Assembly (NCBI GenBank): GCA_949285735.1
Contig: CASEAQ010000021.1
Coordinates: forward strand, 5,737 to 69,736
Length of the DNA: 64,000 nucleotides
From: an uncultured Bacteroidales bacterium
Lineage (GTDB): Bacteria; Bacteroidota; Bacteroidia; Bacteroidales; Muribaculaceae
Direction: 5' to 3'
Shown here: positions 1 to 64,000 of the stretch, piece by piece
How positions within the stretch are numbered: position 1 is the stretch's first letter
Layout of the letters: every line of letters starts with the position of its first letter
The notes under the pieces: generated by a model
What the model saw: the letters and a program-made list of their open reading frames with translations, nothing else
Told to the model about the DNA's origin: nothing
The model's database searches: none
Position numbers and translations under genes: made by a program

Positions 1-1668
1 AGCATCGGTGCCACCACTCTCGACGAATACCAAAAATATTTCGAGAAAGACAAGGCACTCGAACGCCGTTTCCAAATCGTAATGATCGACGAGCCTGACG
101 AAGAAAGCGCGATAGCCATACTCCGCGGCTTGAAGGAACGCTACGAAAACCACCACAAGGTGCGTATTCGCGATGAGGCGATTATAGCTGCCGTACAGTT
201 GTCGGAACGCTACATCACCGACCGCTTCCTACCCGACAAGGCAATCGACCTCATCGATGAGGCTGCAGCCAAGCTGAGGCTCGAAATCGACTCGGTGCCG
301 CAAGTGATTGATGAAATCAGGCGCAGGATTTCGCAACTCGAAATCGAGCGCGAAGCCATCAAGCGCGAGGGCGACAACGAGCAGATAAAGCACATCGAAA
401 AGGAACTTGCCGAGCTGCACGAGGAGGAAAGCAATTACACTGCCAAGTGGAAATCGGAAAAGGAACTGATTAACCGCATACAGCAAAATAAAATCGACAT
501 CGAGCAACTCAACTTCGAGGCTCAAAAAGCCGAGCGCGAAGGCGACTATGCCCGCGTAGCCGAGATACGATATTCCAAAATCAAGCAAAAGGAAGACGAC
601 AACAAGTCGATACAGGAAAAGCTGAAGGGAATGCAAGGCGACAGGGCTCTGATTAAAGAAGAGGTCGATGCCGAAGACATCGCTGGTGTGGTTTCGCGAT
701 GGACGGGAATACCGGTAATGAAAATGGTGCAAAGCGAGAAAGACAAGTTACTGCACCTCGAAGACGAGCTGCACAAGCGCGTCATAGGGCAGGAAGACGC
801 AATCGCCGCCATTGCCGATGCCGTAAGGCGCAGCCGTGCCGGACTTAACGACCCTCGTCGCCCGATAGGCTCGTTCATATTCCTTGGCACGACGGGCGTG
901 GGCAAGACCGAGCTTGCAAAAGCCCTTGCCGAATACCTGTTCGACAACGAGAACATGATGACGCGTATCGACATGAGCGAGTATCAGGAGAAGCACACGG
1001 TCTCGAGGCTCGTAGGTGCACCTCCGGGATACGTCGGATATGAAGAGGGCGGTCAGCTCACCGAGGCTGTAAGGCGCAAACCTTATTCGGTAGTTCTGTT
1101 CGACGAAATCGAGAAGGCACACCCCGACGTGTTCAACATACTGTTGCAGGTGCTCGACGACGGCAGGCTCACCGACAACAAGGGCAGGTTGGTAAACTTC
1201 AAGAACACGATTATCATAATGACTTCCAACATGGGGTCGGACGTGATACGCGAACGAATGTCCAAGTTGACCGACGCCAACCGCAACCAAGTGATTGAAA
1301 GCACCAAGAACGAAGTGCTCGAACTGCTCAAGCAGCGTATTCGTCCAGAGTTCCTCAACCGTATCGACGAGATAATAATGTTCACTCCGCTCACCGAGGG
1401 CGAAATCAAGCAAATCGTCAAGTTGCAAATCGACGGCGTAAGCCACATGCTCGAAAAGAATGGAGTGAAACTCGAAGTCACCGACAAGGCTCTCGACTTC
1501 CTTGCCGCCGAGGGCTATGACCCCGAGTTTGGCGCACGCCCAGTGAAGCGTGTTATCCACAAGCTCATCTTGAACCAATTGTCGAAAGACATTTTGGCAC
1601 AAAAGGTGAACCGCGACAAGCCCATCTGCATCGACTACGATGGCAACTCACTCGTATTCAAGAACTAA
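1..1668 (+). CDS. clpB: ATP-dependent chaperone ClpB, C-terminal ~555 aa (5' end outside window)
   Basis: Frame 1 is open from nt 1 (SIGATTLDEYQKYFEKDKALERRFQ). It continues through a long coiled-coil M-domain and a second AAA+ module with Walker A GTTGVGKTE, Walker B VVLFDEIEKAH and GARPVKR. Track ORF 82..1668 is the same frame. Confidence 0.95.
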   Translation, partial: SIGATTLDEYQKYFEKDKALERRFQIVMIDEPDEESAIAILRGLKERYENHHKVRIRDEAIIAAVQLSERYITDRFLPDKAIDLIDEAAAKLRLEIDSVPQVIDEIRRRISQLEIEREAIKREGDNEQIKHIEKELAELHEEESNYTAKWKSEKELINRIQQNKIDIEQLNFEAQKAEREGDYARVAEIRYSKIKQKEDDNKSIQEKLKGMQGDRALIKEEVDAEDIAGVVSRWTGIPVMKMVQSEKDKLLHLEDELHKRVIGQEDAIAAIADAVRRSRAGLNDPRRPIGSFIFLGTTGVGKTELAKALAEYLFDNENMMTRIDMSEYQEKHTVSRLVGAPPGYVGYEEGGQLTEAVRRKPYSVVLFDEIEKAHPDVFNILLQVLDDGRLTDNKGRLVNFKNTIIIMTSNMGSDVIRERMSKLTDANRNQVIESTKNEVLELLKQRIRPEFLNRIDEIIMFTPLTEGEIKQIVKLQIDGVSHMLEKNGVKLEVTDKALDFLAAEGYDPEFGARPVKRVIHKLILNQLSKDILAQKVNRDKPICIDYDGNSLVFKN

Positions 1669-1694
1669 AAAGTTTCTGGAAACCCTATAACAAG

Positions 1695-1729
1695 AGAGGC
1701 ATCATTCACAATTGGTGCCTCTTTTTTTA
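1695..1729 (+). terminator. rho-independent terminator of clpB
   Basis: Stem AGAGGCA (1695-1701) pairs with TGCCTCT (1716-1722) and is followed by T7 (1723-1729). It overlaps the 3' end of the convergent GT2 gene. Confidence 0.7.
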
Positions 1730-2691
1730 TGCCCGTCGCCGTCGGTGGTGTCTTCTATGAAATAGCGCGGGCGCGACTTCACTTCGAGGTAAATCTTGCC
1801 TATGTATTCGCCAATGATTCCCAAAGCCACAAGTATCAACGACCCAAGGAACCACAGCGACAGCATCAACGATGCCCATCCTGGATAAGACCTGCCGAGC
1901 AATATCGCCACAAGCACATATATGCCCACCGAAATCGTCAGCAACAGCGACACCACGCCCACCAGGAAGATCGAACGTATGGGGCGAATGGAGAACGATG
2001 TTATCCCCTCGACAGCAAAATTCAGCATCTTTGCCAACGGGTATTTTGATTTGCCATACTGGCGCGCCGCCCTGTCGTAATACACCTTTGCAGTCTTGAA
2101 GCCCATCGAGGGTATTATCCCCCTCAGAAACACGTTGCGCTCGCCATATTGCAACAAGCATTCCACCACTCGGTTGCTCATCAACCTGTATTCGGCATGA
2201 TTCGGCACCACCGGGGTGTGGGTGTTTTTCATCAATCCGTAAAACATCTTGGCTGTGTGCCGCTTCAGGAAAGAGTCGCTATTGCGGTTGCGCCTCACTC
2301 CGAGCACTATGTCGCACCCCTCGCCATATCTTGCAAGCATCTCTTCCATCACAGACACGTCGTCTTGCAAGTCGGCATCCATCGTTACCACTGCGTCATA
2401 TTTGCCAACTACACGTTCAAGCCCTGCAAGGATGGCATTCTGGTGCCCCACGTTGCGCGACAATTTTATGCCCGACAAACGCCCATGATATTGCTCCGAC
2501 AAGCGGCAAACCTCTGCCCACGTGCCATCTTCGCTGCCATCATCTACGCACATCATGCCATACTGCCGCGACACCACCCCCCTATCGGCAAGCCCATCGA
2601 GGATGGCAACAAGTGTTTCCACCGAATAGCCAAGCGTGGCTTCTTCATTGAAGCACGGCAACACCAAGCACAATCCGACAGGCTCCATCAT
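1702..2691 (-). CDS. family 2 glycosyltransferase, GtrB/ArnC-like polyprenyl-phosphate glycosyltransferase
   Basis: GT-A motifs LVLPCFNEE, DDGSEDGT and DADLQDD, followed by two C-terminal transmembrane helices. Confidence 0.85.
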   Translation of the reverse strand: MMEPVGLCLVLPCFNEEATLGYSVETLVAILDGLADRGVVSRQYGMMCVDDGSEDGTWAEVCRLSEQYHGRLSGIKLSRNVGHQNAILAGLERVVGKYDAVVTMDADLQDDVSVMEEMLARYGEGCDIVLGVRRNRNSDSFLKRHTAKMFYGLMKNTHTPVVPNHAEYRLMSNRVVECLLQYGERNVFLRGIIPSMGFKTAKVYYDRAARQYGKSKYPLAKMLNFAVEGITSFSIRPIRSIFLVGVVSLLLTISVGIYVLVAILLGRSYPGWASLMLSLWFLGSLILVALGIIGEYIGKIYLEVKSRPRYFIEDTTDGDGHKKRGTNCE

Positions 2692-2713
2692 AGCTCTTCA
2701 CTCTCCCAGTATT

Positions 2714-3397
2714 CTACTCGGCTGAATGCACAATGTCGAGCAACGCAAAGCGGTCGAGCACCTTTATTTCCGACAGCGTGTAATCTATCACGCCCTGCTC
2801 CTTCAATTTGTCCATCGCATTGATAAACGACGACCTCTGTATGCCCAACAGCGTACACAGGTCTTTTTGCTTGTATATTATGCGTATGTCCTTGGCATTG
2901 TGTTGCGTGAGCGAAACTACAAAAAAGGCGAAACGCTCCGAAATCGACCCGGCACTCAATGACAACAACTCGTCGGCATTCTTTTGCGAGTTACGCGACA
3001 GCATATTCAATATGTTGAACAAGAATATATTGTCGCTATGCAGTATATTCACAAAGTCGGGCTTTGAAATCTGCAATATGCCACACTCGCCATGGCAATG
3101 CACGTCGAAAGGATACACCGTCTTGCGCCCAAACAAGTATTCCGAACCAAGCACATTGGGGGCTGCAAGCGTCTCCGCCACTTTCACCTTCAAATAATGG
3201 CAAGGTATCTCCACTGTCGCTTCACCCGAAATCAGGAATTTTATATGCGTACAAGCACTATTTGCCGCAACTATTTCTTCCCCATCTCTATACTTCAAGA
3301 AATGGAAAGGTGTTTTTTCTATCAATTCCGACAATTTGTCGCGGCTCACGCCTTGGAACAGCGGCAAATCCATCAATATCTCATACATACTACTCAT
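2714..3397 (-). CDS. Crp/Fnr family transcriptional regulator
   Basis: N-terminal cyclic-nucleotide-binding-like barrel (LPLFQGVSRDKL...) and a C-terminal HTH (QKDLCTLLGIQRSSFINAMDKLKEQGVI). A 22-nt gap separates it from the GT2 gene downstream. Confidence 0.85.
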   Translation of the reverse strand: MSSMYEILMDLPLFQGVSRDKLSELIEKTPFHFLKYRDGEEIVAANSACTHIKFLISGEATVEIPCHYLKVKVAETLAAPNVLGSEYLFGRKTVYPFDVHCHGECGILQISKPDFVNILHSDNIFLFNILNMLSRNSQKNADELLSLSAGSISERFAFFVVSLTQHNAKDIRIIYKQKDLCTLLGIQRSSFINAMDKLKEQGVIDYTLSEIKVLDRFALLDIVHSAE

Positions 3398-3734
3398 AAG
3401 ATTCTCGTATTTTATAGACGCCGCCCCGATTTTCTGTTCGATGATAAAAAATGAATTTTCGAGACTCTACAAGCACGACAAAAGCATATTGCCGCAAAAT
3501 CGAAACAGCTTTATTTTATACCCGTCTTGCAAAAATACACAAAAAAACAATAAAAAACATATCACCAACGCAATATGTGGCACGAAAAATTGCGCACCAC
3601 CGCGTTCATCACGCAACAAAGTAGTTCTCGCCTGTCCTACGACATAGCCCAAAACAAGGGGCAAAGGCACCTCGGCAACACATATAATACTAAAAAATCA
3701 AACCATTTTGTTTTTTTCTTCGCTCACCTTGCAC

Positions 3735-3742
3735 TAACTTTG
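3735..3742 (+). promoter_or_regulatory. Bacteroidetes -7 promoter box TAACTTTG
   Basis: Exact TAnnTTTG match 30 nt upstream of the ATG at 3772, with a TTTG-containing run about 30 nt further upstream. Confidence 0.6.
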
Positions 3743-3771
3743 CGACCATAATCAACCATTCATACATATTC

Positions 3772-4149
3772 ATGGAAGAAACACTGAAAAAGAAACTCGC
3801 AAAAGACCCAAACGGGTTGGAAACCTACGAGTATATTGCAAACAACATCGACCAAATCGACCAAATCCTGCCCGAATTGGTGGACAATATCATCTCGGTT
3901 GACCGCTCGGGGCAATTCATCATAAGCACGGCTCGATACCTGCACGCCATCAACCAAGAGAAATATGCTTCCACCATCGACACATTGATAAAGGCTGCAA
4001 TTGTCAAAGACCGCGAACACCGCTACCTTGGCGACCTCATCGCCGGAATTTGGGGCGACGACTACCGCGACCGCGCCACAGAGCTGTGCCAAAGCGACGA
4101 CAACTTCCGCCGCATATACAAACGCCTGTACCCTACTTCAATCATTTAA
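3772..4149 (+). CDS. hypothetical protein (125 aa)
   Basis: Clean ORF with its own -7 box and codon usage like its neighbours. I recognise no motif. Confidence 0.6.
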   Translation: MEETLKKKLAKDPNGLETYEYIANNIDQIDQILPELVDNIISVDRSGQFIISTARYLHAINQEKYASTIDTLIKAAIVKDREHRYLGDLIAGIWGDDYRDRATELCQSDDNFRRIYKRLYPTSII

Positions 4150-4179
4150 CCACTGTTTTGCTCTATCCGCCAAAACGAA

Positions 4180-5073
4180 ATGAAAACTTTGTATCTCAAC
4201 TTAAAGCTGCTCATCCTTTCGCTCGCCGTTGCTTGCATAGGTTGCAGCGCAAACAATTCCAACAACTCAAACAACACCAACTCGACAAACAATATGGAAC
4301 AGACCGACAGCACTAAAATCGACAATGGCCGCACAAAGGTGACTTTCTCTACCACGATGGGCGACTTCACCGTAGAACTTTACAACGAAACGCCCAAGCA
4401 CCGCGACAATTTCCTGAAATTAGTGAAAGACAGTTTCTACAACGACGTGCTGTTCCACCGCGTTATACGCAACTTCATGGTGCAGACGGGCGACCCCGAC
4501 TCGCGCAACGCCGCCCCCAATGCCATGCTCGGTGCCGGAGGACCCGGATATAACATCGAAGCCGAAATCGTGTACCCGCAATTTTTCCACAAGAAAGGCG
4601 CACTTGCCGCCGCCAGACAAGCCGACCAAGTTAACCCGAAACGCGAATCTTCGGGGTCACAATTCTATGTGGTCACCGGCCGCCGATACACACAAGACCA
4701 ATTGATACAGATGCAGGCACAAATCGCCAACATGAAAATGCAGCAAATATTCGACTCGCTTGTAGCTCCTCGCCGCAAGGAAATCATGAAGCTGCGCATG
4801 GCTGGCGACTCGGCTGCCCTCGACAAGCTGAGCAACCAACTCGTTGAGCAAGCCAAAGCCGACTATGCCAAGTCGCCGTTCAACTTCACCGACGAACAAA
4901 TCAAGGCATACTCGGCTGTGGGCGGCACTCCGCATCTCGACGGGCAATACACCGTGTTTGGCGAAGTAATCGACGGAATGGCCACAATCGAAGCCATCGA
5001 GAATGTCGCCACGGGAAATGCCGACCGTCCAAAGGAAGACATCAAGATAATCTCGGCAACAATAGTAGAATAA
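4180..5073 (+). CDS. cyclophilin-type peptidyl-prolyl cis-trans isomerase, lipoprotein
   Basis: Signal peptide with a lipobox-like LAVACIGC and an Asn/Ser-rich linker. Cyclophilin motifs FHRVIRNFMVQTGDP, SGSQFYVV and YTVFGEV are present, with a helical insertion. Confidence 0.9.
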   Translation: MKTLYLNLKLLILSLAVACIGCSANNSNNSNNTNSTNNMEQTDSTKIDNGRTKVTFSTTMGDFTVELYNETPKHRDNFLKLVKDSFYNDVLFHRVIRNFMVQTGDPDSRNAAPNAMLGAGGPGYNIEAEIVYPQFFHKKGALAAARQADQVNPKRESSGSQFYVVTGRRYTQDQLIQMQAQIANMKMQQIFDSLVAPRRKEIMKLRMAGDSAALDKLSNQLVEQAKADYAKSPFNFTDEQIKAYSAVGGTPHLDGQYTVFGEVIDGMATIEAIENVATGNADRPKEDIKIISATIVE

Positions 5074-5101
5074 TCTCCCTCAACGTTCACACACCTGCTG
5101 C

Positions 5102-6343
5102 ATGATAAAGACCAACTCACTGCGCCTCGACAACGGCTTGCAACTGCTGCACCACCACGACCCGACGACACAAATGGTTGCCATCAACCTGCTTTACAAC
5201 GTCGGCGCACGTGACGAGCGTCCGGGGCGCACAGGTATGGCTCACCTGTTCGAACATCTGATGTTTGGCGGAACTCCAGCCATTCCCAACTTCGACACGC
5301 CGTTGCAAAAGGCTGGAGGCGAAAGCAACGCTTGGACTACAAACGACCTCACCAACTTCTATGAAATATTGCCTGCCCAAAACATCGAGACCGCACTATG
5401 GCTCGAAAGCGACCGAATGGCAAGCATGGCATTCTCGCAACAGGCACTCGACGTGCAGAAAGGTGTCGTAATCGAAGAGTTCAAACAGCGGTGTATCAAC
5501 CAGCCTTATGGCGACACCGACCACATACTGCGGTCAACTGCATTCACCACTCACCCATACCGCTGGCCCACCATCGGCGAGAAATTCAGCGACATAGCCG
5601 AAGTGTCGCTCGACGAAGTGCGCAACTTCTCGGCATCCCACTACACCCCGGGCAACGCCATCTTGTGTGTGGCTGGCAACATCGATTTCGAAAATACCGT
5701 AAAGCTGGTCGAAAAGTGGTTTGGCGGCTTGCATTCACAACATGCAGCCCAGCGCAACCTGCCCGCCGAACCCAAGCAAGATGAGCCACGACGCAATGCG
5801 GTACACCGCGACGTGCCACAAAACATGATAATAAAAGCCTACCACATGTGTGGGCGCAACGATGCGGCGTTTCCCGTCTGCGACATCATAAGCGACATTC
5901 TTGCCAACGGGAACTCGGCACGATTCTTCAGAAATGTTCTCATGCAGACCGACTTGTTCACCGACCTCGATGCCGCCGTGTGGGGAACCATCGACCCTGG
6001 ACTTTTTGTCATCAAGGGCAAACTGTCGCACGGGGCAAGCATCGACAAAGCCGAAGAAACGATACAAGCCGAAATCAATAAACTGCTCGACGGCGATACA
6101 TCGCAATACGAAATCGAGAAATACGTCAACAAACTCGAATCAAAAGAATGCTTCGAGAACATCAGCTATGCCGACAAAGCATCCAAACTATGCTATCAGC
6201 AATTAATCACAGGCGATGCCAGTGACATCAATCGCGAAATAGCCAAATACCGTACCATCACAACAAGCCAGGTAACCCAAGAGGCAATAAAACTGTTCGA
6301 TATCTCCAACGAAACGACAATACTTTACGGCCCCGACTTGTAA
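5102..6343 (+). CDS. M16 (pitrilysin/insulinase) family zinc peptidase
   Basis: Inverted zinc motif HLFEHLMFGG (HxxEH) near the N-terminus and a two-domain length of 413 aa. Confidence 0.88.
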   Translation: MIKTNSLRLDNGLQLLHHHDPTTQMVAINLLYNVGARDERPGRTGMAHLFEHLMFGGTPAIPNFDTPLQKAGGESNAWTTNDLTNFYEILPAQNIETALWLESDRMASMAFSQQALDVQKGVVIEEFKQRCINQPYGDTDHILRSTAFTTHPYRWPTIGEKFSDIAEVSLDEVRNFSASHYTPGNAILCVAGNIDFENTVKLVEKWFGGLHSQHAAQRNLPAEPKQDEPRRNAVHRDVPQNMIIKAYHMCGRNDAAFPVCDIISDILANGNSARFFRNVLMQTDLFTDLDAAVWGTIDPGLFVIKGKLSHGASIDKAEETIQAEINKLLDGDTSQYEIEKYVNKLESKECFENISYADKASKLCYQQLITGDASDINREIAKYRTITTSQVTQEAIKLFDISNETTILYGPDL

Positions 6344-6401
6344 CAAGCCGCCAATCTCGCAAAAAATAGTTAAAGAGTAGTTACGGTCTTGAAAATTTGC
6401 G

Positions 6402-6409
6402 TATATTTG
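6402..6409 (+). promoter_or_regulatory. -7 promoter box TATATTTG
   Basis: Exact TAnnTTTG match 54 nt upstream of the ATG at 6463. The leader contains the hairpin CCCCTA (6426-6431) / TAGGGG (6439-6444). Confidence 0.5.
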
Positions 6410-6462
6410 ACCCTAAATGTAACAACCCCTATTAGAATTAGGGGCAATTAAAAAGATAATAT

Positions 6463-8370
6463 ATGGAATTGCGTGAAATGTCTGAATCTTGCGAAAACCA
6501 AGAAAAAGATGCAATCTTGAACACTGAAACGGTCAATGAGACCGCAACCTCAGGTGTCGATGCAACCGATGCAACAACAGAAAATATCAACGGGGATGAT
6601 TCTACCCCGACGACAGTCGATAATACAACAGACGAGCCTCATGCCTCGCAAGGCAAGCCGGCAACACCCGACTATTCATCGCTCGACAAGCACAGCCTCG
6701 TGGCAGCACTCGAAGAACAATTGCAAAAGCCTGTCGAGACCGTCCGCGACGACGTCAACCTCATAAAGGTGGCTTTCTACACCCTGCGCAACGCCGAGAT
6801 TGCTGCCGAGCGCGAAGAGTTTATCGCCAAAGGCAACGAAGAGGCTGCTTTCGCTCCTAAGGAAGACAGCGAAGAAACCCGGTTCAAGGAATTGCTGAAC
6901 GCCATAAAGGAAAAACGGGCTGAATACAACGCCGAGCAAGAAGCTGCAAAAGCCGAAAACCTGAAAAAGAAACTGGCAATAATCGACGAAATAAACAGCA
7001 TCGTCGGCGACCCCGACAACATCAACAAGCAATACAACCGCATTCAGCAGTTGCAACAAGAGTTCAAGGCAATAGGCGAAGTGCCGGCTGCCAACGTCAC
7101 CGACACTTGGAAAAGCTACCAAAAGGCTACCGAGAACTTCTACGACCTGCTGAAGATGAACAAGGAATTGCGCGATTACGACTTCAAGAAGAACCTCGAA
7201 GCCAAGCAACAACTGTGTATCGAAGCCGAATCGCTCAACGACTTGGACGATGTGGTGATTGCATTCCGCAAGCTGCAAGACCTGCACAACCAGTGGCGTG
7301 AGATTGGTCCCGTTGCCAAAGAAGTGCGCGAGGAATTGTGGGCACGCTTCAAAGAGGCTTCGGCTAAAATCAACAAAAAATACCAAGCATTCTTTGAAAA
7401 CCGCAAAGAAAAAGAAAAAGAGAACGAAGTGGCAAAAATCGCCCTCTGCGAACGTATCGAAGCCATCGATATCGATGCACTGAAGAGTTTTGCTAAATGG
7501 GACGAAGCCACAAAGACAATCATTGCCATACAAGAAGAGTGGAAGAAGCTGGGATTTGCATCACGCAAGGTGAATGCCGACCTGTTTGCACGCTTCCGCC
7601 AGACGTGCGACAAATTCTTTGCCCGCAAAGCCGAGTTCTTCAAAGCTATGAAAGAAGAGTTTGCCTCCAACCTGGCTAAGAAAATCGCCTTGTGCGAGCA
7701 AGCCGAAGCTCTGAAAGACTCGACCGACTGGCGTAAGACAACCGACAAGCTGATTGCCCTGCAAAAAGAATGGAAAACCATCGGGCAAGTATCCAAAAAA
7801 CACAGCGACGCGATATGGAACCGCTTCATCACAGCCTGCGACTACTTCTTCGAGCAGAAGAACAAGCAAACGTCGTCGGTACACCAAGCCGAACACGCCA
7901 ACCTTGTTGCCAAGCGCGAAATAATAAGCTCAATCAACGCCTTGCTCGAAAGTGAAAGCGATGACAAGGAAGGAGCGAAGAAAGTGCGTCAGTTGATGAA
8001 GAAATGGCAAGAAATAGGCCACGTGCCCTTCAAGGAGAAAGACAAAGTTTATGCCGAATACAAAGCCGCTATCGACAAGGCTTTTGAAAAATTCGACATG
8101 AAGGAGACAAGGGCTGACCTGAACAACTTTGAATCGTCGCTCAACTCAACGAGCCAAGACAAGATGTATCGCGAACGCGAACGCCTGGTGCGCTCCTATG
8201 AGCAAAAGTGCAACGAACTGAAGACCTATGAAAACAACCTTGGCTTCTTCAATGCACAGTCTAAGGGCGGGAACTCGATGCTCAAGGAAGTTGAACGTCG
8301 CATACAGAGAATCAAAGACGACCTCGCACTGCTTGAACAAAAAATCAAGATGGTTGACGAAAAGCTGTAA
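6463..8370 (+). CDS. DUF349 domain-containing protein
   Basis: Acidic N-terminus followed by repeated ~75-aa helical units of the type ...W.EIG.V......LW.RF. (for example HNQWREIGPVAKEVREELWARFKEA, QEEWKKLGFASRKVNADLFARFRQ, QKEWKTIGQVSKKHSDAIWNRF, MKKWQEIGHVPFKEKDKVYAEY). Confidence 0.8.
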   Translation: MELREMSESCENQEKDAILNTETVNETATSGVDATDATTENINGDDSTPTTVDNTTDEPHASQGKPATPDYSSLDKHSLVAALEEQLQKPVETVRDDVNLIKVAFYTLRNAEIAAEREEFIAKGNEEAAFAPKEDSEETRFKELLNAIKEKRAEYNAEQEAAKAENLKKKLAIIDEINSIVGDPDNINKQYNRIQQLQQEFKAIGEVPAANVTDTWKSYQKATENFYDLLKMNKELRDYDFKKNLEAKQQLCIEAESLNDLDDVVIAFRKLQDLHNQWREIGPVAKEVREELWARFKEASAKINKKYQAFFENRKEKEKENEVAKIALCERIEAIDIDALKSFAKWDEATKTIIAIQEEWKKLGFASRKVNADLFARFRQTCDKFFARKAEFFKAMKEEFASNLAKKIALCEQAEALKDSTDWRKTTDKLIALQKEWKTIGQVSKKHSDAIWNRFITACDYFFEQKNKQTSSVHQAEHANLVAKREIISSINALLESESDDKEGAKKVRQLMKKWQEIGHVPFKEKDKVYAEYKAAIDKAFEKFDMKETRADLNNFESSLNSTSQDKMYRERERLVRSYEQKCNELKTYENNLGFFNAQSKGGNSMLKEVERRIQRIKDDLALLEQKIKMVDEKL

Positions 8371-8463
8371 GCATCACGAAAAAAGGTGACAGCACAACAG
8401 TCTTGAAGCTGCCAAGATAGCGTTGTCAACCTGCATAAGACATTTATTTCAACACAACACTGA

Positions 8464-8505
8464 ATATAAAGCCACCTGATAAAAAACGGTGGCTTTATAT
8501 TCTAT
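8464..8505 (+). terminator. rho-independent terminator of the DUF349 gene
   Basis: 13-bp stem ATATAAAGCCACC (8464-8476) / GGTGGCTTTATAT (8488-8500) followed by a T-rich tail. Confidence 0.7.
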
Positions 8506-8601
8506 TATTGTGCCAATGCGGGATATAGTAAAAAATAAAGTTGTAACTATAATATTTGCTAATTACACTCGTTAATTAATAAAACAAGCTGCTCCCAAAT
8601 A

Positions 8602-9339
8602 ATGACGAGTCGCAATATAACAACACAAACTCATTATAGAGATACCATGGCAAAAAAAGGTAGATACGGGCAATTTATCAGAGGACTTTTTACAATTATA
8701 GATTTCCTTATCCTTAACCTTACCTATTGGGTATTATACTTGCTTCATGATGAACCCGACGACTTTTTCACTCGCCAAGTGTGGTTCATGATGAACATAG
8801 CTTTTGCTGCCGGATGTTCGATTTATTCCAACATTCACAATCGTCGGGTCGTCTTTGCCGACCGCGTCGTGCTCACGGCAATGAAGTCGGTTGTGCTGTT
8901 CGCAATCATATTCTTCGCTTTCTTGTTATTCCTCGACCTCAACAACATTCATGCACTCACATTTGCCGAGTTTTTCCTAATCTTTTTTCCATTGCTGTCG
9001 CTTTGGTGGCTGCTATCGAGGCAAATGCTCAAGCTATACCGCAGCCGCGGGTTCAACTTCAAGCGCATCATCATCGTCGGCGATGGCGTTGTAGGCACAA
9101 GGCTGCTCAACGAAATGATTGAAGACAACGGCTACGGCTACCGCATAATGGGCTTGTTTGACAACAGTGACCATGCCCACGACATGGAATACTACAAGGG
9201 CAGCTTGGCCGACGTTGACAAGTTCATAGCCGAAAATCTAATCGACGAAATGTATTGTACATTGCCCGACGACGAAGAAGGAACGGTGCAAAAAATGATA
9301 AAAATCGCCGACAACAACGCTGTTGAGGCAGTGCCATAA
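8602..9339 (+). CDS. WcaJ/WbaP-like initiating sugar-phosphate transferase, N-terminal fragment (TM helices + Rossmann-like domain); gene interrupted by frameshift
   Basis: Four predicted TM helices followed by IIIVGDGVVGTRL. The ORF stops at 9337-9339 just before the expected last TM and catalytic domain, which continues in another frame. Confidence 0.7.
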   Translation: MTSRNITTQTHYRDTMAKKGRYGQFIRGLFTIIDFLILNLTYWVLYLLHDEPDDFFTRQVWFMMNIAFAAGCSIYSNIHNRRVVFADRVVLTAMKSVVLFAIIFFAFLLFLDLNNIHALTFAEFFLIFFPLLSLWWLLSRQMLKLYRSRGFNFKRIIIVGDGVVGTRLLNEMIEDNGYGYRIMGLFDNSDHAHDMEYYKGSLADVDKFIAENLIDEMYCTLPDDEEGTVQKMIKIADNNAVEAVP

Positions 9340-9353
9340 AACGGCAATTCGAG

Positions 9354-10007
9354 TTGCAATCAATCGGCAACGTGCCTATACTCGCAATACGCCCAAACCC
9401 GCTTAGCCGAACCATCAACCGCATAATCAAGCGCATATTCGACTTCCTGTTTTCGTCGTGTGCACTCGTTATTCTCGCACCGATTGTATTCCTGCCCATC
9501 GCGATAGGCGTAAAGCTCGCATCTCCAGGACCAGTGTTCTTCAAGCAAAAGCGCACAGGCTACCGTGGCAAGGATTTCACGTGCTACAAGTTCCGCACCA
9601 TGAAAGTCAACAACCAAAGCGACAGCTTGCAGGCATCGAAGAACGACCCACGCAAGACACACTTCGGCGACTTCCTGAGACGGACAAGCCTCGACGAACT
9701 GCCTCAATTCTTCAACGTGTGGCGCGGCGACATGTCGATTGTCGGTCCTCGCCCTCACATGCTCAAGCACACCAAGGACTACAGTGCGCTCATCGACAAG
9801 TATATGGTGCGCCACACCATCAAGCCGGGCATAACAGGCTGGGCACAGGTGAACGGCTACCGCGGAGAGACGCGCGAACTTTGGCAGATGGAAAAACGTG
9901 TGGAATATGACGTGTGGTATGCCGAGAACTGGAACCTTATGCTCGACTTCAAAATCATATTCCTGACTATCCGAAACGCAATAAGAGGCGAAAAAAATGC
10001 ATTCTGA
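9354..10007 (+). CDS. bacterial sugar transferase catalytic domain (polyprenyl-phosphate hexose-1-phosphate transferase), C-terminal fragment
   Basis: Membrane helix FDFLFSSCALVILAPIVFLPIAIGV, then PGPVFFKQKRTG, KFRTM, DELPQFFNVWRGDMSIVGPRP. The frame is open from 9327, and the only available starts are TTG (9354) and GTG. Confidence 0.75.
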   Translation: MQSIGNVPILAIRPNPLSRTINRIIKRIFDFLFSSCALVILAPIVFLPIAIGVKLASPGPVFFKQKRTGYRGKDFTCYKFRTMKVNNQSDSLQASKNDPRKTHFGDFLRRTSLDELPQFFNVWRGDMSIVGPRPHMLKHTKDYSALIDKYMVRHTIKPGITGWAQVNGYRGETRELWQMEKRVEYDVWYAENWNLMLDFKIIFLTIRNAIRGEKNAF

Positions 10008-11874
10008 CGCAACTATCCGGCAACAAAACAGCGACTTGACTTCACGCGCCCTCGGAGTGCTGCACCGCTTTTACGGCTATAATTCTTTCTATCCCTTGCA
10101 ATTCGAGGCTATACAATGTGTTATGCAAGGAAACGATGCCGTGGTGCTTATGCCTACGGGGGGCGGCAAGTCGCTTTGTTTCCAAATTCCCGCTCTGCTC
10201 TCCGATGGTTGCACGATAGTCATCTCGCCACTGCTCGCCCTCATGAAAGACCAGGTTGACAACCTGCAAGGCATGGGCATACCGGCGGCATCGGTCAACA
10301 GCTCACAATCCGACTCATTCAACCGTGAAGTAATCGAGCAAGTGTATGCCGGACGCATAAAATTGTTGTATATCTCTCCCGAACGCCTGCTTGCCGAAAT
10401 CGACCAATGGTCGAGCATGATAAAAATAAGCCTCTTCGCTATCGACGAGGCACACTGCATCTCGCAATGGGGGCACGACTTCAGACCCGAATACACCCAA
10501 CTCGCCACGTTGCGCCAGCGGTTCCCCGGCGTGCCAATAATGGCACTCACTGCCACTGCCGACCGACTCACACGTGACGACATTGCCCGACAGCTCGACA
10601 TTCCCAATGCCAAGTTGTTCATGACTTCGTTCGACCGCCCCAATATCACGCTCAACGTGGCAGGCAACGTGAGCGGCAACGACAAGATGAAGATGATAAC
10701 CCGCTTCATCGACTCCCACAGCGGCGAAAGCGGCATAATATACAGCCTGCGGCGCACCGACACCGAGAAAATGGCTACACGGCTGCGCTCACTTGGCTAC
10801 AACGCCGCCGCATTCCATGCCGGAATGCCCACGAGGGAGAAGGAAGCCGTGCAGGCTGCGTTCCTTAACGACGAGATTCCAATCATCTGCGCCACCATAG
10901 CATTTGGCATGGGTATCAACAAGAGCAACGTGCGTTGGGTGATACACAGCAATATGCCAAAAAGCATCGAATGCTACTACCAGGAAATAGGCAGGGCTGG
11001 CCGCGACGGAATGCCGGCAACGGCACTGATGTTCTATTCGTTTGCCGATGTCATAGCACTCCGCAGCTTCGCACAAGAATCGGGACAATCGTCGATGAAC
11101 ATGAACAAGCTGAAGCGTATGCAACAATATGCCGAGAGCGACGTGTGCCGCCGGCGCACCCTGCTCAGCTACTTCAACGAGCGGTATGACCACGATTGCG
11201 GCAACTGCGACGTGTGCCTCAACCCTCCCGAGCGTTTCGATGCCACAGTCTGGTGCCAGATGGCTCTGAGTGCAATTGTGCGCACCAACGGGAGCGAGGG
11301 CATAACTGCCATTATCGACATCTTGCGAGGCTCGGCACGCACCGACATCGTCGCCAAGGGGTATGACAAGTTGCGCACCTACGGCGTTGGGCGCAATGTC
11401 AGCTTCGCCGCATGGAATGCCTACCTGCTGCAAATGCTGCATCTCGGCATCATCGACGTGGCATACGACGACTACAACCACCTGCGCGTCACACCCTATG
11501 GCTGGGAGATACTGAAAGGCTCGCGGCAAGTAATGATGTCGCGCTTCATGCCTCGCGAGCACGCCGCTGCCACTCCCAAGAACAAAGCTCCGCGGCAAGC
11601 CACGCTGCAAGGCACATTGCAAGATATGCCTCCAGCCGACAAGGCACTGTTTGAACTGCTCAAAAAGACCCGCCTCGAAATTGCACGGGCACACAAAGTG
11701 GCACCCTACATCGTGTTCAGCGACCGCGTCCTCGACGTTATTGCCAGCCAGTGCCCCACCACCCGCGAAGAGTTTGCATCGCTCTACGGCGTTGGCGAGA
11801 AAAAGACCGAAATGTATTGGCGTCCATTCACCAACACCGTAAAAAACTATCTCGCCGAAAAATCCAGCAAATAA
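9997..11874 (+). CDS. recQ: ATP-dependent DNA helicase RecQ
   Basis: Helicase motifs MPTGGGKS and DEAHCISQWGHDFR, RecQ-Ct zinc cluster CRR..LL.YF...C..CD.C, and a C-terminal HRDC domain (LFELLKKTRLEIARAHKVAPYIVFSDRVL). Confidence 0.95.
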   Translation: MHSDATIRQQNSDLTSRALGVLHRFYGYNSFYPLQFEAIQCVMQGNDAVVLMPTGGGKSLCFQIPALLSDGCTIVISPLLALMKDQVDNLQGMGIPAASVNSSQSDSFNREVIEQVYAGRIKLLYISPERLLAEIDQWSSMIKISLFAIDEAHCISQWGHDFRPEYTQLATLRQRFPGVPIMALTATADRLTRDDIARQLDIPNAKLFMTSFDRPNITLNVAGNVSGNDKMKMITRFIDSHSGESGIIYSLRRTDTEKMATRLRSLGYNAAAFHAGMPTREKEAVQAAFLNDEIPIICATIAFGMGINKSNVRWVIHSNMPKSIECYYQEIGRAGRDGMPATALMFYSFADVIALRSFAQESGQSSMNMNKLKRMQQYAESDVCRRRTLLSYFNERYDHDCGNCDVCLNPPERFDATVWCQMALSAIVRTNGSEGITAIIDILRGSARTDIVAKGYDKLRTYGVGRNVSFAAWNAYLLQMLHLGIIDVAYDDYNHLRVTPYGWEILKGSRQVMMSRFMPREHAAATPKNKAPRQATLQGTLQDMPPADKALFELLKKTRLEIARAHKVAPYIVFSDRVLDVIASQCPTTREEFASLYGVGEKKTEMYWRPFTNTVKNYLAEKSSK

Positions 11875-11909
11875 TCCCCAAAAGGAGTAACAACACACCG
11901 TGATACAAC

Positions 11910-11953
11910 CAGGAAGCCGCAAGCTGCTCCAATTAGCAACCTGCGGCTTCCTG
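11910..11953. terminator. bidirectional terminator hairpin between convergent recQ and lpxA
   Basis: Perfect 12-bp stem CAGGAAGCCGCA (11910-11921) / TGCGGCTTCCTG (11942-11953) with a 20-nt loop. Confidence 0.6.
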
Positions 11954-12004
11954 TGTAATATCCAGCACCCCGCCAAGCGGTAAGTGCGAAACGCCTTTCT
12001 TCAA

Positions 12005-12781
12005 TTATACATATCCACGAATGATACCACGCTTTGAATTGCGCACGAAGAGGATTATCTCGTCGCGCTCCTTCGTTGCTGGCAATTCAGCCTCGATGCG
12101 CTCAATGGCATCGGTATTGTTCATTCCTGACAAATAAAGATACCTGAATATCTCCTGAATGTCGCGTATCTGTTCGTTGCTGAAACCGCGACGGCGCAAG
12201 CCTATCGAGTTTATACCGGCATATGAAATTGGGTTACGTCCGGCCTTCACATACGGCGGAATATCCTTGTTGACCAGTGCTCCACCCTGAAGCATCACGT
12301 GCTGGCCTATGTGTGAGAATTGGTGTATCAACGCTCCGCCTCCTATTACGGCATAATTGTCTATCACCACTTCTCCTGCCACTTGCACAGAGTTCGACAT
12401 TATCACATTGTCGCCTATCACACAGTCGTGAGCCACATGGCAATAAGCCATGATGAGGCAATTGCTGCCCACCACAGTTTTCCCCTTGGATGCAGTGCCG
12501 CGATTCACCGTGGCACATTCCCTGATTGTCGTGTTGTCTCCTATGATGGCAACGGTCTCTTCGCCGCGGAACTTCAAGTCTTGCGGAACTCCCGATATAA
12601 CCGCACCAGAGCATATCGTGCAATTTTTGCCGATGCGTGCACCTTCAAGTATGGTCACGTTGCTACCAATGCGTGTTCCTTCACCTATCTCCACGTTCTG
12701 GTCGATAGTAACAAACGGATCTATCACCACATTATTGGCAATTTTTGCTGCCGGATGAACGTAGGCTAATGGTTGTTTCAT
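12005..12781 (-). CDS. lpxA: acyl-ACP--UDP-N-acetylglucosamine O-acyltransferase
   Basis: Left-handed beta-helix hexapeptide repeats, an LpxA-type C-terminal helical domain, and a position downstream of lpxC-fabZ. Confidence 0.93.
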   Translation of the reverse strand: MKQPLAYVHPAAKIANNVVIDPFVTIDQNVEIGEGTRIGSNVTILEGARIGKNCTICSGAVISGVPQDLKFRGEETVAIIGDNTTIRECATVNRGTASKGKTVVGSNCLIMAYCHVAHDCVIGDNVIMSNSVQVAGEVVIDNYAVIGGGALIHQFSHIGQHVMLQGGALVNKDIPPYVKAGRNPISYAGINSIGLRRRGFSNEQIRDIQEIFRYLYLSGMNNTDAIERIEAELPATKERDEIILFVRNSKRGIIRGYV

Positions 12782-12812
12782 ATTCTACTTCGTGTTATGT
12801 ATATAAAGTTGA

Positions 12813-14195
12813 TTATTTGTTCTTTGTGATTTGCGCCATGAACTCGGCTTCGCTCACGATTTTCTCCCCTACGAAAGCATACCCCTTCATCACTGCACAA
12901 CCTCGACGTATCTCAGTGAGCAACGACAAGTGGAAGATAAGCGTATCGCCCGGTACAACCTTTTGACGGAATTTTACGTTATCTATTTTCAAGAAATAAG
13001 TGGAATACTTTTCAGGCTCGTCAACCATGTTCAACACGAGCAAGCCGCCCACCTGAGCCATTGCCTCGACTTGCAAAACGCCCGGCATGATTGGCTCTTG
13101 CGGGAAGTGACCTTGAAAGAACGGCTCGTTGCCCGACACATTCTTCACTCCCACTATATAATTGGTGCCAATTTCTATAATCTTGTCAACGAGCAAGAAT
13201 GGATAACGGTGTGGCAACAACTGGCGAATGCGGTTCACGTCCATCACTGGTGCGACGTTGGGATTGTAAACTGGTGCTTGCAATTCCTGATGCTTGATTT
13301 CGCGGCGCACCTTTTTCGAGAAAGTTGTGTTGATTGAATGCCCTGGCTTGGTGGCAATCACATACCCTTTAATTGGACGGCCTATCAAGGCAAGGTCACC
13401 AAGGACGTCCATCAGCTTGTGACGCGCAGGCTCATTCTCATACGCCAGCGGAATGTTGCTTATGTAGCCAAGCTCACTCACGTGCTTGTGAGGCACACCC
13501 ATCAAGTCGGCGAGCTTGTCGAGGTAGTCTTGCTCCATCGGTTGGTCGTAAACCACCAATGCGTTGTCAAGGTCGCCTCCCTTAATCAAGTTGGCTTTCA
13601 CCAATGGCTCCACCTCCCTGACAAACACAAATGTGCGGCTTGCAGCAATGTCGTCCTTGAAACGCTTCAAGCTGCTGAGCGATGCAAACTGGTTGGGGAT
13701 TATGGGCGACTTGAACTCTATCATCACGTCGATGCGGAAGCTGTCGAAAGGCAACACCACAATCGATGCACCGGTTTCCTCATCAACCACTTCGAGTTTC
13801 TGCTTTACGATATAGAAATCCTTGTCTTCGTTCTGCTCTTCGATGCCTACCTCCTCGATATTCCTGGCATATTCGATTGCGCTGCCGTCGAGTATGGGCA
13901 ACTCGGGGGCGTTTACCTCGATAAGGCAGTTGTCAACACCTGCCGCATACAAGGCTGCGAGAGCATGCTCTACAGTGCTCACCTTCACATTGCCCTTGCC
14001 GATTACAGTGCCGCGAGTGGTCTCCACCACATTCTCTGCCAATGCATCGACAACAGGACTGCCCTCGATATCTACGCGCTGAAACTTGTACCCGTGGTTA
14101 ACAGGTGCCGGCTTGAAGGTGGCTTGGATTGTCATGCCAGTGTGAAGCCCTTTTCCATTAACTGTAAATTCCTTCTTTAATGTACATTGTTTCAT
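12813..14195 (-). CDS. lpxC-fabZ: bifunctional UDP-3-O-acyl-GlcNAc deacetylase / 3-hydroxyacyl-ACP dehydratase
   Basis: The N-terminal LpxC domain (GKGLHTG..., HALAAL) is fused to a FabZ hot-dog domain (LPHRYPFLLVDKI, GHFP..PIMPGVL). This fusion is typical of Bacteroidota. Confidence 0.95.
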   Translation of the reverse strand: MKQCTLKKEFTVNGKGLHTGMTIQATFKPAPVNHGYKFQRVDIEGSPVVDALAENVVETTRGTVIGKGNVKVSTVEHALAALYAAGVDNCLIEVNAPELPILDGSAIEYARNIEEVGIEEQNEDKDFYIVKQKLEVVDEETGASIVVLPFDSFRIDVMIEFKSPIIPNQFASLSSLKRFKDDIAASRTFVFVREVEPLVKANLIKGGDLDNALVVYDQPMEQDYLDKLADLMGVPHKHVSELGYISNIPLAYENEPARHKLMDVLGDLALIGRPIKGYVIATKPGHSINTTFSKKVRREIKHQELQAPVYNPNVAPVMDVNRIRQLLPHRYPFLLVDKIIEIGTNYIVGVKNVSGNEPFFQGHFPQEPIMPGVLQVEAMAQVGGLLVLNMVDEPEKYSTYFLKIDNVKFRQKVVPGDTLIFHLSLLTEIRRGCAVMKGYAFVGEKIVSEAEFMAQITKNK

Positions 14196-14249
14196 AAAAT
14201 TATATGTTTCTTGTGTTATAGATTCTTTGTTTATTGTAAACTCTGTTTC

Positions 14250-15278
14250 TTACTTCTTGTCCTCTGTCAACGACTTTTTGATTGCTGCCACATCTTTAAA
14301 CAGCTCGGGGAGACGCTTCATGTAAACAGTCTGGCGGGCAAAGTCCATCGCGTTCACCACCGGGCTGCCTATCACCGAACAATTGTCGCCGATGCTGTTT
14401 GGCACTCCCGACTGCGCCCCAAACTTATTGTTGTCGCCCACCTTGATATGGCCGGCAAATCCCACTTGGCCGCCAACCATGTTGTGCGCCCCGATTTTTG
14501 CCGACCCAGCCACACCCACTTGTGCAGCCATCACCGTGTGCTCTCCTATCTCCACATTGTGGGCAATCTGTATCAGGTTGTCGAGCTTCACACCCTTGTG
14601 TATCACGGTGCTGCCCATCGTGGCACGGTCGATTGTGGTGTTCGACCCTATCTCCACATTGTCGCATATCACCACATTGCCTATCTGTGCTATCTTCATA
14701 TACTCGCCATTCTCGGGGGCGAATCCAAATCCGTCGCCGCCTACCACTGCTCCGGCGTGTATCACGCAGTTGCAGCCTATCACACAACTATGGTAAACCT
14801 TTACTCCGGGATATATGATTGTGTTGTCGCCTATCGACACATTGTCGCCTATGTAACACTGCGGATAGATGCTCACGCCCTTGCCTATTTTCACGTTCTT
14901 GCCGATGTAGGCAAATGCGCCCACATAGACGTCGTCGGGCAACGATACGCCTTCCGACACGTAACACGGTTGTTCTACACCCCGCTTCCTTTCCTGCTGG
15001 CTTGATATGTAGTTGAGCAGCATTGCAAGTGTCGCATAAGGGTCTTCGACACGCACCATAGTGGCGGCAATGGCATGTTCCGGCACAAAATCATTCCTCA
15101 CCAATACTGCCGAGGCTTCGGTTGTGTATATAAAATGTGTATATAACGGATTGGCCAAGAAAGTCACACACCCCTTTTTTGCTTCCTCTATCTTGGCAAA
15201 ATTATTAATGACAACATCGGCATCACCTTCAACAGTTCCACCGACCAATTCTGCCAATTTACCTGCGGTTATCTCCAT
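14250..15278 (-). CDS. lpxD: UDP-3-O-(3-hydroxyacyl)glucosamine N-acyltransferase
   Basis: LpxD N-terminal domain followed by a long hexapeptide-repeat beta-helix. It is the first gene of the lpxD/lpxC-fabZ/lpxA operon. Confidence 0.93.
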
Positions 15279-15516
15279 AGAAAGATATTAGTTGTATATG
15301 AAAATTTAAATTAATGTGCAAAGTTGCAAAAAATTACCTGTATCGCCAAGCAATTACCCCAAATTATATTTGCAACGCCATATTTCTCACACATTTCATA
15401 TTCCTGCCATCACCAATTCAAGCCCTTGAACCCGTGTCAATCACAGTTGCCGCCACCCTTGCAAAAAATGCATGCACGCCACACTGCCTATTTTTCCTTA
15501 TCTCACATTTTTATAG

Positions 15517-15524
15517 TACCTTTG
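15517..15524 (+). promoter_or_regulatory. -7 promoter box TACCTTTG
   Basis: Exact TAnnTTTG match ending only 4 nt before the ATG at 15529, which implies a leaderless or near-leaderless mRNA. Confidence 0.5.
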
Positions 15525-15528
15525 CGGC

Positions 15529-17412
15529 ATGGAAACACTGAAGCATGAGTGCGGTGTGGCAATGATTAGGTTGCGCAAGCCGCTTGAATATTATAAGGAG
15601 AAGTACGGAACTTGTTTCTATGGTTTGAACAAGTTGTACTTGCTCATGGAAAAACAGCACAATCGCGGTCAAGAGGGCGCCGGGCTGGGCTGCATACAGC
15701 TCAATTCCCTGCCTGGCAATGAATATATTTTCAGGGAACGAGCATTGGGTGCATCGGCGATACAAGAAATTTTCGACAACGTGAAAAGCAGCATAAAGGT
15801 TGCAAAAGAAACCATCAACCGTGAAGAAGAGTTGCCATTTGTCGGAGAAGTGTATATGGGCCACCTGCGGTACAGCACAACTGGAAAGTCGGGCTTGTCC
15901 TACGTCCACCCATTCTTGCGCCGCAACAACTGGCGCGCACGCAACTTGCTGCTTTGCGGCAACTTCAACATGACCAACGTCGATGAGATTTTCAACTCTA
16001 TAGTGAGCGAGGGCCAGCACCCGAAGATTTATGCCGACACCGTGCTTATACTCGAACAACTGGGCAGCCGCCTCGACAACGAGCAGCAACGCCTGTACCA
16101 CAAATACAGCGCCGAGGGCTTCGGCGGCAGGGAACTGACAAGGCAGATTGAAGCCAACATCTCGATTCCCAACATCATCACCGAGCCGGCACAGCTGTGG
16201 GATGGCGGATTCGTGATTTGCGGCGCAATCGGCAGCGGCGACATGTTTGCCCTGCGCGACCCATACGGCATAAGGCCGGCATTCTACTACTACGACGACG
16301 AAATCGTGGTAATCGCCTCGGAACGCCCCGTGATACAGACCACCATGCACCTCGACATCGACCAGGTGAAAGAACTGACACCCGGCTCGGCAATCATCGT
16401 CAACCAAAGGGGCGACGTGACCGTGCGCGACATACTCGGCGAACGTGGCAACCAGCGTTGCTCGTTTGAGCGCATATACTTCTCGCGCGGAAGCGATGCC
16501 GACATCTACACCGAGCGCAAAGCTCTCGGACGCGAAATAGCCCCCGCCATCTTGAAAGCCGTTGACAACGACCTTGAGAACACCGTCTTGTCGTTTATCC
16601 CCAACACGGCAGAAGTGGCATATATCGGACTTATGGAAGGGCTCGAACACTACTTTAAAGCACAGGTGGCTGAGAAAATAGTTGAACTCGACCACAACCA
16701 GCCCGACTACAAGGAGAAACTTGTGGCTCTGCTCGATGCCAAGCACCTGCGTTGCGAAAAAATCGCCATAAAGGACATAAAGTTGCGCACATTCATCACC
16801 GAGGGCAACAGTCGCGACGACCTTGCAGCACACGTCTATGACGTAACATACGGGCAAGTGCAAAAGGGCATCGACAACCTCGTAGTAATCGACGACAGTA
16901 TCGTGCGCGGCACCACACTGAAGCAATCAATCATCGGCATTCTCGACCGCCTGCATCCACGGCGCATCATCATCGTGTCGTCGTCGCCGCAAGTGCGCTA
17001 CCCCGACTACTACGGTATCGACATGTCGCGCATGAGCGAGTTTGCAGCGTTCAGGGCTGCCATCAGGCTGCTAAAGAAGCGCGGCTTGCAAAGCATCATC
17101 GACGATGTGTATGCCAAGTGCAAGGCACAACAGCATTTACCAAAGGAGCAAGTGGTGAATTACGTCAACGGAATATATGCCCCGTTCACCGATGAAGAAA
17201 TTTCTGCTGAAATAGCCGAAATGCTCACTCCGGTTGGCACCAAAGCCGAAGTAAAAATCATCTACCAGACCATCGATGGGCTGCACAAGTCAATTCCCAA
17301 CCACCCCGGCGACTGGTACTTCTCGGGCAATTACCCCACTCCTGGCGGAAACCGCATGGTGAACCTCGCCTTCATCAACTACTACGAGGGCAACCCCGAC
17401 CGCCGCAACTAA
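15529..17412 (+). CDS. purF: amidophosphoribosyltransferase (long class II glutamine amidotransferase form)
   Basis: Ntn-type N-terminus METLKHE-CGV, a glutamine amidotransferase class II domain, and a PRTase motif VVIDDSIVRGTT. Confidence 0.85.
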   Translation: METLKHECGVAMIRLRKPLEYYKEKYGTCFYGLNKLYLLMEKQHNRGQEGAGLGCIQLNSLPGNEYIFRERALGASAIQEIFDNVKSSIKVAKETINREEELPFVGEVYMGHLRYSTTGKSGLSYVHPFLRRNNWRARNLLLCGNFNMTNVDEIFNSIVSEGQHPKIYADTVLILEQLGSRLDNEQQRLYHKYSAEGFGGRELTRQIEANISIPNIITEPAQLWDGGFVICGAIGSGDMFALRDPYGIRPAFYYYDDEIVVIASERPVIQTTMHLDIDQVKELTPGSAIIVNQRGDVTVRDILGERGNQRCSFERIYFSRGSDADIYTERKALGREIAPAILKAVDNDLENTVLSFIPNTAEVAYIGLMEGLEHYFKAQVAEKIVELDHNQPDYKEKLVALLDAKHLRCEKIAIKDIKLRTFITEGNSRDDLAAHVYDVTYGQVQKGIDNLVVIDDSIVRGTTLKQSIIGILDRLHPRRIIIVSSSPQVRYPDYYGIDMSRMSEFAAFRAAIRLLKKRGLQSIIDDVYAKCKAQQHLPKEQVVNYVNGIYAPFTDEEISAEIAEMLTPVGTKAEVKIIYQTIDGLHKSIPNHPGDWYFSGNYPTPGGNRMVNLAFINYYEGNPDRRN

Positions 17413-17437
17413 GGATTCTAAGAATACTATATCATAA

Positions 17438-17475
17438 AAAGGACGCACAGCTGCTGGTTCGTGCGTCCTTTATTG
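17438..17475 (+). terminator. rho-independent terminator of the purF-like gene
   Basis: Stem AAAGGACGCAC / GTGCGTCCTTT (17438-17448 / 17461-17471) followed by TATT. Confidence 0.7.
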
Positions 17476-17507
17476 CACTTAACAACTACTAATACACACC
17501 CCTTTTA

Positions 17508-18206
17508 ATGGAAAAGACAAAAGCTGTATTCAACTGGAGCGGCGGCAAAGACTCAGCCCACGCCTTGCTTAGGGCGATGGAGTCGGGAGAATTTGATATA
17601 GTATCGCTGCTGACAACGATAAATGCCGAAACTCACCAATCGACAATGCACGACATTCCACTCAATATCCTCAAGCAGCAAGCTGCGGCAATCGGGATTC
17701 CGCTACACGTTGTCGCGCTGACGCCATCGGGCAACATTGACGACTACTCTGCCGCAATGGCTCGTGCCGTCGCCCATTTCAAGGCAATAGGTGTCACCCA
17801 CTTCATCTTCGGCGACATATTCCTGCACGATGTGCGCTCCTACCGCGAACAGCACCTCAGCCCACTTGGCATAGAGGTAGTAGAACCCTTGTGGGGCAAA
17901 ACGTCAGCCGAGGTGATAACCGACTTCCTCGCATCGGGCTTAAAAGCTACCGTTGTCACCACCAACGAGTACCTTGGCTACGCCATAGGCAAAAGCATCG
18001 ACAAGGATTTCATAGCCTCACTGCCACCCGACGTTGACCCCAACGGCGAGAATGGAGAATACCACACACTATGCTACGACGGCCCCATATTCAAGCACCC
18101 AGTCACCTTCAGCCTCGGCAAAGCCCGCTCACGCAGCTACGACGTTGGGCTGAGCGACGGCACAACGCAAACTTTCACCTATTGGTTTGCCCAAATAAAC
18201 GAATAA
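17508..18206 (+). CDS. Dph6-related ATP pyrophosphatase (MJ0570 / diphthamide-synthase-2 family, PP-loop)
   Basis: PP-loop NWSGGKDS at the N-terminus and a conserved GENGEYHT motif; 232 aa. Confidence 0.8.
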   Translation: MEKTKAVFNWSGGKDSAHALLRAMESGEFDIVSLLTTINAETHQSTMHDIPLNILKQQAAAIGIPLHVVALTPSGNIDDYSAAMARAVAHFKAIGVTHFIFGDIFLHDVRSYREQHLSPLGIEVVEPLWGKTSAEVITDFLASGLKATVVTTNEYLGYAIGKSIDKDFIASLPPDVDPNGENGEYHTLCYDGPIFKHPVTFSLGKARSRSYDVGLSDGTTQTFTYWFAQINE

Positions 18207-18210
18207 TAAA

Positions 18211-18253
18211 AGAACAGCAGCACACCTCCATTGACGGAAGTTGCTGCTGTTCT
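18211..18253. terminator. bidirectional terminator hairpin between convergent genes
   Basis: Perfect 12-bp stem AGAACAGCAGCA (18211-18222) / TGCTGCTGTTCT (18242-18253). Confidence 0.65.
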
Positions 18254-18273
18254 CTTGATGCTTAAATTAAAAA

Positions 18274-20310
18274 TTATTTTATCAAAGTGGCATAGTCGCG
18301 CGAGTAACGCAACATTTGCTCTGCATATCCTTCGCTGTAGTCAACAGTGACATCGGTAACGTTGCCAGCCTCGTCGGTTACAAGGGTATAAACAGGGTTT
18401 ACAAATCCCTTGTAGGGGGCGATGTTCAACTTGGCGTAGCGGTCGAGCACTTCCTTGTGCAATTCGGGGTCAAACTTGACTGCATACTTTTCTACCATGT
18501 CACGACCGGCAGCATAGTCGCCTTCCGACTTGATGCGCTGTATCTCGCCAAGCAGCTTGCCAAACAAGCCACGCAGCTTCTCATAATCGTTAATCTTCAA
18601 GAATGTTTTACCGTCGCGCTTAACATATTCTATCACATTGTCGGCTTTGCCTTGCTCGTATGCCCATTGGCAAATCAAGTGGCGGTTGCGCATGTGTGCC
18701 TCTTCGATGTCCTTGCCAGGCTCGATGCGTGTGAGCTGCGTCATAAGCCCATTCATCACATACTTGTAATATTCAGCCTTGTAAGTGTCGGGGCTGGTAA
18801 CGATACCCAATTCTATCAACTTGGGATCGGCAAGGTAATAGAGTGCAAACAGGTCGGCACGAGCCTCTTCGAGTGTCGAGCCATGCTCCTTCAGTGCATC
18901 GTCGTGCACTCCTGGCATCAGTTGACCCGAAGCGTGGCCAAGGCATTCATGCAGATCGGTGTGCAAGTTGTCGGCAAGTTCGAGGTAATTGTTCATCAAG
19001 TCGATTTCCTCTTGCGAATAAGCAAACTCCTCGTTGAAGCCGTTGCCGGCGGCAGCCTTGTTATAGGCATCGGTGATGTTTTCGAGTGTCACCGACTTCG
19101 AACCGTGAGCTGCGCGAATCCAGTTGGCATTCGGCAAGTTGATACCGATAGGTGTCGAAGGATAGCAGTCGCCGGCAAGTATCGCCGTTGTGATAACCTT
19201 GGCAGAAACGCCCTTCACTTCGGCTTTCTTATACTTGTCGTCAACGGGCGAGTTGTCTTCAAACCACTGCGCATTTTCGCTAATCACGCTTGTGCGGTGC
19301 GAAGCCTCGGGATTGCGGAAGTTTACCATTGCCTCCCACGAAGCCTTCAACCCGAGCGGGTCGCCATACGACTCAATGAAACCGTTAACGAAATCGACAC
19401 TGCTGCCGGTTTCCTCAACCCACATTATCGAATATTCGTCGAACAACTTCAAGTCGCCCGTCTTGTAATATTCAACGAGCTTGTCGATATAGTTCTTCAT
19501 GCCCTCGGTTTCGGCAACGCTGGCAGCCTTTTCGAGCCAATACACGATTTTCTCTATTGCCGGAGAATACAAGCCGCCAACCTTATACACGTCTTCATAT
19601 ATTTTGCCGTCTTTCTTCACGAGTTTCGAGTTCAATCCGTAAGAAATAGGGGTCGTATCGCCAGGCACTTTCATCTTGGCATAGAAAGCCTCAACCTCTT
19701 TTTGGCTTACGCCATCATAGTAGTTGTTGGCAGAGGTCTCAATCAAGTCAACACCTGCGGCTTGGTTCACGCGCTTTGCCATCACTGTCGGGTCGAAAAT
19801 CACAGGAGTCAATTCCTCAATCAATCCCTCAACCGTCTGTCCCTCGGCAAGTGGCAACTGCTCGGCAGGAACAGCCTTCACTTGCTCGGCAAAAAACTCC
19901 TTGCTGAAGTTGGGTACAAACTTGTCCATCGAGTAGTGGTGGTGAATGCCATTGGCAAACCACACTTGCTTCAAGTATTCCTCAAAGCCCTTGTAGTCGG
20001 CTGTCGTCTTGTCTCCGCTGTAATTGGTGTAAATTCCTTCGAGCGTCTTGCGTATGGCAAGGTTGTACTTGCAGTTTTGATCAAACAAGATGTCGCGCCC
20101 CACGAGGGCAGCCTCGCTCAGATAATAAATAAGCTCTTTTTGCTTCAGCGACAAGTCCTCGAACCCGGGTACGCGGTAGCGCAGCACCTCGATGTCGGCA
20201 AACTTGTCAACACCATACTCAAACGGAGCCTCTTCGGTCGTCGAGCCTTGGTTAGTGCAGCTTGAAATTGCCACAGCCATTGCAACTGTTGAAATTAAAA
20301 ATTTGTTCAT
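18274..20310 (-). CDS. dipeptidyl-peptidase III (M49 family), lipoprotein
   Basis: M49 zinc motifs HECLGH and EEARAD, and a signal peptide with lipobox AISSC; 678 aa. Confidence 0.9.
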   Translation of the reverse strand: MNKFLISTVAMAVAISSCTNQGSTTEEAPFEYGVDKFADIEVLRYRVPGFEDLSLKQKELIYYLSEAALVGRDILFDQNCKYNLAIRKTLEGIYTNYSGDKTTADYKGFEEYLKQVWFANGIHHHYSMDKFVPNFSKEFFAEQVKAVPAEQLPLAEGQTVEGLIEELTPVIFDPTVMAKRVNQAAGVDLIETSANNYYDGVSQKEVEAFYAKMKVPGDTTPISYGLNSKLVKKDGKIYEDVYKVGGLYSPAIEKIVYWLEKAASVAETEGMKNYIDKLVEYYKTGDLKLFDEYSIMWVEETGSSVDFVNGFIESYGDPLGLKASWEAMVNFRNPEASHRTSVISENAQWFEDNSPVDDKYKKAEVKGVSAKVITTAILAGDCYPSTPIGINLPNANWIRAAHGSKSVTLENITDAYNKAAAGNGFNEEFAYSQEEIDLMNNYLELADNLHTDLHECLGHASGQLMPGVHDDALKEHGSTLEEARADLFALYYLADPKLIELGIVTSPDTYKAEYYKYVMNGLMTQLTRIEPGKDIEEAHMRNRHLICQWAYEQGKADNVIEYVKRDGKTFLKINDYEKLRGLFGKLLGEIQRIKSEGDYAAGRDMVEKYAVKFDPELHKEVLDRYAKLNIAPYKGFVNPVYTLVTDEAGNVTDVTVDYSEGYAEQMLRYSRDYATLIK

Positions 20311-20335
20311 CGAAATTTATACTTATTAATAATTG

Positions 20336-21520
20336 TCATTCCACATACAATACAAGCCCCTTGAGGTACTCGCCCTCGGGGTGGTATATGTTGATGGGGT
20401 GGTCGGCTGGTTGCGACAACTGGTGCAATATCCTCACCTTGCGTCGCGACTGCGCCGCGGCACTGAACACTGCCAGGCGGAACTGCTCCTTCGACACTGC
20501 CTGCGAGCAAGAGAAGGTGAACAATATGCCGCCCCGCGCAATTTTCTCGAATGCCTTGCCATTGAGCTTGCGATAGCCTATCAGGGCATTTTTCAATGCA
20601 CTCTTGTGCTTGGCAAATGCCGGAGGGTCAAGTATGATTAGGTCATACTGCCCCTGTTGCATTTGCTGGAGATATTTGAAGGCATCTTCGGCAAACGCCT
20701 TGTGACGCTCGTCGCCGGCAAAGTTCAGAGCCACATTCTCGTTGGTGAGGCTTATTGCCTTTGCCGAACTGTCAACCGAATGCACCAACTCGGCACCTCC
20801 GCGCATGGCATAAAACGAAAAGCCTCCAGTGTAGCAAAACATATTCAGCACTCGCCGCCCGGCAGAATAATGCTCAAGCAACGAGCGGTTTTCACGTTGA
20901 TCCACGAAGAAGCCCGTCTTTTGCCCACGCAACCAGTCAACATGGAATTTCAGTCCGTTTTCAACTGCCACGTCGGTGTCGTAACCGCCCACGATGTAAC
21001 CGTTTTCGGCATCAAGCTCTGCCTTGTAGGGCAACGTGGTTTCCGACTTGTAATACACGTTCTTTATCTCTACGCCTTGCAAGTGCGTCAATGCATTGGC
21101 AATCTTGTACCTGTCGAAGTGCATACCCGGCGAATGCGCCTGCAAGACGGCTGTCGAGCCATACACGTCAACCACAAGACCGGGCAGGAAGTCGCCCTCA
21201 CCATGCACAAGGCGAAACGAGTTGTTGTCGGCGCGCAGCAACTGCAAGCTCTTGCGAAGCTCCATTGCAGCCTGCAATCGCTCTTGGTAGAACGCCTCGT
21301 CGATGGCACCGTCGCCCCACGCAAGCATTCTCACGCAGATGCTGCCCACTTGGAAATGTCCGTTGCCAATGAGCGACCCGTCGGCGGCATACACCGACAC
21401 CGTATCGCCCTCTTCAACCGTCTCGTCGATTGAGTCGATGGCTCCCGAGAACACCCAAGGGTGGAACCGCTTGAGCGAGTCTTCCTTGCCTTTCTTCAAT
21501 ATCACTTTCTTGTATGTCAT
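20336..21520 (-). CDS. rlmI: class I SAM-dependent 23S rRNA (cytosine-C5) methyltransferase RlmI-like
   Basis: N-terminal PUA-like region (HPWVFSGAI), central domain, and a SAM-binding fold (VLNMFCYTGGFS, DLIILDPPAF). Confidence 0.85.
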   Translation of the reverse strand: MTYKKVILKKGKEDSLKRFHPWVFSGAIDSIDETVEEGDTVSVYAADGSLIGNGHFQVGSICVRMLAWGDGAIDEAFYQERLQAAMELRKSLQLLRADNNSFRLVHGEGDFLPGLVVDVYGSTAVLQAHSPGMHFDRYKIANALTHLQGVEIKNVYYKSETTLPYKAELDAENGYIVGGYDTDVAVENGLKFHVDWLRGQKTGFFVDQRENRSLLEHYSAGRRVLNMFCYTGGFSFYAMRGGAELVHSVDSSAKAISLTNENVALNFAGDERHKAFAEDAFKYLQQMQQGQYDLIILDPPAFAKHKSALKNALIGYRKLNGKAFEKIARGGILFTFSCSQAVSKEQFRLAVFSAAAQSRRKVRILHQLSQPADHPINIYHPEGEYLKGLVLYVE

Positions 21521-21535
21521 AGTCGTGTTGCTTTG

Positions 21536-22903
21536 CTATTTGAAAAAGAACCTGTATATATCGTTGCCATTGGCATAAATGAGCAGCAGGAACAAGAATG
21601 CCATTCCTGCAATCTGCGCATTTTCCATGAATTTCTCGCTCGGCTGACGACGCGTAATTATCTCATAGAGCAGGAACAGCACATGGCCGCCGTCGAGAGC
21701 CGGAATTGGCAATATGTTCATGAATGCAAGTATCACCGACAAGAATGCCGTTACCGACCAGAATGATTCCCAATTCCATTTTTCAGGGAATATGCTGCCT
21801 ATCGCACCGAAGCCGCCAAGCTGCTGCACGCCGTCCGACGTGAACACGTACTTCATTTGCGACACATAGCTCGACAACTTCTCAACCCCCAGCGATATGC
21901 CTCGCGGAATCGAAGCCCACAGCGAATATTCCTTGGTTGTCGTGTTATATATCTCGGTTATCGGTGCAAGCAGTATGCCCAATTTTCCCGAATTGTCAAT
22001 CTCGGCATTCACCGTCAACGGCTTCCCGTCACGTAGCACGGTCACGGGCACCACGGTTCCTGCATGGCGGTCGAGCTGTTTCTTGAAGTCGGTATAGGCT
22101 GTTGTGGCAACCGAGTCAACGGCTATCACCTTGTCGAGCTTTTGCAGCCCAGCCTTTTTTGCGCCCATGCCAGGCTGCACATCGGCAACCACTACTGGAT
22201 AGCGGTACATCATGAAGGGTATCCCCTCCTCAGCCTCGGCATTGGCAGTGAAAATGTAATTCTCGGGAATATTGATTGCAATAGTGTCGCTGCCATTGCG
22301 CAACACGGTCACCGTCTTTGCCCCAAGCATCTTCATCAATTCGTCACCACTCAAGTAGGAAAGTTCCTCACCGTCGGCGGCAAGCGGTATGTCGCCATCC
22401 TTGAAGCCTATCTCATGTGCCGACTCACAAAATTCCATGCCCTCGGTAGCATCGCGGAATGTGATATACTGTTCGCCCCAGGCATATACCATGCCGGCGT
22501 AAATGATTATGGCAAGAATGAAGTTGAACAACACTCCACCCACCATTATCAACAATCGCTGCCAAGCCGGCTTGGCGCGGAACTCCCACGACTTCACGGG
22601 CTGCTTCATCTGCTCCTTGTCCATCGACTCGTCGATCATGCCGGCTATCTTGCAATAGCCGCCAAGGGGCAACCACCCTATCCCATACTCCGTGTCGCGC
22701 CACGAAGCCTTGTTCTCGTCGGCACCTTCTTTCTTCTTGGGCTTATACTTGAATAGCGTGAACCACGGATTGAAAAACAAGTAGAATTTCTCAACCCTCA
22801 CGCCGAAAATCCGAGAAAACAAATAATGCCCAAATTCATGCACAAGCACCAATATGGCAAATGCGAGCATCAATTGGGCTGCCTTAATCAAAAATGTCTC
22901 CAT
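21536..22903 (-). CDS. rseP: RIP site-2 metalloprotease RseP (M50)
   Basis: HEFGHY zinc motif in TM1, PDZ domains, and NILPIPALDGG near the C-terminus. Confidence 0.93.
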   Translation of the reverse strand: METFLIKAAQLMLAFAILVLVHEFGHYLFSRIFGVRVEKFYLFFNPWFTLFKYKPKKKEGADENKASWRDTEYGIGWLPLGGYCKIAGMIDESMDKEQMKQPVKSWEFRAKPAWQRLLIMVGGVLFNFILAIIIYAGMVYAWGEQYITFRDATEGMEFCESAHEIGFKDGDIPLAADGEELSYLSGDELMKMLGAKTVTVLRNGSDTIAINIPENYIFTANAEAEEGIPFMMYRYPVVVADVQPGMGAKKAGLQKLDKVIAVDSVATTAYTDFKKQLDRHAGTVVPVTVLRDGKPLTVNAEIDNSGKLGILLAPITEIYNTTTKEYSLWASIPRGISLGVEKLSSYVSQMKYVFTSDGVQQLGGFGAIGSIFPEKWNWESFWSVTAFLSVILAFMNILPIPALDGGHVLFLLYEIITRRQPSEKFMENAQIAGMAFLFLLLIYANGNDIYRFFFK

Positions 22904-22925
22904 CTGAAATTATATATGTTCTTTT

Positions 22926-24086
22926 TTATTTTTGCAACAACGCCGATGCCACACGGCGCGCTTCTTGGTTGGTAACCACAAAATCATCGTATGTAGGTTT
23001 CTCGATGAACGCCATCGAGTCGATAGTGTGCTGCACCATCTCGGGAATATCCACAAAGCGTATCTCATCGTGCAAGAATGCAGCTACAGCCACCTCATTG
23101 GCGGCATTGAGCACACATGGCACGTTTCCGCCCCGGCGGATTGCATCGAATGCCATGCCGAGCATCGGGAATTTGTCCATGTCGGGCTGCTCAAACGTGA
23201 GCTGCGCATAGTCGGCAACGCTGAGCCTGCGGTCGCTCGAGGGCAAACGTCGAGGCACCCCCAAAGCATAACGAATGGGCAGATGCATATCGGGCAAGCC
23301 CAGTTGGGCTTTTACCGACCCATCGACAAACTCCACCATCGAATGTACTATCGACTGCGGGTGGACAACCACCTCGATGCGGTCGGCATCAATGCCAAAC
23401 AACCACTTAGCTTCAATCACTTCAAACCCCTTGTTCATCATCGTTGCCGAGTCGATGGTGATTTTTGCCCCCATGCTCCAGTTTGGATGGTGCAAGGCAT
23501 CGGCTTTAGTCACATTCTGCAAATCAGCCTTGCTCTTGGTACGGAACGGTCCGCCCGAAGCCGTGAGTAGCAACTTCGACACCGACGAAGGGTCTTCGCC
23601 TACGAGGCACTGGTAAATGGCACCGTGTTCCGAGTCGATTGGATAGAGGTGCGTGCCATGTTGTTTCACGAGCGAAGTTATCAATTCGCCTGCCACCACA
23701 AGGGTCTCCTTGTTGGCAAGGGCTATTTCTTTCCCTGCCTTAATTGCATTAATCGTGGGGGCAAGTCCGCTATACCCCACCATTGCAGTCACCACGGTAT
23801 CAATCTCAGCTGCCGTTACAGCATCGGCTATCGCATCGGCACCAGCCAACACTTTTATTTCCAAGCCCGACAGTCGGTTGCACAACTCGCCGTGCAACGT
23901 TTCATCGCCAATAATTACGCACTGCGGACGAAACCTGATGGCTTGCTCGGCAAGCAATTCCACACTGCGGTTGGCAACAAGCAGGCAGGGGGCAAACAAG
24001 TCGGGATATTCGGCAATCACGTCGAGCGTCTGCCTTCCTATCGAACCGGTGCTACCCAATATAGCTATTTGTTTCTTCTTTTCCAC
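22926..24086 (-). CDS. dxr: 1-deoxy-D-xylulose-5-phosphate reductoisomerase
   Basis: GSTGSIG NADPH-binding loop, LANKE, and NAANE near the C-terminus. The start codon is GTG. Confidence 0.95.
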   Translation of the reverse strand: MEKKKQIAILGSTGSIGRQTLDVIAEYPDLFAPCLLVANRSVELLAEQAIRFRPQCVIIGDETLHGELCNRLSGLEIKVLAGADAIADAVTAAEIDTVVTAMVGYSGLAPTINAIKAGKEIALANKETLVVAGELITSLVKQHGTHLYPIDSEHGAIYQCLVGEDPSSVSKLLLTASGGPFRTKSKADLQNVTKADALHHPNWSMGAKITIDSATMMNKGFEVIEAKWLFGIDADRIEVVVHPQSIVHSMVEFVDGSVKAQLGLPDMHLPIRYALGVPRRLPSSDRRLSVADYAQLTFEQPDMDKFPMLGMAFDAIRRGGNVPCVLNAANEVAVAAFLHDEIRFVDIPEMVQHTIDSMAFIEKPTYDDFVVTNQEARRVASALLQK

Positions 24087-24295
24087 GCTTAAATTTTATA
24101 ACTGACAAAATTAGCGCATAATTCTCGTATATAGAAACAGATTAAGAAATTTTGTAGAATTACCCCCTCTACCCTGCACAACACCCACCAGACACAACAG
24201 GCTTCCACAATTGCACTCATAACTACACCGTGCGCCCCTACAAGATAACATAAAACCACATTCCGACGCACCCTCAACTTCCCCAAAAACAAAAT

Positions 24296-24333
24296 CAACA
24301 AAAAAGCGCAGAGGGAGAAATTCCCCTCCACGC
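24296..24333 (-). terminator. probable terminator of serA
   Basis: On the minus strand: GCG..GGAGGG / CCCTC..CGC hairpin followed by TTTTTTG. Confidence 0.5.
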
Positions 24334-24375
24334 CAAAACATTTATCATAATCGTGTGCCTTGCGGCATCCGGTTA

Positions 24376-25293
24376 TTACTTATTCACTTGGAACTTGTTC
24401 CAACCATCTTTCAAGAAAGCAACCACTTGCTCGGCTGCCGCAATGCCTGCCTTAATGTTGGCTTCTGACGTTTGTGCGCCCATCTTCTTGGGAGTGAAGA
24501 ACACACGGTCGCCGAAGCGTTCCTTCATTGCATCGGCAAGGTCGGGCTTTACATCGGCGATATACCGCAAGTCCTGACGTTCGTCAAGCGCAGCCATAAG
24601 GCTCTCTTCGTCGATAACCTCCTTGCGGGCAGTGTTGATGAGGATGCCTTTCTTCGGCAACTTCACTACCAACTCCTTCACCACCGACTTCTTGGTCTTG
24701 TCGTTGGCAGGAATGTGCAACGACACGATGTCGCTCTTGGCATAAAGCTCTTCAACGCTGGCAACTGGAGTAACCCCCTCGGCTTCCATAGCCTCGTTGC
24801 TCACAAACGGGTCGTGAGCCAAGACAGTCATGCCAAAGCCCTTGGCTATGCGAGCTACATTGCGGCCAACCTGTCCATAGGCATGGATACCTATCGTTTT
24901 CTCCTTCAACTCGCTGCCCGATGTGCCATTGTAATAATTGCGGTAGAGCATCACCAACAAGCCGAAAACGAGTTCTGCCACTGCGTTGGAGTTCTGCCCC
25001 GGGGTGTTCATCACGCAAATCCCCTTGGCTGTGGCTTCGTTCAGATCGATATTGTCATATCCAGCACCTGCGCGTACCACCACTTTCAGTTCCTTGGCGC
25101 AATCAAGCACTTCCTTGTCAACCTTGTCACTGCGGACAATCAGCCCGGCGACGTCGGCAACGGCAGCCTTCAGGTCATCTTTCGTACCCTTTTCGAGCAA
25201 CACCAATTCATGTCCTGCGGCTTCGACCACCTCTCTGATACCTTCCACAGCCACTGGCGCAAAAGGCTTTTCGGTTGCTACTAATATTTTCAT
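24376..25293 (-). CDS. serA: D-3-phosphoglycerate dehydrogenase (2-hydroxyacid dehydrogenase family)
   Basis: NAD-binding GIHAYGQVGRNVA motif and a position directly downstream of serC. I prefer the MKILVATEK start at 25293; the track start at 25329 would overlap serC. Confidence 0.88.
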   Translation of the reverse strand: MKILVATEKPFAPVAVEGIREVVEAAGHELVLLEKGTKDDLKAAVADVAGLIVRSDKVDKEVLDCAKELKVVVRAGAGYDNIDLNEATAKGICVMNTPGQNSNAVAELVFGLLVMLYRNYYNGTSGSELKEKTIGIHAYGQVGRNVARIAKGFGMTVLAHDPFVSNEAMEAEGVTPVASVEELYAKSDIVSLHIPANDKTKKSVVKELVVKLPKKGILINTARKEVIDEESLMAALDERQDLRYIADVKPDLADAMKERFGDRVFFTPKKMGAQTSEANIKAGIAAAEQVVAFLKDGWNKFQVNK

Positions 25294-25312
25294 AGTATGG
25301 GAATTGGTTTTA

Positions 25313-26380
25313 TTAATGGTTGTTTTCAAATTCCTTCATTGCGTCAATCAGCACTTGCACGCTCGACATCGGCATTGCATTGTAAAGCGATGCACGGAAG
25401 CCGCCTACGCTGCGGTGCCCCTTGATGCCTACGATGCCCTTGGTCGATGCAAAATCGATGAAGTCTTTTTCAAGCTCCTTATATTCGGGCTTCATTACGA
25501 AGCACACATTCATTATAGAGCGGTCTTCGGCAACTGTTGTGCCCACAAACATCTTGCTGCTGTCGATTGCGTCATACAGTGCAGCGGCTTTTGCCTTGTC
25601 GAGTTCTTCGAGCTTCTTCACGCCACCCATTTCCTTATACCACTTCAGCGTCTGCAATGCCGAGTAGATAGGCAACACTGGCGGAGTGTTGAACATCGAC
25701 CCCTTCGAGATGTGGGTGCGGTAGTCGAGCATGGTGGGTATGACACGGTCAACGTGCCCCACAGCCGATTCCTTTACGATAACGAGTGTAACGCCAGCAG
25801 GAGCCAAATTCTTTTGTGCGCCGGCATATATCAAATCATACTTCGACACGTCAACAGGGCGCGAGAAAATGTCGCTCGACATATCGGCAACCATTGGAAC
25901 TGGCGAGTCAAGGTCGGTACGCAATTCAGTGCCATATATCGTGTTGTTGGTAGTGATGTGGAAATAGTCGGCATCGGCTGGAATCACGTAATCCTTCGGG
26001 ATAAATGTGTAATTGGCTTCTTTCGACGAAGCAACCACGTCAACGTCGCCAAAGAGTTTTGCCTCCTTGATTGCCTTGTTTGCCCATGTACCCGTATCGA
26101 GGTATGCTGCTTTGTTCTTCAGCAAGTTATATGGAACCATGCAGAACTGGAGGCTGGCACCGCCACCAAGGAACAATACATGATAACCCTCTGGCACTTC
26201 CAACAATTCTTTTACCATTGCAGCGGCTTCTTCAATCACTGCCGAAAACTCCTTGCTCCTGTGCGAAATTTCCAATATCGACAACCCTGTGCCGGCAAAA
26301 TCCTTTACGGCTTCGATGGTGTTGTTTATTGTATATTCACTCAGGATAGATGGTCCTGCATAAAAATTATGTTTCTTCAT
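25313..26380 (-). CDS. serC: 3-phosphoserine/phosphohydroxythreonine aminotransferase
   Basis: [12 protein letters not shown]-terminus and a class V aminotransferase fold with ...YAGAQKN. The track start at 26410 (TTG) lies inside the -7 box, so ATG 26380 is preferred. Confidence 0.93.
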
Positions 26381-26407
26381 AATCAATACTGTTAGTTTAT
26401 AGATATG

Positions 26408-26415
26408 CAAATTTA
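26408..26415 (-). promoter_or_regulatory. -7 promoter box TAAATTTG (serC-serA)
   Basis: Exact TAnnTTTG match on the minus strand, 28 nt upstream of the ATG at 26380. Confidence 0.6.
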
Positions 26416-26551
26416 ATATTTTGCCCCCGCATTTTCAAGCAATATACAAAATATTTTCCCATGCCAGCGCGGATCTTCCATTAAAGGCACAAACGGCCTC
26501 TTCCCCTTCACGGCTCTTTCTTTTAAAGTTCATGTAATATATCTACAACGA

Positions 26552-26571
26552 GGGCGGCAAAGCCGTCCAAC
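26552..26571 (+). repeat. REP-like hairpin unit GGGCGGCAAAGCCGTCCAAC (solitary copy)
   Basis: Same 20-nt unit as the four copies at 54.5 kb, with an AAA loop instead of GAA. It is followed by T7 on the plus strand. Confidence 0.7.
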
Positions 26572-26621
26572 TCTTTTTTTAAATGAATTTGCCCCAAGGC
26601 TGCCGCCACACTATGCACTGC

Positions 26622-26662
26622 TATAAAATACAGCAGCGGCAGAAGCCCGAAGCCTCTGCCGC
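26622..26662 (-). terminator. rho-independent terminator of the MFS gene
   Basis: On the minus strand: GGCGGCAGAGGC / GCTTCTGCCGCTGC GC-rich hairpin followed by TGTATTTTAT. Confidence 0.55.
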
Positions 26663-26695
26663 CGCCTCACATATTGCTTTGCATTAAAAACTCTT

Positions 26696-28363
26696 CTATT
26701 CTACCACATTCGGCTCTTCAAGCCCAAGCCCCTTCTTCTTGTCAACCACCTTCAGCACCAGTCCGAGTACCAAAGCAGCCACGCCCAGGCAAGCAAGCAT
26801 CACCAGCGGAGCGGTGTAGTCATACGACACGGCTGCCTCCTCGGCAGTAATAACGCCGTTGGCAAGGTCGGTGACAAGTTGCGGATTGGTCTGGTCGAGC
26901 ACCTTGCCTATGAGCAACGGGAACAGCCACAAACCAATGTTCTGAATCCAGAAAATCAACGCATAGGCACTACCTATAATCTTTGCGTCAACCAACTTAG
27001 GCACACTTGGCCACAACGAAGCTGGAACGAGCGAGAAACTTGCACCAAGCACGAGAATGGTGATATATGCCACAATCACGCCGCCCACGGCATTGTCGCT
27101 GAACATGGGCAACACGAACGCAAAGGTCAGGTGGCAGAAGATGAGCAGCAGCGACCCGAGCACGAGCATAGTGGCAGCCTTACCCTTGTGATCGACATAG
27201 TTGCCAAGTATAGGCGTGATGCCCACTGCAAGCAGCGGGAACACGGCAAACACCGTCTCGGCACTCTGCCTCATGTAGCCCATGTAACAGAACGTCACAA
27301 GTGCCACAACGGCTATGCCCAACAAGATATACCGCAAATTGGCTTTCTTGCAGAAGTTGCTGGCAAACGATGCGGCAGCCACCACGAGCATTATGCAATA
27401 TTGTATGACGGTAACCGTGTTGGTAGCCCAGAACGAATCGGCTGGCACTTCTTCAAACACGAGATTGCACTGGAGCATATTGACTGCATACTTCTGGAAC
27501 GGGAAAATTGCCGAATAATAAAGCACGCACAACAGTGCCACAAGCCAGAAACCGCCGCTCTTGAGTATCGAGCCGATGTCGCTTATCTTGAATGGGTCGT
27601 CCTTCTCCTCTGCCTCGCCCGTCTGCGCGTCGAGTTTCTTGTCCATGAAGAAGTAAACGATAAACATTATCAAGGCAATCATGAGCAGCACCACGCCGAA
27701 TGCCACCGAGCGCGACACGTCGATGTCGCCGCCGAGCCGTGCAAACATCGGCGAGAATATCATGCAAGTGGCAACACCCAACCGGGCAAGAGCCATTTCC
27801 GACCCCATCGCAAGTGCCATTTCGCGCCCCTTGAACCACTTCACGATTCCGCGCGAAACCGTGATGCCAGCCATCTCCACGCCACAACCGAATATCATGA
27901 AGCCCACTGCCGACAACTTGGCAGAAGCAGGCATACCCTTGTAGAACGGCGAAATGCCAAGTTCGTCGAAACCGGGAATGTAATTAAGATTGTCGGTAAA
28001 CCACTGTTCGAGTGCCGTTCCTTGGAACATCTCGGTCACTGCATACCAGTTGATGGTTGCTCCCACCAGCATCACAGCCCCCGACAGCACCGCCGTGAAG
28101 CGCACACCCATCTTGTCGAGAATTATCCCGGCAAAAATCAGGAAGAATACAAACACATTGAGGAAGGTCTCCGACCCCTGCATCGTGCCGAATGCAGTCG
28201 AGTCCCAGCCGCGGGTCGATTGCATCAAGTCCTTGATGGGCGACAAGATGTCCATGAAAATGTAGGAACAGAACATTGCGCCGGCAAGGAACAGCAGCAC
28301 CGTCCAGCGCACTGCCGCCGAATCTCTCAGCGTAGCAGGTTGATTGATTGTTGTTGATGTCAT
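26696..28363 (-). CDS. MFS transporter (555 aa, substrate unknown)
   Basis: About 12-14 TM helices and MFS motif A LDKMGVRFT after TM2. Confidence 0.85.
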   Translation of the reverse strand: MTSTTINQPATLRDSAAVRWTVLLFLAGAMFCSYIFMDILSPIKDLMQSTRGWDSTAFGTMQGSETFLNVFVFFLIFAGIILDKMGVRFTAVLSGAVMLVGATINWYAVTEMFQGTALEQWFTDNLNYIPGFDELGISPFYKGMPASAKLSAVGFMIFGCGVEMAGITVSRGIVKWFKGREMALAMGSEMALARLGVATCMIFSPMFARLGGDIDVSRSVAFGVVLLMIALIMFIVYFFMDKKLDAQTGEAEEKDDPFKISDIGSILKSGGFWLVALLCVLYYSAIFPFQKYAVNMLQCNLVFEEVPADSFWATNTVTVIQYCIMLVVAAASFASNFCKKANLRYILLGIAVVALVTFCYMGYMRQSAETVFAVFPLLAVGITPILGNYVDHKGKAATMLVLGSLLLIFCHLTFAFVLPMFSDNAVGGVIVAYITILVLGASFSLVPASLWPSVPKLVDAKIIGSAYALIFWIQNIGLWLFPLLIGKVLDQTNPQLVTDLANGVITAEEAAVSYDYTAPLVMLACLGVAALVLGLVLKVVDKKKGLGLEEPNVVE

Positions 28364-28413
28364 TTTGCTTATATGTTTTTTACATTATTCTCACCTTTTT
28401 CGCATTCAACTTG

Positions 28414-28421
28414 CAAAAGTA
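28414..28421 (-). promoter_or_regulatory. -7 promoter box TACTTTTG (MFS gene)
   Basis: Exact TAnnTTTG match on the minus strand, 51 nt upstream of the ATG at 28363. Confidence 0.5.
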
Positions 28422-28504
28422 ACCAATTATTCCCCAACCACGATACAATTTGCCCCAAAATTGCAAAAATTCCCACACATACTTCTCAAATCATAATGCA
28501 GGCA

Positions 28505-29152
28505 TCACTTCAGCCCCATTATGCTTTGCACCAATAAATACACTCTCGTTCCTACCGTCTGCGGCCATCGGTCGGCAGGACGCGTGTCCAATGCTTTGGC
28601 GCGGTCTATCGCAACTGCCACGTTTTTAATGATAGCCATTGCATCGTAATCTGCTTCATGATAATGCCCCGTCAGTTCTTTCATTTTTCTTTTCAACCAA
28701 GTTTCGCCATGCCTTGATGTCTTTTTGTTTTCGGCAAGCAATTTCATCTGCTCGGGAGAATAAGATGCCACATCTTCAAAATGCAACAGCAGCCAGAGTT
28801 CAAAACATGGATTGCTTAAACAAAAATACAAATTATCGCCTTTTGCACAATATTGAGCAACCGACGACAACATCTTGTCGCCCCATCTGTCTTTGTCAAC
28901 GACAACCCACAGTTGGTCATCATCCTCGATATTGTATTCCGATACAAATTCCTGAATCTGCGCTTTCACACTTTCCGGGCTTGAACTGTCGGAATCTCGG
29001 TGCAAGACCTCGACATGCACATCCGACGCACACAACGACACTTTCATCGCTTCAAAATATATATTCTCGGTGCTTCGTCCTTCTGCCGCTATAACAACGA
29101 GCCGAGCCGACCGTGTACCTTCAAGCCGTATGAAATCTTTTCGTTTCCTCAT
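28505..29152 (-). CDS. RloB-like (Toprim-like) protein, AbiLii-like partner of the upstream ATPase
   Basis: Motifs AAEGRSTENIYF (N-terminal acidic Toprim-type glutamate), VVVDKDRW (DxD) and SNPCFELWLLLHF, which I recognise as RloB family. It starts 4 nt after the ATPase stop. The region is AT-rich. Confidence 0.75.
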   Translation of the reverse strand: MRKRKDFIRLEGTRSARLVVIAAEGRSTENIYFEAMKVSLCASDVHVEVLHRDSDSSSPESVKAQIQEFVSEYNIEDDDQLWVVVDKDRWGDKMLSSVAQYCAKGDNLYFCLSNPCFELWLLLHFEDVASYSPEQMKLLAENKKTSRHGETWLKRKMKELTGHYHEADYDAMAIIKNVAVAIDRAKALDTRPADRWPQTVGTRVYLLVQSIMGLK

Positions 29153-29156
29153 GGCT

Positions 29157-30430
29157 TCACCATTTTAAATCTTTTATCGGAGCAAAAAAGGGAATTGCGC
29201 CATATCGCCCTTGCAAATACCCCTTGCGAATATCTTCACGTGGCTTAAATTCCGCAAGCGAATACAAATGAGACGCTCCATTTCGGTCTTTCTCGACAAA
29301 CCACACTTCGTCGGCTCGAATCAATTCCAAATTAAGCAAGTTAGACTCATGAGTGGTGAATACCAACTGACAATCACGCCCGTCTGACAAACGACTAAAA
29401 TAATATTCCAACAACTTTTGCGACAACATAGGGTGCATACTACGGTCTATTTCATCAATCAAATAAACCATTTCGTTGTTCAGCCCCAAATCTATCAACA
29501 TGGGTATGAAATCAAGCAAGCGAAGGGAGCCGTCCGACTCTTCGTTCATGTCAAATGACACTTCGCCACCATCGTCATTCCTATGTATGGCATTTTGCTT
29601 GTATATTGTCGTTATACCGCTATCATTCGTTTCAAAAAAGTAAATTGTGGTTGGCGAAGAAACCAAAAAATTCTTATTAGGCTCAGACCCCGCCAAAAAC
29701 TCATCGACCAAGTCCTTGGGCAAATCGAGATTTTCTTTTTGTATTTTGGTTCTTCTTATATCAACTATACCTGTGTTGAAATATCCCAACAAAGACTTTG
29801 TCGCCATAGCAAATTCCTTGTCGCGCTCTATGCGGATAGATATGCCGCTATATCGAGAGTCGGGAAATATTATTTTCAGGTTCTCTTTCAGCCAATTATG
29901 CGCTATGTTGATGCAATCAAGCCCCTTGCCGTTTCGCTTTATATATTCCGACAGTGCCTGTTCTCATCATCGCCATCTATACTGCCGAAAGTAAATTCAT
30001 TGCCGACCGCTGTTGTCCTACGGGAAAAAATTTCCTTGTCGGCTCTACTATTGATTTCATAAAGCCATTCTTCGGCAATACCTTTTATGTTAAATTCCAC
30101 CCCGTAGGCAAAATACCGCTTTCCTGCTTTAAATTCTATCTCTACTTTCGACGGCTTGGTATTTGGCTCAACCAGCTTAAAGGGTTCAATATCTTTTCGC
30201 GGAACGCTGCCCAAAGCAATTTTCTGTATTATCGCAACCGACTTTATTATGTTGCTTTTCCCCGAGGCGTTGGCACCATAAATTATTCCAGCCTTTAGGA
30301 CAGAAATGTCATCGCGCTTTTCAGCCCGGCTCACTTGCTCGTTGTGCCTGTCGCTCTTGCCGGCAACAAAACTAATTTCTGTTTCATCTTTGAATGAAAA
30401 AAGATTTTCTATCGTAACCCTTAAAATCAT
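29157..30430 (-). pseudogene. ABC-type AAA ATPase (AAA_21/AAA_15-like, AbiLi-like), split by one frameshift
   Basis: The N-terminal ORF 29939..30430 carries Walker A GANASGKSN. The C-terminal frame is open from 29963 down to 29157 and carries Walker B VYLIDEIDRSMHP and VFTTHES (track ORF 29157..29807). The two frames overlap only in 29942..29963. Confidence 0.8.
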
Positions 30431-30461
30431 CGCTTCGACTTATTATATCAACATTCCACCA

Positions 30462-30469
30462 CAAATATA
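30462..30469 (-). promoter_or_regulatory. -7 promoter box TATATTTG (ATPase/RloB module)
   Basis: Exact TAnnTTTG match on the minus strand, 32 nt upstream of the ATG at 30430. Confidence 0.6.
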
Positions 30470-30492
30470 GAAACTAAATGCGCATTTACACA

Positions 30493-30530
30493 AAAAATTG
30501 TCGAATTTGTGCAACAACTCGACAATTTTT
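30493..30530. promoter_or_regulatory. perfect 12-bp inverted repeat (candidate operator or hairpin) upstream of the ATPase promoter
   Basis: AAAAATTGTCGA (30493-30504) and TCGACAATTTTT (30519-30530) are separated by 14 nt. The spacer begins a 12-nt direct repeat, ATTTGTGCAACA, at 30505-30516 and 30548-30559. Confidence 0.6.
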
Positions 30531-30584
30531 GTATGGAGGGAATAGATATTTGTGCAACACCAGGGGGGTGACGGCTGCGCGCCG

Positions 30585-31262
30585 TCAGTATTCTCGGGTG
30601 CCGAAGATGGTGGTGCCGATGCGCACCATTGTCGAACCTTCGGCAACGGCTATGCGGTAATCGTCGCTCATGCCCATGCTCACGGTGTCGAAACTCGAGC
30701 TGGCGGCAAAATGAGATGATTTAAGCTCGTCGAACGTGTGGCGAATGGCACGAAACTCGCGGGCGATTTCAGCTTCGTCGTCGGTGTTGGTTGCCATTCC
30801 CATCACTCCGCGCACATTCACGTTTGCAAGGCTGCCGAGTACTCCGCTATCGACAAGTCCGCGGCACTCGTCGATGGTGAACCCATACTTTGTCGCCTCC
30901 TGCGCCACGTGCAGCTGCAACAGCACATCGACCGTGCGCCCTGCGCGGCGCGCCTCGTCATCGACGCAGCGCAACAGCCGCTCGCTGTCGATGCTATGCA
31001 CAAGCGCAACGTAAGGCACAATCTGCCGCACCTTGTTGCTCTGCAAGTGCCCGATAAAGTGCCACTGCACATCGCCCGGCATGGCAGTGTGCTTCGGTCC
31101 AATCTCTTGTGCACGGCTCTCGCCGAAAATGCGCTGCCCGGCATCGTATGCCGCCATCAGTGCCTCCACAGGGTGGAACTTAGAAACAGCAACGAGCTTC
31201 ACCCCAGTGGGAAGCTCGCTGTGCAATTTCTGTATTTCTTCTTTTATATGTTCGATGTCCAT
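30585..31262 (-). CDS. yggS: YggS family pyridoxal-phosphate homeostasis protein
   Basis: Single TIM-barrel alanine-racemase-N-like domain with VAVSKF (PLP lysine), HFIGHLQSNK and GMSDDY. Confidence 0.92.
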   Translation of the reverse strand: MDIEHIKEEIQKLHSELPTGVKLVAVSKFHPVEALMAAYDAGQRIFGESRAQEIGPKHTAMPGDVQWHFIGHLQSNKVRQIVPYVALVHSIDSERLLRCVDDEARRAGRTVDVLLQLHVAQEATKYGFTIDECRGLVDSGVLGSLANVNVRGVMGMATNTDDEAEIAREFRAIRHTFDELKSSHFAASSSFDTVSMGMSDDYRIAVAEGSTMVRIGTTIFGTREY

Positions 31263-31276
31263 CGCTCGTCTTCCCT

Positions 31277-31741
31277 TTATTCGATAGGTTTCTCGGCTGC
31301 CGCCTTCTTGCCGCTCAAGTCGGCAGGGAACACGTCCATCAACGGCGTTTCCACAATCGAGGCAATTTCAAAGTCGGCAAGCGTGCCCTTCATGTTTTCC
31401 ATGAAGTTGTCGAGAGCCATCTTGAACTCGCTTGCCTGCACGAGCATAAACGACGCTGTCTTCTTCTCCACGGCAGTCTTCTCGTCGATGGTGATAAAGT
31501 TGGTCTTCACCTTATACCACTTGTCGCCCGTAGCGTCGTAGAACACGTCGCTTATCTTCTCCCTCTTTACAGCCGACACGGTAAACTCGCCCGAGATGTA
31601 GGGCGACATTTCCTCGGTGATGCGAGCCTCGGCTTCGGTAAACGACAACGCGTCAACCAAGTAGTTCTCGGTCACAGTCTTCTGCAACCCGGTTTCCAAA
31701 ATCTTGCTATATCTAATCTTACATTCAAACCAATTAGCCAT
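31277..31741 (-). CDS. DUF4494 domain-containing protein
   Basis: N-terminus MANWFECKIRYSKILETGLQKTVTENYLVDALSFTEAEARI is recognised as the Bacteroidota DUF4494 family. Confidence 0.7.
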   Translation of the reverse strand: MANWFECKIRYSKILETGLQKTVTENYLVDALSFTEAEARITEEMSPYISGEFTVSAVKREKISDVFYDATGDKWYKVKTNFITIDEKTAVEKKTASFMLVQASEFKMALDNFMENMKGTLADFEIASIVETPLMDVFPADLSGKKAAAEKPIE

Positions 31742-31780
31742 AAATCTGCTTTTAATTTATAATTAATCATTGAGTGGCTG

Positions 31781-31788
31781 CAAAATTA
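31781..31788 (-). promoter_or_regulatory. -7 promoter box TAATTTTG (DUF4494-yggS)
   Basis: Exact TAnnTTTG match (TAATTTTGCAGCC) on the minus strand, 40 nt upstream of the ATG at 31741. Confidence 0.6.
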
Positions 31789-31849
31789 CAATAAATATGC
31801 GTAATAACCTCGCAAAATTCCCAAATTCATGCCGTGCCACTCAAGCAGC

Positions 31850-31888
31850 AAAAAACGGCTCACCGCACAAGAGAATGTGCGGTGAGCC
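31850..31888 (-). terminator. rho-independent terminator of gdhA
   Basis: Perfect 12-bp stem GGCTCACCGCAC (31857-31868) / GTGCGGTGAGCC (31877-31888), followed on the minus strand by TTTTTTG. Confidence 0.8.
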
Positions 31889-31920
31889 ACAATATAAACG
31901 ATATATCAAATATCCTTTTT

Positions 31921-33255
31921 TTACAATACGCCCTGAGCCATCATAGCCTTAGCCACCTTCATGAAGCCGGCTACATTGGCACCACGCACGTAGTTGACGT
32001 AGCCATCTTCCTGCTTGCCATACTTCAAGCACTGCTCGTGGATATTAGCCATGATACCCTTCAACTTGGCATCAACTTCCTCGGCGCTCCATGTGAGCTT
32101 CTGCGAGTTTTGTGCCATTTCCAAGCCCGATACCGACACACCACCTGCATTGGCAGCCTTGCCCGGAGCATACAATATCTTGGCGTTGATGAACTCATGA
32201 ACAGCTTCGGGAGTAGAAGGCATGTTTGCACCTTCCGACACTGCAAAGCAGCCGTTGGCGAGCAACGTGCGGGCATCGTCGCCATCAAGTTCGTTCTGGG
32301 TAGCCGACGGCATGGCAATGTCGCATGGTACGCTCCAAGGACGACCACCGTCGAAGTATTCGCAGCCATATTCCTCGGCAAATTCACGTATGCGGCCGCG
32401 GTAAACATTCTTCAATTGGAAGATATAGTCGAGTTGCTCGCGAGTTATGCCCTCGGGAACATAGATTGTGCCATTGGAATCACTCAGAGTGATAACCTTT
32501 GCGCCAAGTTGCAACAGCTTTTCGGCAGTGTAGGTTGCCACGTTGCCCGAACCCGATATTGCCACACGCTTGCCCTTGATGTCGATGCCGCGCGTTGCGA
32601 GCATATTGAGCAAGAAGTAAACGTTGCCATATCCTGTAGCCTCGGGGCGAATGAGCGAACCGCCGAATTCCATGCCCTTGCCAGTGAACGTACCGGTGTT
32701 CTCGCGAGCCATCTTCTTGTACATGCCATACATGTAGCCCACTTCACGGCCACCTACGCCTATGTCGCCGGCAGGAACGTCGGTGTCGGGTCCGATGTGA
32801 CGCCACAACTCAGCCACGAATGCCTGGCAGAAGCGCATCACTTCCATGTCCGACTTGCCCTTGGGGTTGAAGTCCGACCCACCTTTGCCACCGCCCATGG
32901 CGAGCGTAGTAAGCGAGTTCTTAAACGTTTGCTCGAATGCGAGGAACTTAAGAATAGACTGGTTTACCGATGCGTGGAACCTTATGCCACCCTTGTAGGG
33001 ACCGATGGCATTGTTGTGCTGAACGCGGTAACCCATGTTATTCTGAATGCGACCCTTGTCGTCGATCCATGTAACCCTGAATGAGAAAATCCTATCGGGA
33101 ATGCACAAGCGTTCAATCAGATTGTAACGTTCAAATTCGGGATGCTCGTTATATACATCTTCAATAGTGGTTATAACCTCTTCTACTGCTTGCAGATACT
33201 CGGGCTCATTTGGGAAGCGCCGTTTCAAATCATTTAGTACTTCGCTTGCTTTCAT
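31921..33255 (-). CDS. gdhA: NADP-specific glutamate dehydrogenase
   Basis: Glu/Leu/Phe/Val dehydrogenase signature AMGGGKGGSDF and a Rossmann motif ISGSGNVA; 444 aa. Confidence 0.95.
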   Translation of the reverse strand: MKASEVLNDLKRRFPNEPEYLQAVEEVITTIEDVYNEHPEFERYNLIERLCIPDRIFSFRVTWIDDKGRIQNNMGYRVQHNNAIGPYKGGIRFHASVNQSILKFLAFEQTFKNSLTTLAMGGGKGGSDFNPKGKSDMEVMRFCQAFVAELWRHIGPDTDVPAGDIGVGGREVGYMYGMYKKMARENTGTFTGKGMEFGGSLIRPEATGYGNVYFLLNMLATRGIDIKGKRVAISGSGNVATYTAEKLLQLGAKVITLSDSNGTIYVPEGITREQLDYIFQLKNVYRGRIREFAEEYGCEYFDGGRPWSVPCDIAMPSATQNELDGDDARTLLANGCFAVSEGANMPSTPEAVHEFINAKILYAPGKAANAGGVSVSGLEMAQNSQKLTWSAEEVDAKLKGIMANIHEQCLKYGKQEDGYVNYVRGANVAGFMKVAKAMMAQGVL

Positions 33256-33291
33256 TATTTCGCTTTTACTTTAAAATGAAAATTCTGGCTG

Positions 33292-33299
33292 CAAAGGTA
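33292..33299 (-). promoter_or_regulatory. -7 promoter box TACCTTTG (gdhA)
   Basis: Exact TAnnTTTG match (TACCTTTGCAGCC) on the minus strand, 37 nt upstream of the ATG at 33255. Confidence 0.6.
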
Positions 33300-33497
33300 C
33301 GCAAAAATATCGAAAACACAAGCAATAGGAAAGCAAAAAACAGCAAAACGCAACATTTTAACGCCCGCACGTCGCTTTTTTGGCTCAAAAAGCAAGAATC
33401 TCGCACATTTCAAGCATATTTTACCCCTCTTCTTGCCCACAAGAGCAAGAATGCACTCGTACCCACCTCTTTTTAACCAAATGAGGGGGAACAGCCT

Positions 33498-33770
33498 CTA
33501 AAATGTGCCGATGGCCTCAATCTCCCTGTCGGGGGCAGGCGGCTTCGGTTCGCTCTTCTTGCGCTGCCGCTCCACGGTGTCGATTCCTGCCGAGTCGATT
33601 GCCGCGCGATACTTGGCAAGCTCCACAGCCCTCCGCTCCACCTCCTCGGGCAACGGCTTGCTGCGCGATAGCGACAGTCTCACTGCCACAACCGCCACTA
33701 TAAGCACCACGAGCACCATCGCCGCAATGCGTTGCTGGCGCGACATCTTGAACCACTCGCCGAGTGCCAT
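33498..33770 (-). CDS. small single-pass membrane protein (about 90 aa), translationally coupled to the NSS transporter
   Basis: The ATG at 33768-33770 overlaps the transporter stop codon (TAATG). One TM helix IAAMVLVVLIVAVVAV is followed by a charged tail. The track ORF extends to 33830, inside the upstream gene. Confidence 0.55.
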   Translation of the reverse strand: MALGEWFKMSRQQRIAAMVLVVLIVAVVAVRLSLSRSKPLPEEVERRAVELAKYRAAIDSAGIDTVERQRKKSEPKPPAPDREIEAIGTF

Positions 33771-35155
33771 TACAACAGCGTTACGATATATGACACCAAT
33801 ATCATGGCTATCAATATGGGGCACACCCACTTGATGAGAAATGCCACTGCCGGGGCAAGCGACGACCTGAACGAGCCGTAGTTGGTGAGCTCGTCACGAA
33901 GAAATTGCTTGCGCATCACCCAGCCCACATATATGCATATACAGAATGCACTGATTGGCAGCAGCACATTGGTAGTCATAGCATCGAGGAAGTCAAACAC
34001 AGCCATTCCGCCAATCTTGAGCCAAGGCACTGCACCAAGCGACAACGAGCAAACGGCACTGGTGATGAAAATGGGAAGCAGCACCACAAAGCAAGCCTTC
34101 ACGCGCGACGTGTGGAAACGGTCGCGCACAAAAGCTATCGACACCTCGGCTATAGATATGGTTGACGTGACGGCAGCAAGGAAGAGCAACGTGAAAAACA
34201 TCACAGCCCAAAAGCGCGGCATATCCATATAATTGAACACCTCGGGCAGCGTCACAAACACCAGCGTCGTGCCCGAAAGGCTGTCGGGATTTATCACCAC
34301 GTTAAAGCTCATCACCGCCGGGAATATTATAAGCCCCATCATGAAAGCCACCAGGAAGTTTAGCCCCGTAACGGTGAACGAAGTGCTTGCGAGCTTCACA
34401 TCTTTGGGATAATACGACGAATAAGTCACGAGTATGCCCATGCCAAGGCTCATTGAAAAGAATGCCTGCCCAAGCGCAGCCATCATCACGTCGATGTTGA
34501 TTTTGCTGAAATCGGGCTTCAGGAAAAACTCCAGCCCCTCTTTGGTGTTGGGCAGCGTCATTGCCACGCCCACAAACACAATCAAAATAACAAACAGCAT
34601 GGGCATCATTATGTTAGACATCGTTTCAATACCCTTTTGCACCCCTTTCAAGAGTATCAGCAGGTTGATGACTATCACAATGTATGTCCACAGTAGCGGA
34701 TTCCACCCCGACGAAATCATCTCCGACATTTTTTGCTGGTAAAGCGTCGAGTCGGTAGCCGTGTTGGTCGTTCCTTCAAAAAGCCACCCCGTAGCCGACT
34801 GATAGATATATTCGAGCGTCCATCCTGCCACCACCATATAATACGACAGGATTATGTAAGACGCCACAACGCCTATCACCCCCGTTATCCACCATCGGCT
34901 TTTGGGCGTGAGCCGCTTGAACACGCCCACCGAGTCGGAACGTCCGGCACGGCCGAGCGACGTCTCGGCAAGCATCACGGGAATACCCATCAACACCATA
35001 CTCAACAGATAAAGCACAAGAAAAGCCGCTCCGCCGTTCGACTGCGCCAAACTTGGGAACCGCCACACATTACCCAGCCCCACAGCCGACCCCACGGTGG
35101 CTGCAATGACACCTATCTTAGACCCGAATGTGGAATGATGATTGCTCTGAGCCAT
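33770..35155 (-). CDS. sodium-dependent transporter, neurotransmitter:sodium symporter (NSS/SNF) family
   Basis: TM1 signature AVGLGNVWRFP and 11-12 TM helices; 461 aa. Confidence 0.92.
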   Translation of the reverse strand: MAQSNHHSTFGSKIGVIAATVGSAVGLGNVWRFPSLAQSNGGAAFLVLYLLSMVLMGIPVMLAETSLGRAGRSDSVGVFKRLTPKSRWWITGVIGVVASYIILSYYMVVAGWTLEYIYQSATGWLFEGTTNTATDSTLYQQKMSEMISSGWNPLLWTYIVIVINLLILLKGVQKGIETMSNIMMPMLFVILIVFVGVAMTLPNTKEGLEFFLKPDFSKINIDVMMAALGQAFFSMSLGMGILVTYSSYYPKDVKLASTSFTVTGLNFLVAFMMGLIIFPAVMSFNVVINPDSLSGTTLVFVTLPEVFNYMDMPRFWAVMFFTLLFLAAVTSTISIAEVSIAFVRDRFHTSRVKACFVVLLPIFITSAVCSLSLGAVPWLKIGGMAVFDFLDAMTTNVLLPISAFCICIYVGWVMRKQFLRDELTNYGSFRSSLAPAVAFLIKWVCPILIAMILVSYIVTLL

Positions 35156-35211
35156 ATTTATAATTTGAAAATTATAGCAATAATATTTATTCTTTACGAT
35201 ATATATTACTG

Positions 35212-35219
35212 CAAATGTA
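35212..35219 (-). promoter_or_regulatory. -7 promoter box TACATTTG (NSS transporter operon)
   Basis: Exact TAnnTTTG match on the minus strand, 57 nt upstream of the ATG at 35155. Confidence 0.55.
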
Positions 35220-35243
35220 ATTAATTTTTACCACATATTTCAC

Positions 35244-35251
35244 TAATTTTG
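35244..35251 (+). promoter_or_regulatory. -7 promoter box TAATTTTG (vanZ-like gene)
   Basis: Exact TAnnTTTG match 12 nt upstream of the ATG at 35264. Confidence 0.55.
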
Positions 35252-35263
35252 CAGCGTTAATTT

Positions 35264-35686
35264 ATGGCAAATAGTATGATAAAATTATTGCTCAAGATTC
35301 CTACCGGCATCTTGTCGGTGTTGCTCACATTGGCTATCCTTTACCTGTGCCTCGCGCCACAACCCATCGGAGGAGGTGGGCTGTTCGACTTTCCCGGTGC
35401 CGACAAGATTATGCACTTTGCAATGTTTTTTGCCTTGTCGGCGGCATACCTTTTCGATTGTGCCAAGGCTGCATTGCCACGCCAGTTGCGCCAGTGGCAG
35501 GTGGTGGCAATAGCGGTGGCTGTAATCCTGCTGGGTGGCTTAATCGAAATACTGCAACAACTCATGGGGCTCGGGCGCAGCATGGACTTGCTCGACTTCG
35601 TTGCCGATGCAATTGGAGTGGTGTGTGCAACAGGTGTGATGAAAGCAAGCCTGCTTGGCCGACTCAGCAATACAAAAGATTGCTAA
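35264..35686 (+). CDS. VanZ family membrane protein
   Basis: Four TM helices with ADKIMHFAMFFALS and DFVADAIGV motifs typical of VanZ-like proteins. Confidence 0.75.
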   Translation: MANSMIKLLLKIPTGILSVLLTLAILYLCLAPQPIGGGGLFDFPGADKIMHFAMFFALSAAYLFDCAKAALPRQLRQWQVVAIAVAVILLGGLIEILQQLMGLGRSMDLLDFVADAIGVVCATGVMKASLLGRLSNTKDC

Positions 35687-35746
35687 TTATTATTTATAGT
35701 GCATAAATCCAATGCCCCGACATTGGCAGAAATATTATTAAATACA

Positions 35747-35754
35747 TATATTTG
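35747..35754 (+). promoter_or_regulatory. -7 promoter box TATATTTG, possible distal promoter of the outer-membrane receptor gene
   Basis: Exact TAnnTTTG match 184 nt upstream of the ATG at 35938. Confidence 0.35.
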
Positions 35755-35937
35755 CATTTATAATAGACATAGATTGGCATACCGAAAAGTATCACAAAAA
35801 TTTCTACAATCCTGATTTAACTTTTAAGTATTTGCTGCATCTAATGTATATGAGAAATATTGCACCACTCGACACCGATGGGCAATAACACACAATTAAT
35901 CTACAACAAACAATATATTTAGGTTTATATTTTATAG

Positions 35938-38391
35938 ATGGTACGCAAGACAGTGGCGACGTTGGCAATCGCAATGTTATCTTATTATTCCTCGATAGAA
36001 GCCGGCATCATTACAGGAAGGGTTATCGACTCCTCGACCGACAAGCCGATGGAATTTGTGAACGTGACAGTGAGCAACAAGCAAAGTGGCAAGGAGCTGC
36101 CAGTTGGCACCATGTCGGGAATCGACGGCTCGTTCCAGCTGAAAAATGTACCCGAGGGAAGCTACCAAGTGAAACTGTCATACGTCGGCTACAAAGCAGC
36201 TTCGGTCAATGCCGAATTGCACTCGTCCAACCAGTCGCTCGACCTCAATGTGGTGGAACTGTACGAAAACACCCACATACTCGACGAGGTGGAGGTGATA
36301 GGCATGAAGTCGCAAATGCGCTTCGAGCTCGACCGAAAAGTGTTCAACGTTGACCAAAACGTGGCAGCCGCAGGTGCGTCGGCAAGCGAAATACTCGAAA
36401 CAATACCGTCGGTCGAAGTTGACGACGACGGCGAAATATCTCTCCGCGGCAACTCGTCGGTGACAATTTGGATTAACGGCCGCCCGTCGGGGCTCACCGC
36501 CGACAACCAAGGGCAGATACTCGAACAGTTGCCTGCCGAAACCATCGAAAAGGTGGAAGTGATAACCAACCCCTCGGCAAAATATAGCCCCGAAGGAACT
36601 TCGGGCATCATAAACATCGTGCTGAAGAAAAACCGCCAGGCTGGCTACTTTGGCGGAGCGCAGGTGGGAGCCAACACCCAAGGCGGATACAATGCCGGCG
36701 GCAACATCAATGTGAACGTGGGAAAGTGGGATGCATACGCCAACATCGGCTTGCGCAGCAGCCACAGGGAAGGGTATAACAATTCATACCGAACATACAA
36801 CGACGGCACCTTCCTCAACTCGCTTGCCGATACCGAGCGGCGCAACACGTCGCTCTTCTTCCGCGCCGGAACAACCTACCACCTGACCGATGCCGATGCA
36901 CTGTCGCTCGGCGGATTCGGAATGGTGGGCGGAGGCTGGAACCGCTCGCGCACCAACTACGAAAGCTCCGTGCCCGGCAGCTTCTCGTCGGGGTTCAGCA
37001 ATAGCGACAGCGACCGTGACGGACGCGGCGGCAACGTCTCTCTCGACTATTCCCACGAATTTGGCGAGGGACACGACTTGATGGCTTCGGTGTCGTTCAA
37101 CGCATGGCGTATGCCCAACAACACCACATATCAACGGCAATATGAATATACCGACTCGCTCGACACCTACTGGCAATACCAAGAGAGCAACGTGAAAGTA
37201 AACAACTGGGAATTCCAACTCGACTACACCAACCAGATAAACGACAAATTCCGCATCGAGGCTGGATATAAAGGCACTCTGAGCCATGAAGACAGCCCAA
37301 TGACCACTTGGACGGGCCCCACCGAAACCGATATGCCGCTCGACGAGGACTTATACAACCGCTTCATCTACGACCAAAATATACAAGCCTTGTATGCGAC
37401 ATTCGGAGGCAGAATCAGCGATTTCAGCTTCTCGGCAGGATTGCGTGGCGAATATTGGCACAACGAAGCCAAATCGCTGGCGTATGGCGACCTGGAGAAC
37501 GAGATAAAGCCGTTCACTACCGACAAGTTTGCATTGTTCCCCAGCCTATTCCTGTCGTACTCGCTACCCAAGGACAACGAGTTGCAAATCAACTACACCC
37601 GGCGCATACGCCGCCCGTGGGGTGGACAATTGAATTCTTTTGTCAACATCAGCGACCCGACAAATATCTCCTACGGCAACCCCGAGTTGCAACCGCAGTA
37701 TTCCAATGCGTTTGAGCTCAATTATATAAAGAATTGGACCAACCACGTGATTTCGGTATCGGGATACTACCGTTCTACCGACGACGTGATGCAACGCATC
37801 AGCTTCATGCGCGACGGCGTGATGAACACCACCAACGAAAACGTGTCGCAATCGCTTGAGACAGGTGCCGAATTTGTTATTAAAAACAACTTGTTCAAGC
37901 GTCTCGACCTCACCACCACCGTCAACTTGTATTACAACAAGCTCGACGGCTTCAGCTTCCTGCCCGAGGGGCTCACGACGCCCGTCATCGGCGAAGAAGA
38001 GAGCGACTTCTCGTGGAACTTCAACATAATGGCATCGATAAGGCTGCCTTGGGACTTGAACCTGCAAATGACAGGGCGTTACCACTCCCGCCAGATATTG
38101 GCACAAGGGTCGCGCGAACCGCGCTACCGCATTGATGGCGGCATCAAGAAGTCGCTCGGCGACTGGTCGTTCTCGGTAAACGTGCGCGACCTGCTCGATT
38201 CCCGCAAATGGAACCAAATGACCTACGGCTCAGACTTCGTGCAAGAAGCCGAACGTCGCGGCGGAGGCAGACGCGTACAATTCTCGGTATCCTATAGCTT
38301 TGGCAACGCCAAAGCCCGCAAGCCCGACAAACGCCCCAGTGGCAACGGTGAAGGCGGAAGCATGGACGGCGGCTACGACATGGACTACTAA
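35938..38391 (+). CDS. TonB-dependent receptor-like outer-membrane beta-barrel protein with CarboxypepD_reg-like N-terminal domain
   Basis: Signal peptide, GRVIDSSTDKPMEFVNVTV carboxypeptidase-regulatory-like domain, plug (IEKVEVITNPSAKYSPEG), a long beta-barrel and a Gly-rich C-terminal tail. There is no adjacent SusD gene. Confidence 0.85.
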   Translation: MVRKTVATLAIAMLSYYSSIEAGIITGRVIDSSTDKPMEFVNVTVSNKQSGKELPVGTMSGIDGSFQLKNVPEGSYQVKLSYVGYKAASVNAELHSSNQSLDLNVVELYENTHILDEVEVIGMKSQMRFELDRKVFNVDQNVAAAGASASEILETIPSVEVDDDGEISLRGNSSVTIWINGRPSGLTADNQGQILEQLPAETIEKVEVITNPSAKYSPEGTSGIINIVLKKNRQAGYFGGAQVGANTQGGYNAGGNINVNVGKWDAYANIGLRSSHREGYNNSYRTYNDGTFLNSLADTERRNTSLFFRAGTTYHLTDADALSLGGFGMVGGGWNRSRTNYESSVPGSFSSGFSNSDSDRDGRGGNVSLDYSHEFGEGHDLMASVSFNAWRMPNNTTYQRQYEYTDSLDTYWQYQESNVKVNNWEFQLDYTNQINDKFRIEAGYKGTLSHEDSPMTTWTGPTETDMPLDEDLYNRFIYDQNIQALYATFGGRISDFSFSAGLRGEYWHNEAKSLAYGDLENEIKPFTTDKFALFPSLFLSYSLPKDNELQINYTRRIRRPWGGQLNSFVNISDPTNISYGNPELQPQYSNAFELNYIKNWTNHVISVSGYYRSTDDVMQRISFMRDGVMNTTNENVSQSLETGAEFVIKNNLFKRLDLTTTVNLYYNKLDGFSFLPEGLTTPVIGEEESDFSWNFNIMASIRLPWDLNLQMTGRYHSRQILAQGSREPRYRIDGGIKKSLGDWSFSVNVRDLLDSRKWNQMTYGSDFVQEAERRGGGRRVQFSVSYSFGNAKARKPDKRPSGNGEGGSMDGGYDMDY

Positions 38392-38414
38392 TTCCCCACT
38401 ACTACTAAATTATA

Positions 38415-38444
38415 AGGACACTCGGCTCGTGTGTCCTTTTTTTA
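38415..38444 (+). terminator. rho-independent terminator of the receptor gene
   Basis: Stem AGGACAC (38415-38421) / GTGTCCT (38431-38437) followed by T7. Confidence 0.75.
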
Positions 38445-38462
38445 TTCCACCGCGAGAGCCAC

Positions 38463-38495
38463 AAAAAAGGACTGTGCCAATGTTTGACACAGTCC
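38463..38495 (-). terminator. rho-independent terminator of the T9SS cargo gene
   Basis: Stem GGACTGTG (38469-38476) / CACAGTCC (38488-38495), followed on the minus strand by TTTTTT. Confidence 0.75.
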
Positions 38496-38522
38496 CCGTT
38501 AATTGATAATCGTTACTAACGA

Positions 38523-41500
38523 TTATTTAACAATGAAGCGCATTGCTTGAGTGCCGTCGGCAGTCTGTACCTTGGCAACGTAGATGCCGTCGGCAAGGCC
38601 AGTAACGTTATAGCGCAGTTCGCTGCTGCCCACGGTTGCCGAGCCTACCATCGCGCCCGATGCCGAGTAGATTGCCACGCTCTCAATCTCGCTGCCTGTG
38701 GAGCTTATGACGAGTGTTTCGCTCACTGGATTGGGATAGAGGCTGAGTGACTTGTCGATAGCTATGGTGCCCACACCCGAAGCAGGCTTTGACACTATGA
38801 TATCATCAACCATGAAGATGAATGCGTCTTCCGACACGCAGTGTATTGCGACATAGACGTTTTGCCCTGCATATTCGCTGAGGTCAACATCGACTTGCGT
38901 CCATTCGCCGGCTGGTGCGCTTCCCGATGCTACGACAGTGAAACTTGCCGGGTCGTTGTCGGTGGTAGATACGCACACTTCATACTGTTCAAGTCCATAA
39001 TCGCCAGTGTATGACTGTACTTGCATTTCGAGTGCCGCACCATCTTCGGGCATGAGCAGCAGCGGCGAGATGAGCCAGTCGTCATTGAGCAAGCTCGTGG
39101 CTGCAAACACGGCACCGAAGCGTTGTCCGCTATAAGGTGCAGTTCCTGCCGATTCATAAAGCGACGGTGTGGTGTTGTAGGGGTTGAATGCCATGAAACC
39201 TAATGTGTAGTCTTCTGGCATCGGGAATGTGATACCATTGAACCCATAAACTTCCGACTGGTCGCCATCGACCGAAATCCATGCCGGGTTGAAGTTGTCG
39301 ATGGCAAAGTCTGCGCAACCTTCAAAGTCCATAGTGTATGGGTCGAGCGGTTCGGCACTTGTTACGGTCTTTTCCACGCTGTTGTTGTCGGGGTTCTCGT
39401 CACCTTCGAGCGTGGCTGTTGCCACGATGGTATAGTCGCCCGGAGTAGCCATGTCGGCTGTGAACGTGTAGCTTGCCGAGGCATACCCTTCGAGCGTTAC
39501 AGCCTGTGCCTCAAGTGCCGTGCCATTGACTGTCACTTCAATAGTACCGTTGGCAGTTTCGCTACCATTGTTGGTCACTTGCACTACGATTGGCTGGTTG
39601 CTTGCAAATATGCCTTCACCGTCGGGCGACAGAATGCCGTCCACCATCAGGTCGTGTGCGATAGGCTCACCCTCGCCGAATATGGCGCGGATTGCCGGGG
39701 TGCCAAGGTTGGCAGACGACTGGTCGATGACATAGTCGCCATTGATGAGGTAGAGCGAGCCAGGTGTCACCATATCGGTAACGAGGCAGTATCCCGAGCA
39801 GCCGACGCACAGCAAGTAATCGCCTGGTTCTATTACACGTGGACTTATAGCATAGTCGATTTGCCCGTTTTCGGTACCTTGGTTTACTTGCACAGCAAGA
39901 ACCTGTTCACCAAGCATATAAACACCTTCCTCAACTACTGCGGTCGGATCGAACTTGTAGAGCGACAACTCTATGTCCTGCCCATCGGCAGCCCCCCAAC
40001 CGATAGAGATTCCAGTGAGGACGTCCTCGGTTGCCAAGTGGATTTGTGTGCCGCCCACATAGGCACCGCCGCCAACGCCGATACAGTAATCCTCGATATA
40101 CATGCCGTCTGTGGTGTGGTCATAGGCGAGCACCTCCTCGGTGGCTGTAATTGTCGCTGTTACAGTGTTATTGCCAGCATTGCCGTCTTCACCGCCAGTG
40201 ACTTCAACCTCAAATTCCACATCGGCTGCAGTTCCTGCACTTGCACTCGAGAGAGCAAATTCGATAGGCACTGTTGTCGTTGAGCCTGATGCGATTGATG
40301 GAACCGTGGCTGTGGCAATAGTGCTGCCGTCAACGATTACCGACAATGTGCCGCCATAGCTGCCGGCTCCGCGGTTGGCTACTACCACTGTAGCCTGTGC
40401 CGACTGGGAAGTTGGAAGCATCGTCGGACAACCGCTTATGCTTGTGATTGCAAGGTCACAGCCAGTTATCTCGCTGATGCTGATACTTGAAATGAAGAAT
40501 GAGCCTGCGGGTTCATCTTGAGCGAATGCAAATTGGTAAACACCCGATTGCTCGCAATTGAATGTGGCTTCGCGGTCAACGAATGCGTCGCCTGTGTAGT
40601 CGTCGATGGCTTCGTCGATGACGCTCATTTCCTCACCTGCGATACCGCACGACAGGGTGAAACTTTCGGTATATGTGAAAAATCCCAAGAAGTCGTAACC
40701 TGCCATATAGTTGTATTCTATGCGGTAGCTCTTGCCTGCCTCAAGGTTGACACCTTGTGAGTAGAGCGGTGTATTCCCGATGCAAGCTATCGCCTGGTAG
40801 TCGGATACATATTCCCAGCTGCCATTGCTGCTCCAGGCTTCAGGTTGTTCACCCGCAGAGAAGTCGGTAACAAATGGCACATCGGTAGTGCCGAAGTGGG
40901 TGGTCGAAGCCGATAGCGAATTATTGTCAAAAGCTTCTTCCTCGCGGCCGTCTCCAGCAGGAACAACATCGCTCACGGTGACTGTGACGGTATATACACC
41001 TGCTGCCGACATATCGGCTGGCATATCGAGTTCGACTATTGCAATATTGCCTTGTGTCAACGTTGCATCAACGGTTTGCAATGGGCTTGTCTGCTGCGAC
41101 CCGTTGCATTCCACGCTCATGGACAGCGAGTAGGACGACACGTCGCAAGTACCATAGTTGCCTATTGTCACGCTCACCGTTTCGCTGGAAGTCAACGACG
41201 GGCTTGGTGCTGGCAATGTTACTTGCATCACGCCGAGGTCTGCCTGCCCGATAAATTTTCCACTGTTAATCTCGATTTTATCGATAAATGCGTAGTATTG
41301 GTCGGGTTCCGAGCATCCGTGTATAGCAAAATAGTAGTCGCCGCCCTCTGGAATGGTGAGAGCTATTTGTTCGCTATATATGTAGCCACCTTGGTAGTCG
41401 ATATATGATTCAATGGTAGTCATGCTGTTGACATCGGGCGAGGTGCCATACAAGATTTCGATGCTTTCGTAGTATGAAGTCGATGCGCCGCCGAAGTCGA

Positions 41501-42023
41501 TAGCCACATAAGCATCACCGCTTGCAAGGGTAATCGGATTGGCTGTGACGAGGTAGTCATCCGACTGCAAGGTCGAGTTATACATCAGAATAGCAAAACC
41601 ATTGTCGCCGTCATATGTCCATGTAGTACCATCGCTGTTGGCATCGACAGTTGTCCAGTTGTTGATGAACGACTCTTCGGTATCGAAATCGCACACAAAC
41701 GGTGCAGCCACTGGCGATGGGTCAGCGAGTGGTTGCGTTGCAGCCGTTTTCACTCTCGTGGTGGTTTCTGCTTTTTTACGCACTTGCACGGCCTGACGCA
41801 TCCTTGGGTCGGCAACCTGCATCGTCTTGCGTTCGCTCAACTTCTGCGCCGAGGCATTATCCTCACATAATTGAAGGTTGACCTGTTGGCTGACTTTCCT
41901 TTGCAGCATCTGCGTTGTAGGCACTTCTGCAGTTGGTATCGCTTGCCTGGCAACTCGCTGGAAAGCATAGCTTCCTGCCACCACCAATGTAGCACACGAC
42001 AAATAAGTAATTAGTCTTTTCAT
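38523..42023 (-). CDS. large T9SS-secreted surface protein (about 1166 aa): choice-of-anchor-J/cleaved-adhesin-like and CARDB-like modules + type A T9SS C-terminal sorting domain
   Basis: Signal peptide MKRLITYLSCATLVVAGSYA. Three modules begin F.(C/T/M)DF... with W..VD..DG / NDDWLISP motifs, and three CARDB-like modules end in FDNNS, AGNNT and PDNNS. The C-terminus LSLYPNPVSETLVI...GIYVAKVQT......RFIVK is a T9SS CTD. The track start at 42179 lies upstream of the promoter box, so ATG 42023 is preferred. Confidence 0.85.
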   Translation of the reverse strand: MKRLITYLSCATLVVAGSYAFQRVARQAIPTAEVPTTQMLQRKVSQQVNLQLCEDNASAQKLSERKTMQVADPRMRQAVQVRKKAETTTRVKTAATQPLADPSPVAAPFVCDFDTEESFINNWTTVDANSDGTTWTYDGDNGFAILMYNSTLQSDDYLVTANPITLASGDAYVAIDFGGASTSYYESIEILYGTSPDVNSMTTIESYIDYQGGYIYSEQIALTIPEGGDYYFAIHGCSEPDQYYAFIDKIEINSGKFIGQADLGVMQVTLPAPSPSLTSSETVSVTIGNYGTCDVSSYSLSMSVECNGSQQTSPLQTVDATLTQGNIAIVELDMPADMSAAGVYTVTVTVSDVVPAGDGREEEAFDNNSLSASTTHFGTTDVPFVTDFSAGEQPEAWSSNGSWEYVSDYQAIACIGNTPLYSQGVNLEAGKSYRIEYNYMAGYDFLGFFTYTESFTLSCGIAGEEMSVIDEAIDDYTGDAFVDREATFNCEQSGVYQFAFAQDEPAGSFFISSISISEITGCDLAITSISGCPTMLPTSQSAQATVVVANRGAGSYGGTLSVIVDGSTIATATVPSIASGSTTTVPIEFALSSASAGTAADVEFEVEVTGGEDGNAGNNTVTATITATEEVLAYDHTTDGMYIEDYCIGVGGGAYVGGTQIHLATEDVLTGISIGWGAADGQDIELSLYKFDPTAVVEEGVYMLGEQVLAVQVNQGTENGQIDYAISPRVIEPGDYLLCVGCSGYCLVTDMVTPGSLYLINGDYVIDQSSANLGTPAIRAIFGEGEPIAHDLMVDGILSPDGEGIFASNQPIVVQVTNNGSETANGTIEVTVNGTALEAQAVTLEGYASASYTFTADMATPGDYTIVATATLEGDENPDNNSVEKTVTSAEPLDPYTMDFEGCADFAIDNFNPAWISVDGDQSEVYGFNGITFPMPEDYTLGFMAFNPYNTTPSLYESAGTAPYSGQRFGAVFAATSLLNDDWLISPLLLMPEDGAALEMQVQSYTGDYGLEQYEVCVSTTDNDPASFTVVASGSAPAGEWTQVDVDLSEYAGQNVYVAIHCVSEDAFIFMVDDIIVSKPASGVGTIAIDKSLSLYPNPVSETLVISSTGSEIESVAIYSASGAMVGSATVGSSELRYNVTGLADGIYVAKVQTADGTQAMRFIVK

Positions 42024-42063
42024 AATAGATAATTTTTTTAAATTAATAATCAGACTTCGATTG

Positions 42064-42071
42064 CAAATATA
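42064..42071 (-). promoter_or_regulatory. -7 promoter box TATATTTG (T9SS cargo gene)
   Basis: Exact TAnnTTTG match on the minus strand, 41 nt upstream of the ATG at 42023. Confidence 0.6.
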
Positions 42072-42407
42072 TACATAAAAACGGATTATGAAATCATTTT
42101 GCCGTAATTTTTTTGAAAATATTGAAATTTTGCACAATTTACATAAAATCACAATTACACACCGCACATATTCCGCCACGCTGTCACTTGAATTTTACAC
42201 AAATAACACTCATTATAGCGCAATATTGAAAGCACATTTCCCAACAAAGTTGAACACCTCCGCAATCTTTCATTATATGTTTATTGAAAATACTACGAGC
42301 AAAGCCACAATGGACTGCCAATGCCGCATACCGCAAGTCGCAGGCATTGCTAAACCGCTTGACTCCAAACTAAGTGACCAATATTGGATTAAAAGGCTTA
42401 TACAATC

Positions 42408-42449
42408 ATAGCACAAGGGAACGGACGCAATGCCGTTCCCTTGTGCTAT
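42408..42449 (-). terminator. terminator hairpin of proS
   Basis: Perfect 17-bp stem ATAGCACAAGGGAACGG (42408-42424) / CCGTTCCCTTGTGCTAT (42433-42449) with an 8-nt loop, 43 nt downstream of the proS stop. Confidence 0.7.
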
Positions 42450-42491
42450 ATGGTCGGCTACTATGTGCAGCCGTTGTTCCCTGAATATAGG

Positions 42492-43976
42492 TCAATAATT
42501 GCGGGCGAAAATCACGCGCTGTGCCGACGGGCGGCCAGTCACCATGCACTTGCCTGGAGTCGTCTTGTCGCCATCGAACGGAATGCAGCGTATCGTGGCT
42601 TTGGTTTCTTCCTTAACCTTCTCTTCGGTCTCGGGAGTGCCATCCCAGTGGGCAAGGATAAATCCGCCTTGCTCGATTTTCTCCTTAAACTCGTCGTAAG
42701 TGTCAACTGTAATCGTTTTCGATTCACGCAACGCCAATGCCTTTTGGTATATGTTCGCCTGTATCTCCTCAAGCAACTTTTGCACGCGTTCCTCGATACC
42801 CTCGATAGGCTCGGTGTGCTTTTCGAGCGTGTCGCGGCGCATCACCTCGACAGTGCCGTTTTCGAGGTCGCGGGCGCCGAGTGCCAGACGCACAGGCACA
42901 CCCTTCAACTCATAGTCGGCAAACTTGAAGCCCGGACGCTTGTTGTCGGCATTGTCATACTTCACGCTTATGCCCATGTTGCGCAGCTTCTCCACTATCG
43001 GAGCCACCTTGCGGCTTATTTCATCAAGCTGCTCGGCACTCTTGTAGATAGGCACTATCACCACTTGTATCGGGGCGAGGTGCGGCGGAAGCACGAGGCC
43101 GTTGTCATCGGAGTGGGTCATAATCAACGCACCCATCAAGCGGGTTGACACGCCCCACGATGTTGCCCAAACATATTCGAGTTCGTTGTTCTTGTTGATG
43201 AACTTAACATCAAATGCCTTTGCAAAGTTCTGCCCCAGAAAGTGTGACGTGCCCGACTGCAATGCCTTGCCATCTTGCATCATTGCCTCGATGGTGTAGG
43301 TTTCGAGCGCGCCAGCAAAACGTTCGTTTGCCGACTTCACACCCTTTATCACCGGAACAGCCATATAGCGTTCGGCAAAATCGGCATACACGTTAAGCAT
43401 TCTCACTGCCTCTTCCATCGCTTCCTCCTTGGTGGCGTGGGCTGTGTGCCCCTCCTGCCACAAGAATTCAGCAGTACGCAAAAACATGCGTGTACGCATT
43501 TCCCAGCGCAGCACGTTTGCCCATTGATTGCACAAGATGGGCAGGTCGCGATACGACTTAATCCAGTTGCGGTAGGTATTCCATATAATAGTTTCAGATG
43601 TCGGGCGTATTATCAACTCCTCTTCAAGGCGGGCATCGGGGTCAACCACCACGCCACGCCCCTCGGGGTCGTTCTTCAAGCGGTAGTGTGTAACCACTGC
43701 ACACTCCTTTGCAAAACCTTCCACGTGGTCGGCTTCCTTGCAAAGAAACGACTTGGGAATGAGCAACGGGAAATAGGCATTCACGTGCCCGGTTTCCTTG
43801 AACATACGGTCGAGCTCGCGCTGCATCTTTTCCCATATCGCATACCCGTAGGGCTTTATCACCATGCACCCCCTCACAGCCGATTGCTCGGCGAGGTCGG
43901 CTTTTACAACCAATTCATTATACCATTGCGAATAATTCTCCGATCGCTTGGTTAAATCTTTCAGCTCCTTTGCCAT
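42492..43976 (-). CDS. proS: proline--tRNA ligase (archaeal/eukaryote-like type)
   Basis: Class II aaRS motifs, an anticodon-binding domain and the ProRS C-terminal zinc-type domain ending ...VIFARNY. The [12 protein letters not shown] start at 43976 is preferred because the TAACTTTG box lies at 44001-44008. Confidence 0.95.
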
Positions 43977-44000
43977 TACTGTTTTTATATTATTTTTTGG

Positions 44001-44008
44001 CAAAGTTA
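44001..44008 (-). promoter_or_regulatory. -7 promoter box TAACTTTG (proS)
   Basis: Exact TAnnTTTG match on the minus strand, 25 nt upstream of the ATG at 43976. Confidence 0.6.
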
Positions 44009-44160
44009 GCAATAATTCCCGATTAGACGTTGTTTTCTTTTTTTGTTCGACGATTTGAGGCTTATTTTCGAGGTGTTTCGATTATTATCTGCGTCATTTG
44101 GCGAGCCAACTGCCGAAAACGGCAGCTCGGAAGCGTCCCGGACAGACTAAATCACAGCTA

Positions 44161-44781
44161 TTACATAGCCTGCTCTATAAGCCCCTCTCCAGGCACGAGC
44201 AATATCTCGATGCGGCGGTTAACGGCACGGTTGGCTACCGTGTTGTTGGGCAGCAGCGGACTGGCATTGCCCATGCCAAACTCGACAATCTCATGCTTGT
44301 CGGCGGTTTCCTTGCGCAACCAGTCAGCCACGGCTGTCGCCTGCTCGGTGCTGCGTCGCTGGCAATATGCCTCGTTACCCGTGTTGTCGGTATATCCTGC
44401 CACCACTATGCGGTAAAACCCGGGCGACACGAAGTATGACACCACCGTGCGCAACCTGCGCTCACCCTTCGCCGTAATCTTGGCACTGCCGGGGGCAAAA
44501 AGCTGGTGTGCAGGCACAATGACCACAATCACCTCGCGGTGCCTCATCATCTCCACCTCAAAGCCTGCCTTCACGAGCGATTTCGCCTTTGTCATCTGGT
44601 AATCGCGCACATAGCTTTTCCCGCCCTCCTCGACTTCGGGAACGGTTATACTCTCATTATATGCCTCGGCGTTGCCGCCGTTAGACGCAATAACCTGCAT
44701 GGCTGCTGTCACAACCATGCAGGCTACCAACATTGTTATGCGTCTGCTAATTCTATTCTTCGTCTTCCAATGTATTTTCAT
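44161..44781 (-). CDS. OmpA family protein (peptidoglycan-binding OmpA_C-like domain)
   Basis: Signal peptide followed by GYTDNTGNEAYCQRRSTEQATAVADWL ... NRAVNRRIEILLVP, the OmpA C-terminal domain signature. Confidence 0.85.
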   Translation of the reverse strand: MKIHWKTKNRISRRITMLVACMVVTAAMQVIASNGGNAEAYNESITVPEVEEGGKSYVRDYQMTKAKSLVKAGFEVEMMRHREVIVVIVPAHQLFAPGSAKITAKGERRLRTVVSYFVSPGFYRIVVAGYTDNTGNEAYCQRRSTEQATAVADWLRKETADKHEIVEFGMGNASPLLPNNTVANRAVNRRIEILLVPGEGLIEQAM

Positions 44782-45070
44782 ATTCCAATTCGCCCTCGAC
44801 CAAGTATTTTATGTCTTCGACATCAATCTGGTTGTCGGGATCCTTTCGTAAACTCTTTTTGACATAGTTGACGATTTCGTTGATGTTGTTCTCGTCAACC
44901 ACATCGTCGTCATACAAAACTTCGTCCTCGTCGCCTTTCTCAAAATAGTCAAACATAGTATCAATCAAAAGCAGTATATCGTCGTCGCTATACTTGTTTC
45001 TGATTTCTTTCGGCACATAGCTCCTGATGAACGATATTGCATCGTTTTCATCAAACTCCTTAGTTTCCAT
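44753..45070 (-). CDS. hypothetical highly acidic protein (105 aa)
   Basis: ORF in the rimM-OmpA interval. It is rich in D/E and has no TM helix or recognisable motif. It overlaps the OmpA-like gene start by 29 nt. Confidence 0.55.
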   Translation of the reverse strand: METKEFDENDAISFIRSYVPKEIRNKYSDDDILLLIDTMFDYFEKGDEDEVLYDDDVVDENNINEIVNYVKKSLRKDPDNQIDVEDIKYLVEGELEYENTLEDEE

Positions 45071-45142
45071 TGTGTTGTTTTCTAAGATAAAAAAATAAGA
45101 AATTATAATGTGATTTTTTAGAAGATAATTTTTTTATGATGT

Positions 45143-45673
45143 CTATACGTTAAACAACCCCTCGGGCAAGGACATAGCTATTACCTTGCCCTCAAGGTCG
45201 ATATTGGTTACAAGTTCATCGGCTGCCGGCACAAGTACCGTCGTGCCGTCGCCACGTTCCACCACGAAAAGCACATTTTCGGTGGCATCGTCAATGTCAA
45301 CTATCTCGCCCACCACGTCATCGCCGTCGGTCAGCGTGTAGCCTATGAAATAGTCGGTGGGCACTTCATCACCATCCTCCACATCTTGCAGTGCTTCATA
45401 CTCGCGCTTGGGCACATACACCGTCTTGTTGACAAGCCGGCGCACCGCCTCGGCACTGTCCATGCCACTGAATTTCAACAGCAACGTCATAGCCCCTTTG
45501 CTACGCACCGAGTCGGCGAAAAAAGGCACGAATATGCCATCGATGTCACACACGAAGCAACTGAACTCCCTTGCAGTTTCTCCGTCGCAGTCGAATGTGG
45601 CACTTATCTCTCCGTCCACGCCATGAGGCTTGTTGAACATTCCTATCTCAATCAATTCGTCGCGAGTAATCAT
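45143..45673 (-). CDS. rimM: 16S rRNA processing protein RimM
   Basis: The N-terminal GKPHGVDGE-type motif (FNKPHGVDGEI) and a PRC-barrel C-terminal domain; 176 aa. Confidence 0.9.
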   Translation of the reverse strand: MITRDELIEIGMFNKPHGVDGEISATFDCDGETAREFSCFVCDIDGIFVPFFADSVRSKGAMTLLLKFSGMDSAEAVRRLVNKTVYVPKREYEALQDVEDGDEVPTDYFIGYTLTDGDDVVGEIVDIDDATENVLFVVERGDGTTVLVPAADELVTNIDLEGKVIAMSLPEGLFNV

Positions 45674-45697
45674 CTCTTTGCTTTATAATAATTGGTG

Positions 45698-47005
45698 TCA
45701 AGATGTTCTGATTATATTAGCCCCGATGGCATTCAACCGCTTGTCGATGTCCTGGTATCCACGATCGATTTGGTCGATGTTATGGATATAGCTCGTACCG
45801 CGCGCCGACATTGCAGCTATCAACAATGCTATGCCGGCACGTATGTCGGGCGATACCATGTTGGAAGCCCGCAACGAGTTGCGCCGTCCAAGCCCGATGA
45901 CTGCTGCGCGGTGCGGGTCGCACAATATGATTTGCGCACCCATGTCTATCAGCTTGTCAACGAAGAACAAGCGGCTCTCAAACATCTTCTGGTGTATAAG
46001 CACGCACCCCTTGGCTTGGGTAGCCACCACGAGCATCACGCTGAGCAAGTCGGGCGACAAACCGGGCCACGGAGCGTCGGCAATGTTCATTATCGACCCA
46101 TCGATAAAGGTTTCGATCTCATACACGTCTTGCGACGGTATGTGTATGTCGTCGCCCACCACATCGAGCTTCACCCCAAGCCGCTTGAAGCTGTCGGGAA
46201 TGATGCCGAGGTCTTTGATGGAAACATTCTTCAATGTTATGTCCGAGCCAGTCATTGCCGCCATGCCGATGAAGCTGCCCACTTCAATCATGTCGGGCAG
46301 AATCGTGTGTTGGCAGCCATGCAAGCTGGCTACGCCATCCACCGTCAGCAAGTTGGAACCTATGCCCGAGATTTTTGCTCCCATCGCGACCAGCATTCTC
46401 GACAACTGTTGCAGATAGGGCTCGCAGGCGGCATTGTATATCGTAGTCGTTCCTTCGGCAAGCACGGCAGCCATCAAAATATTGGCAGTGCCTGTCACCG
46501 AAGCCTCGTCGAGCAACATATACTCGCCATGCAACCGCTCCGCCCTGATTTCATATAGGTGGCGGTCGGACTTGTAGTCGAATGTTGCTCCAAGTTTCAT
46601 TATCCCAAGGAAATGGGTATCGAGCCGGCGGCGGCCTATCTTGTCACCGCCAGGTTTCGGCAATATGGCATACCCGTACCGGGCAAGAAGCGGCCCTATA
46701 ATCATCACCGATCCCCGCAACGACGACATTTTTTTACAAAATTCTGGCGTTTCGAGATATGCGACGTTTATAGCTTTGGCTTGGAACGTATATGACGACT
46801 CCCCTGCCCTCGTCACCGACACCCCCATATCTTTCAACAACGATATGAGGTTGTTCACGTCGAGTATGTCGGGCAAGTTGTGGATAGTCACTTCCTCATC
46901 GGTAAGCAACGTGGCACACAATATCTGCAACGCTTCGTTTTTGGCACCCTGTGGAATTATTTCGCCACACAATTGGTGTCCGCCTTCTACGACAAATGTA
47001 CTCAT
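45698..47005 (-). CDS. murA: UDP-N-acetylglucosamine 1-carboxyvinyltransferase
   Basis: EPSP-synthase-like fold with GAKNEALQ, the active-site loop PGGDKIGRRRLDTH and C-terminal IHNIDQIDRGY. Confidence 0.95.
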   Translation of the reverse strand: MSTFVVEGGHQLCGEIIPQGAKNEALQILCATLLTDEEVTIHNLPDILDVNNLISLLKDMGVSVTRAGESSYTFQAKAINVAYLETPEFCKKMSSLRGSVMIIGPLLARYGYAILPKPGGDKIGRRRLDTHFLGIMKLGATFDYKSDRHLYEIRAERLHGEYMLLDEASVTGTANILMAAVLAEGTTTIYNAACEPYLQQLSRMLVAMGAKISGIGSNLLTVDGVASLHGCQHTILPDMIEVGSFIGMAAMTGSDITLKNVSIKDLGIIPDSFKRLGVKLDVVGDDIHIPSQDVYEIETFIDGSIMNIADAPWPGLSPDLLSVMLVVATQAKGCVLIHQKMFESRLFFVDKLIDMGAQIILCDPHRAAVIGLGRRNSLRASNMVSPDIRAGIALLIAAMSARGTSYIHNIDQIDRGYQDIDKRLNAIGANIIRTS

Positions 47006-47060
47006 GGCTTTTGCATGTTATTAGGTGAATATGATTTTAGTCACCACCGCACGCCGACAG

Positions 47061-47660
47061 TCATTTCTTCTTTTTCTTCTTGCCTGCCGCTGGTGCTGGT
47101 GCTGGAGCTTCCTTAAATTCGCGCAACTTGTATGTTGTCGCATCGAGATTTATTTTCCCCTTGGAGTAGTGGTACAAGTCTTTGAGAATCTTCTCATCGT
47201 CCACGCCCTCCTTGTTGATTGAGAATATCAATTTCTTCATGTGGTTGGCAATCAGCGACACCAAGGCATCTTTTTCTTCCCCCTCGGGGTATTTGCATGC
47301 TTCGGCTATCATCTGCTCGATGAGCTTGCCATAGTGGCGGTATTTGATATGTTCGAGCTTGTATTCAACCTTTTCGGGCTTGCTCACAAGGCTCTCCTTT
47401 TTCACCACATCACACGGGAAATCGATGTCGAGCTTGAAATCCGACATAATGGCAAGATGATCCCACAACTTGTGCTTGTAGTCGTCCACGTCCTTAATCT
47501 GTGGAAACAGGTTCCCCATGATTTGGATTATCGTGTTGGCACACCGTGTACGTTCCTCGCGGTCGGGAATCGTCACACAGTAGTCAACCATCTGTTGCAC
47601 ATTACGCCCATACTCGGGCAATACCAATTTCTCCTTTTGTGTATTGTATTCTAAACTCAT
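47061..47660 (-). CDS. DUF4290 domain-containing protein
   Basis: N-terminus LVLPEYGRNVQQMVDYC is recognised as the Bacteroidota DUF4290 family, with a Lys-rich C-terminus. It lies upstream of murA, as is typical. Confidence 0.7.
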   Translation of the reverse strand: MSLEYNTQKEKLVLPEYGRNVQQMVDYCVTIPDREERTRCANTIIQIMGNLFPQIKDVDDYKHKLWDHLAIMSDFKLDIDFPCDVVKKESLVSKPEKVEYKLEHIKYRHYGKLIEQMIAEACKYPEGEEKDALVSLIANHMKKLIFSINKEGVDDEKILKDLYHYSKGKINLDATTYKLREFKEAPAPAPAAGKKKKKK

Positions 47661-47689
47661 TTACAATATGTAGTTCGTGAAATCAAGTA

Positions 47690-47697
47690 CAAATATA
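47690..47697 (-). promoter_or_regulatory. -7 promoter box TATATTTG (DUF4290-murA-rimM operon)
   Basis: Exact TAnnTTTG match on the minus strand, 30 nt upstream of the ATG at 47660. Confidence 0.6.
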
Positions 47698-47741
47698 AAC
47701 CAAAGTATTATTTGCTGCAAACTCGCAACAACTATTTATCG

Positions 47742-48437
47742 TCAAAACAACTTCTTGGGCGTAGTGGCTTGGAACTCCTTCAAGTACATGGGTGTCGAAT
47801 AAGCCACATCTATAAACCGTCCTTCACGGAAGTGCTTCTCGGCAAGTGCCAGCATATCCATTGCCACAGGCTTCACTCCAGGGATATAGCGCAAATCGTC
47901 GCCTGGTGTTATTATATCCTTCGCCTTGTCCGACCCGTTGCCCATCATCACCAGCACGTGCTCCTTGCGGAACTGCGCATACGAGTCGGCATCGAGTATC
48001 ATGGGCTGCGGTTCGAGCATGGCTTCGAGTGCTGGAGTATAGACCGCCGTATAGACCTCCTTGCGGCGGGCATCGAGCATGGGAACATATAGCAGGTTGT
48101 CCTCGTCGAAGAAGTTGGCAAACATCGTTGACACCACAAGCAATTGCAGCGTGTTGACTCCTATCAAAGGCACCGACAGCCCGAAGCAAAGCCCCTTTGC
48201 CTCGGACAACCCTATGCGCAAGCCCGTGTATGACCCGGGACCGATGCTCACGGCAACGGCATCGAGCTTCAAGTCGCGTGTACGCGCATAAGTGACACAA
48301 CTTTCCACAAAGCGGCTCAACACCACGGCATGGTTATGGCCCTCATAATCTTCGTGATGCTCAAGCACCTGCCCGTCTTGCGTCAACGCCACCGAACACA
48401 CGTCGGTCGAAGTTTCTATATTTAATATCGTCGGCAT
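47742..48437 (-). CDS. tsaB: tRNA t6A37 threonylcarbamoyltransferase complex subunit TsaB
   Basis: ILNIETSTDVCSVAL N-terminus and GPGSYTGLRIG motif; 231 aa. Confidence 0.9.
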   Translation of the reverse strand: MPTILNIETSTDVCSVALTQDGQVLEHHEDYEGHNHAVVLSRFVESCVTYARTRDLKLDAVAVSIGPGSYTGLRIGLSEAKGLCFGLSVPLIGVNTLQLLVVSTMFANFFDEDNLLYVPMLDARRKEVYTAVYTPALEAMLEPQPMILDADSYAQFRKEHVLVMMGNGSDKAKDIITPGDDLRYIPGVKPVAMDMLALAEKHFREGRFIDVAYSTPMYLKEFQATTPKKLF

Positions 48438-48459
48438 TTCTGTCTATTGAAAATCTATG

Positions 48460-48467
48460 CAAAATTA
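48460..48467 (-). promoter_or_regulatory. -7 promoter box TAATTTTG (tsaB)
   Basis: Exact TAnnTTTG match on the minus strand, 23 nt upstream of the ATG at 48437. Confidence 0.55.
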
Positions 48468-48512
48468 ATTGTTTTTTTCCTCATTTATGCCACACCTTTC
48501 TTTATTTTCCAT

Positions 48513-48520
48513 TAATTTTG
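48513..48520 (+). promoter_or_regulatory. -7 promoter box TAATTTTG (yicC-gmk-nadD operon)
   Basis: Exact TAnnTTTG match 17 nt upstream of the ATG at 48537. Confidence 0.6.
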
Positions 48521-48536
48521 CAAAAAAAGCACGACA

Positions 48537-49415
48537 ATGATATTATCGATGACTGGATTTGGGAAGACTGTGGTAATTTTCAACAACAAGAAAATAACCG
48601 CCGAAATCAAATCCTTAAACAGCAAACAATTAGACATTGCAATACGCCTGCCGCAGGCATACAGGGAAATTGAACTTGAATTGCGAAACATGGTGGCAAA
48701 GTCGCTCGAACGGGGAAAGGTTGACTTGTTCATATACACCGAAGCCAACGACGACTCGCCCACTGCCACACTCAACATTCCGCTAATCAAGTCCTACAAG
48801 CAACAATTGCAAGAACTTGCCCTCTCGCTCAACGTGCCAGAGCCGCAAGACTGGTTTGCTACGCTGCTGCGGCTTCCCGAGGCGATTAAGACCGACTCAA
48901 ACAGCAACGAGATTGAAGATGGCGAAATTGAAAGCATAAAGCAGGCTGTGGCACAAGCCACCGAAGCACTCATCGAATTCCGCACGCAGGAGGGCAACCG
49001 CCTTGAAACTTTCTTCAGGCAGAAAATCGACAATATCAGGAACCTGCTTGCCGAAGTCGCCCCACACGAGGCCGACCGCATCACCAAAATCAAAGCCCGC
49101 ATACTCGACTCGCTCGCCAAGCTCGAAGGCGTGGAGTATGACCACAACCGCTTTGAGCAGGAAATGATTTTCTATATCGAGAAATTAGACATCAACGAAG
49201 AAAAATTGCGGTTGCAAAACCACCTCGACTACTTCATCGAGACGCTCGACAACGGCCACGGACAAGGCAAGAAACTTGGATTCATCAGCCAGGAAATGGG
49301 CAGGGAAATCAACACGCTCGGCTCAAAATCGAACCATGCCGAAATGCAAATCATCGTGGTGAAGATGAAAGACGAGCTCGAACAAATAAAGGAACAGGTT
49401 CTCAACGTAATGTAA
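48537..49415 (+). CDS. yicC: YicC/YloC family stress-induced endoribonuclease-like protein
   Basis: N-terminus SMTGFG and C-terminus EMGREINTLGSKSN...VKMK.ELE.IKEQVLNV. Confidence 0.9.
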   Translation: MILSMTGFGKTVVIFNNKKITAEIKSLNSKQLDIAIRLPQAYREIELELRNMVAKSLERGKVDLFIYTEANDDSPTATLNIPLIKSYKQQLQELALSLNVPEPQDWFATLLRLPEAIKTDSNSNEIEDGEIESIKQAVAQATEALIEFRTQEGNRLETFFRQKIDNIRNLLAEVAPHEADRITKIKARILDSLAKLEGVEYDHNRFEQEMIFYIEKLDINEEKLRLQNHLDYFIETLDNGHGQGKKLGFISQEMGREINTLGSKSNHAEMQIIVVKMKDELEQIKEQVLNVM

Positions 49416-49422
49416 TCCATCG

Positions 49423-49995
49423 ATGAAAAAAGGAAAACTCATCATAATTTCGGCTCCTTCGGGCTGCGGAAAATCGACAATAATCAACGAGATTATAAAA
49501 AATCCTGAATTGAAACTCGAATTTTCAATTTCGGCAACCACCCGCGAGCCGCGGCGCGGCGAGAGCAACGGCGTGAACTACTACTTCATGTCGGTCGATG
49601 ACTTCAAAAATGCCATCGCCAACGACCAACTCATAGAATATGAGGAGGTGTATCCGGGCCGCTTCTATGGAACTCCGCGCAGCGAAATCGACCGTATTCG
49701 CGACAAGGGGCGCAACGTGATACTCGACATCGACGTGATGGGCGGCATCAACGTGAAGCAGAAGTTCGGCGACGATGCCCTGTCGATTTTCATTCAGCCG
49801 CCAAGCATCGACACCCTGCGGCAACGCCTCAACGACCGTGGCACCGACTCGCCCGAGGCTATTGCGCAACGTGTGGAAAAAGCCGGCTTTGAAATCGCGC
49901 AATCGTGCCATTTCGACAAAATCGTTGTCAACGACCGCCTCGAAGTGGCAGTGAGGGAGACCGAAGAGCTGATAAAGGCGTTTATCAACGAATAA
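49423..49995 (+). CDS. gmk: guanylate kinase
   Basis: P-loop SAPSGCGKST and TTREPRRGE, YYF motifs. Confidence 0.95.
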   Translation: MKKGKLIIISAPSGCGKSTIINEIIKNPELKLEFSISATTREPRRGESNGVNYYFMSVDDFKNAIANDQLIEYEEVYPGRFYGTPRSEIDRIRDKGRNVILDIDVMGGINVKQKFGDDALSIFIQPPSIDTLRQRLNDRGTDSPEAIAQRVEKAGFEIAQSCHFDKIVVNDRLEVAVRETEELIKAFINE

Positions 49996-50027
49996 GCCCA
50001 CACACGCTTGCAAGGAGGCTCATTCTC

Positions 50028-50609
50028 ATGAAGATAGGCATTTTCGGCGGGTCGTTCAACCCCATCCACACAGGGCACGCAATCCTCACCAACTACCTCA
50101 TCAACGACACCGACCTCGATGCCGTGTGGCTGATGGTGGCTCCACAAAACCCCTTGAAAGAGGGCTACGACCGCTCGCTCGACCTGCACCGCCTGCGCAT
50201 GACCGAGATGGTGGCAAGCCGTTTCGAGGGTGTCATCACGTCGGGGCTCGAATTTTCACTGCCCCAGCCCTCCTACACCATCAACACACTGCACGCGCTT
50301 GCTGAGAAGTTCCCCGACGACGAATTTGTCCTTGTCATCGGTGCCGACAACTGGGCGATATTCAACCGTTGGAAAAATCACGACGAGATAATAGCAAACC
50401 ACCACATATATGTATATCCTCGACGGGGTTACGAAATTTCAATCCCGGCAGAACTGAGCAACAAAGTCAAAGCCCTCGACTCGCCGTTGATAGAAATTTC
50501 ATCCACCATGATACGCGAGAAGTTGTCACACTCCCACGACGTGTCATACTACCTGCCCGACGATGTTTACCAATACATAAAACGACACAATCTATACACA
50601 GCAAAATAA
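50028..50609 (+). CDS. nadD: nicotinate-nucleotide adenylyltransferase
   Basis: GGSFNPIHTGH nucleotidyltransferase motif and ISST near the C-terminus. The start is taken at MKIGIFGG, because the track start at 49905 overlaps gmk. Confidence 0.92.
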   Translation: MKIGIFGGSFNPIHTGHAILTNYLINDTDLDAVWLMVAPQNPLKEGYDRSLDLHRLRMTEMVASRFEGVITSGLEFSLPQPSYTINTLHALAEKFPDDEFVLVIGADNWAIFNRWKNHDEIIANHHIYVYPRRGYEISIPAELSNKVKALDSPLIEISSTMIREKLSHSHDVSYYLPDDVYQYIKRHNLYTAK

Positions 50610-51124
50610 TGCCCCAAGAAAACAATTTAAGCCCCAACAGCCTTGCGTTCATTGCACTTGCCAATGAATATTGCCATGCCGTAGAAAACGTGTTTGAATA
50701 TGGCGAACGCTCGGCTTTCATCGCCGAAATGCTGAAGTTGCTGCCGCGGCTCTACATTTCGGCTTCGGACATAAAAATTGACGACGAAAACGAGACTGGC
50801 GGATATATCGACAGCTTCCTCGACGAAAACGACTATGACGCGGCGCGAGCCAACATGAGCCGCATCATTGGCGAGGACGACACCTACCTCGAAGTCTTCA
50901 TCGACGACATGAAATATTCCGACACGCCCATCAGCACCAACATAAGCGAAAACCTCGCCGACATCTACCAGCCGCTCTACAACTTCGTGGCTACGGTGAA
51001 AGATGCCACCAACGAGACCATCTTGGAAGCCATCGCGGCGATAAAAGCCGACTTCGACACCTATTGGGGGCAGACGCTATGCAACGTGCTGCGGGCACTG
51101 CACTCGATTTATTACAAGGCATAA
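50609..51124 (+). CDS. DUF5063 domain-containing protein
   Basis: The ATG overlaps the nadD stop codon (TAATG). The sequence LAFIALANEYCHAVEN...LPRLY is recognised as DUF5063, which is usually found after nadD in Bacteroidales. Confidence 0.7.
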   Translation: MPQENNLSPNSLAFIALANEYCHAVENVFEYGERSAFIAEMLKLLPRLYISASDIKIDDENETGGYIDSFLDENDYDAARANMSRIIGEDDTYLEVFIDDMKYSDTPISTNISENLADIYQPLYNFVATVKDATNETILEAIAAIKADFDTYWGQTLCNVLRALHSIYYKA

Positions 51125-51158
51125 TCCTACCTACAAAAAACCAAATAACGACTTTTTT

Positions 51159-52448
51159 ATGAGCAAGCACATAAGTTCACTACTCGAGTTCCTCGACAAC
51201 AGCCCTTGCAATTTCCTTGCTGTTGACTCATGCAAGAAGATGCTCGTCGAAAACGGGTTCACCGAAATCGACCTGGGCGACAAGTGGCAACTTTCGCCCG
51301 GTGGCAAGTATTTCACCACCAAAAACGACTCTGCAATATTTGCCTTCACAATAGGCAGCACACCAGTTGCCGATGCCGGGGTGAGGATAATCGCCGCCCA
51401 CAGCGACTCGCCATGCTTTCGCATCAAGCCTCATGCGGCAATGCTTGCCGAAGGGGGGATAGTGAAGCTCAACACCGAGGTCTATGGCGGACCCATACTC
51501 TACACATGGTTCGACCGCCCGTTGTCGGTTGCCGGGCGCGTGATTTTGCGCAGCGGCGATGCATTGCGCCCCGTCACAAGGCTAATCAAGATTGAGCGTC
51601 CGTTGCTCGTCATTCCACACCTGCCCATCCACTTCAACCGCGGTGTCAACGAGGGCAACCCGCTGTCGAAGCAAAAGGATATGCTCCCCGTGCTGTGCCG
51701 CATCACCGAGGCTGCCGAGAAAGACAACCTGCTGCTCGACATCATTGCAAAAGAACTCAACGTGGCAACTGGCGACATTCTCGACTTCGACCTCATGCTC
51801 TACGACACCCACCGTGCCACACTCACGGGGCTTAACAACGAATTTGTGTGCTCGGGGCGCATCGACGACCTAAGCATGGTTCACGCAGCCATCACGGCTA
51901 TCATCGAGGGCAGCGGAACAGGCACGACGCGCATCGCCGCCATCTTCGACAACGAAGAGACCGGCAGCGGCACCAAGCAGGGTGCGGCATCGCCCGTGCT
52001 TGCCAACATCATTCAGCGCATCTGCCTTGCGCAAGGCGGCTCGCACGAAGACTTCATGCGCGGCATAGCTCGGTCGTTCATGATTTCGGCTGACAATGCC
52101 CACGCCTTCCATCCCAATTATCCCGAGAAGTTCGACCCCACCAACCATCCTGCCATAGGCGGCGGTCCGGTGATAAAAATCAACGCCAACTGCAAATACA
52201 TGACCGATGCCCATTCGGCAGCCATCTTCCGCAGCCTGTGCGAAGAAGCAGGGTCGCCCTACCAGTATTTCGTCAACCATTCCGACGTTGCCGGAGGTTC
52301 GACGCTGGGCAACATACTCACATCACAAATCGACATCGAAGGTGTCGATGTAGGCAACCCGTTGTGGGCAATGCACTCGGTGTGCGAAACCGGTTCTACC
52401 AGCGACCACGAGAATATGATAAAGGTGTTCACACACTTTTTCAACTGA
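51159..52448 (+). CDS. M18 family aminopeptidase
   Basis: AHSDSPCFRIKP, the HL..H stretch (IPHLPIHFNR), DNEETGS and GNPLWAMHS motifs of the aspartyl-aminopeptidase family. Confidence 0.9.
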   Translation: MSKHISSLLEFLDNSPCNFLAVDSCKKMLVENGFTEIDLGDKWQLSPGGKYFTTKNDSAIFAFTIGSTPVADAGVRIIAAHSDSPCFRIKPHAAMLAEGGIVKLNTEVYGGPILYTWFDRPLSVAGRVILRSGDALRPVTRLIKIERPLLVIPHLPIHFNRGVNEGNPLSKQKDMLPVLCRITEAAEKDNLLLDIIAKELNVATGDILDFDLMLYDTHRATLTGLNNEFVCSGRIDDLSMVHAAITAIIEGSGTGTTRIAAIFDNEETGSGTKQGAASPVLANIIQRICLAQGGSHEDFMRGIARSFMISADNAHAFHPNYPEKFDPTNHPAIGGGPVIKINANCKYMTDAHSAAIFRSLCEEAGSPYQYFVNHSDVAGGSTLGNILTSQIDIEGVDVGNPLWAMHSVCETGSTSDHENMIKVFTHFFN

Positions 52449-52512
52449 CGGCAGCCCGACGGCAATTGCCCAAATTGACAAAGATAGATTTGGCTAACTA
52501 TCATATTTTTCT

Positions 52513-52520
52513 TATTTTTG
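52513..52520 (+). promoter_or_regulatory. -7 promoter box TATTTTTG (phosphosugar mutase gene)
   Basis: Exact TAnnTTTG match 49 nt upstream of the ATG at 52569. It overlaps the TTG start at 52518 used in the ORF track. Confidence 0.55.
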
Positions 52521-52568
52521 CTCAGAGATTTAACCTGGAAATTATTAACAATAAAATACCATTCAATT

Positions 52569-54317
52569 ATGGAAGACAATCAATTACTGCAACAAGTAAT
52601 CGCCAAAGCCAAGACGTGGCTCACCGACGGTTACGACAAGGAAACCCAAGCCGAGGTGCAACGTATGCTCGATGCCGAGGATAAGACCGAGCTTATCGAC
52701 TCGTTCTATAAAGACCTTGAATTCGGCACTGGCGGATTGCGCGGCATAATGGGTGTAGGTTCCAACCGCATGAACATATACACCGTCGGCATGGCTACCC
52801 AAGGACTTTCCAACTACCTAAAGGACGCTTTCGCCGACCTCGACCAAATAAAGGTGGTTGTTGGCTGCGACGTGCGCAACAACAGCACCAAATTCTCAAA
52901 AATTGTTGCCGACATCTTCTCGGCAAACGGTATAAAGGTTTACCTCTTTGACGCTCCGCGCCCCACACCCGAAACTTCATTCGCCATTCGCCTGCTCGGT
53001 TGCCAGAGTGGTGTAATCATCACCGCCTCACACAACCCCAAGGAATATAACGGCTACAAAGCCTACTGGAACGACGGCGCACAGATGATTTCTCCGCACG
53101 ATGTGAAGACCATCGAGTATGTCAACAAGGTGACAAGCGTTGATCAAATCAAGTTCAAGGGCGACGACAGCCTCATCGAGGTAATCGGCGAAAACATCGA
53201 TGCCCAATTCATCGACCAAATCAAGACCCTCTCGCTTAGCCCCGACGTGATTGCCCGCAACCACGACTTGAAGATTGTTTACACTCCAATCCACGGCACT
53301 GGCAAGTTCCTCATTCCGCGCTCGCTCGCCAACTGGGGCTTCACCAATGTTATACACGTTCCCGAACAGGACGTGCAAAGCGGCGACTTCCCGACAGTTG
53401 ACTCGCCCAACCCCGAAAACGCCTCGGCTATGGCCATGGCTATCGAAAAAGCCAAGGAAGTGGATGCCGACATCGTTATGGCGTCAGACCCCGATGCCGA
53501 CCGCGTGGGTGTGGTAATCAAGAACACCAAGGGCGAATATGCCTTGCTCAACGGCAACCAGATAGTGATGATATTCCTCTACTACCTCATCGCCCGCAAC
53601 AAGGAACTCGGCCGCCTCACCGGCAACGAATATATCGTAAAGACAATCGTCACCACCGACACCATCAAGTCTATCGCCAGCAAGCAAGGCATGGAACTCT
53701 ATGACTGCTACACCGGCTTCAAGTGGATTGCAGCTATCATGAAAGAAAACGAGGGCAAGAAACGCTACCTCGGCGGTGGCGAAGAAAGCTACGGCTTCCT
53801 TGCCGAAGAGTTCGTGCGCGACAAAGACTCGGTTTCGGCAATCTCCCTGATGGCTGAAATCGCAGCATGGGCAAAAGACAAGGGCATGGACATGAACGAG
53901 ATGCTCATCGACATATACATGACCTATGGCTACTCGAAGGAGAAAGGCGTGTCGCTCGTGCGCCCGGGCAAGACTGGTGCCGACGAGATTGTGGCAATCA
54001 TGAAGGGCTTCCGCACCAATCCTCCAAAGGAATTGGCTGGCTCGCCCATCGTCACCATCAAGGACTTCAGCACGCTCGAAGAGAAAGATGTAAAGACTGG
54101 CAACGTAACCAAGCTCGAAATGCCTGTAACCTCAAACGTGCTTCAATTCTACACCGAAGACGGAACAAAGGTTTCGGTACGCCCGTCTGGAACAGAGCCT
54201 AAGATTAAGTTCTACATCGAAGTTCACGACACTCTCGCATCGGCAGCCGAATATGACGCTACCAACGAACGTGCCGACAAGAAAATCGAACAAGTTGCAA
54301 AAGACCTTGGTATCTAA
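52569..54317 (+). CDS. phospho-sugar mutase (phosphoglucomutase/phosphomannomutase family)
   Basis: Active-site serine loop TASHNPKEYNGYK, metal-binding DPDADR, and GGEESYG sugar-binding loop. Confidence 0.93.
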   Translation: MEDNQLLQQVIAKAKTWLTDGYDKETQAEVQRMLDAEDKTELIDSFYKDLEFGTGGLRGIMGVGSNRMNIYTVGMATQGLSNYLKDAFADLDQIKVVVGCDVRNNSTKFSKIVADIFSANGIKVYLFDAPRPTPETSFAIRLLGCQSGVIITASHNPKEYNGYKAYWNDGAQMISPHDVKTIEYVNKVTSVDQIKFKGDDSLIEVIGENIDAQFIDQIKTLSLSPDVIARNHDLKIVYTPIHGTGKFLIPRSLANWGFTNVIHVPEQDVQSGDFPTVDSPNPENASAMAMAIEKAKEVDADIVMASDPDADRVGVVIKNTKGEYALLNGNQIVMIFLYYLIARNKELGRLTGNEYIVKTIVTTDTIKSIASKQGMELYDCYTGFKWIAAIMKENEGKKRYLGGGEESYGFLAEEFVRDKDSVSAISLMAEIAAWAKDKGMDMNEMLIDIYMTYGYSKEKGVSLVRPGKTGADEIVAIMKGFRTNPPKELAGSPIVTIKDFSTLEEKDVKTGNVTKLEMPVTSNVLQFYTEDGTKVSVRPSGTEPKIKFYIEVHDTLASAAEYDATNERADKKIEQVAKDLGI

Positions 54318-54362
54318 CCAATCGGGCACTCCGAAAAGTTACAGACCGCAACTATAACACAC

Positions 54363-54408
54363 AAGGGTCGTGTCAAGCTCCACACAGAGCAATGGCACGA
54401 CCCTTTTT
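54363..54408 (+). terminator. rho-independent terminator of the phosphosugar mutase gene
   Basis: 10-bp stem AAGGGTCGTG (54363-54372) / CACGACCCTT (54396-54405) followed by TTTTATT. Confidence 0.7.
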
Positions 54409-54458
54409 ATTGTTAACAAAGTAGTGTATCATAATTGCAAACACATTTATTTATCGTA

Positions 54459-54480
54459 GAGCCGTGGCGTGCCGCGGCTC
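54459..54480. other. GC-rich hairpin GAGCCGTGG-CGTG-CCGCGGCTC
   Basis: 9-bp stem (one G-T pair) with a 4-nt loop, in the non-coding spacer upstream of the nested palindromic element. Confidence 0.5.
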
Positions 54481-54539
54481 ATCCGCACAAATTGTATATT
54501 TAGCGAACACTAAAACAACCTATTAGAAGCAACAAAGCA

Positions 54540-54559
54540 GGGCGGCGAAGCCGTCCAAC
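54540..54559 (+). repeat. REP-like hairpin unit A: GGGCGGCGAAGCCGTCCAAC
   Basis: Internal 7-bp hairpin GGGCGGC-GAA-GCCGTCC (one G-T pair) followed by an AAC tail. Confidence 0.7.
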
Positions 54560-54630
54560 CTCGCGCTAACCGGGGGTGACGCAGCCCTTTAGGGCAAGGA
54601 ACCCTCGGGCAACCATCACCACTCACAGCA

Positions 54631-54650
54631 GGGCCTCGAAGAGGTCCAAC
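54631..54650 (+). repeat. REP-like hairpin unit B: GGGCCTCGAAGAGGTCCAAC
   Basis: Same frame as unit A, but the inner 4 bp change from CGGC/GCCG to CCTC/GAGG, a fully compensatory change. Confidence 0.7.
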
Positions 54651-54715
54651 GTGCCACTTTGGTAGTGCTTAAACAGCATTACAAACCGCCCTGTACGTTT
54701 TTGCAATGGAGCTTC

Positions 54716-54735
54716 GTTGGACCTCTTCGAGGCCC
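54716..54735 (-). repeat. REP-like hairpin unit B, inverted copy
   Basis: GTTGGACCTCTTCGAGGCCC is the exact reverse complement of 54631-54650. Confidence 0.7.
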
Positions 54736-54809
54736 TATACTGTGGAGTAGCAGTATCCGCCGGTTCCTTGCCAACTTCGTGTGGCTGCGTCACCGGCGGT
54801 TATGGCATA

Positions 54810-54829
54810 GTTGGACGGCTTCGCCGCCC
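54810..54829 (-). repeat. REP-like hairpin unit A, inverted copy
   Basis: GTTGGACGGCTTCGCCGCCC is the exact reverse complement of 54540-54559. Confidence 0.7.
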
Positions 54830-54901
54830 CCCGTGATACAGCATTCCGTGACATACCTTCATCACAGGAATACACAAATACGCCAGCATTCACACAATGA
54901 C

Positions 54902-54941
54902 GAAGGGCGCACCCCCCCGATGTTGGGAGGTTGCGCCCTTC
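54902..54941 (-). terminator. terminator hairpin of the RND efflux operon
   Basis: 10-bp stem GAAGGGCGCA (54902-54911) / TGCGCCCTTC (54932-54941), 25 nt downstream of the TolC stop. There is no strong U-run. Confidence 0.5.
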
Positions 54942-54965
54942 GCGTGTTATCATGTGATTGCTTTT

Positions 54966-56255
54966 TTATCTGCCAGTCGCCTGCAAATATTCCACAATCT
55001 TTATCCTGTATTGCGAATAGGCATCGACATACTTGTCACGGCTCTGCCTGAAGAGGCTTTGAGCATCGAGCAAGTCGCTCATCGTGGTCGTTCCGGCACG
55101 GTAATACTGCTCGTTGAGCCGCAAGTTCTCGGTCGATTGCTCTATCGAGTTGTGGGCAATCAACATCTGCTTGTAGGCATCCTGCAAGTCGTTCCACGAC
55201 TTCTGCATACCTATCACCAGCAACTCGGAGTTGTCGGCAAGCAGGTTTTCGGCATTTGCCACCTCCAACTTCTGTTTCTTAATGTCGTGCGAACCGCTCC
55301 ACCAGCCCGACAGCGGTATCGACACCGACACAAACGCCATTGCCACAGGCTTGTCGCGGTCGGTGAGGTTGTCGTGCATGAAGCTGCCGCCCACAGCCAC
55401 CGTGGGCATATTCTTTCCCACTGTCATCTTTTGTTGCAACTTGCTTGCCTTCACGTTGCTCTCAAGCAAGCGGTAGCCGGTAGTCTGCGACAATGCGCCC
55501 ACATGGTCGCAATATATGTCTTGCGGAAACATCGGCACCTCGTCGGTAGGCACATCACACACCACCTCGATGCTGTCGGTTTCGGCACCGATATACTGTG
55601 CAAGCATCATGCGGCTCAGAGCCAACCCGTTTTCCAAGTTGACGCGGCTGCTCTTCACGTCGTTCTGCTTCAATTGCACCTGCAGCAAGTCGTTGCGGGT
55701 GGTCAACCCGGCATTCACCGACACCTGCACGTCGTGGCACAGCGTGTCGAGCTGCTGCTCAATGGCACACAGCGTGTTGAGCTTCTCCTGCAGCGTCACC
55801 ACCTGCCAGTAGTATTGTTCCACCGTCAGGCTCACCTCGTTCTCGGCTTGCTCGCGCTGCACCTCGCTCACCTCCACTCCGATGTTGGCAAGGCGGTTGC
55901 CATTCACAATCTGTCCGCCGGCAAACAGCGGCTGGGTCAAAGTGATGCCCCCGGCAATACCTTTCTTGAGCAACGACATGCTCATGCCAGGCGACATATC
56001 CATCTTCATCAGCCCGTGGTTTCCCACAAACCCCATTCCCGACGCGCTAAGCGAGGGGAAGTAGGTCGTGAACGTGCTTTTCTGTGCCTGCTGTGCCGAC
56101 TCGAGCGAATTGTTGGCGTTGCGCATCTTCACGTTGTTATCGATAGCCATGCTGCGGCACTCATCGAGCGTGTATGTCACCTTTTGTGCCTGGCTGGGCA
56201 TCACGCCGATGCCAAGTGCCACAAAAGCCATTATCCATTTATATCTGTTTTTCAT
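54966..56255 (-). CDS. TolC family outer-membrane efflux protein
   Basis: Signal peptide MKNRYKWIMAFVALGIGVMPSQAQ and two OEP repeats. It is the last gene of the adaptor-RND-OMF operon. An alternative start lies at 56285. Confidence 0.9.
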   Translation of the reverse strand: MKNRYKWIMAFVALGIGVMPSQAQKVTYTLDECRSMAIDNNVKMRNANNSLESAQQAQKSTFTTYFPSLSASGMGFVGNHGLMKMDMSPGMSMSLLKKGIAGGITLTQPLFAGGQIVNGNRLANIGVEVSEVQREQAENEVSLTVEQYYWQVVTLQEKLNTLCAIEQQLDTLCHDVQVSVNAGLTTRNDLLQVQLKQNDVKSSRVNLENGLALSRMMLAQYIGAETDSIEVVCDVPTDEVPMFPQDIYCDHVGALSQTTGYRLLESNVKASKLQQKMTVGKNMPTVAVGGSFMHDNLTDRDKPVAMAFVSVSIPLSGWWSGSHDIKKQKLEVANAENLLADNSELLVIGMQKSWNDLQDAYKQMLIAHNSIEQSTENLRLNEQYYRAGTTTMSDLLDAQSLFRQSRDKYVDAYSQYRIKIVEYLQATGR

Positions 56256-56296
56256 AATTGTTACTTTTAATAATGCGTGTGTCATTTATACATATA

Positions 56297-59200
56297 TTAT
56301 TCACGTTCAAGCAGTTCGCGCTTGCGGCGTATCTCCGTGCTACGGTTGAGCAATTTCCAGTATGCGATAGGTATCACCGTGAGGATAAAGAACATCGTAA
56401 TCAACGTGCCGTAGAAGATTACTATGCCCATAGGCATCCACAATCCGCTGCCGCCCAATATCATCGGAATCACACCCATCGAGGCTGCTGCCGAGGTGAG
56501 GAATATGGGTCGCATACGACGCTGTGCCGAGTAGTAGATTGCATCCCTCACGCTCATGCACTCTTCTCTACGCAGTTCCTCGGCATAGTCTATCATGATA
56601 ATACCGTTACGCACAAGAATACCCATCAGGCTCACAAATCCCAATATGCAGGTCACGCCCAATTCGACACCATGCAGCATGATACCTATTGCCGTTCCAA
56701 ACACACACAGCGTGAGAGCCACAAGCAGCATCACGGCAGTGCCGATTCGCTTGAAGTGCCATATCAAGATGAAGAATATGATAGCTATGGCTATATACAA
56801 TGCCATCATTATCGACGGCATCTGGTCTTCGCTCTCTTCCAATTCGCCACCGTATGTCACCGTCACCCCGTCGGCAAACGGTGCGGCAGCCAACAATTCC
56901 TTCACCTTGTCGGTGGCTTGCATGGCGTTGACGCCACGCTCCATCTCAGCCATCACGGTTATGGTGCGCACACCGTTGCGGCGTACAATCTGTCCGTTCT
57001 CCCACGACGGCTCCACCGTTGCCACTTGGCGCAATGGCACATTGCCCAGTCCGCCTGCCACGGGGATAAGTTCGTCTTTCAGGTTGCCGAAGTCGGCGCT
57101 GTCGGAGCGGTTGCTCTTCAACACCACATTTATGTCGTAGTCGCCTTCCCACATCGTTCCCACGGGCACTCCGCCGCCATAGCGCATGGCAAGCGTCGTT
57201 TCGAGCTGGGCGTTGGTGATGCCCAGGCGGGTCGAAGCCTCCTCGTCGAGCGTGATGCGAGTTGCTGCCATCGGCTCGTTGAAGTTTGTCCTCACGAGGT
57301 TCAGCTCGGGCATAGTACGCAACAATGCAGTAACGCGCTCAGCTTCCTTTTCAAGCACCTCAAGGTCGTCGCCACTCAATCTCACCTCTATCGGCGACAC
57401 GGCTTCGCTATACTCAAGTTGCTTGAACTTAACCACAGCCTCGGGGAAAGCGTCGCGGTACTTCGGTGCATACTCGTCGAGCAATTCCTCGGTGGCTTCA
57501 TTGCTGACAGTGTTGACAATGAACTGTGCGAAATTCGAGCCGCCCATCTGCGGGGCATACGAGTTCTGGAACCGTGGCGAGGCACACCCTTTGAACGATG
57601 CCACCGACACCACACGCCCGTCCTGGCGCAACAGGTGTTCGAGGCTGTCGGCAACTATTGCCGTCTTCTCAACGGCAGTTCCGGTGGGCATGTATATCTC
57701 CACTGCAAACTGGTTGCGCTCAGCCTTTGGCAGCAACTTCTGCGGCAGTCCTCCAAGCATTACTGCGCCCACCACTACCGACACACCGCCCATCACCAAC
57801 ACGGCAGTCGGGTGCTTGAAGCACTTGTCGAGCAAGTGGTTGTAACCATTTTGCAACAGATCGAGGAACGAGAATTTGCGCTTGCCGTCCTTTGGCAATT
57901 CGCTTTGTATGGGCTTGCGGATAAAGTAAAATTGCATGAACGGTACAATCAACTCAGCCACAAGCAGCGAAATCATCAATATTATCGTTACTGCCCACGG
58001 GAAACTTGCTACGAAGTCGGCTGTCATACCCGTCAACGTGAACAGGAACGGGAAGAATGTGATACTGATGGCAAGCGTTGCCGAGAATATCGACTTGAAG
58101 AAGTGGGTGGCACTCTTTATCGACGCATGCCAGCGCGACATTCCAGAGGAAATAAGTTCAAGGTAATTGTCGATGATTACTATCGAGTTGTCAACAATCA
58201 TTCCAAGCGTCACAATCAAGGCTGCAAGCGTCACTGTGTTAAGCTCGATGCCAAAGGCATAGAACAGCCCGAGCGAAATGAAGATGGTGATAGGAATGGT
58301 CGAAGCAGCCACAAGAGCCACACGCAACGGCATGAGCAACATCACCACTACAATCACGGCGCAGATGGCTATCACCAACTCTTTAAGGAATGTGGCAACA
58401 CTGTCGTCAACCACCTTGCTTTGGTCGGTAATCTTGAATATTGTCACATCATCGGGCAACGTCTGCTCAAAGGCTTCAAGCTCGGCTTTCACCATTTCGC
58501 CCATCTCGACGATGTTTTTCCCTTTCTTCATCTCAACGCTGAGTAACAGGCACTTCTCGCCATTGTTGGTGATATAGCTTTCAGGCGTGGGATATTCCTT
58601 CACCACACGAGCCACATTTTTAAGCCGCACGTTCTGCCCGTCGGGAGTTGAGAATATTATCATCTCCTGCACATCATGCAACGTGTTCATCGAGCGGCTC
58701 ACATAGATGGGCGACACATAGTCGGTGTCTTTCACCCTGCCAGCCGTCGTGGCAAATCCCTTGCTGAACAGCGTCATGGCAAGCGACTGGTCGCTGATGC
58801 CATAATGCGACAGGCGGTCGTTGTCCAGGTAAACCGAGATTTGCTCCTGCTGCATACCATAGACATTCATGCGACCCACGCTCTCGATGCGGCGCAAGCG
58901 GTCTTTCAGGTCGTCCATGTAGTCGTTGAGTTCGCGGTAGGTCTTGTCCTCGCTCTCCATGGTGATGAGCAATGCCGACGTGTCGCCGAAGTCGTCCATC
59001 ACCTGCACAGCCAACACGCCCTTGGGCAACTGGCTCTTGAAGTCGTTGATGCCATGCTTGAACTTGCTCCAAAACTCGTCATTGTTGTTGAGTTCGTCGT
59101 TCAACTGCACTTGTATCACCACCATACCGTCCTTGCTGGTCGAGTGGGTCTTGGATTTTTTCACCTCTTTGTAGCTGAATATGTAGTCTTCGAGCGGCTT

Positions 59201-59410
59201 TGTCACCTGCTCCTCCACCTCGGCGGCAGTGTAGCCCGGGCACACGGCAGCCACTATTCCCTGACGAATAGTGAAATCGGGGAACTCATTCTTCTTCATA
59301 TCCGACAGTCCGAAGATGCCGAACACCATCAGGCAGCACGTCAGCAAGATAATAATCTGCCTGTAGTGCATCGCCCATTCCACCAGGTTGCGTTTTTTCT
59401 CCTTTTTCAT
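56297..59410 (-). CDS. efflux RND transporter permease subunit (AcrB/HAE1-like)
   Basis: 1037 aa with 12 TM helices and two large periplasmic loops; typical N-terminus (VEWAMHYRQIIILLTCCLMVFGIFGL). Confidence 0.95.
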   Translation of the reverse strand: MKKEKKRNLVEWAMHYRQIIILLTCCLMVFGIFGLSDMKKNEFPDFTIRQGIVAAVCPGYTAAEVEEQVTKPLEDYIFSYKEVKKSKTHSTSKDGMVVIQVQLNDELNNNDEFWSKFKHGINDFKSQLPKGVLAVQVMDDFGDTSALLITMESEDKTYRELNDYMDDLKDRLRRIESVGRMNVYGMQQEQISVYLDNDRLSHYGISDQSLAMTLFSKGFATTAGRVKDTDYVSPIYVSRSMNTLHDVQEMIIFSTPDGQNVRLKNVARVVKEYPTPESYITNNGEKCLLLSVEMKKGKNIVEMGEMVKAELEAFEQTLPDDVTIFKITDQSKVVDDSVATFLKELVIAICAVIVVVMLLMPLRVALVAASTIPITIFISLGLFYAFGIELNTVTLAALIVTLGMIVDNSIVIIDNYLELISSGMSRWHASIKSATHFFKSIFSATLAISITFFPFLFTLTGMTADFVASFPWAVTIILMISLLVAELIVPFMQFYFIRKPIQSELPKDGKRKFSFLDLLQNGYNHLLDKCFKHPTAVLVMGGVSVVVGAVMLGGLPQKLLPKAERNQFAVEIYMPTGTAVEKTAIVADSLEHLLRQDGRVVSVASFKGCASPRFQNSYAPQMGGSNFAQFIVNTVSNEATEELLDEYAPKYRDAFPEAVVKFKQLEYSEAVSPIEVRLSGDDLEVLEKEAERVTALLRTMPELNLVRTNFNEPMAATRITLDEEASTRLGITNAQLETTLAMRYGGGVPVGTMWEGDYDINVVLKSNRSDSADFGNLKDELIPVAGGLGNVPLRQVATVEPSWENGQIVRRNGVRTITVMAEMERGVNAMQATDKVKELLAAAPFADGVTVTYGGELEESEDQMPSIMMALYIAIAIIFFILIWHFKRIGTAVMLLVALTLCVFGTAIGIMLHGVELGVTCILGFVSLMGILVRNGIIMIDYAEELRREECMSVRDAIYYSAQRRMRPIFLTSAAASMGVIPMILGGSGLWMPMGIVIFYGTLITMFFILTVIPIAYWKLLNRSTEIRRKRELLERE

Positions 59411-59429
59411 AACCTGTTATACCCTTTAT

Positions 59430-60467
59430 TTATTCTTCAACCATTATACTCATTTGTTCGCTCACTTTCTGCTGCCCTTCGACAAGCACTTCATCACCCA
59501 CGGCGAGGCCTCCTGTCACCACGATACCATCTTTCGACAACATACCGGTCTCAACAACTCTCTTGGCAGCCCTGCCACCGTCGTTAACCCACACAAACGA
59601 CTGGTTGTCGCTGTCGAGCTGAATCACGTTGCACGGCAGCTCTATCACCTCCCGGCTCTCGTCGGTACCAATGAACAGGTCGCATATCATGCCCGGCAGC
59701 AACTCGCCCGAAGGATTCTCAACGAGTGCTTTCACCTCATACGAGCGCGACAGACGGTTGGCTGACACATTCTTTTCAACCACTTTTCCCTCAAACGTTT
59801 TCCCGTCGAGAGCCGACACCACGATGTTGACACTCTGCCCCGTCGCAACGTGCGAAATCTCATTCTCTGGCACCGAGATGCTCACCTTCACGCGGTCAAC
59901 AGCCACGAGCTTCACCACTGGCGAGCCGGGCATCACGTTCTGCCCCACTTCGACATTCTTCTCGGAGATGACACCCGAGAACGGGGCATATAGCTTGCTA
60001 TCCTCAAGATTCTTTTTTGCAATCTGCTCTGCCGAGCGTGCTTGCCTAAGGCTGCTTTGCGCTTCCACCCATTGTATCTCGGGCAAGCTATTGTTGTCGT
60101 GCAACTGCTTCATGCGCCAATAGGCATCTTCGGCTTGCTCCAGCACCGATGCAGCTGCATCGTAGGCATTCAGCAAAGTGGTCTCGTCAACGGTGGCAAT
60201 CAATTGCCCGCTGCCCACTCGCTGCCCGGTGGAAACATTCAATTGCTGTATAGTTCCCGAAACGGGGAAGCTCAACGTCGAGCCTTTCACCTCTTCCACT
60301 GTTCCCGAATAATGTTGTCCTATATTAGCTTCGACCGATTCAATCTTCATCGTCTTTACCTTGACGGGAGCCGCATTCACGGCTTCTGCCGATTCTTGTT
60401 GCTTACAGCCAACAGCCGCAAACATCAACGATAGCACGACTGCTACATTACAATACATCTTTTTCAT
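59430..60467 (-). CDS. efflux RND transporter periplasmic adaptor subunit (lipoprotein)
   Basis: Lipoprotein signal MKKMYCNVAVVLSLMFAAVGC, followed by a biotinyl-lipoyl/hairpin/beta-barrel MFP fold. The track start at 60602 lies upstream of the likely promoter; an alternative start lies at 60479. Confidence 0.9.
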   Translation of the reverse strand: MKKMYCNVAVVLSLMFAAVGCKQQESAEAVNAAPVKVKTMKIESVEANIGQHYSGTVEEVKGSTLSFPVSGTIQQLNVSTGQRVGSGQLIATVDETTLLNAYDAAASVLEQAEDAYWRMKQLHDNNSLPEIQWVEAQSSLRQARSAEQIAKKNLEDSKLYAPFSGVISEKNVEVGQNVMPGSPVVKLVAVDRVKVSISVPENEISHVATGQSVNIVVSALDGKTFEGKVVEKNVSANRLSRSYEVKALVENPSGELLPGMICDLFIGTDESREVIELPCNVIQLDSDNQSFVWVNDGGRAAKRVVETGMLSKDGIVVTGGLAVGDEVLVEGQQKVSEQMSIMVEE

Positions 60468-60675
60468 ACTCACTCTCATTTTAATGTGTGAAATTGTTCT
60501 TTTTTCTATTTGTTGTTCATTTTCTTTTTTCAGCTGCAAAGTTGCAGATAAATAAACCACAATCAGTGTCCTAAAAGTCTGATAAAAATAGATATTATTC
60601 AATATAGTACACCCAATCAGAATATAATCACACTATATCTGCATTTTTGAACACTTTAGTTAAAGTAATAAAGGA

Positions 60676-60683
60676 TAATTTTG
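60676..60683 (+). promoter_or_regulatory. -7 promoter box TAATTTTG (AraC regulator gene)
   Basis: Exact TAnnTTTG match 31 nt upstream of the ATG at 60714. It overlaps the TTG start at 60681 used in the ORF track. Confidence 0.55.
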
Positions 60684-60713
60684 CACCAGAAACAAAACAA
60701 ATATAACACTCGT

Positions 60714-61619
60714 ATGGAAAAAGAAGACATTCTTCAAGTCGGTTTTGACCAAATCAAAAATTTACACGAAATCGACTATATGGATGGCAACATTGCTTTC
60801 CATAAAGACATAAGAGAACTCCCAACCGAAAACGGAACTATAAGAATGAACATGTATGCAATGGTACCCTGCTCGAAAGGAAGGTTACAAGTGGAATTGG
60901 ACACCGAGACATTCACCATCGGGTCGAACGACTTGCTGATATGCTCTCCCAACACGCTCATCACCAATTGCATGCTGACTCCCGACTTCGACGGTGCAAT
61001 AATGTGTATTTCGCAACGGGTGATTTCCGAGAGCTTTTCTCAAAGCAACATGTGGGAAAGGGCGTTCCGATTCTCAAAAAATCCCATCTTGCATTTCGGC
61101 AATGAGGACAACTTAAAGTTAATTAAATTGTATGGAGAACTACTTATCGAAAAAGCCAAATCGAAACAAACACAATATAAAAAAGAAATAATAAACTCAC
61201 TGGTCAAGGCTGTAATATACGAAGTGTTGGCAAACGCCGAAACATCAGCACCAACCAACATCAACATAACGTCGAAGCAACGCGACGTGCTATTCAAGCG
61301 TTTCATCAACCTCATCACCGATATGGCAGTAAAACCTCGGTCGGTGGCTTGGTATGCCGACCGCCTCTGTGTCACGCCCAAGCACCTGTCGGCAGTATGC
61401 AAGCAAGTGAGCGGGCGCACGGCATTAGATTGGATTTCGGAATACGCCCTTATCGACATTCGATATTACCTGAAAAATTCCGAAAAATCAATAAAGGAGA
61501 TTGCCGACCTGCTCGACTTCCCCAACATTTCATTTTTCGGCAAATACTGCCGCCAGCACTTCGGAATGTCGCCCAAGGAATACCGCCGGCAGTTGCGCGA
61601 GGAGCCGGTCAGCAATTAG
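60714..61619 (+). CDS. AraC family transcriptional regulator
   Basis: C-terminal double HTH (VAWYADRLCVTPKHLSAVCK ... IKEIADLLDFPNISFFGKYCRQHFGMSPKEYR). It is divergent from the efflux operon. Confidence 0.88.
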   Translation: MEKEDILQVGFDQIKNLHEIDYMDGNIAFHKDIRELPTENGTIRMNMYAMVPCSKGRLQVELDTETFTIGSNDLLICSPNTLITNCMLTPDFDGAIMCISQRVISESFSQSNMWERAFRFSKNPILHFGNEDNLKLIKLYGELLIEKAKSKQTQYKKEIINSLVKAVIYEVLANAETSAPTNINITSKQRDVLFKRFINLITDMAVKPRSVAWYADRLCVTPKHLSAVCKQVSGRTALDWISEYALIDIRYYLKNSEKSIKEIADLLDFPNISFFGKYCRQHFGMSPKEYRRQLREEPVSN

Positions 61620-62797
61620 CCTGCTGACTTCATACTTTTGTGAGCCAGCACACAACTTGTTGCAGTAAGCAATACGAAAATTATGGACGAAGTGATGAAA
61701 ATATTCCCGAGCCCGACCAACGGCGATGCCAGTCCGCCTGCCACATAGCCCATTGCTCCGAAGAATGCCGATGCTATGCCGGCATTGGTGCGCTCCGACT
61801 CCATCGCAAGGGCAGTTGACGTGGTGCACACTGCCCCTACGAACAAATAAAGCGTGAACAACGCAGCCTCGTAGGCGAAAAAACCAAGGTGCAACATCAA
61901 TGCCAAGGCAAGCAGCAACGAAGCCCCCACCATGCCCATGCTTGCCACCCTGATGACCGAGCGCATATCCTTAAACTGCGAAGCAACACCCGACGAAATT
62001 GCCAAAGCAACCGAATTTGCCCCAAAGACGAGGCTTATCTGCTCGGCCGACAAGCCGTAGCTGTCCATTATGAAGGGCCCTGAGGCAAGATTGACAAATA
62101 TCAACGCCATCACAACGCCATATTGCACAATAGCACCCACATACAGGCGATTGGCAACCACTTTGCGTATTCCAGTGAACAGTGCCGAAGGATTGAGGCG
62201 GACACGGTTGCAAGACGGCAACGATTCTCTGAGGCACACCGTACCAAACATCATCACCACGCCTATCGCCGCCAATCCCCAGAAAACTGCCCTCCAGCCA
62301 TACGCGCCTATGATGAAGCCACCGAACATGGGAGCAAGGACGGTCGAAACACCGTTTATCATGCCTATTATGCCAAACATCGACGACAGCGCGCTACCCG
62401 AGTAACAGTCGGCAACAATCGACCTCGAGATGACAACCGCACCGGCAGCCGCCAGCCCTTGGAAAAAGCGCATCGCTATGAACATCGCTATCGACGGCGA
62501 TGCAAGGCAACCTAATGTGGCAAGCAAGAATAGCACTATCGACATCATCAACGGCGTGCGTCTGCCATAGCAGTCGCTCACCGTGCCAAAAAAGAGCTGC
62601 CCCAAGGCAAGTCCTACGGTACAAGCCGTCAACGACAGTTGCACCACCGACGGTGTGCTGTTATAAAACTCTGTTATCTGTGGAAATGCCGAAATATACA
62701 TATCCATAACAAATGGACCAAAGGCACTCAACAGCCCTAAAAAACCTTCTAAGAACGTTCGTGAATTAACCCTTTTTACTCCAGATACAGTTTGCAT
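61616..62797 (-). CDS. MFS multidrug efflux transporter, Bcr/CflA family
   Basis: 12 TM helices, FVMDMYISAFPQI in TM1 and the GTVSDCYGRRTPL motif A. Confidence 0.88.
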   Translation of the reverse strand: MQTVSGVKRVNSRTFLEGFLGLLSAFGPFVMDMYISAFPQITEFYNSTPSVVQLSLTACTVGLALGQLFFGTVSDCYGRRTPLMMSIVLFLLATLGCLASPSIAMFIAMRFFQGLAAAGAVVISRSIVADCYSGSALSSMFGIIGMINGVSTVLAPMFGGFIIGAYGWRAVFWGLAAIGVVMMFGTVCLRESLPSCNRVRLNPSALFTGIRKVVANRLYVGAIVQYGVVMALIFVNLASGPFIMDSYGLSAEQISLVFGANSVALAISSGVASQFKDMRSVIRVASMGMVGASLLLALALMLHLGFFAYEAALFTLYLFVGAVCTTSTALAMESERTNAGIASAFFGAMGYVAGGLASPLVGLGNIFITSSIIFVLLTATSCVLAHKSMKSAG

Positions 62798-62818
62798 ACA
62801 TATTCATTTTTCCGGCTG

Positions 62819-62826
62819 CAAAGGTA
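62819..62826 (-). promoter_or_regulatory. -7 promoter box TACCTTTG (Bcr/CflA MFS gene)
   Basis: Exact TAnnTTTG match (TACCTTTGCAGCC) on the minus strand, 22 nt upstream of the ATG at 62797. Confidence 0.6.
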
Positions 62827-63067
62827 GTGTTTTTAGCATTATCTGACGTTCCATAGTTTCTCCAAAACATTTCATTTTTGGAACAAATGCATCATGGCAA
62901 ATTTGCAAAAACGTCACAGACGCAGTCCAAATTCGCCCCGACACGACTTTTTCCACCGTCATTTCCCTGCTATATACTGCCCTTTCTCGTTAAACAGACT
63001 GCTGTGCCGCAACCACATCAGGGCGTTCCTTCTGTTGCTTTATTGCACCTCACTGATTTTTATTTTG

Positions 63068-63075
63068 TAAATTTG
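63068..63075 (+). promoter_or_regulatory. -7 promoter box TAAATTTG (second AraC gene)
   Basis: Exact TAnnTTTG match 12 nt upstream of the ATG at 63087. It overlaps the GTG start at 63075 used in the ORF track. Confidence 0.55.
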
Positions 63076-63086
63076 TGGCAAGCATT

Positions 63087-63968
63087 ATGGAGAATCTCGA
63101 CAACAAATCCATCATCGCGCCCCTTGCACCACGCCAAATAGTATATTCCGAGACCGACCTTGCCGACTTGGAATACACCCCTCTGCGCATCAACCACGGG
63201 ATATACATCGCCGTCGTCTCGGGAACCGCGACACTGAACACCGGTGCCGAAACCTATCACCTCGTTCCGCAAATGGAACTGTCGTTCACATCAGGCTGCT
63301 TGATGCAATGTACCAATCGCTCCAGCGATTTCAGAGTAAGGACATTCACCTACACCACCGAACTATTTGCCAAGACCACCCTGTCGATCGACCACATTTA
63401 TATCGATTACAACGAAACACACCCCTCCTACGTCCACACTCCCGACGAACGCAGCCAACGCACTTGGCAAGAGCTGTTACTGTGGCTGAATATGGCAAAA
63501 ATGCTATTCGGCAACACAGCGACACCCAAATTCAGGGAACTGCAAGAAGAAAACTTCCTGCAAAGTTTCTGGCTATGGGTATTCGGAACAATACAGGAAC
63601 GTTTCGATACCAAAAAGCAGTTTTCCAACACCCAACTCATCGCCCACCGCTTCATCAGCATGGTGAAGTCGGAAGCCACGCTGCATCACCGTGCCGATTA
63701 CTACGCCGCCAAACTCAACATCACACAACGCTATCTGAACAAGGTGGTGTGGCGACATACTCGTGGACGCACCCCCAAACAACTAATCGACGCACAACTA
63801 ATTGCCGAAATCAAGGAACTGCTGATGGACTCAACCAAGTCGGTCACACAAATTGCCGAACGCCTCAACTTCCCCGACCAGTCCTATCTGAGCCGCTTCT
63901 TCCGCCGCCACACAGGCCTGTCACCAGCCCAATACCGCAACCAGCGTTCAATACACTGGAAATTCTAA
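63087..63968 (+). CDS. AraC family transcriptional regulator
   Basis: C-terminal double HTH (ADYYAAKLNITQRYLNKVV ... VTQIAERLNFPDQSYLSRFFRRHTGLSPAQYR). It is divergent from the MFS efflux gene. Confidence 0.88.
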   Translation: MENLDNKSIIAPLAPRQIVYSETDLADLEYTPLRINHGIYIAVVSGTATLNTGAETYHLVPQMELSFTSGCLMQCTNRSSDFRVRTFTYTTELFAKTTLSIDHIYIDYNETHPSYVHTPDERSQRTWQELLLWLNMAKMLFGNTATPKFRELQEENFLQSFWLWVFGTIQERFDTKKQFSNTQLIAHRFISMVKSEATLHHRADYYAAKLNITQRYLNKVVWRHTRGRTPKQLIDAQLIAEIKELLMDSTKSVTQIAERLNFPDQSYLSRFFRRHTGLSPAQYRNQRSIHWKF

Positions 63969-64000
63969 CCTTCCCAATACAACCACTACAAATTAAGAAA

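Follow-up and report, generated by a model that had tools for sequence, protein, structure and literature searches.

The 64-kb stretch of Bacteroidales DNA analysed here (64,000 nucleotides, referred to as the window) carries a chromosomal two-gene module which, judged by homology, is of the AbiL type and consists of an AbiLi-type, ABC/SMC-like AAA_21/AAA_15 ATPase and an RloB/AbiLii protein. Our best explanation, which we hold to be probably correct as a whole, is that the module goes back to one old acquisition downstream of yggS in an ancestor of a small group of Bacteroidales from bird/chicken guts, that its ATPase gene is broken by a deletion private to this assembly, and that it is likely inactive here. 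AbiL is an already known family, included in both PADLOC and DefenseFinder, and the NCBI name for such proteins is "RloB family protein". The module is an ordinary member of this family, its phage-defence function being assigned by homology, and its significance beyond annotation is small.

The two co-oriented minus-strand genes lie 4 nt apart and are flanked by an MFS transporter gene and yggS. This layout, described in the first-pass annotation of the window, is borne out by the open reading frames, the ATPase stop and the RloB start being arranged as TGA-AGCC-ATG. The locus comprises the following features:

26696-28363, minus strand: MFS transporter gene, flank outside the module (PF07690, E 1e-19)
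28472-28504, no strand: zone with the downstream border of the module, placed from the ends of L003 and L169 homology
28505-29152, minus strand: AbiLii/RloB-family gene, 215 aa, intact, predicted Toprim-like nuclease effector
29157-29954, minus strand: AbiLi ATPase gene, 3′ portion, with Walker B and the H-loop region, in a different frame from the 5′ portion
29939-30430, minus strand: AbiLi ATPase gene, 5′ portion, encoding Walker A within a 163-aa ORF that is closed by a premature TAA (29939-29941)
29954-29955, no strand: junction of the 46-bp deletion in AbiLi, where intact alleles have GTTGGTCAAGTTTATTAGCCAAAGTACACCAGTCACCGACAGTTTC on the minus strand
30462-30469, minus strand: Bacteroidetes-type -7 box TATATTTG, putative promoter, with the AbiLi ATG 31 nt downstream
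30493-30530, minus strand: hairpin followed by a T-run (inverted repeat I3), downstream of the yggS stop and ahead of the putative module promoter
30585-31262, minus strand: yggS, flank outside the module (TIGR00044, E 4e-51)

All motifs named in the first-pass annotation were found as stated. Walker A (GANASGKSN) starts at residue 52 of the 163-aa 5′ ORF of AbiLi, and VYLIDEIDRSMHP and VFTTHES are encoded in the 3′ frame, which is open over 29157-29963 with its first ATG at 29807. The RloB protein has AAEGRSTENIYF at residue 22, VVVDKDRW at 83 and SNPCFELWLLLHF at 113. In relatives, AbiLi and RloB overlap by up to 4 nt or are up to 6 nt apart. An exact-protein look-up returned no protein on record identical to the YggS or the MFS protein of the window.

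The AbiLi/AbiLii assignment made at first sight was confirmed by Pfam and PADLOC profile searches, which match both proteins. The two ATPase fragments hit the PADLOC AbiLi model separately (N fragment E 1.1e-30, C fragment E 4.4e-47), and the intact 439-aa allele of a public contig (L001) does so with E 6.6e-81, the next-best PADLOC model for the ATPase being AriA (E 4.8e-27). In Pfam, the ATPase matches AAA_21 (E 5e-26); the 5′ fragment covers positions 3-121 and the 3′ fragment positions 220-304 of the profile, the C-terminal region of the protein matches the end of the profile, and Walker A and Walker B are both present. The 215-aa protein matches Pfam RloB (PF13707) over the full model and above the gathering score (E 1.1e-32), as well as PADLOC AbiLii (E 8e-23). 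The ATPase type, the RloB partner, their adjacency, their orientation and the ATPase-first order are thus all those of an AbiL system, whereas only one of the two genes is intact in the window, AbiLi being interrupted.

For RloB, a Toprim-like core topology is predicted. The AF2 model (pLDDT 88.6) has a beta-alpha-beta-alpha-beta-alpha-beta core with strands at residues 17-23, 45-50, 80-86 and 108-114 alternating with helices, so that the arrangement of a Toprim-type domain is present in the model, with a Glu after strand 1, a DxD after strand 3 and an alternating beta/alpha core. Residues E24, D86 and D88 do not vary among 41 homologues. A Foldseek search of the model against the PDB gave no match at E <= 1e-3, the best hit being an unrelated entry at E 1.6e-3; topoisomerase I entries, which contain a Toprim domain, appeared only at E 0.02-0.06. 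Moreover, hhalign against P2 Old detected no significant profile similarity, phmmer against the PDB gave no significant link to Toprim or OLD proteins, and RloB gave no hit to the AriB, DUF4435 or Toprim_OLD models (PADLOC E <= 1, Pfam E <= 10).

The interruption of the ATPase gene is due to the absence of 46 bp between 29954 and 29955, detected by blastn and by alignment to contig L001, which encodes an identical RloB protein and an intact ATPase in the same yggS-module-MFS order. The deletion is out of frame, and 29157-29954 of the window is collinear with positions 940-1737 of this contig. The break had earlier been taken for a frameshift in need of repair, a reading that had to be given up since a one-base frameshift is ruled out by the 46-bp gap. 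The 46 bp are kept in five contigs that encode an identical DUF4494 neighbour (L082-L086), and none of the six independent contigs (L001 and L082-L086) has the deletion. The same holds for all ten public runs which cover the site (X1, X2, X3, X8, X7, X9, X10, X11, X14 and X16), whose contigs have at the junction either 46 extra letters or 51 with 5 skipped. Words spanning the deletion junction occur in no indexed public run. Since the deletion is missing from these six contigs and ten runs and its junction words from the indexed runs, it is private to this assembly. Run X1 is the best match to the window and, because it holds 0.99 of the words sampled from another 8 kb of it (36000-44000), is probably its source sample; its contig at the deletion site has the intact allele at a depth of 11. 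The intact allele contains a perfect 7-bp hairpin (CCGACAG-TTTC-CTGTCGG), and the right end of the deletion coincides with the boundary between its loop and its 3′ arm; the junction shows no microhomology ("both" = 0). Slippage between two ACAG repeats is ruled out, as it would take 45 bp and give a different junction, and an 11-nt inverted match between 28985-28995 and 29945-29955 was dropped as being at chance level (about 0.75 expected).

Seen in this assembly only, the deletion may reflect an artefact of assembly or a minor variant. A module that is intact and working, with the deletion arising from assembly or binning or confined to a rare sub-population, would fit the finding of the intact allele alone in the best-matching run and the lack of junction words in the indexed runs. 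A private cluster of 4 SNPs within 24 bp of the yggS gene of the window (30835-30858), found in none of the runs compared, likewise hints at a mixed-strain consensus; position 29711 is another SNP private to the window. However, De Bruijn-graph assemblers build contigs from k-mers which are actually in the reads, and the junction has no microhomology that could create such a deletion spuriously. Logan contigs furthermore drop rare variants, so the absence of the junction there is compatible with a real strain. On balance, we consider the deletion to be probably real and a still intact and working module in this strain to be somewhat unlikely. Because AbiLi has this private out-of-frame deletion, the AbiL system of the assembly is most likely inactive, its nuclease gene being intact.

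In the population, substitution patterns indicate that both module genes are under purifying selection, since RloB has few amino-acid changes and dN/dS of AbiLi is low (about 0.06-0.18 among conspecific alleles). Between the window and L001, the RloB genes have 11 nucleotide differences, all synonymous, and no amino-acid difference; across conspecific alleles, there are 5-11 nucleotide and 0-2 amino-acid differences. A 180-aa call in L082 and L083 that suggested a truncated RloB was traced to another choice of start, the DNA being unbroken. Contigs of a metatranscriptome run (X9), in which DNA carry-over is possible, span the module in its intact form.

A search with the ATPase returned 7,399 proteins at E <= 1e-5, of which the best 120 are 65-100% identical and include proteins named from several Bacteroidales genera. 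Homologues occur in an integrase-HTH-primase (PriCT/DUF3987) element which also carries QatABCD (L172-L175) and in type I R-M operons, where they lie between hsdS and hsdR (L180-L182, 77% identity), the identities in these two contexts together being 73-77%. A further homologue adjoins a RhuM gene in Butyricimonas (L176). Plasmid homologues in PLSDB are only about 30% identical and come from many phyla, one of them being annotated as abiLI. A phage "RloB-like protein" was the only significant viral fold match in BFVD.

The copies between hsdS and hsdR, the classic Rlo context, would suit a different role, in which the pair is a toxin-antitoxin or addiction module or an R-M accessory (RloA/RloB) that is kept by post-segregational stability and does not serve phage defence. 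In NetFlax, moreover, TOPRIM_OLD/RloB toxins have AAA ATPases as their antitoxins (PMC10440598). We regard such a role as improbable: the window copy has no R-M gene nearby, and the loss of the ATPase with the supposed toxin intact is the opposite of what addiction predicts. Furthermore, the lactococcal AbiL is defined by an anti-phage phenotype, according to the citation of Deng et al. (1999) in PMC13064643. A phage-defence module remains our preferred reading of the pair.

Comparison of the locus among relatives places the acquisition of the module far back. The DUF4494-yggS-AbiLi-RloB order is found in L082-L086, in L169/L170 and in L178/L179. In L178/L179, it continues as DUF4494-yggS-AbiLi-RloB-MFS-serC-serA, and L178 has unbroken 78% DNA homology to 31815-26691 of the window, while L169/L170 read yggS-AbiLi-RloB-rpsO-uvrB. 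Three species-level lineages thus carry the module downstream of yggS, and no conspecific contig or run examined lacks it. Identities between the yggS-linked lineages are 82-85% for AbiLi, 74-80% for RloB and 81-82% for YggS, and their three ATPases form a clade with 100/100 support, apart from other homologues at <= 77% identity. More distant relatives give a different picture. The MFS protein is 80-96% identical at 80 Bacteroidales genome loci, among them L002 and L003 with 95-96%, and none of these has RloB, AbiLi or yggS within 6 kb. Among 80 metagenome loci with YggS (<= 68% identity), 68 keep the DUF4494-yggS pair, and neither the module nor the MFS gene was found at any. The module is therefore missing beside yggS or the MFS gene at 160 loci of more distant relatives (80 MFS and 80 yggS). 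The proposed comparison of the MFS-yggS interval thus gave a divided answer, with the module present in three yggS-linked lineages and absent at the distant loci. Since the MFS loci lack yggS and the yggS loci lack the MFS gene, the module sits at a synteny breakpoint, and no clean empty site was found among these loci.

The composition of the module is that of a foreign segment. Its G+C content is 0.430, compared with 0.534 and 0.547 in the flanks and 0.503 +/- 0.024 (mean and sd) in the 64-kb window, of which it is the lowest-G+C 1.9-kb stretch; only intervals overlapping the module fall below 0.44. This full profile agrees with the spot counts made earlier on single lines, which proved exact (0.533 at 28201, 0.300 at 28801 and 0.367 at 29401). 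At third codon positions, the module has a GC3 of 0.43-0.48 in the window compared with 0.57-0.74 in neighbouring genes, and of 0.28-0.33 in L178 compared with 0.61-0.71 in the flanks; the three lineages together give 0.28-0.48 for the module and 0.52-0.74 for adjacent flanking genes. The low GC3, the absence at 160 loci and the homologues in mobile or defence contexts support an accessory and foreign character of the module. That the pair might consist of core native genes of the lineage with some housekeeping role is most improbable, although all conspecific contigs and runs and two further lineages have it at this site, with an ATPase divergence near that of YggS, as its composition is far from that of the host in all three lineages, it is missing at the 160 distant loci, and its nearest non-syntenic homologues among the best 120 of 7,399 lie in mobile or defence contexts of other families.

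In the simplest scenario, the common ancestor of the three lineages gained the module once, downstream of yggS, and it has since descended vertically, with the AT-rich foreign composition kept in all of them. A recent insertion, or fresh genomic island, is ruled out, as the pair is yggS-linked in three lineages with a divergence near that of YggS. The horizontal origin proposed in the first-pass annotation stands, with an old date for the acquisition; conservation in near relatives, named there as a sign of a core gene pair, was found together with a non-native composition and absence in distant relatives. The hallmarks of a recent island are missing as well, in line with what had been noted for the borders: no tRNA was found in 20-40 kb, no direct repeats flanking the module, no integrase, and no empty site in close relatives, none of the 12 public runs compared having a contig that skips the module. 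The locus is a clear case of a putative defence module kept at one chromosomal site, downstream of yggS, through speciation with its foreign base composition retained, and it cautions that low G+C need not mean recent transfer.

On the downstream side, the closest relative without the module that has matching downstream synteny (L003) loses homology at 28471, which leaves 34 nt to the RloB stop, and homology of L169, which has the module and another downstream neighbour, stops at 28515. On the upstream side, the -7 box that the first-pass annotation ascribed to the module, a putative promoter element, was recovered at 30469-30462 on the minus strand, and the intergenic regions of L178 and L169 have TATCTTTG at the equivalent position. 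The hairpin at 30493-30530 folds as RNA into a 19-bp stem (-19.2 kcal/mol) and is likely the yggS terminator and possibly an operator; L178 and L169 have different hairpins in its place.

How the module would act can be proposed from related systems. In PARIS, a hexamer of AriA sequesters AriB until a trigger frees AriB to cut tRNA-Lys; P2 Old is a tRNase, and in OLD and Gabija the ATPase and Toprim parts cooperate. If this logic is carried over from PARIS and OLD, an oligomer of AbiLi, whose translation is probably coupled to that of AbiLii across the 4-nt gap, would bind RloB and either restrain or license it. Infection would be sensed when a phage-derived cue shifts the ATPase state of AbiLi, and the freed or activated RloB nuclease might then cut nucleic acid, either tRNA or DNA, so that the infection is aborted. 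AbiL has been grouped with PARIS among the ABC-ATPase plus TOPRIM systems (PMC11464382, PMC13064643, PMC10440598). The parallel to the ATPase/Toprim split of PARIS drawn in the first-pass annotation agrees with the literature, but the predicted Toprim fold of RloB itself was not confirmed by the fold and profile searches.

If a toxic RloB were held in check by AbiLi, the loss of AbiLi beside a still intact RloB should be harmful, which fits uneasily with a viable genome. Three possibilities may account for this: the deletion might not be real, RloB might be unexpressed without upstream translation, or RloB might require the ATPase to act. Should the deletion be real, the strain could be a natural AbiLi knock-out in which RloB is harmless without the ATPase and the ATPase is an obligatory activator or scaffold, a reading we put forward as speculative and rather unlikely. 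If true, the AbiL ATPase would be no restraining antitoxin, unlike AriA of PARIS or the AAA antitoxins of NetFlax, and AbiL would be mechanistically distinct from PARIS. The possible ATPase-null, nuclease-intact genotype bears on the question of whether AbiL follows the toxin-antitoxin logic of PARIS (PMC13064643). With regard to such a knock-out, we also observed that RloB is unmutated and selectively conserved and lies behind an intact putative promoter.

Among known systems, the module is closest to AbiL (AbiLi/AbiLii) of the Lactococcus lactis plasmid pND861, which has the same two-gene operon of an ATPase followed by an RloB-family protein, and both window proteins match the PADLOC AbiLi/AbiLii models best. 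In contrast to the lactococcal system, the window copy is chromosomal, comes from Bacteroidales, is solitary between housekeeping genes and has a truncated ATPase in this assembly. The same pairing of an ATPase with a member of the Pfam RloB family is found in RloA/RloB of Campylobacter type I R-M loci (Miller et al. 2005, as cited in PMC13064643 and PMC10440598). The window pair differs in its neighbours, which are the MFS gene and yggS and include no hsd genes, an embedding among hsd genes being seen only in L180-L182. [quoted passage not shown] AbiLi also matches the AriA model, although with an E-value (4.8e-27) far poorer than that for the AbiLi model (6.6e-81). Finally, P2 Old and class 1 OLD proteins unite the ATPase and Toprim parts in a single polypeptide, whereas the window module encodes its ATPase and its RloB protein in two separate ORFs.

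A strong hairpin lies between yggS and the promoter of the AbiLi/RloB module in all three lineages that we compared, namely the window and the contigs of two further lineages with the module downstream of yggS (L178 and L169).

Hairpins in the interval between yggS and the module promoter
Window 30493-30530, minus strand: 19-bp stem (-19.2 kcal/mol), then a T-run
L178 2599-2727: hairpin in the corresponding interval
L169 2462-2535: hairpin in the corresponding interval

The three hairpin sequences are unrelated, and the window hairpin is probably the terminator of yggS rather than a conserved operator. The DUF4494-yggS gene pair is kept in 68 of the 80 Bacteroidales metagenome loci found by YggS (L089-L168). 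The two genes are usually only tens of bases apart in these loci, and this conserved proximity suggests a functional or operon link between yggS and the uncharacterised DUF4494 protein.

At the shared site downstream of yggS, the orthologous modules differ strongly in composition, with a GC3 of 0.28-0.33 in L178 (2728-4697) versus 0.43-0.48 in the window (28505-30430), whereas their flanks are similar. This gap could reflect lineage-specific amelioration or the replacement of an allele by recombination. The window AbiLi gene also differs from the intact allele of a public contig (L001) by a 46-bp deletion. In the intact allele, a perfect 7-bp hairpin (CCGACAG-TTTC-CTGTCGG; L001 925-947) straddles the right end of the deletion, which lies exactly where the loop meets the 3′ arm; the surviving arm is found at 29948-29954 of the window. 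This position may indicate that the deletion arose by a hairpin-associated replication error. Moreover, four SNPs within a 24-bp stretch of yggS (30835-30858) and one in AbiLi (29711) are private to the window, being absent from every sequencing run and contig that spans them, even from X1, the run that matches the window best. These SNPs are the reason that no recorded protein is identical to the YggS of the window, and they hint that the sequence comes from a separate strain or is a consensus of mixed strains.

Away from yggS, we observed AbiLi and RloB in a type I restriction-modification operon (L180 311-10008; also L181 and L182) with four additional genes between hsdM and hsdR: DUF4325 before hsdS and, after it, an unannotated 216-aa protein with no Pfam match on record, AbiLi and RloB. 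Both genes are also carried by a Bacteroidales integrative element (L172 953-12698; also L173 and L175), in which a tyrosine integrase, two HTH_17 genes, a BT4734-like gene and a PriCT_2/DUF3987 primase precede AbiLi, RloB and KAP-NTPase/QatB/QatC/QatD. A fourth contig, L174, shares this backbone and has LRR and unknown genes in place of the Qat genes, showing that the cargo slot of the element is variable. Finally, among the viral structures of BFVD, the RloB model has a single significant match, a phage-encoded "RloB-like protein" (A0A8S5LTA7, Myoviridae sp. ct25F5; E 2.7e-8, TM 0.61); judged by this modelled similarity, RloB modules are carried by phages as well.

Follow-up and report, generated by a model that had tools for sequence, protein, structure and literature searches.

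A 290-nt inverted repeat between convergent genes of a Muribaculaceae bacterium is probably a decayed copy of a Bacteroidales hairpin repeat

The REP/BIME repeats of Escherichia coli are short, GC-rich, imperfect palindromes that alternate in orientation and are joined by conserved linkers. They are intergenic, often sit between convergent genes after the terminators, and occur in many copies of modular build with a variable number of units. An E. coli REP is about 35 nt long with a 5' GTAG, and BIMEs have neither terminal inverted repeats (TIRs) nor target-site duplications (TSDs). Both of these features are found in intact copies of bacterial MITEs such as Correia (Neisseria), ERIC/IRU, RUP, and BOX (Streptococcus pneumoniae), which are non-coding, 200-400 bp long, flanked by 8-9-bp TSDs, able to fold back on themselves and prone to break assemblies; BOX also has a modular interior. 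In REPINs, REP doublets form hairpins (Bertels and Rainey 2011, PMC3116915): two inverted palindrome-containing units flank a spacer and can fold together into a long hairpin, and the arms are kept symmetrical. Within the Bacteroidota, bulk catalogues describe genomes as MITE-rich (PMC11602168). The MITEs of Porphyromonas gingivalis include a minisatellite-containing MITE (PMC4596501), and Bacteroidota prophages carry direct arrays of about 150-nt ncRNA units beside the operon of UG27 reverse transcriptases (bioRxiv 10.64898/2026.09.22.753630).

Here we analyzed a 64-kb stretch of DNA from an uncultured Muribaculaceae bacterium, referred to as the window herein. In keeping with this host, two hits with 79% identity to its phosphosugar mutase carry names, one Muribaculaceae and the other Bacteroidales. 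Positions 54540-54829 of the window are a long imperfect inverted repeat with four copies of a 20-nt unit, GGGCnnCGAAGnnGTCCAAC. A sequence-only reading had described this inverted repeat as a candidate long-hairpin RNA or a BIME-like REP cluster. The latter description was essentially right, as the locus is a mosaic of GC-rich hairpins in alternating orientation from a multi-copy family. In its build, the element is closest to E. coli BIMEs: the hairpin units run in + + - - orientation, are connected by conserved linkers and are intergenic, and the same layout is found in 11 elements of the family. Unlike the E. coli repeats, the units here are 17-20 nt long with a C-GAA-G triloop and a 3' AAC, their sequence is unrelated, and the module includes a second conserved hairpin, P2. 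E. coli REPs are also denser than the repeats described here, which occur about once per 45-64 kb in the sequence examined (one element and one relic in the 64-kb window and two elements in a 93-kb Segatella replicon), and we know of no RAYT gene for this repeat family. In its mobility, the element is closest to bacterial MITEs, since intact relatives have the TIRs and TSDs that BIMEs lack. The P. gingivalis MITE is likewise a non-autonomous element of the Bacteroidales, and in the abstract of its description (PMC4596501) we recognized no shared architecture. The UG27 ncRNA arrays resemble the present repeats as repeated hairpin units of low sequence but conserved structural similarity in the Bacteroidota. 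A UG27-type array was rejected because the site has neither a reverse transcriptase nor a prophage and consists of a different unit in inverted layout.

The inverted-repeat structure of 54540-54829 was confirmed and is far above chance. A repeat finder returned outermost arms at 54540-54586/54783-54829 (47 nt, 85% complementary), middle arms at 54593-54608/54757-54772 (16 nt, 88%) and inner arms at 54630-54651/54715-54736 (22 nt, 100%). When a 311-nt region was folded as a single strand, we obtained -176.2 kcal/mol for the + strand (z = -12.7) and -195.3 kcal/mol for the - strand (z = -14.3), and 0 of 100 shuffles were as good for either strand. Repeat finder and fold z-scores thus bear out the coordinates, the sequence and the long inverted repeat of the sequence-only reading; its 20-bp inner helix at 54631-54650/54716-54735 is present, but the perfect repeat actually extends over the 22 nt of the inner arms. 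The 20-nt unit pattern GGGC-nn-C-GAA-G-nn-GTCC-AAC occurs five times in the window, compared with 0.33 expected (0 of 100 shuffles reach five), four times within the element and once at 26552. Every unit folds alone into a 7-bp hairpin with a GAA loop, and the variable dinucleotides are complementary inside each unit (GG/CC in u1 and u4, CT/AG in u2 and u3). That the units are hairpins, that the arms fold locally and that the element reaches left to a tip at 54476 had gone unnoticed in the earlier reading.

A species-representative genome collection was scanned with the degenerate 20-nt unit, and most of the matches listed were single chance hits in GC-rich genomes. The unit was found in at least 16 Bacteroidales loci, belonging to Prevotella, Marseilla, Alloprevotella, Muribaculaceae and one Bacteroides MAG. 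At these loci, wherever the contig continues, YATGCTTAACC comes next; after it come a 7-bp helix and TGR, then a variable tip, and finally GAAC and the complementary 7-mer. The conserved module therefore comprises hairpin H, the linker YATGCTTAA and the second hairpin P2 (CCnnnGG-TGA...GAA-CCnnnGG). A covariance model, R1, was built from an alignment of 23 modules (A2). In 100 of the loci listed, R1 gave 35 strong hits, found at Bacteroidales loci only, and on the roughly 85 listed non-Bacteroidales loci that match the 20-mer it gave a single marginal hit (L086, 24 bits). In the window, R1 returned two full modules and three H-only hits, the latter at the two inner units and the unit at 26552. 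The window element is a member of this Bacteroidales hairpin-repeat family. The family is apparently unnamed so far; a search of the searchable literature found no paper naming or describing the hairpin module. A JGI metagenome scan for the window subfamily (GGTGAYGCAGCC...GCAAGGAACC), a pattern that is too narrow, gave two chance hits only, both in unrelated DNA and one apparently inside a coding sequence. Six loci in an IMG/VR viral scan fit the pattern and none of the six was confirmed by the covariance model. BLAST against phages gave no match, and BLAST against plasmids gave as the sole match a Segatella copri 93-kb replicon whose annotation is of no use here.

Each arm of the window element has the order H1, linker, P2, spacer, H2, and the arms are inverted about a 65-nt apex. 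On the left, where the sense strand is +, unit u1 (H1, 54540-54559) reads GGGCGGC-GAA-GCCGTCC plus AAC and lies within a covariance-model hit at 54540-54608 (61.5 bits). The linker CTCGCGCTAA and a local hairpin, P2/P3, occupy 54560-54608 on the same strand, identified by that hit and by covariation. In this hairpin, 54570-54576 CCGGGGG pairs with 54602-54608 CCCTCGG and encloses TGA, a variable tip and GAA, giving a left P2 of CCGGGGG-TGA...GAA-CCCTCGG downstream of u1. Unit u2 (H2, 54631-54650, + sense) reads GGGCCTC-GAA-GAGGTCC plus AAC and is an H-only hit of 23.2 bits. The apex (54651-54715) begins GTGCCAC and ends GCTTC; its ends are common to the Muribaculaceae element L049 and its middle is variable. 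On the right, where the sense strand is -, unit u3 (H2', 54716-54735) is identical to u2 (25.8 bits). The right-arm module at 54757-54829 has the highest covariance-model score in the window (66.5 bits, E = 9e-16) and consists of u4 (54810-54829), the linker TATGCCATAA (54800-54809) and a P2 in which 54793-54799 CCGCCGG pairs with 54757-54763 CCGGCGG. Read on the - strand downstream of u4, this P2 is CCGCCGG-TGA...GAA-CCGGCGG.

The sequence-only reading had taken the concentration of identity at the pairing parts of the two arms as a sign of selection on structure and had proposed a covariation check on aligned homologues. In A2, both local stems covary strongly. The A2 helices are paired in 94.4% of cells compared with 73.3% in shuffles, and 9 of 14 pairs have changed on both sides. 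The covariation score was 0.51 versus 0.13 for shuffled alignments, and 0 of 500 shuffles reached 0.51, a count that overstates independence since the A2 sequences are related. We argue that the signal is real because slid controls scored low (0.04-0.22) and many distinct helix versions are present. RNAalifold, unguided, predicted both helices. We then compared pairing within and between arms at the H and P2 positions of 11 palindromic elements, using helix strings transcribed by hand with the bulge of L001 simplified, and found 97% paired intra-arm versus 75% inter-arm. For the window element the values were 100% and 86%, and for L011 they were 96% and 46%. The window arms differ at two P2 pairs, each of which is compensated intra-arm and mismatched inter-arm. 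Based on these values, the local hairpins are conserved and the long hairpin is not, so it is the local hairpins, rather than the 290-nt fold, that are under selection. Because the arms are inverted, the 290-nt foldback is possible as a by-product.

Thus, selection on structure holds for the local hairpins and not for the long fold, and the long-hairpin RNA reading is not supported. The arm-identical blocks that had suggested it are the family-conserved parts, namely hairpin H, TAACC, GGTGA and GGAACC. The segments between the helices do differ strongly between the arms, as had been noted. Of the two main ones, one (CTTTAGG versus ACACGAAGTTG) is the hypervariable loop tip of the repeat family, and the other is a linker that is aberrant in the window, CTCGCGC. 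Another strain of the same species, L001, has retained the family form TATGCCT at this place, within a consensus-like linker, TATGCCTTAA. The same comparison separates the family from REPINs, whose arms are kept symmetrical, whereas most members here have different stems in each arm, individually compensated. Since the arms are not kept symmetric, the family is not REPIN-like.

The hairpins are also asymmetric between strands. At pair 5-17, 16 sequences have G.U, five have U.G and one has C.G, and the remaining one is unpaired. Because a fixed G.U wobble is an A.C mismatch on the opposite strand, the 'GAA' strand folds better. With RNA parameters, all 29 modules compared fold more stably as the sense than as the antisense strand, by a mean difference of -6.6 kcal/mol, and with DNA parameters 28 of the 29 do so. 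The top strands of 14 elements have C-GAA-G loops in 18 hairpins, C-AAA-G in five, and C-GGA-G and C-GCA-G in one each; the mirror C-TTC-G hairpins of these elements are mostly shorter than 5 bp. C-GNA-G is a classic hyperstable DNA mini-hairpin, d(GCGAAGC).

Such an asymmetry would fit a REP/REPIN-like single-stranded DNA element, in which the H hairpins with their AAC (GTT) would be recognized and cut by a HUH/Y1 (RAYT-like) or other structure-specific enzyme and the TIRs would be a secondary shell. Both hairpins being good on one strand only, also with DNA parameters, the fixed wobble (G.T in DNA) and the predominance of the C-GAA-G loop are consistent with this, as are the short conserved flank beside the hairpin and the inverted doublets, which recall REP/REPIN architecture, and the presence of the core in several different TIR shells. 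However, there is no Y1/HUH gene within 10 kb on either side of the window element, and most family members lack the arm complementarity of REPINs. Moreover, TIRs with 8-9-bp TSDs, as carried by the intact relatives, are not products of HUH single-strand transposition. At L085, a second element at 4081-4380 has the same TIRs with an unrelated interior, which argues that the ends alone can define the mobile unit. We therefore consider a single-stranded DNA element of this kind quite unlikely.

RNA structure, too, typically shows covariation, a conserved G.U wobble and strand asymmetry, and the predicted folds are very stable on both strands. The element might thus act as a functional structured RNA, transcribed by read-through or from its own promoter, and serve as a bidirectional terminator, an insulator, an mRNA-stabilizing 3' structure, a dsRNA substrate or a small RNA precursor. 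The palindromic layout places sense modules first from either side, and the position between convergent genes recalls E. coli REPs in 3' UTRs. As the sequence-only reading had stated and the gene positions confirm, the element lies between the 3' ends of a phosphosugar mutase gene (52569-54317, + strand) and a TolC/OEP gene (54966-56231, - strand), with no gene downstream on either side. Against an RNA role, each of these genes ends in a terminator-like hairpin, and the element lies downstream of both. That of the mutase transcript, at 54363-54412 on the + strand, is an inverted repeat (I10, AAGGGTCGTGTCA/TGGCACGACCCTT) followed by a T-run, TTTTTATT. That after the TolC gene, at 54901-54942 on the - strand, is an inverted repeat with 18-nt arms (I4, 89%) at the right boundary, and both are outside the element. 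The H hairpins are followed by AAC and not by U-tracts, 54318-54965 contains no exact match to the Bacteroidetes -7 motif TAnnTTTG, and the long-range pairing is not the conserved feature.

The same locus in close relatives also speaks against a dedicated RNA. Where the mutase of a relative is 94%, 91% or 85% identical, the gene is followed by the terminator only and the element is missing; in relatives L116 and L117, nothing but the terminator of this type follows the mutase. The window element borders an efflux-operon block that is missing from a close relative. No convincing ORF was found in the element, and a search of Rfam with the window element at E <= 10 gave no family, merely generic miRNA-hairpin noise, both in agreement with the sequence-only reading, which had seen no plausible ORF and recognized no known RNA. 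Searches with two relatives at E <= 1 and with 12 related loci at the gathering threshold returned nothing relevant; the one gathering-level hit, FopS at L085:1-55, is outside the repeat element. Together with the fifth copy of the unit in the window, part of a relic at 26552 that is antisense to both adjacent genes, these results make a functional RNA unlikely.

Invertons are abundant in Bacteroidales, and the perfect inverted repeats of 22 bp and 20 bp raise the further possibility of such a DNA switch: the 63-nt or 250-nt segment enclosed by these 20-22-bp repeats could be turned around by a site-specific recombinase acting in trans. Such a switch would have no downstream gene on either side and no promoter motif to act upon. 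No recombinase was found within 10 kb on either side in the Pfam-annotated gene table of a same-locus metagenome contig (L001), as the sequence-only reading had also concluded for the neighborhood. In addition, three of three independent full assemblies of the locus have a single apex orientation, and the repeats recur as hairpin units throughout the family, unlike recombination sites specific to one locus. An invertible switch is therefore very improbable.

The ends of the units, GTCCAAC (RYYYAAC) and GTTGGAC (GTTRRRY), suggested an integron attC-like site, since these 7-mers fit the R''/R' consensus and a hairpin can form. This reading is effectively refuted by anatomy. The R-like boxes are at the loop-proximal end of the 20-bp helices and not at the stem base, and they span 79 nt, with an apex that has no continuous attC-like stem, or 264 nt, outside the attC range. 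Sites of the attC type range from 57 to 141 nt. There is neither a cassette array nor an integrase, and the right-arm units of the Prevotella relatives read GTTCGCC, which GTTRRRY does not cover. We give an attC origin next to no chance.

Evidence for mobility comes from the ends of the relatives. Five Prevotella elements of 214-390 bp enclose the core and have the ends GGTTCATCCGCA...TGCGGATGAACC. Their 8-bp TSDs are perfect in three of the five (GCGAACGG, CTCAAAGG and GCAAATCG); of the other two, one has a 7/8 match, (A/G)TTTTATT, and L019 has no clear duplication. The closest relative of the window element, the Muribaculaceae element L049, has the TIR CACGGCTCTTTCATTTAAAG and a 9-bp TSD, GGCACACCC. 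TIRs were found at both ends of relatives L013, L037, L019, L045, L085 and L049. Because of these TIRs and 8-9-bp TSDs, the Prevotella and Muribaculaceae elements are MITEs. At L037, the site without the element would read aactttgcacggCTCAAAGGgatgcc. On the Segatella copri 93-kb replicon there are two copies, one of them in another inverted-repeat shell, AAGTTTCGCAAGTA. In total, the core occurs in at least three unrelated outer TIR shells and at times without an obvious shell, a difference from MITEs such as Correia, ERIC, RUP and BOX.

We observed no parent insertion sequence with matching TIRs in the loci examined. An apparent paired terminal repeat at L022 was rejected because it encloses ordinary ORFs, and a DDE_5/DDE_Tnp_1 transposase of Segatella (L129, 18025-19134) was rejected because its TIR similarity is at chance level. 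The end GG(C/T)TCATCCGCAAA with its 8-bp duplication resembles IS6-family ends. Candidate terminal-repeat ends for matching an insertion sequence are GGYTCATCCGCA and CACGGCTCTTTC.

The window copy is non-coding and about 354 bp long, with a left outer part at 54476-54539 (+ strand) that consists of a TIR tip, GGCTCATCCGCA, and a spacer ending CAACAAAGCA. The tip is identical to the Prevotella MITE tip GGTTCATCCGCA at 11 of 12 positions. In an alignment with seven Prevotella and Marseilla left ends, GG.TCA.C.GCA and the ...AGCA-GGGC junction are kept, and the window left outer part is about 29 nt longer than those ends. The right side ends abruptly at 54829. No right TIR was found in 54830-54965, where alignment scores equaled the shuffle mean, and CGTGCCGC, which precedes 54476, has no repeat on the right that would make a TSD. 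The sequence-only reading had held that many near-identical copies flanked by TSDs would make the element a MITE; at the level of the family, the relatives do have TIRs and TSDs, but the window copy, unlike intact Correia, ERIC, RUP or BOX elements, has neither a right TIR nor a TSD. The window copy is thus probably truncated at its right end and immobile, and that it was once mobile itself we infer from its relatives.

Two haplotypes of the window element differ at seven positions within 18 nt while the rest of the DNA is nearly identical, a clustered difference that looks like ectopic conversion from another copy. Short-read contigs break within the window element, and contigs of relatives also end inside repeat copies. 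A miniature relic of the same repeat family is present at 26509-26595 (+ strand; 22.3 bits), with an L049-type terminal repeat, CACGGCTCTTTCTTTTAAAG, a single H unit, GGGCGGCAAAGCCGTCCAAC, and a degenerate right repeat.

Taken together, the family membership, the TIRs and TSDs of the relatives and the conservation of local hairpins make it likely that the window element is a decayed copy of a MITE/BIME-like Bacteroidales repeat with no dedicated role at this locus. Each arm carries one module: H with its C-GAA-G loop is followed by AAC and YATGCTTAA, then by P2 with its TGA/GAA closure and, after a spacer, by a second H. Judging from the TIRs and TSDs, intact copies would depend for their movement on a DDE-type transposase supplied in trans, which would recognize the outer TIRs. 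The window copy may have inserted, or arrived by recombination, between two convergent terminators and would then have lost its right end. At most, it could be an added hairpin barrier to read-through transcripts, which from either side would meet well-folding sense modules first.

That account does not cover every feature of the family. The interior covariation, which is family-wide, and the fixed wobble are unusual for MITEs, and linker conservation, fixed wobble and covarying stems amount to more constraint than in most MITE interiors. Since the core occurs in several TIR shells, it may be an entity of its own, and a selfish-MITE account leaves its conservation unexplained. H-linker-P2 is ~60-70 nt long, with two covarying helices, the fixed G.U wobble, C-GNA-G loops and conserved single-stranded stretches (AAC, TAACC and GAACC), and its conservation extends over two or more Bacteroidales families (Prevotellaceae, Muribaculaceae), as well as a MAG labelled Bacteroides. 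We tentatively raise, as a rather doubtful extension, that it could be an undescribed structured motif recognized in single-stranded form (ssDNA or RNA) by a dedicated protein, for instance an enzyme of HUH type or a factor that binds RNA, in which case it would be the true functional or mobile core and the TIR shells mere carriers.

On the favored reading of a decayed repeat, 54540-54829 is what is left of a repeat-family member and not a new RNA gene, and the annotation of the site should call it a repeat or the remnant of a mobile element. Repeats of this module break short-read assemblies of gut Bacteroidales and mark indel and recombination junctions. Should the module prove to have a protein partner, the Bacteroidales would possess their own counterpart of the REP/RAYT system, which would offer a handle on how intergenic DNA is shaped in these abundant gut bacteria.

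Downstream of the mutase gene, we compared window positions 54318-61619 with positions 5047-5404 of L116, a locus from a relative whose mutase is 94% identical. In L116, the mutase gene is followed directly by an MFS transporter gene and an AraC gene, and this MFS protein is the ortholog of that encoded at window 61616-62797 (70% identity). Relative to L116, the window carries an extra block of ~7 kb that holds the repeat element, an efflux operon (TolC-RND-MFP) and a gene for an AraC regulator. Since the repeat element is part of this block, it lies at an indel junction.

Comparison of window 54560-54576 with positions 11992-12009 of the locus L001 revealed two haplotypes of the element within one species. 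The first, CTCGCGCTAACCGGG-GG, is carried by the window and by the loci L131, L002 and L003, and the second, TATGCCTTAACCGAGCGG, is carried by L001. Seven differences between the haplotypes are packed into 18 nt, and the surrounding DNA is nearly identical. Judged from the sequences, this cluster looks like a gene-conversion patch, with another copy of the element as the putative donor.

Elsewhere in the window, a miniature relic of the repeat family sits between two minus-strand genes (26509-26595). It combines a terminal repeat, CACGGCTCTTTCTTTTAAAG, and a 23-nt spacer with a single hairpin unit, GGGCGGCAAAGCCGTCCAAC, that precedes a T-run; the repeat on the right, TTTTTAAATGAATTTGCCCC, is degenerate. 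Tandem copies were observed as well: the entire palindromic core occurs three times with a 405-bp period in a Bacteroides metagenome-assembled genome (L044, 1100-2200), and the left arm is duplicated with a 148-bp period in one from Alloprevotella (L041, 1-520).

Two elements on one Prevotella contig (L085, 4081-4380 and 384-597) have the terminal repeats GGTTCATCCGCAGTT.AGGTGTAT in common, while their palindromic interiors are unrelated; the pair represents one transposition shell with differing cargo. A third kind of bounding repeat, the inverted repeat AAGTTTCGCAAGTA, encloses the full copy on a 93-kb Segatella copri replicon labelled as a plasmid (NZ_CP137558.1), where two copies of the module family (L128, 12283-12560 and 15002-15147) border an undecaprenyl-phosphate glucose phosphotransferase gene on both sides. 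Several Prevotella insertion sites lie immediately after short hairpin repeats, GGCC...TTTTGCAA...GCGAAAGGCC, in the left flanks of elements in L013, L019, L067 and L085, which suggests either that insertion favours certain sites or that a second family of repeats is present. An Rfam match to the FopS sRNA (RF04319) at gathering level was also found ~330 nt from one element (L085, 1-55, minus strand).

Contigs L002 and L003 end inside the element at the position corresponding to window ~54603, and L132 ends at ~54707. Likewise, L040, L042, L045, L065, L067 and L084 terminate within family elements. Short-read contigs stop inside these repeats repeatedly; in metagenomes of Bacteroidales, the family breaks assemblies.
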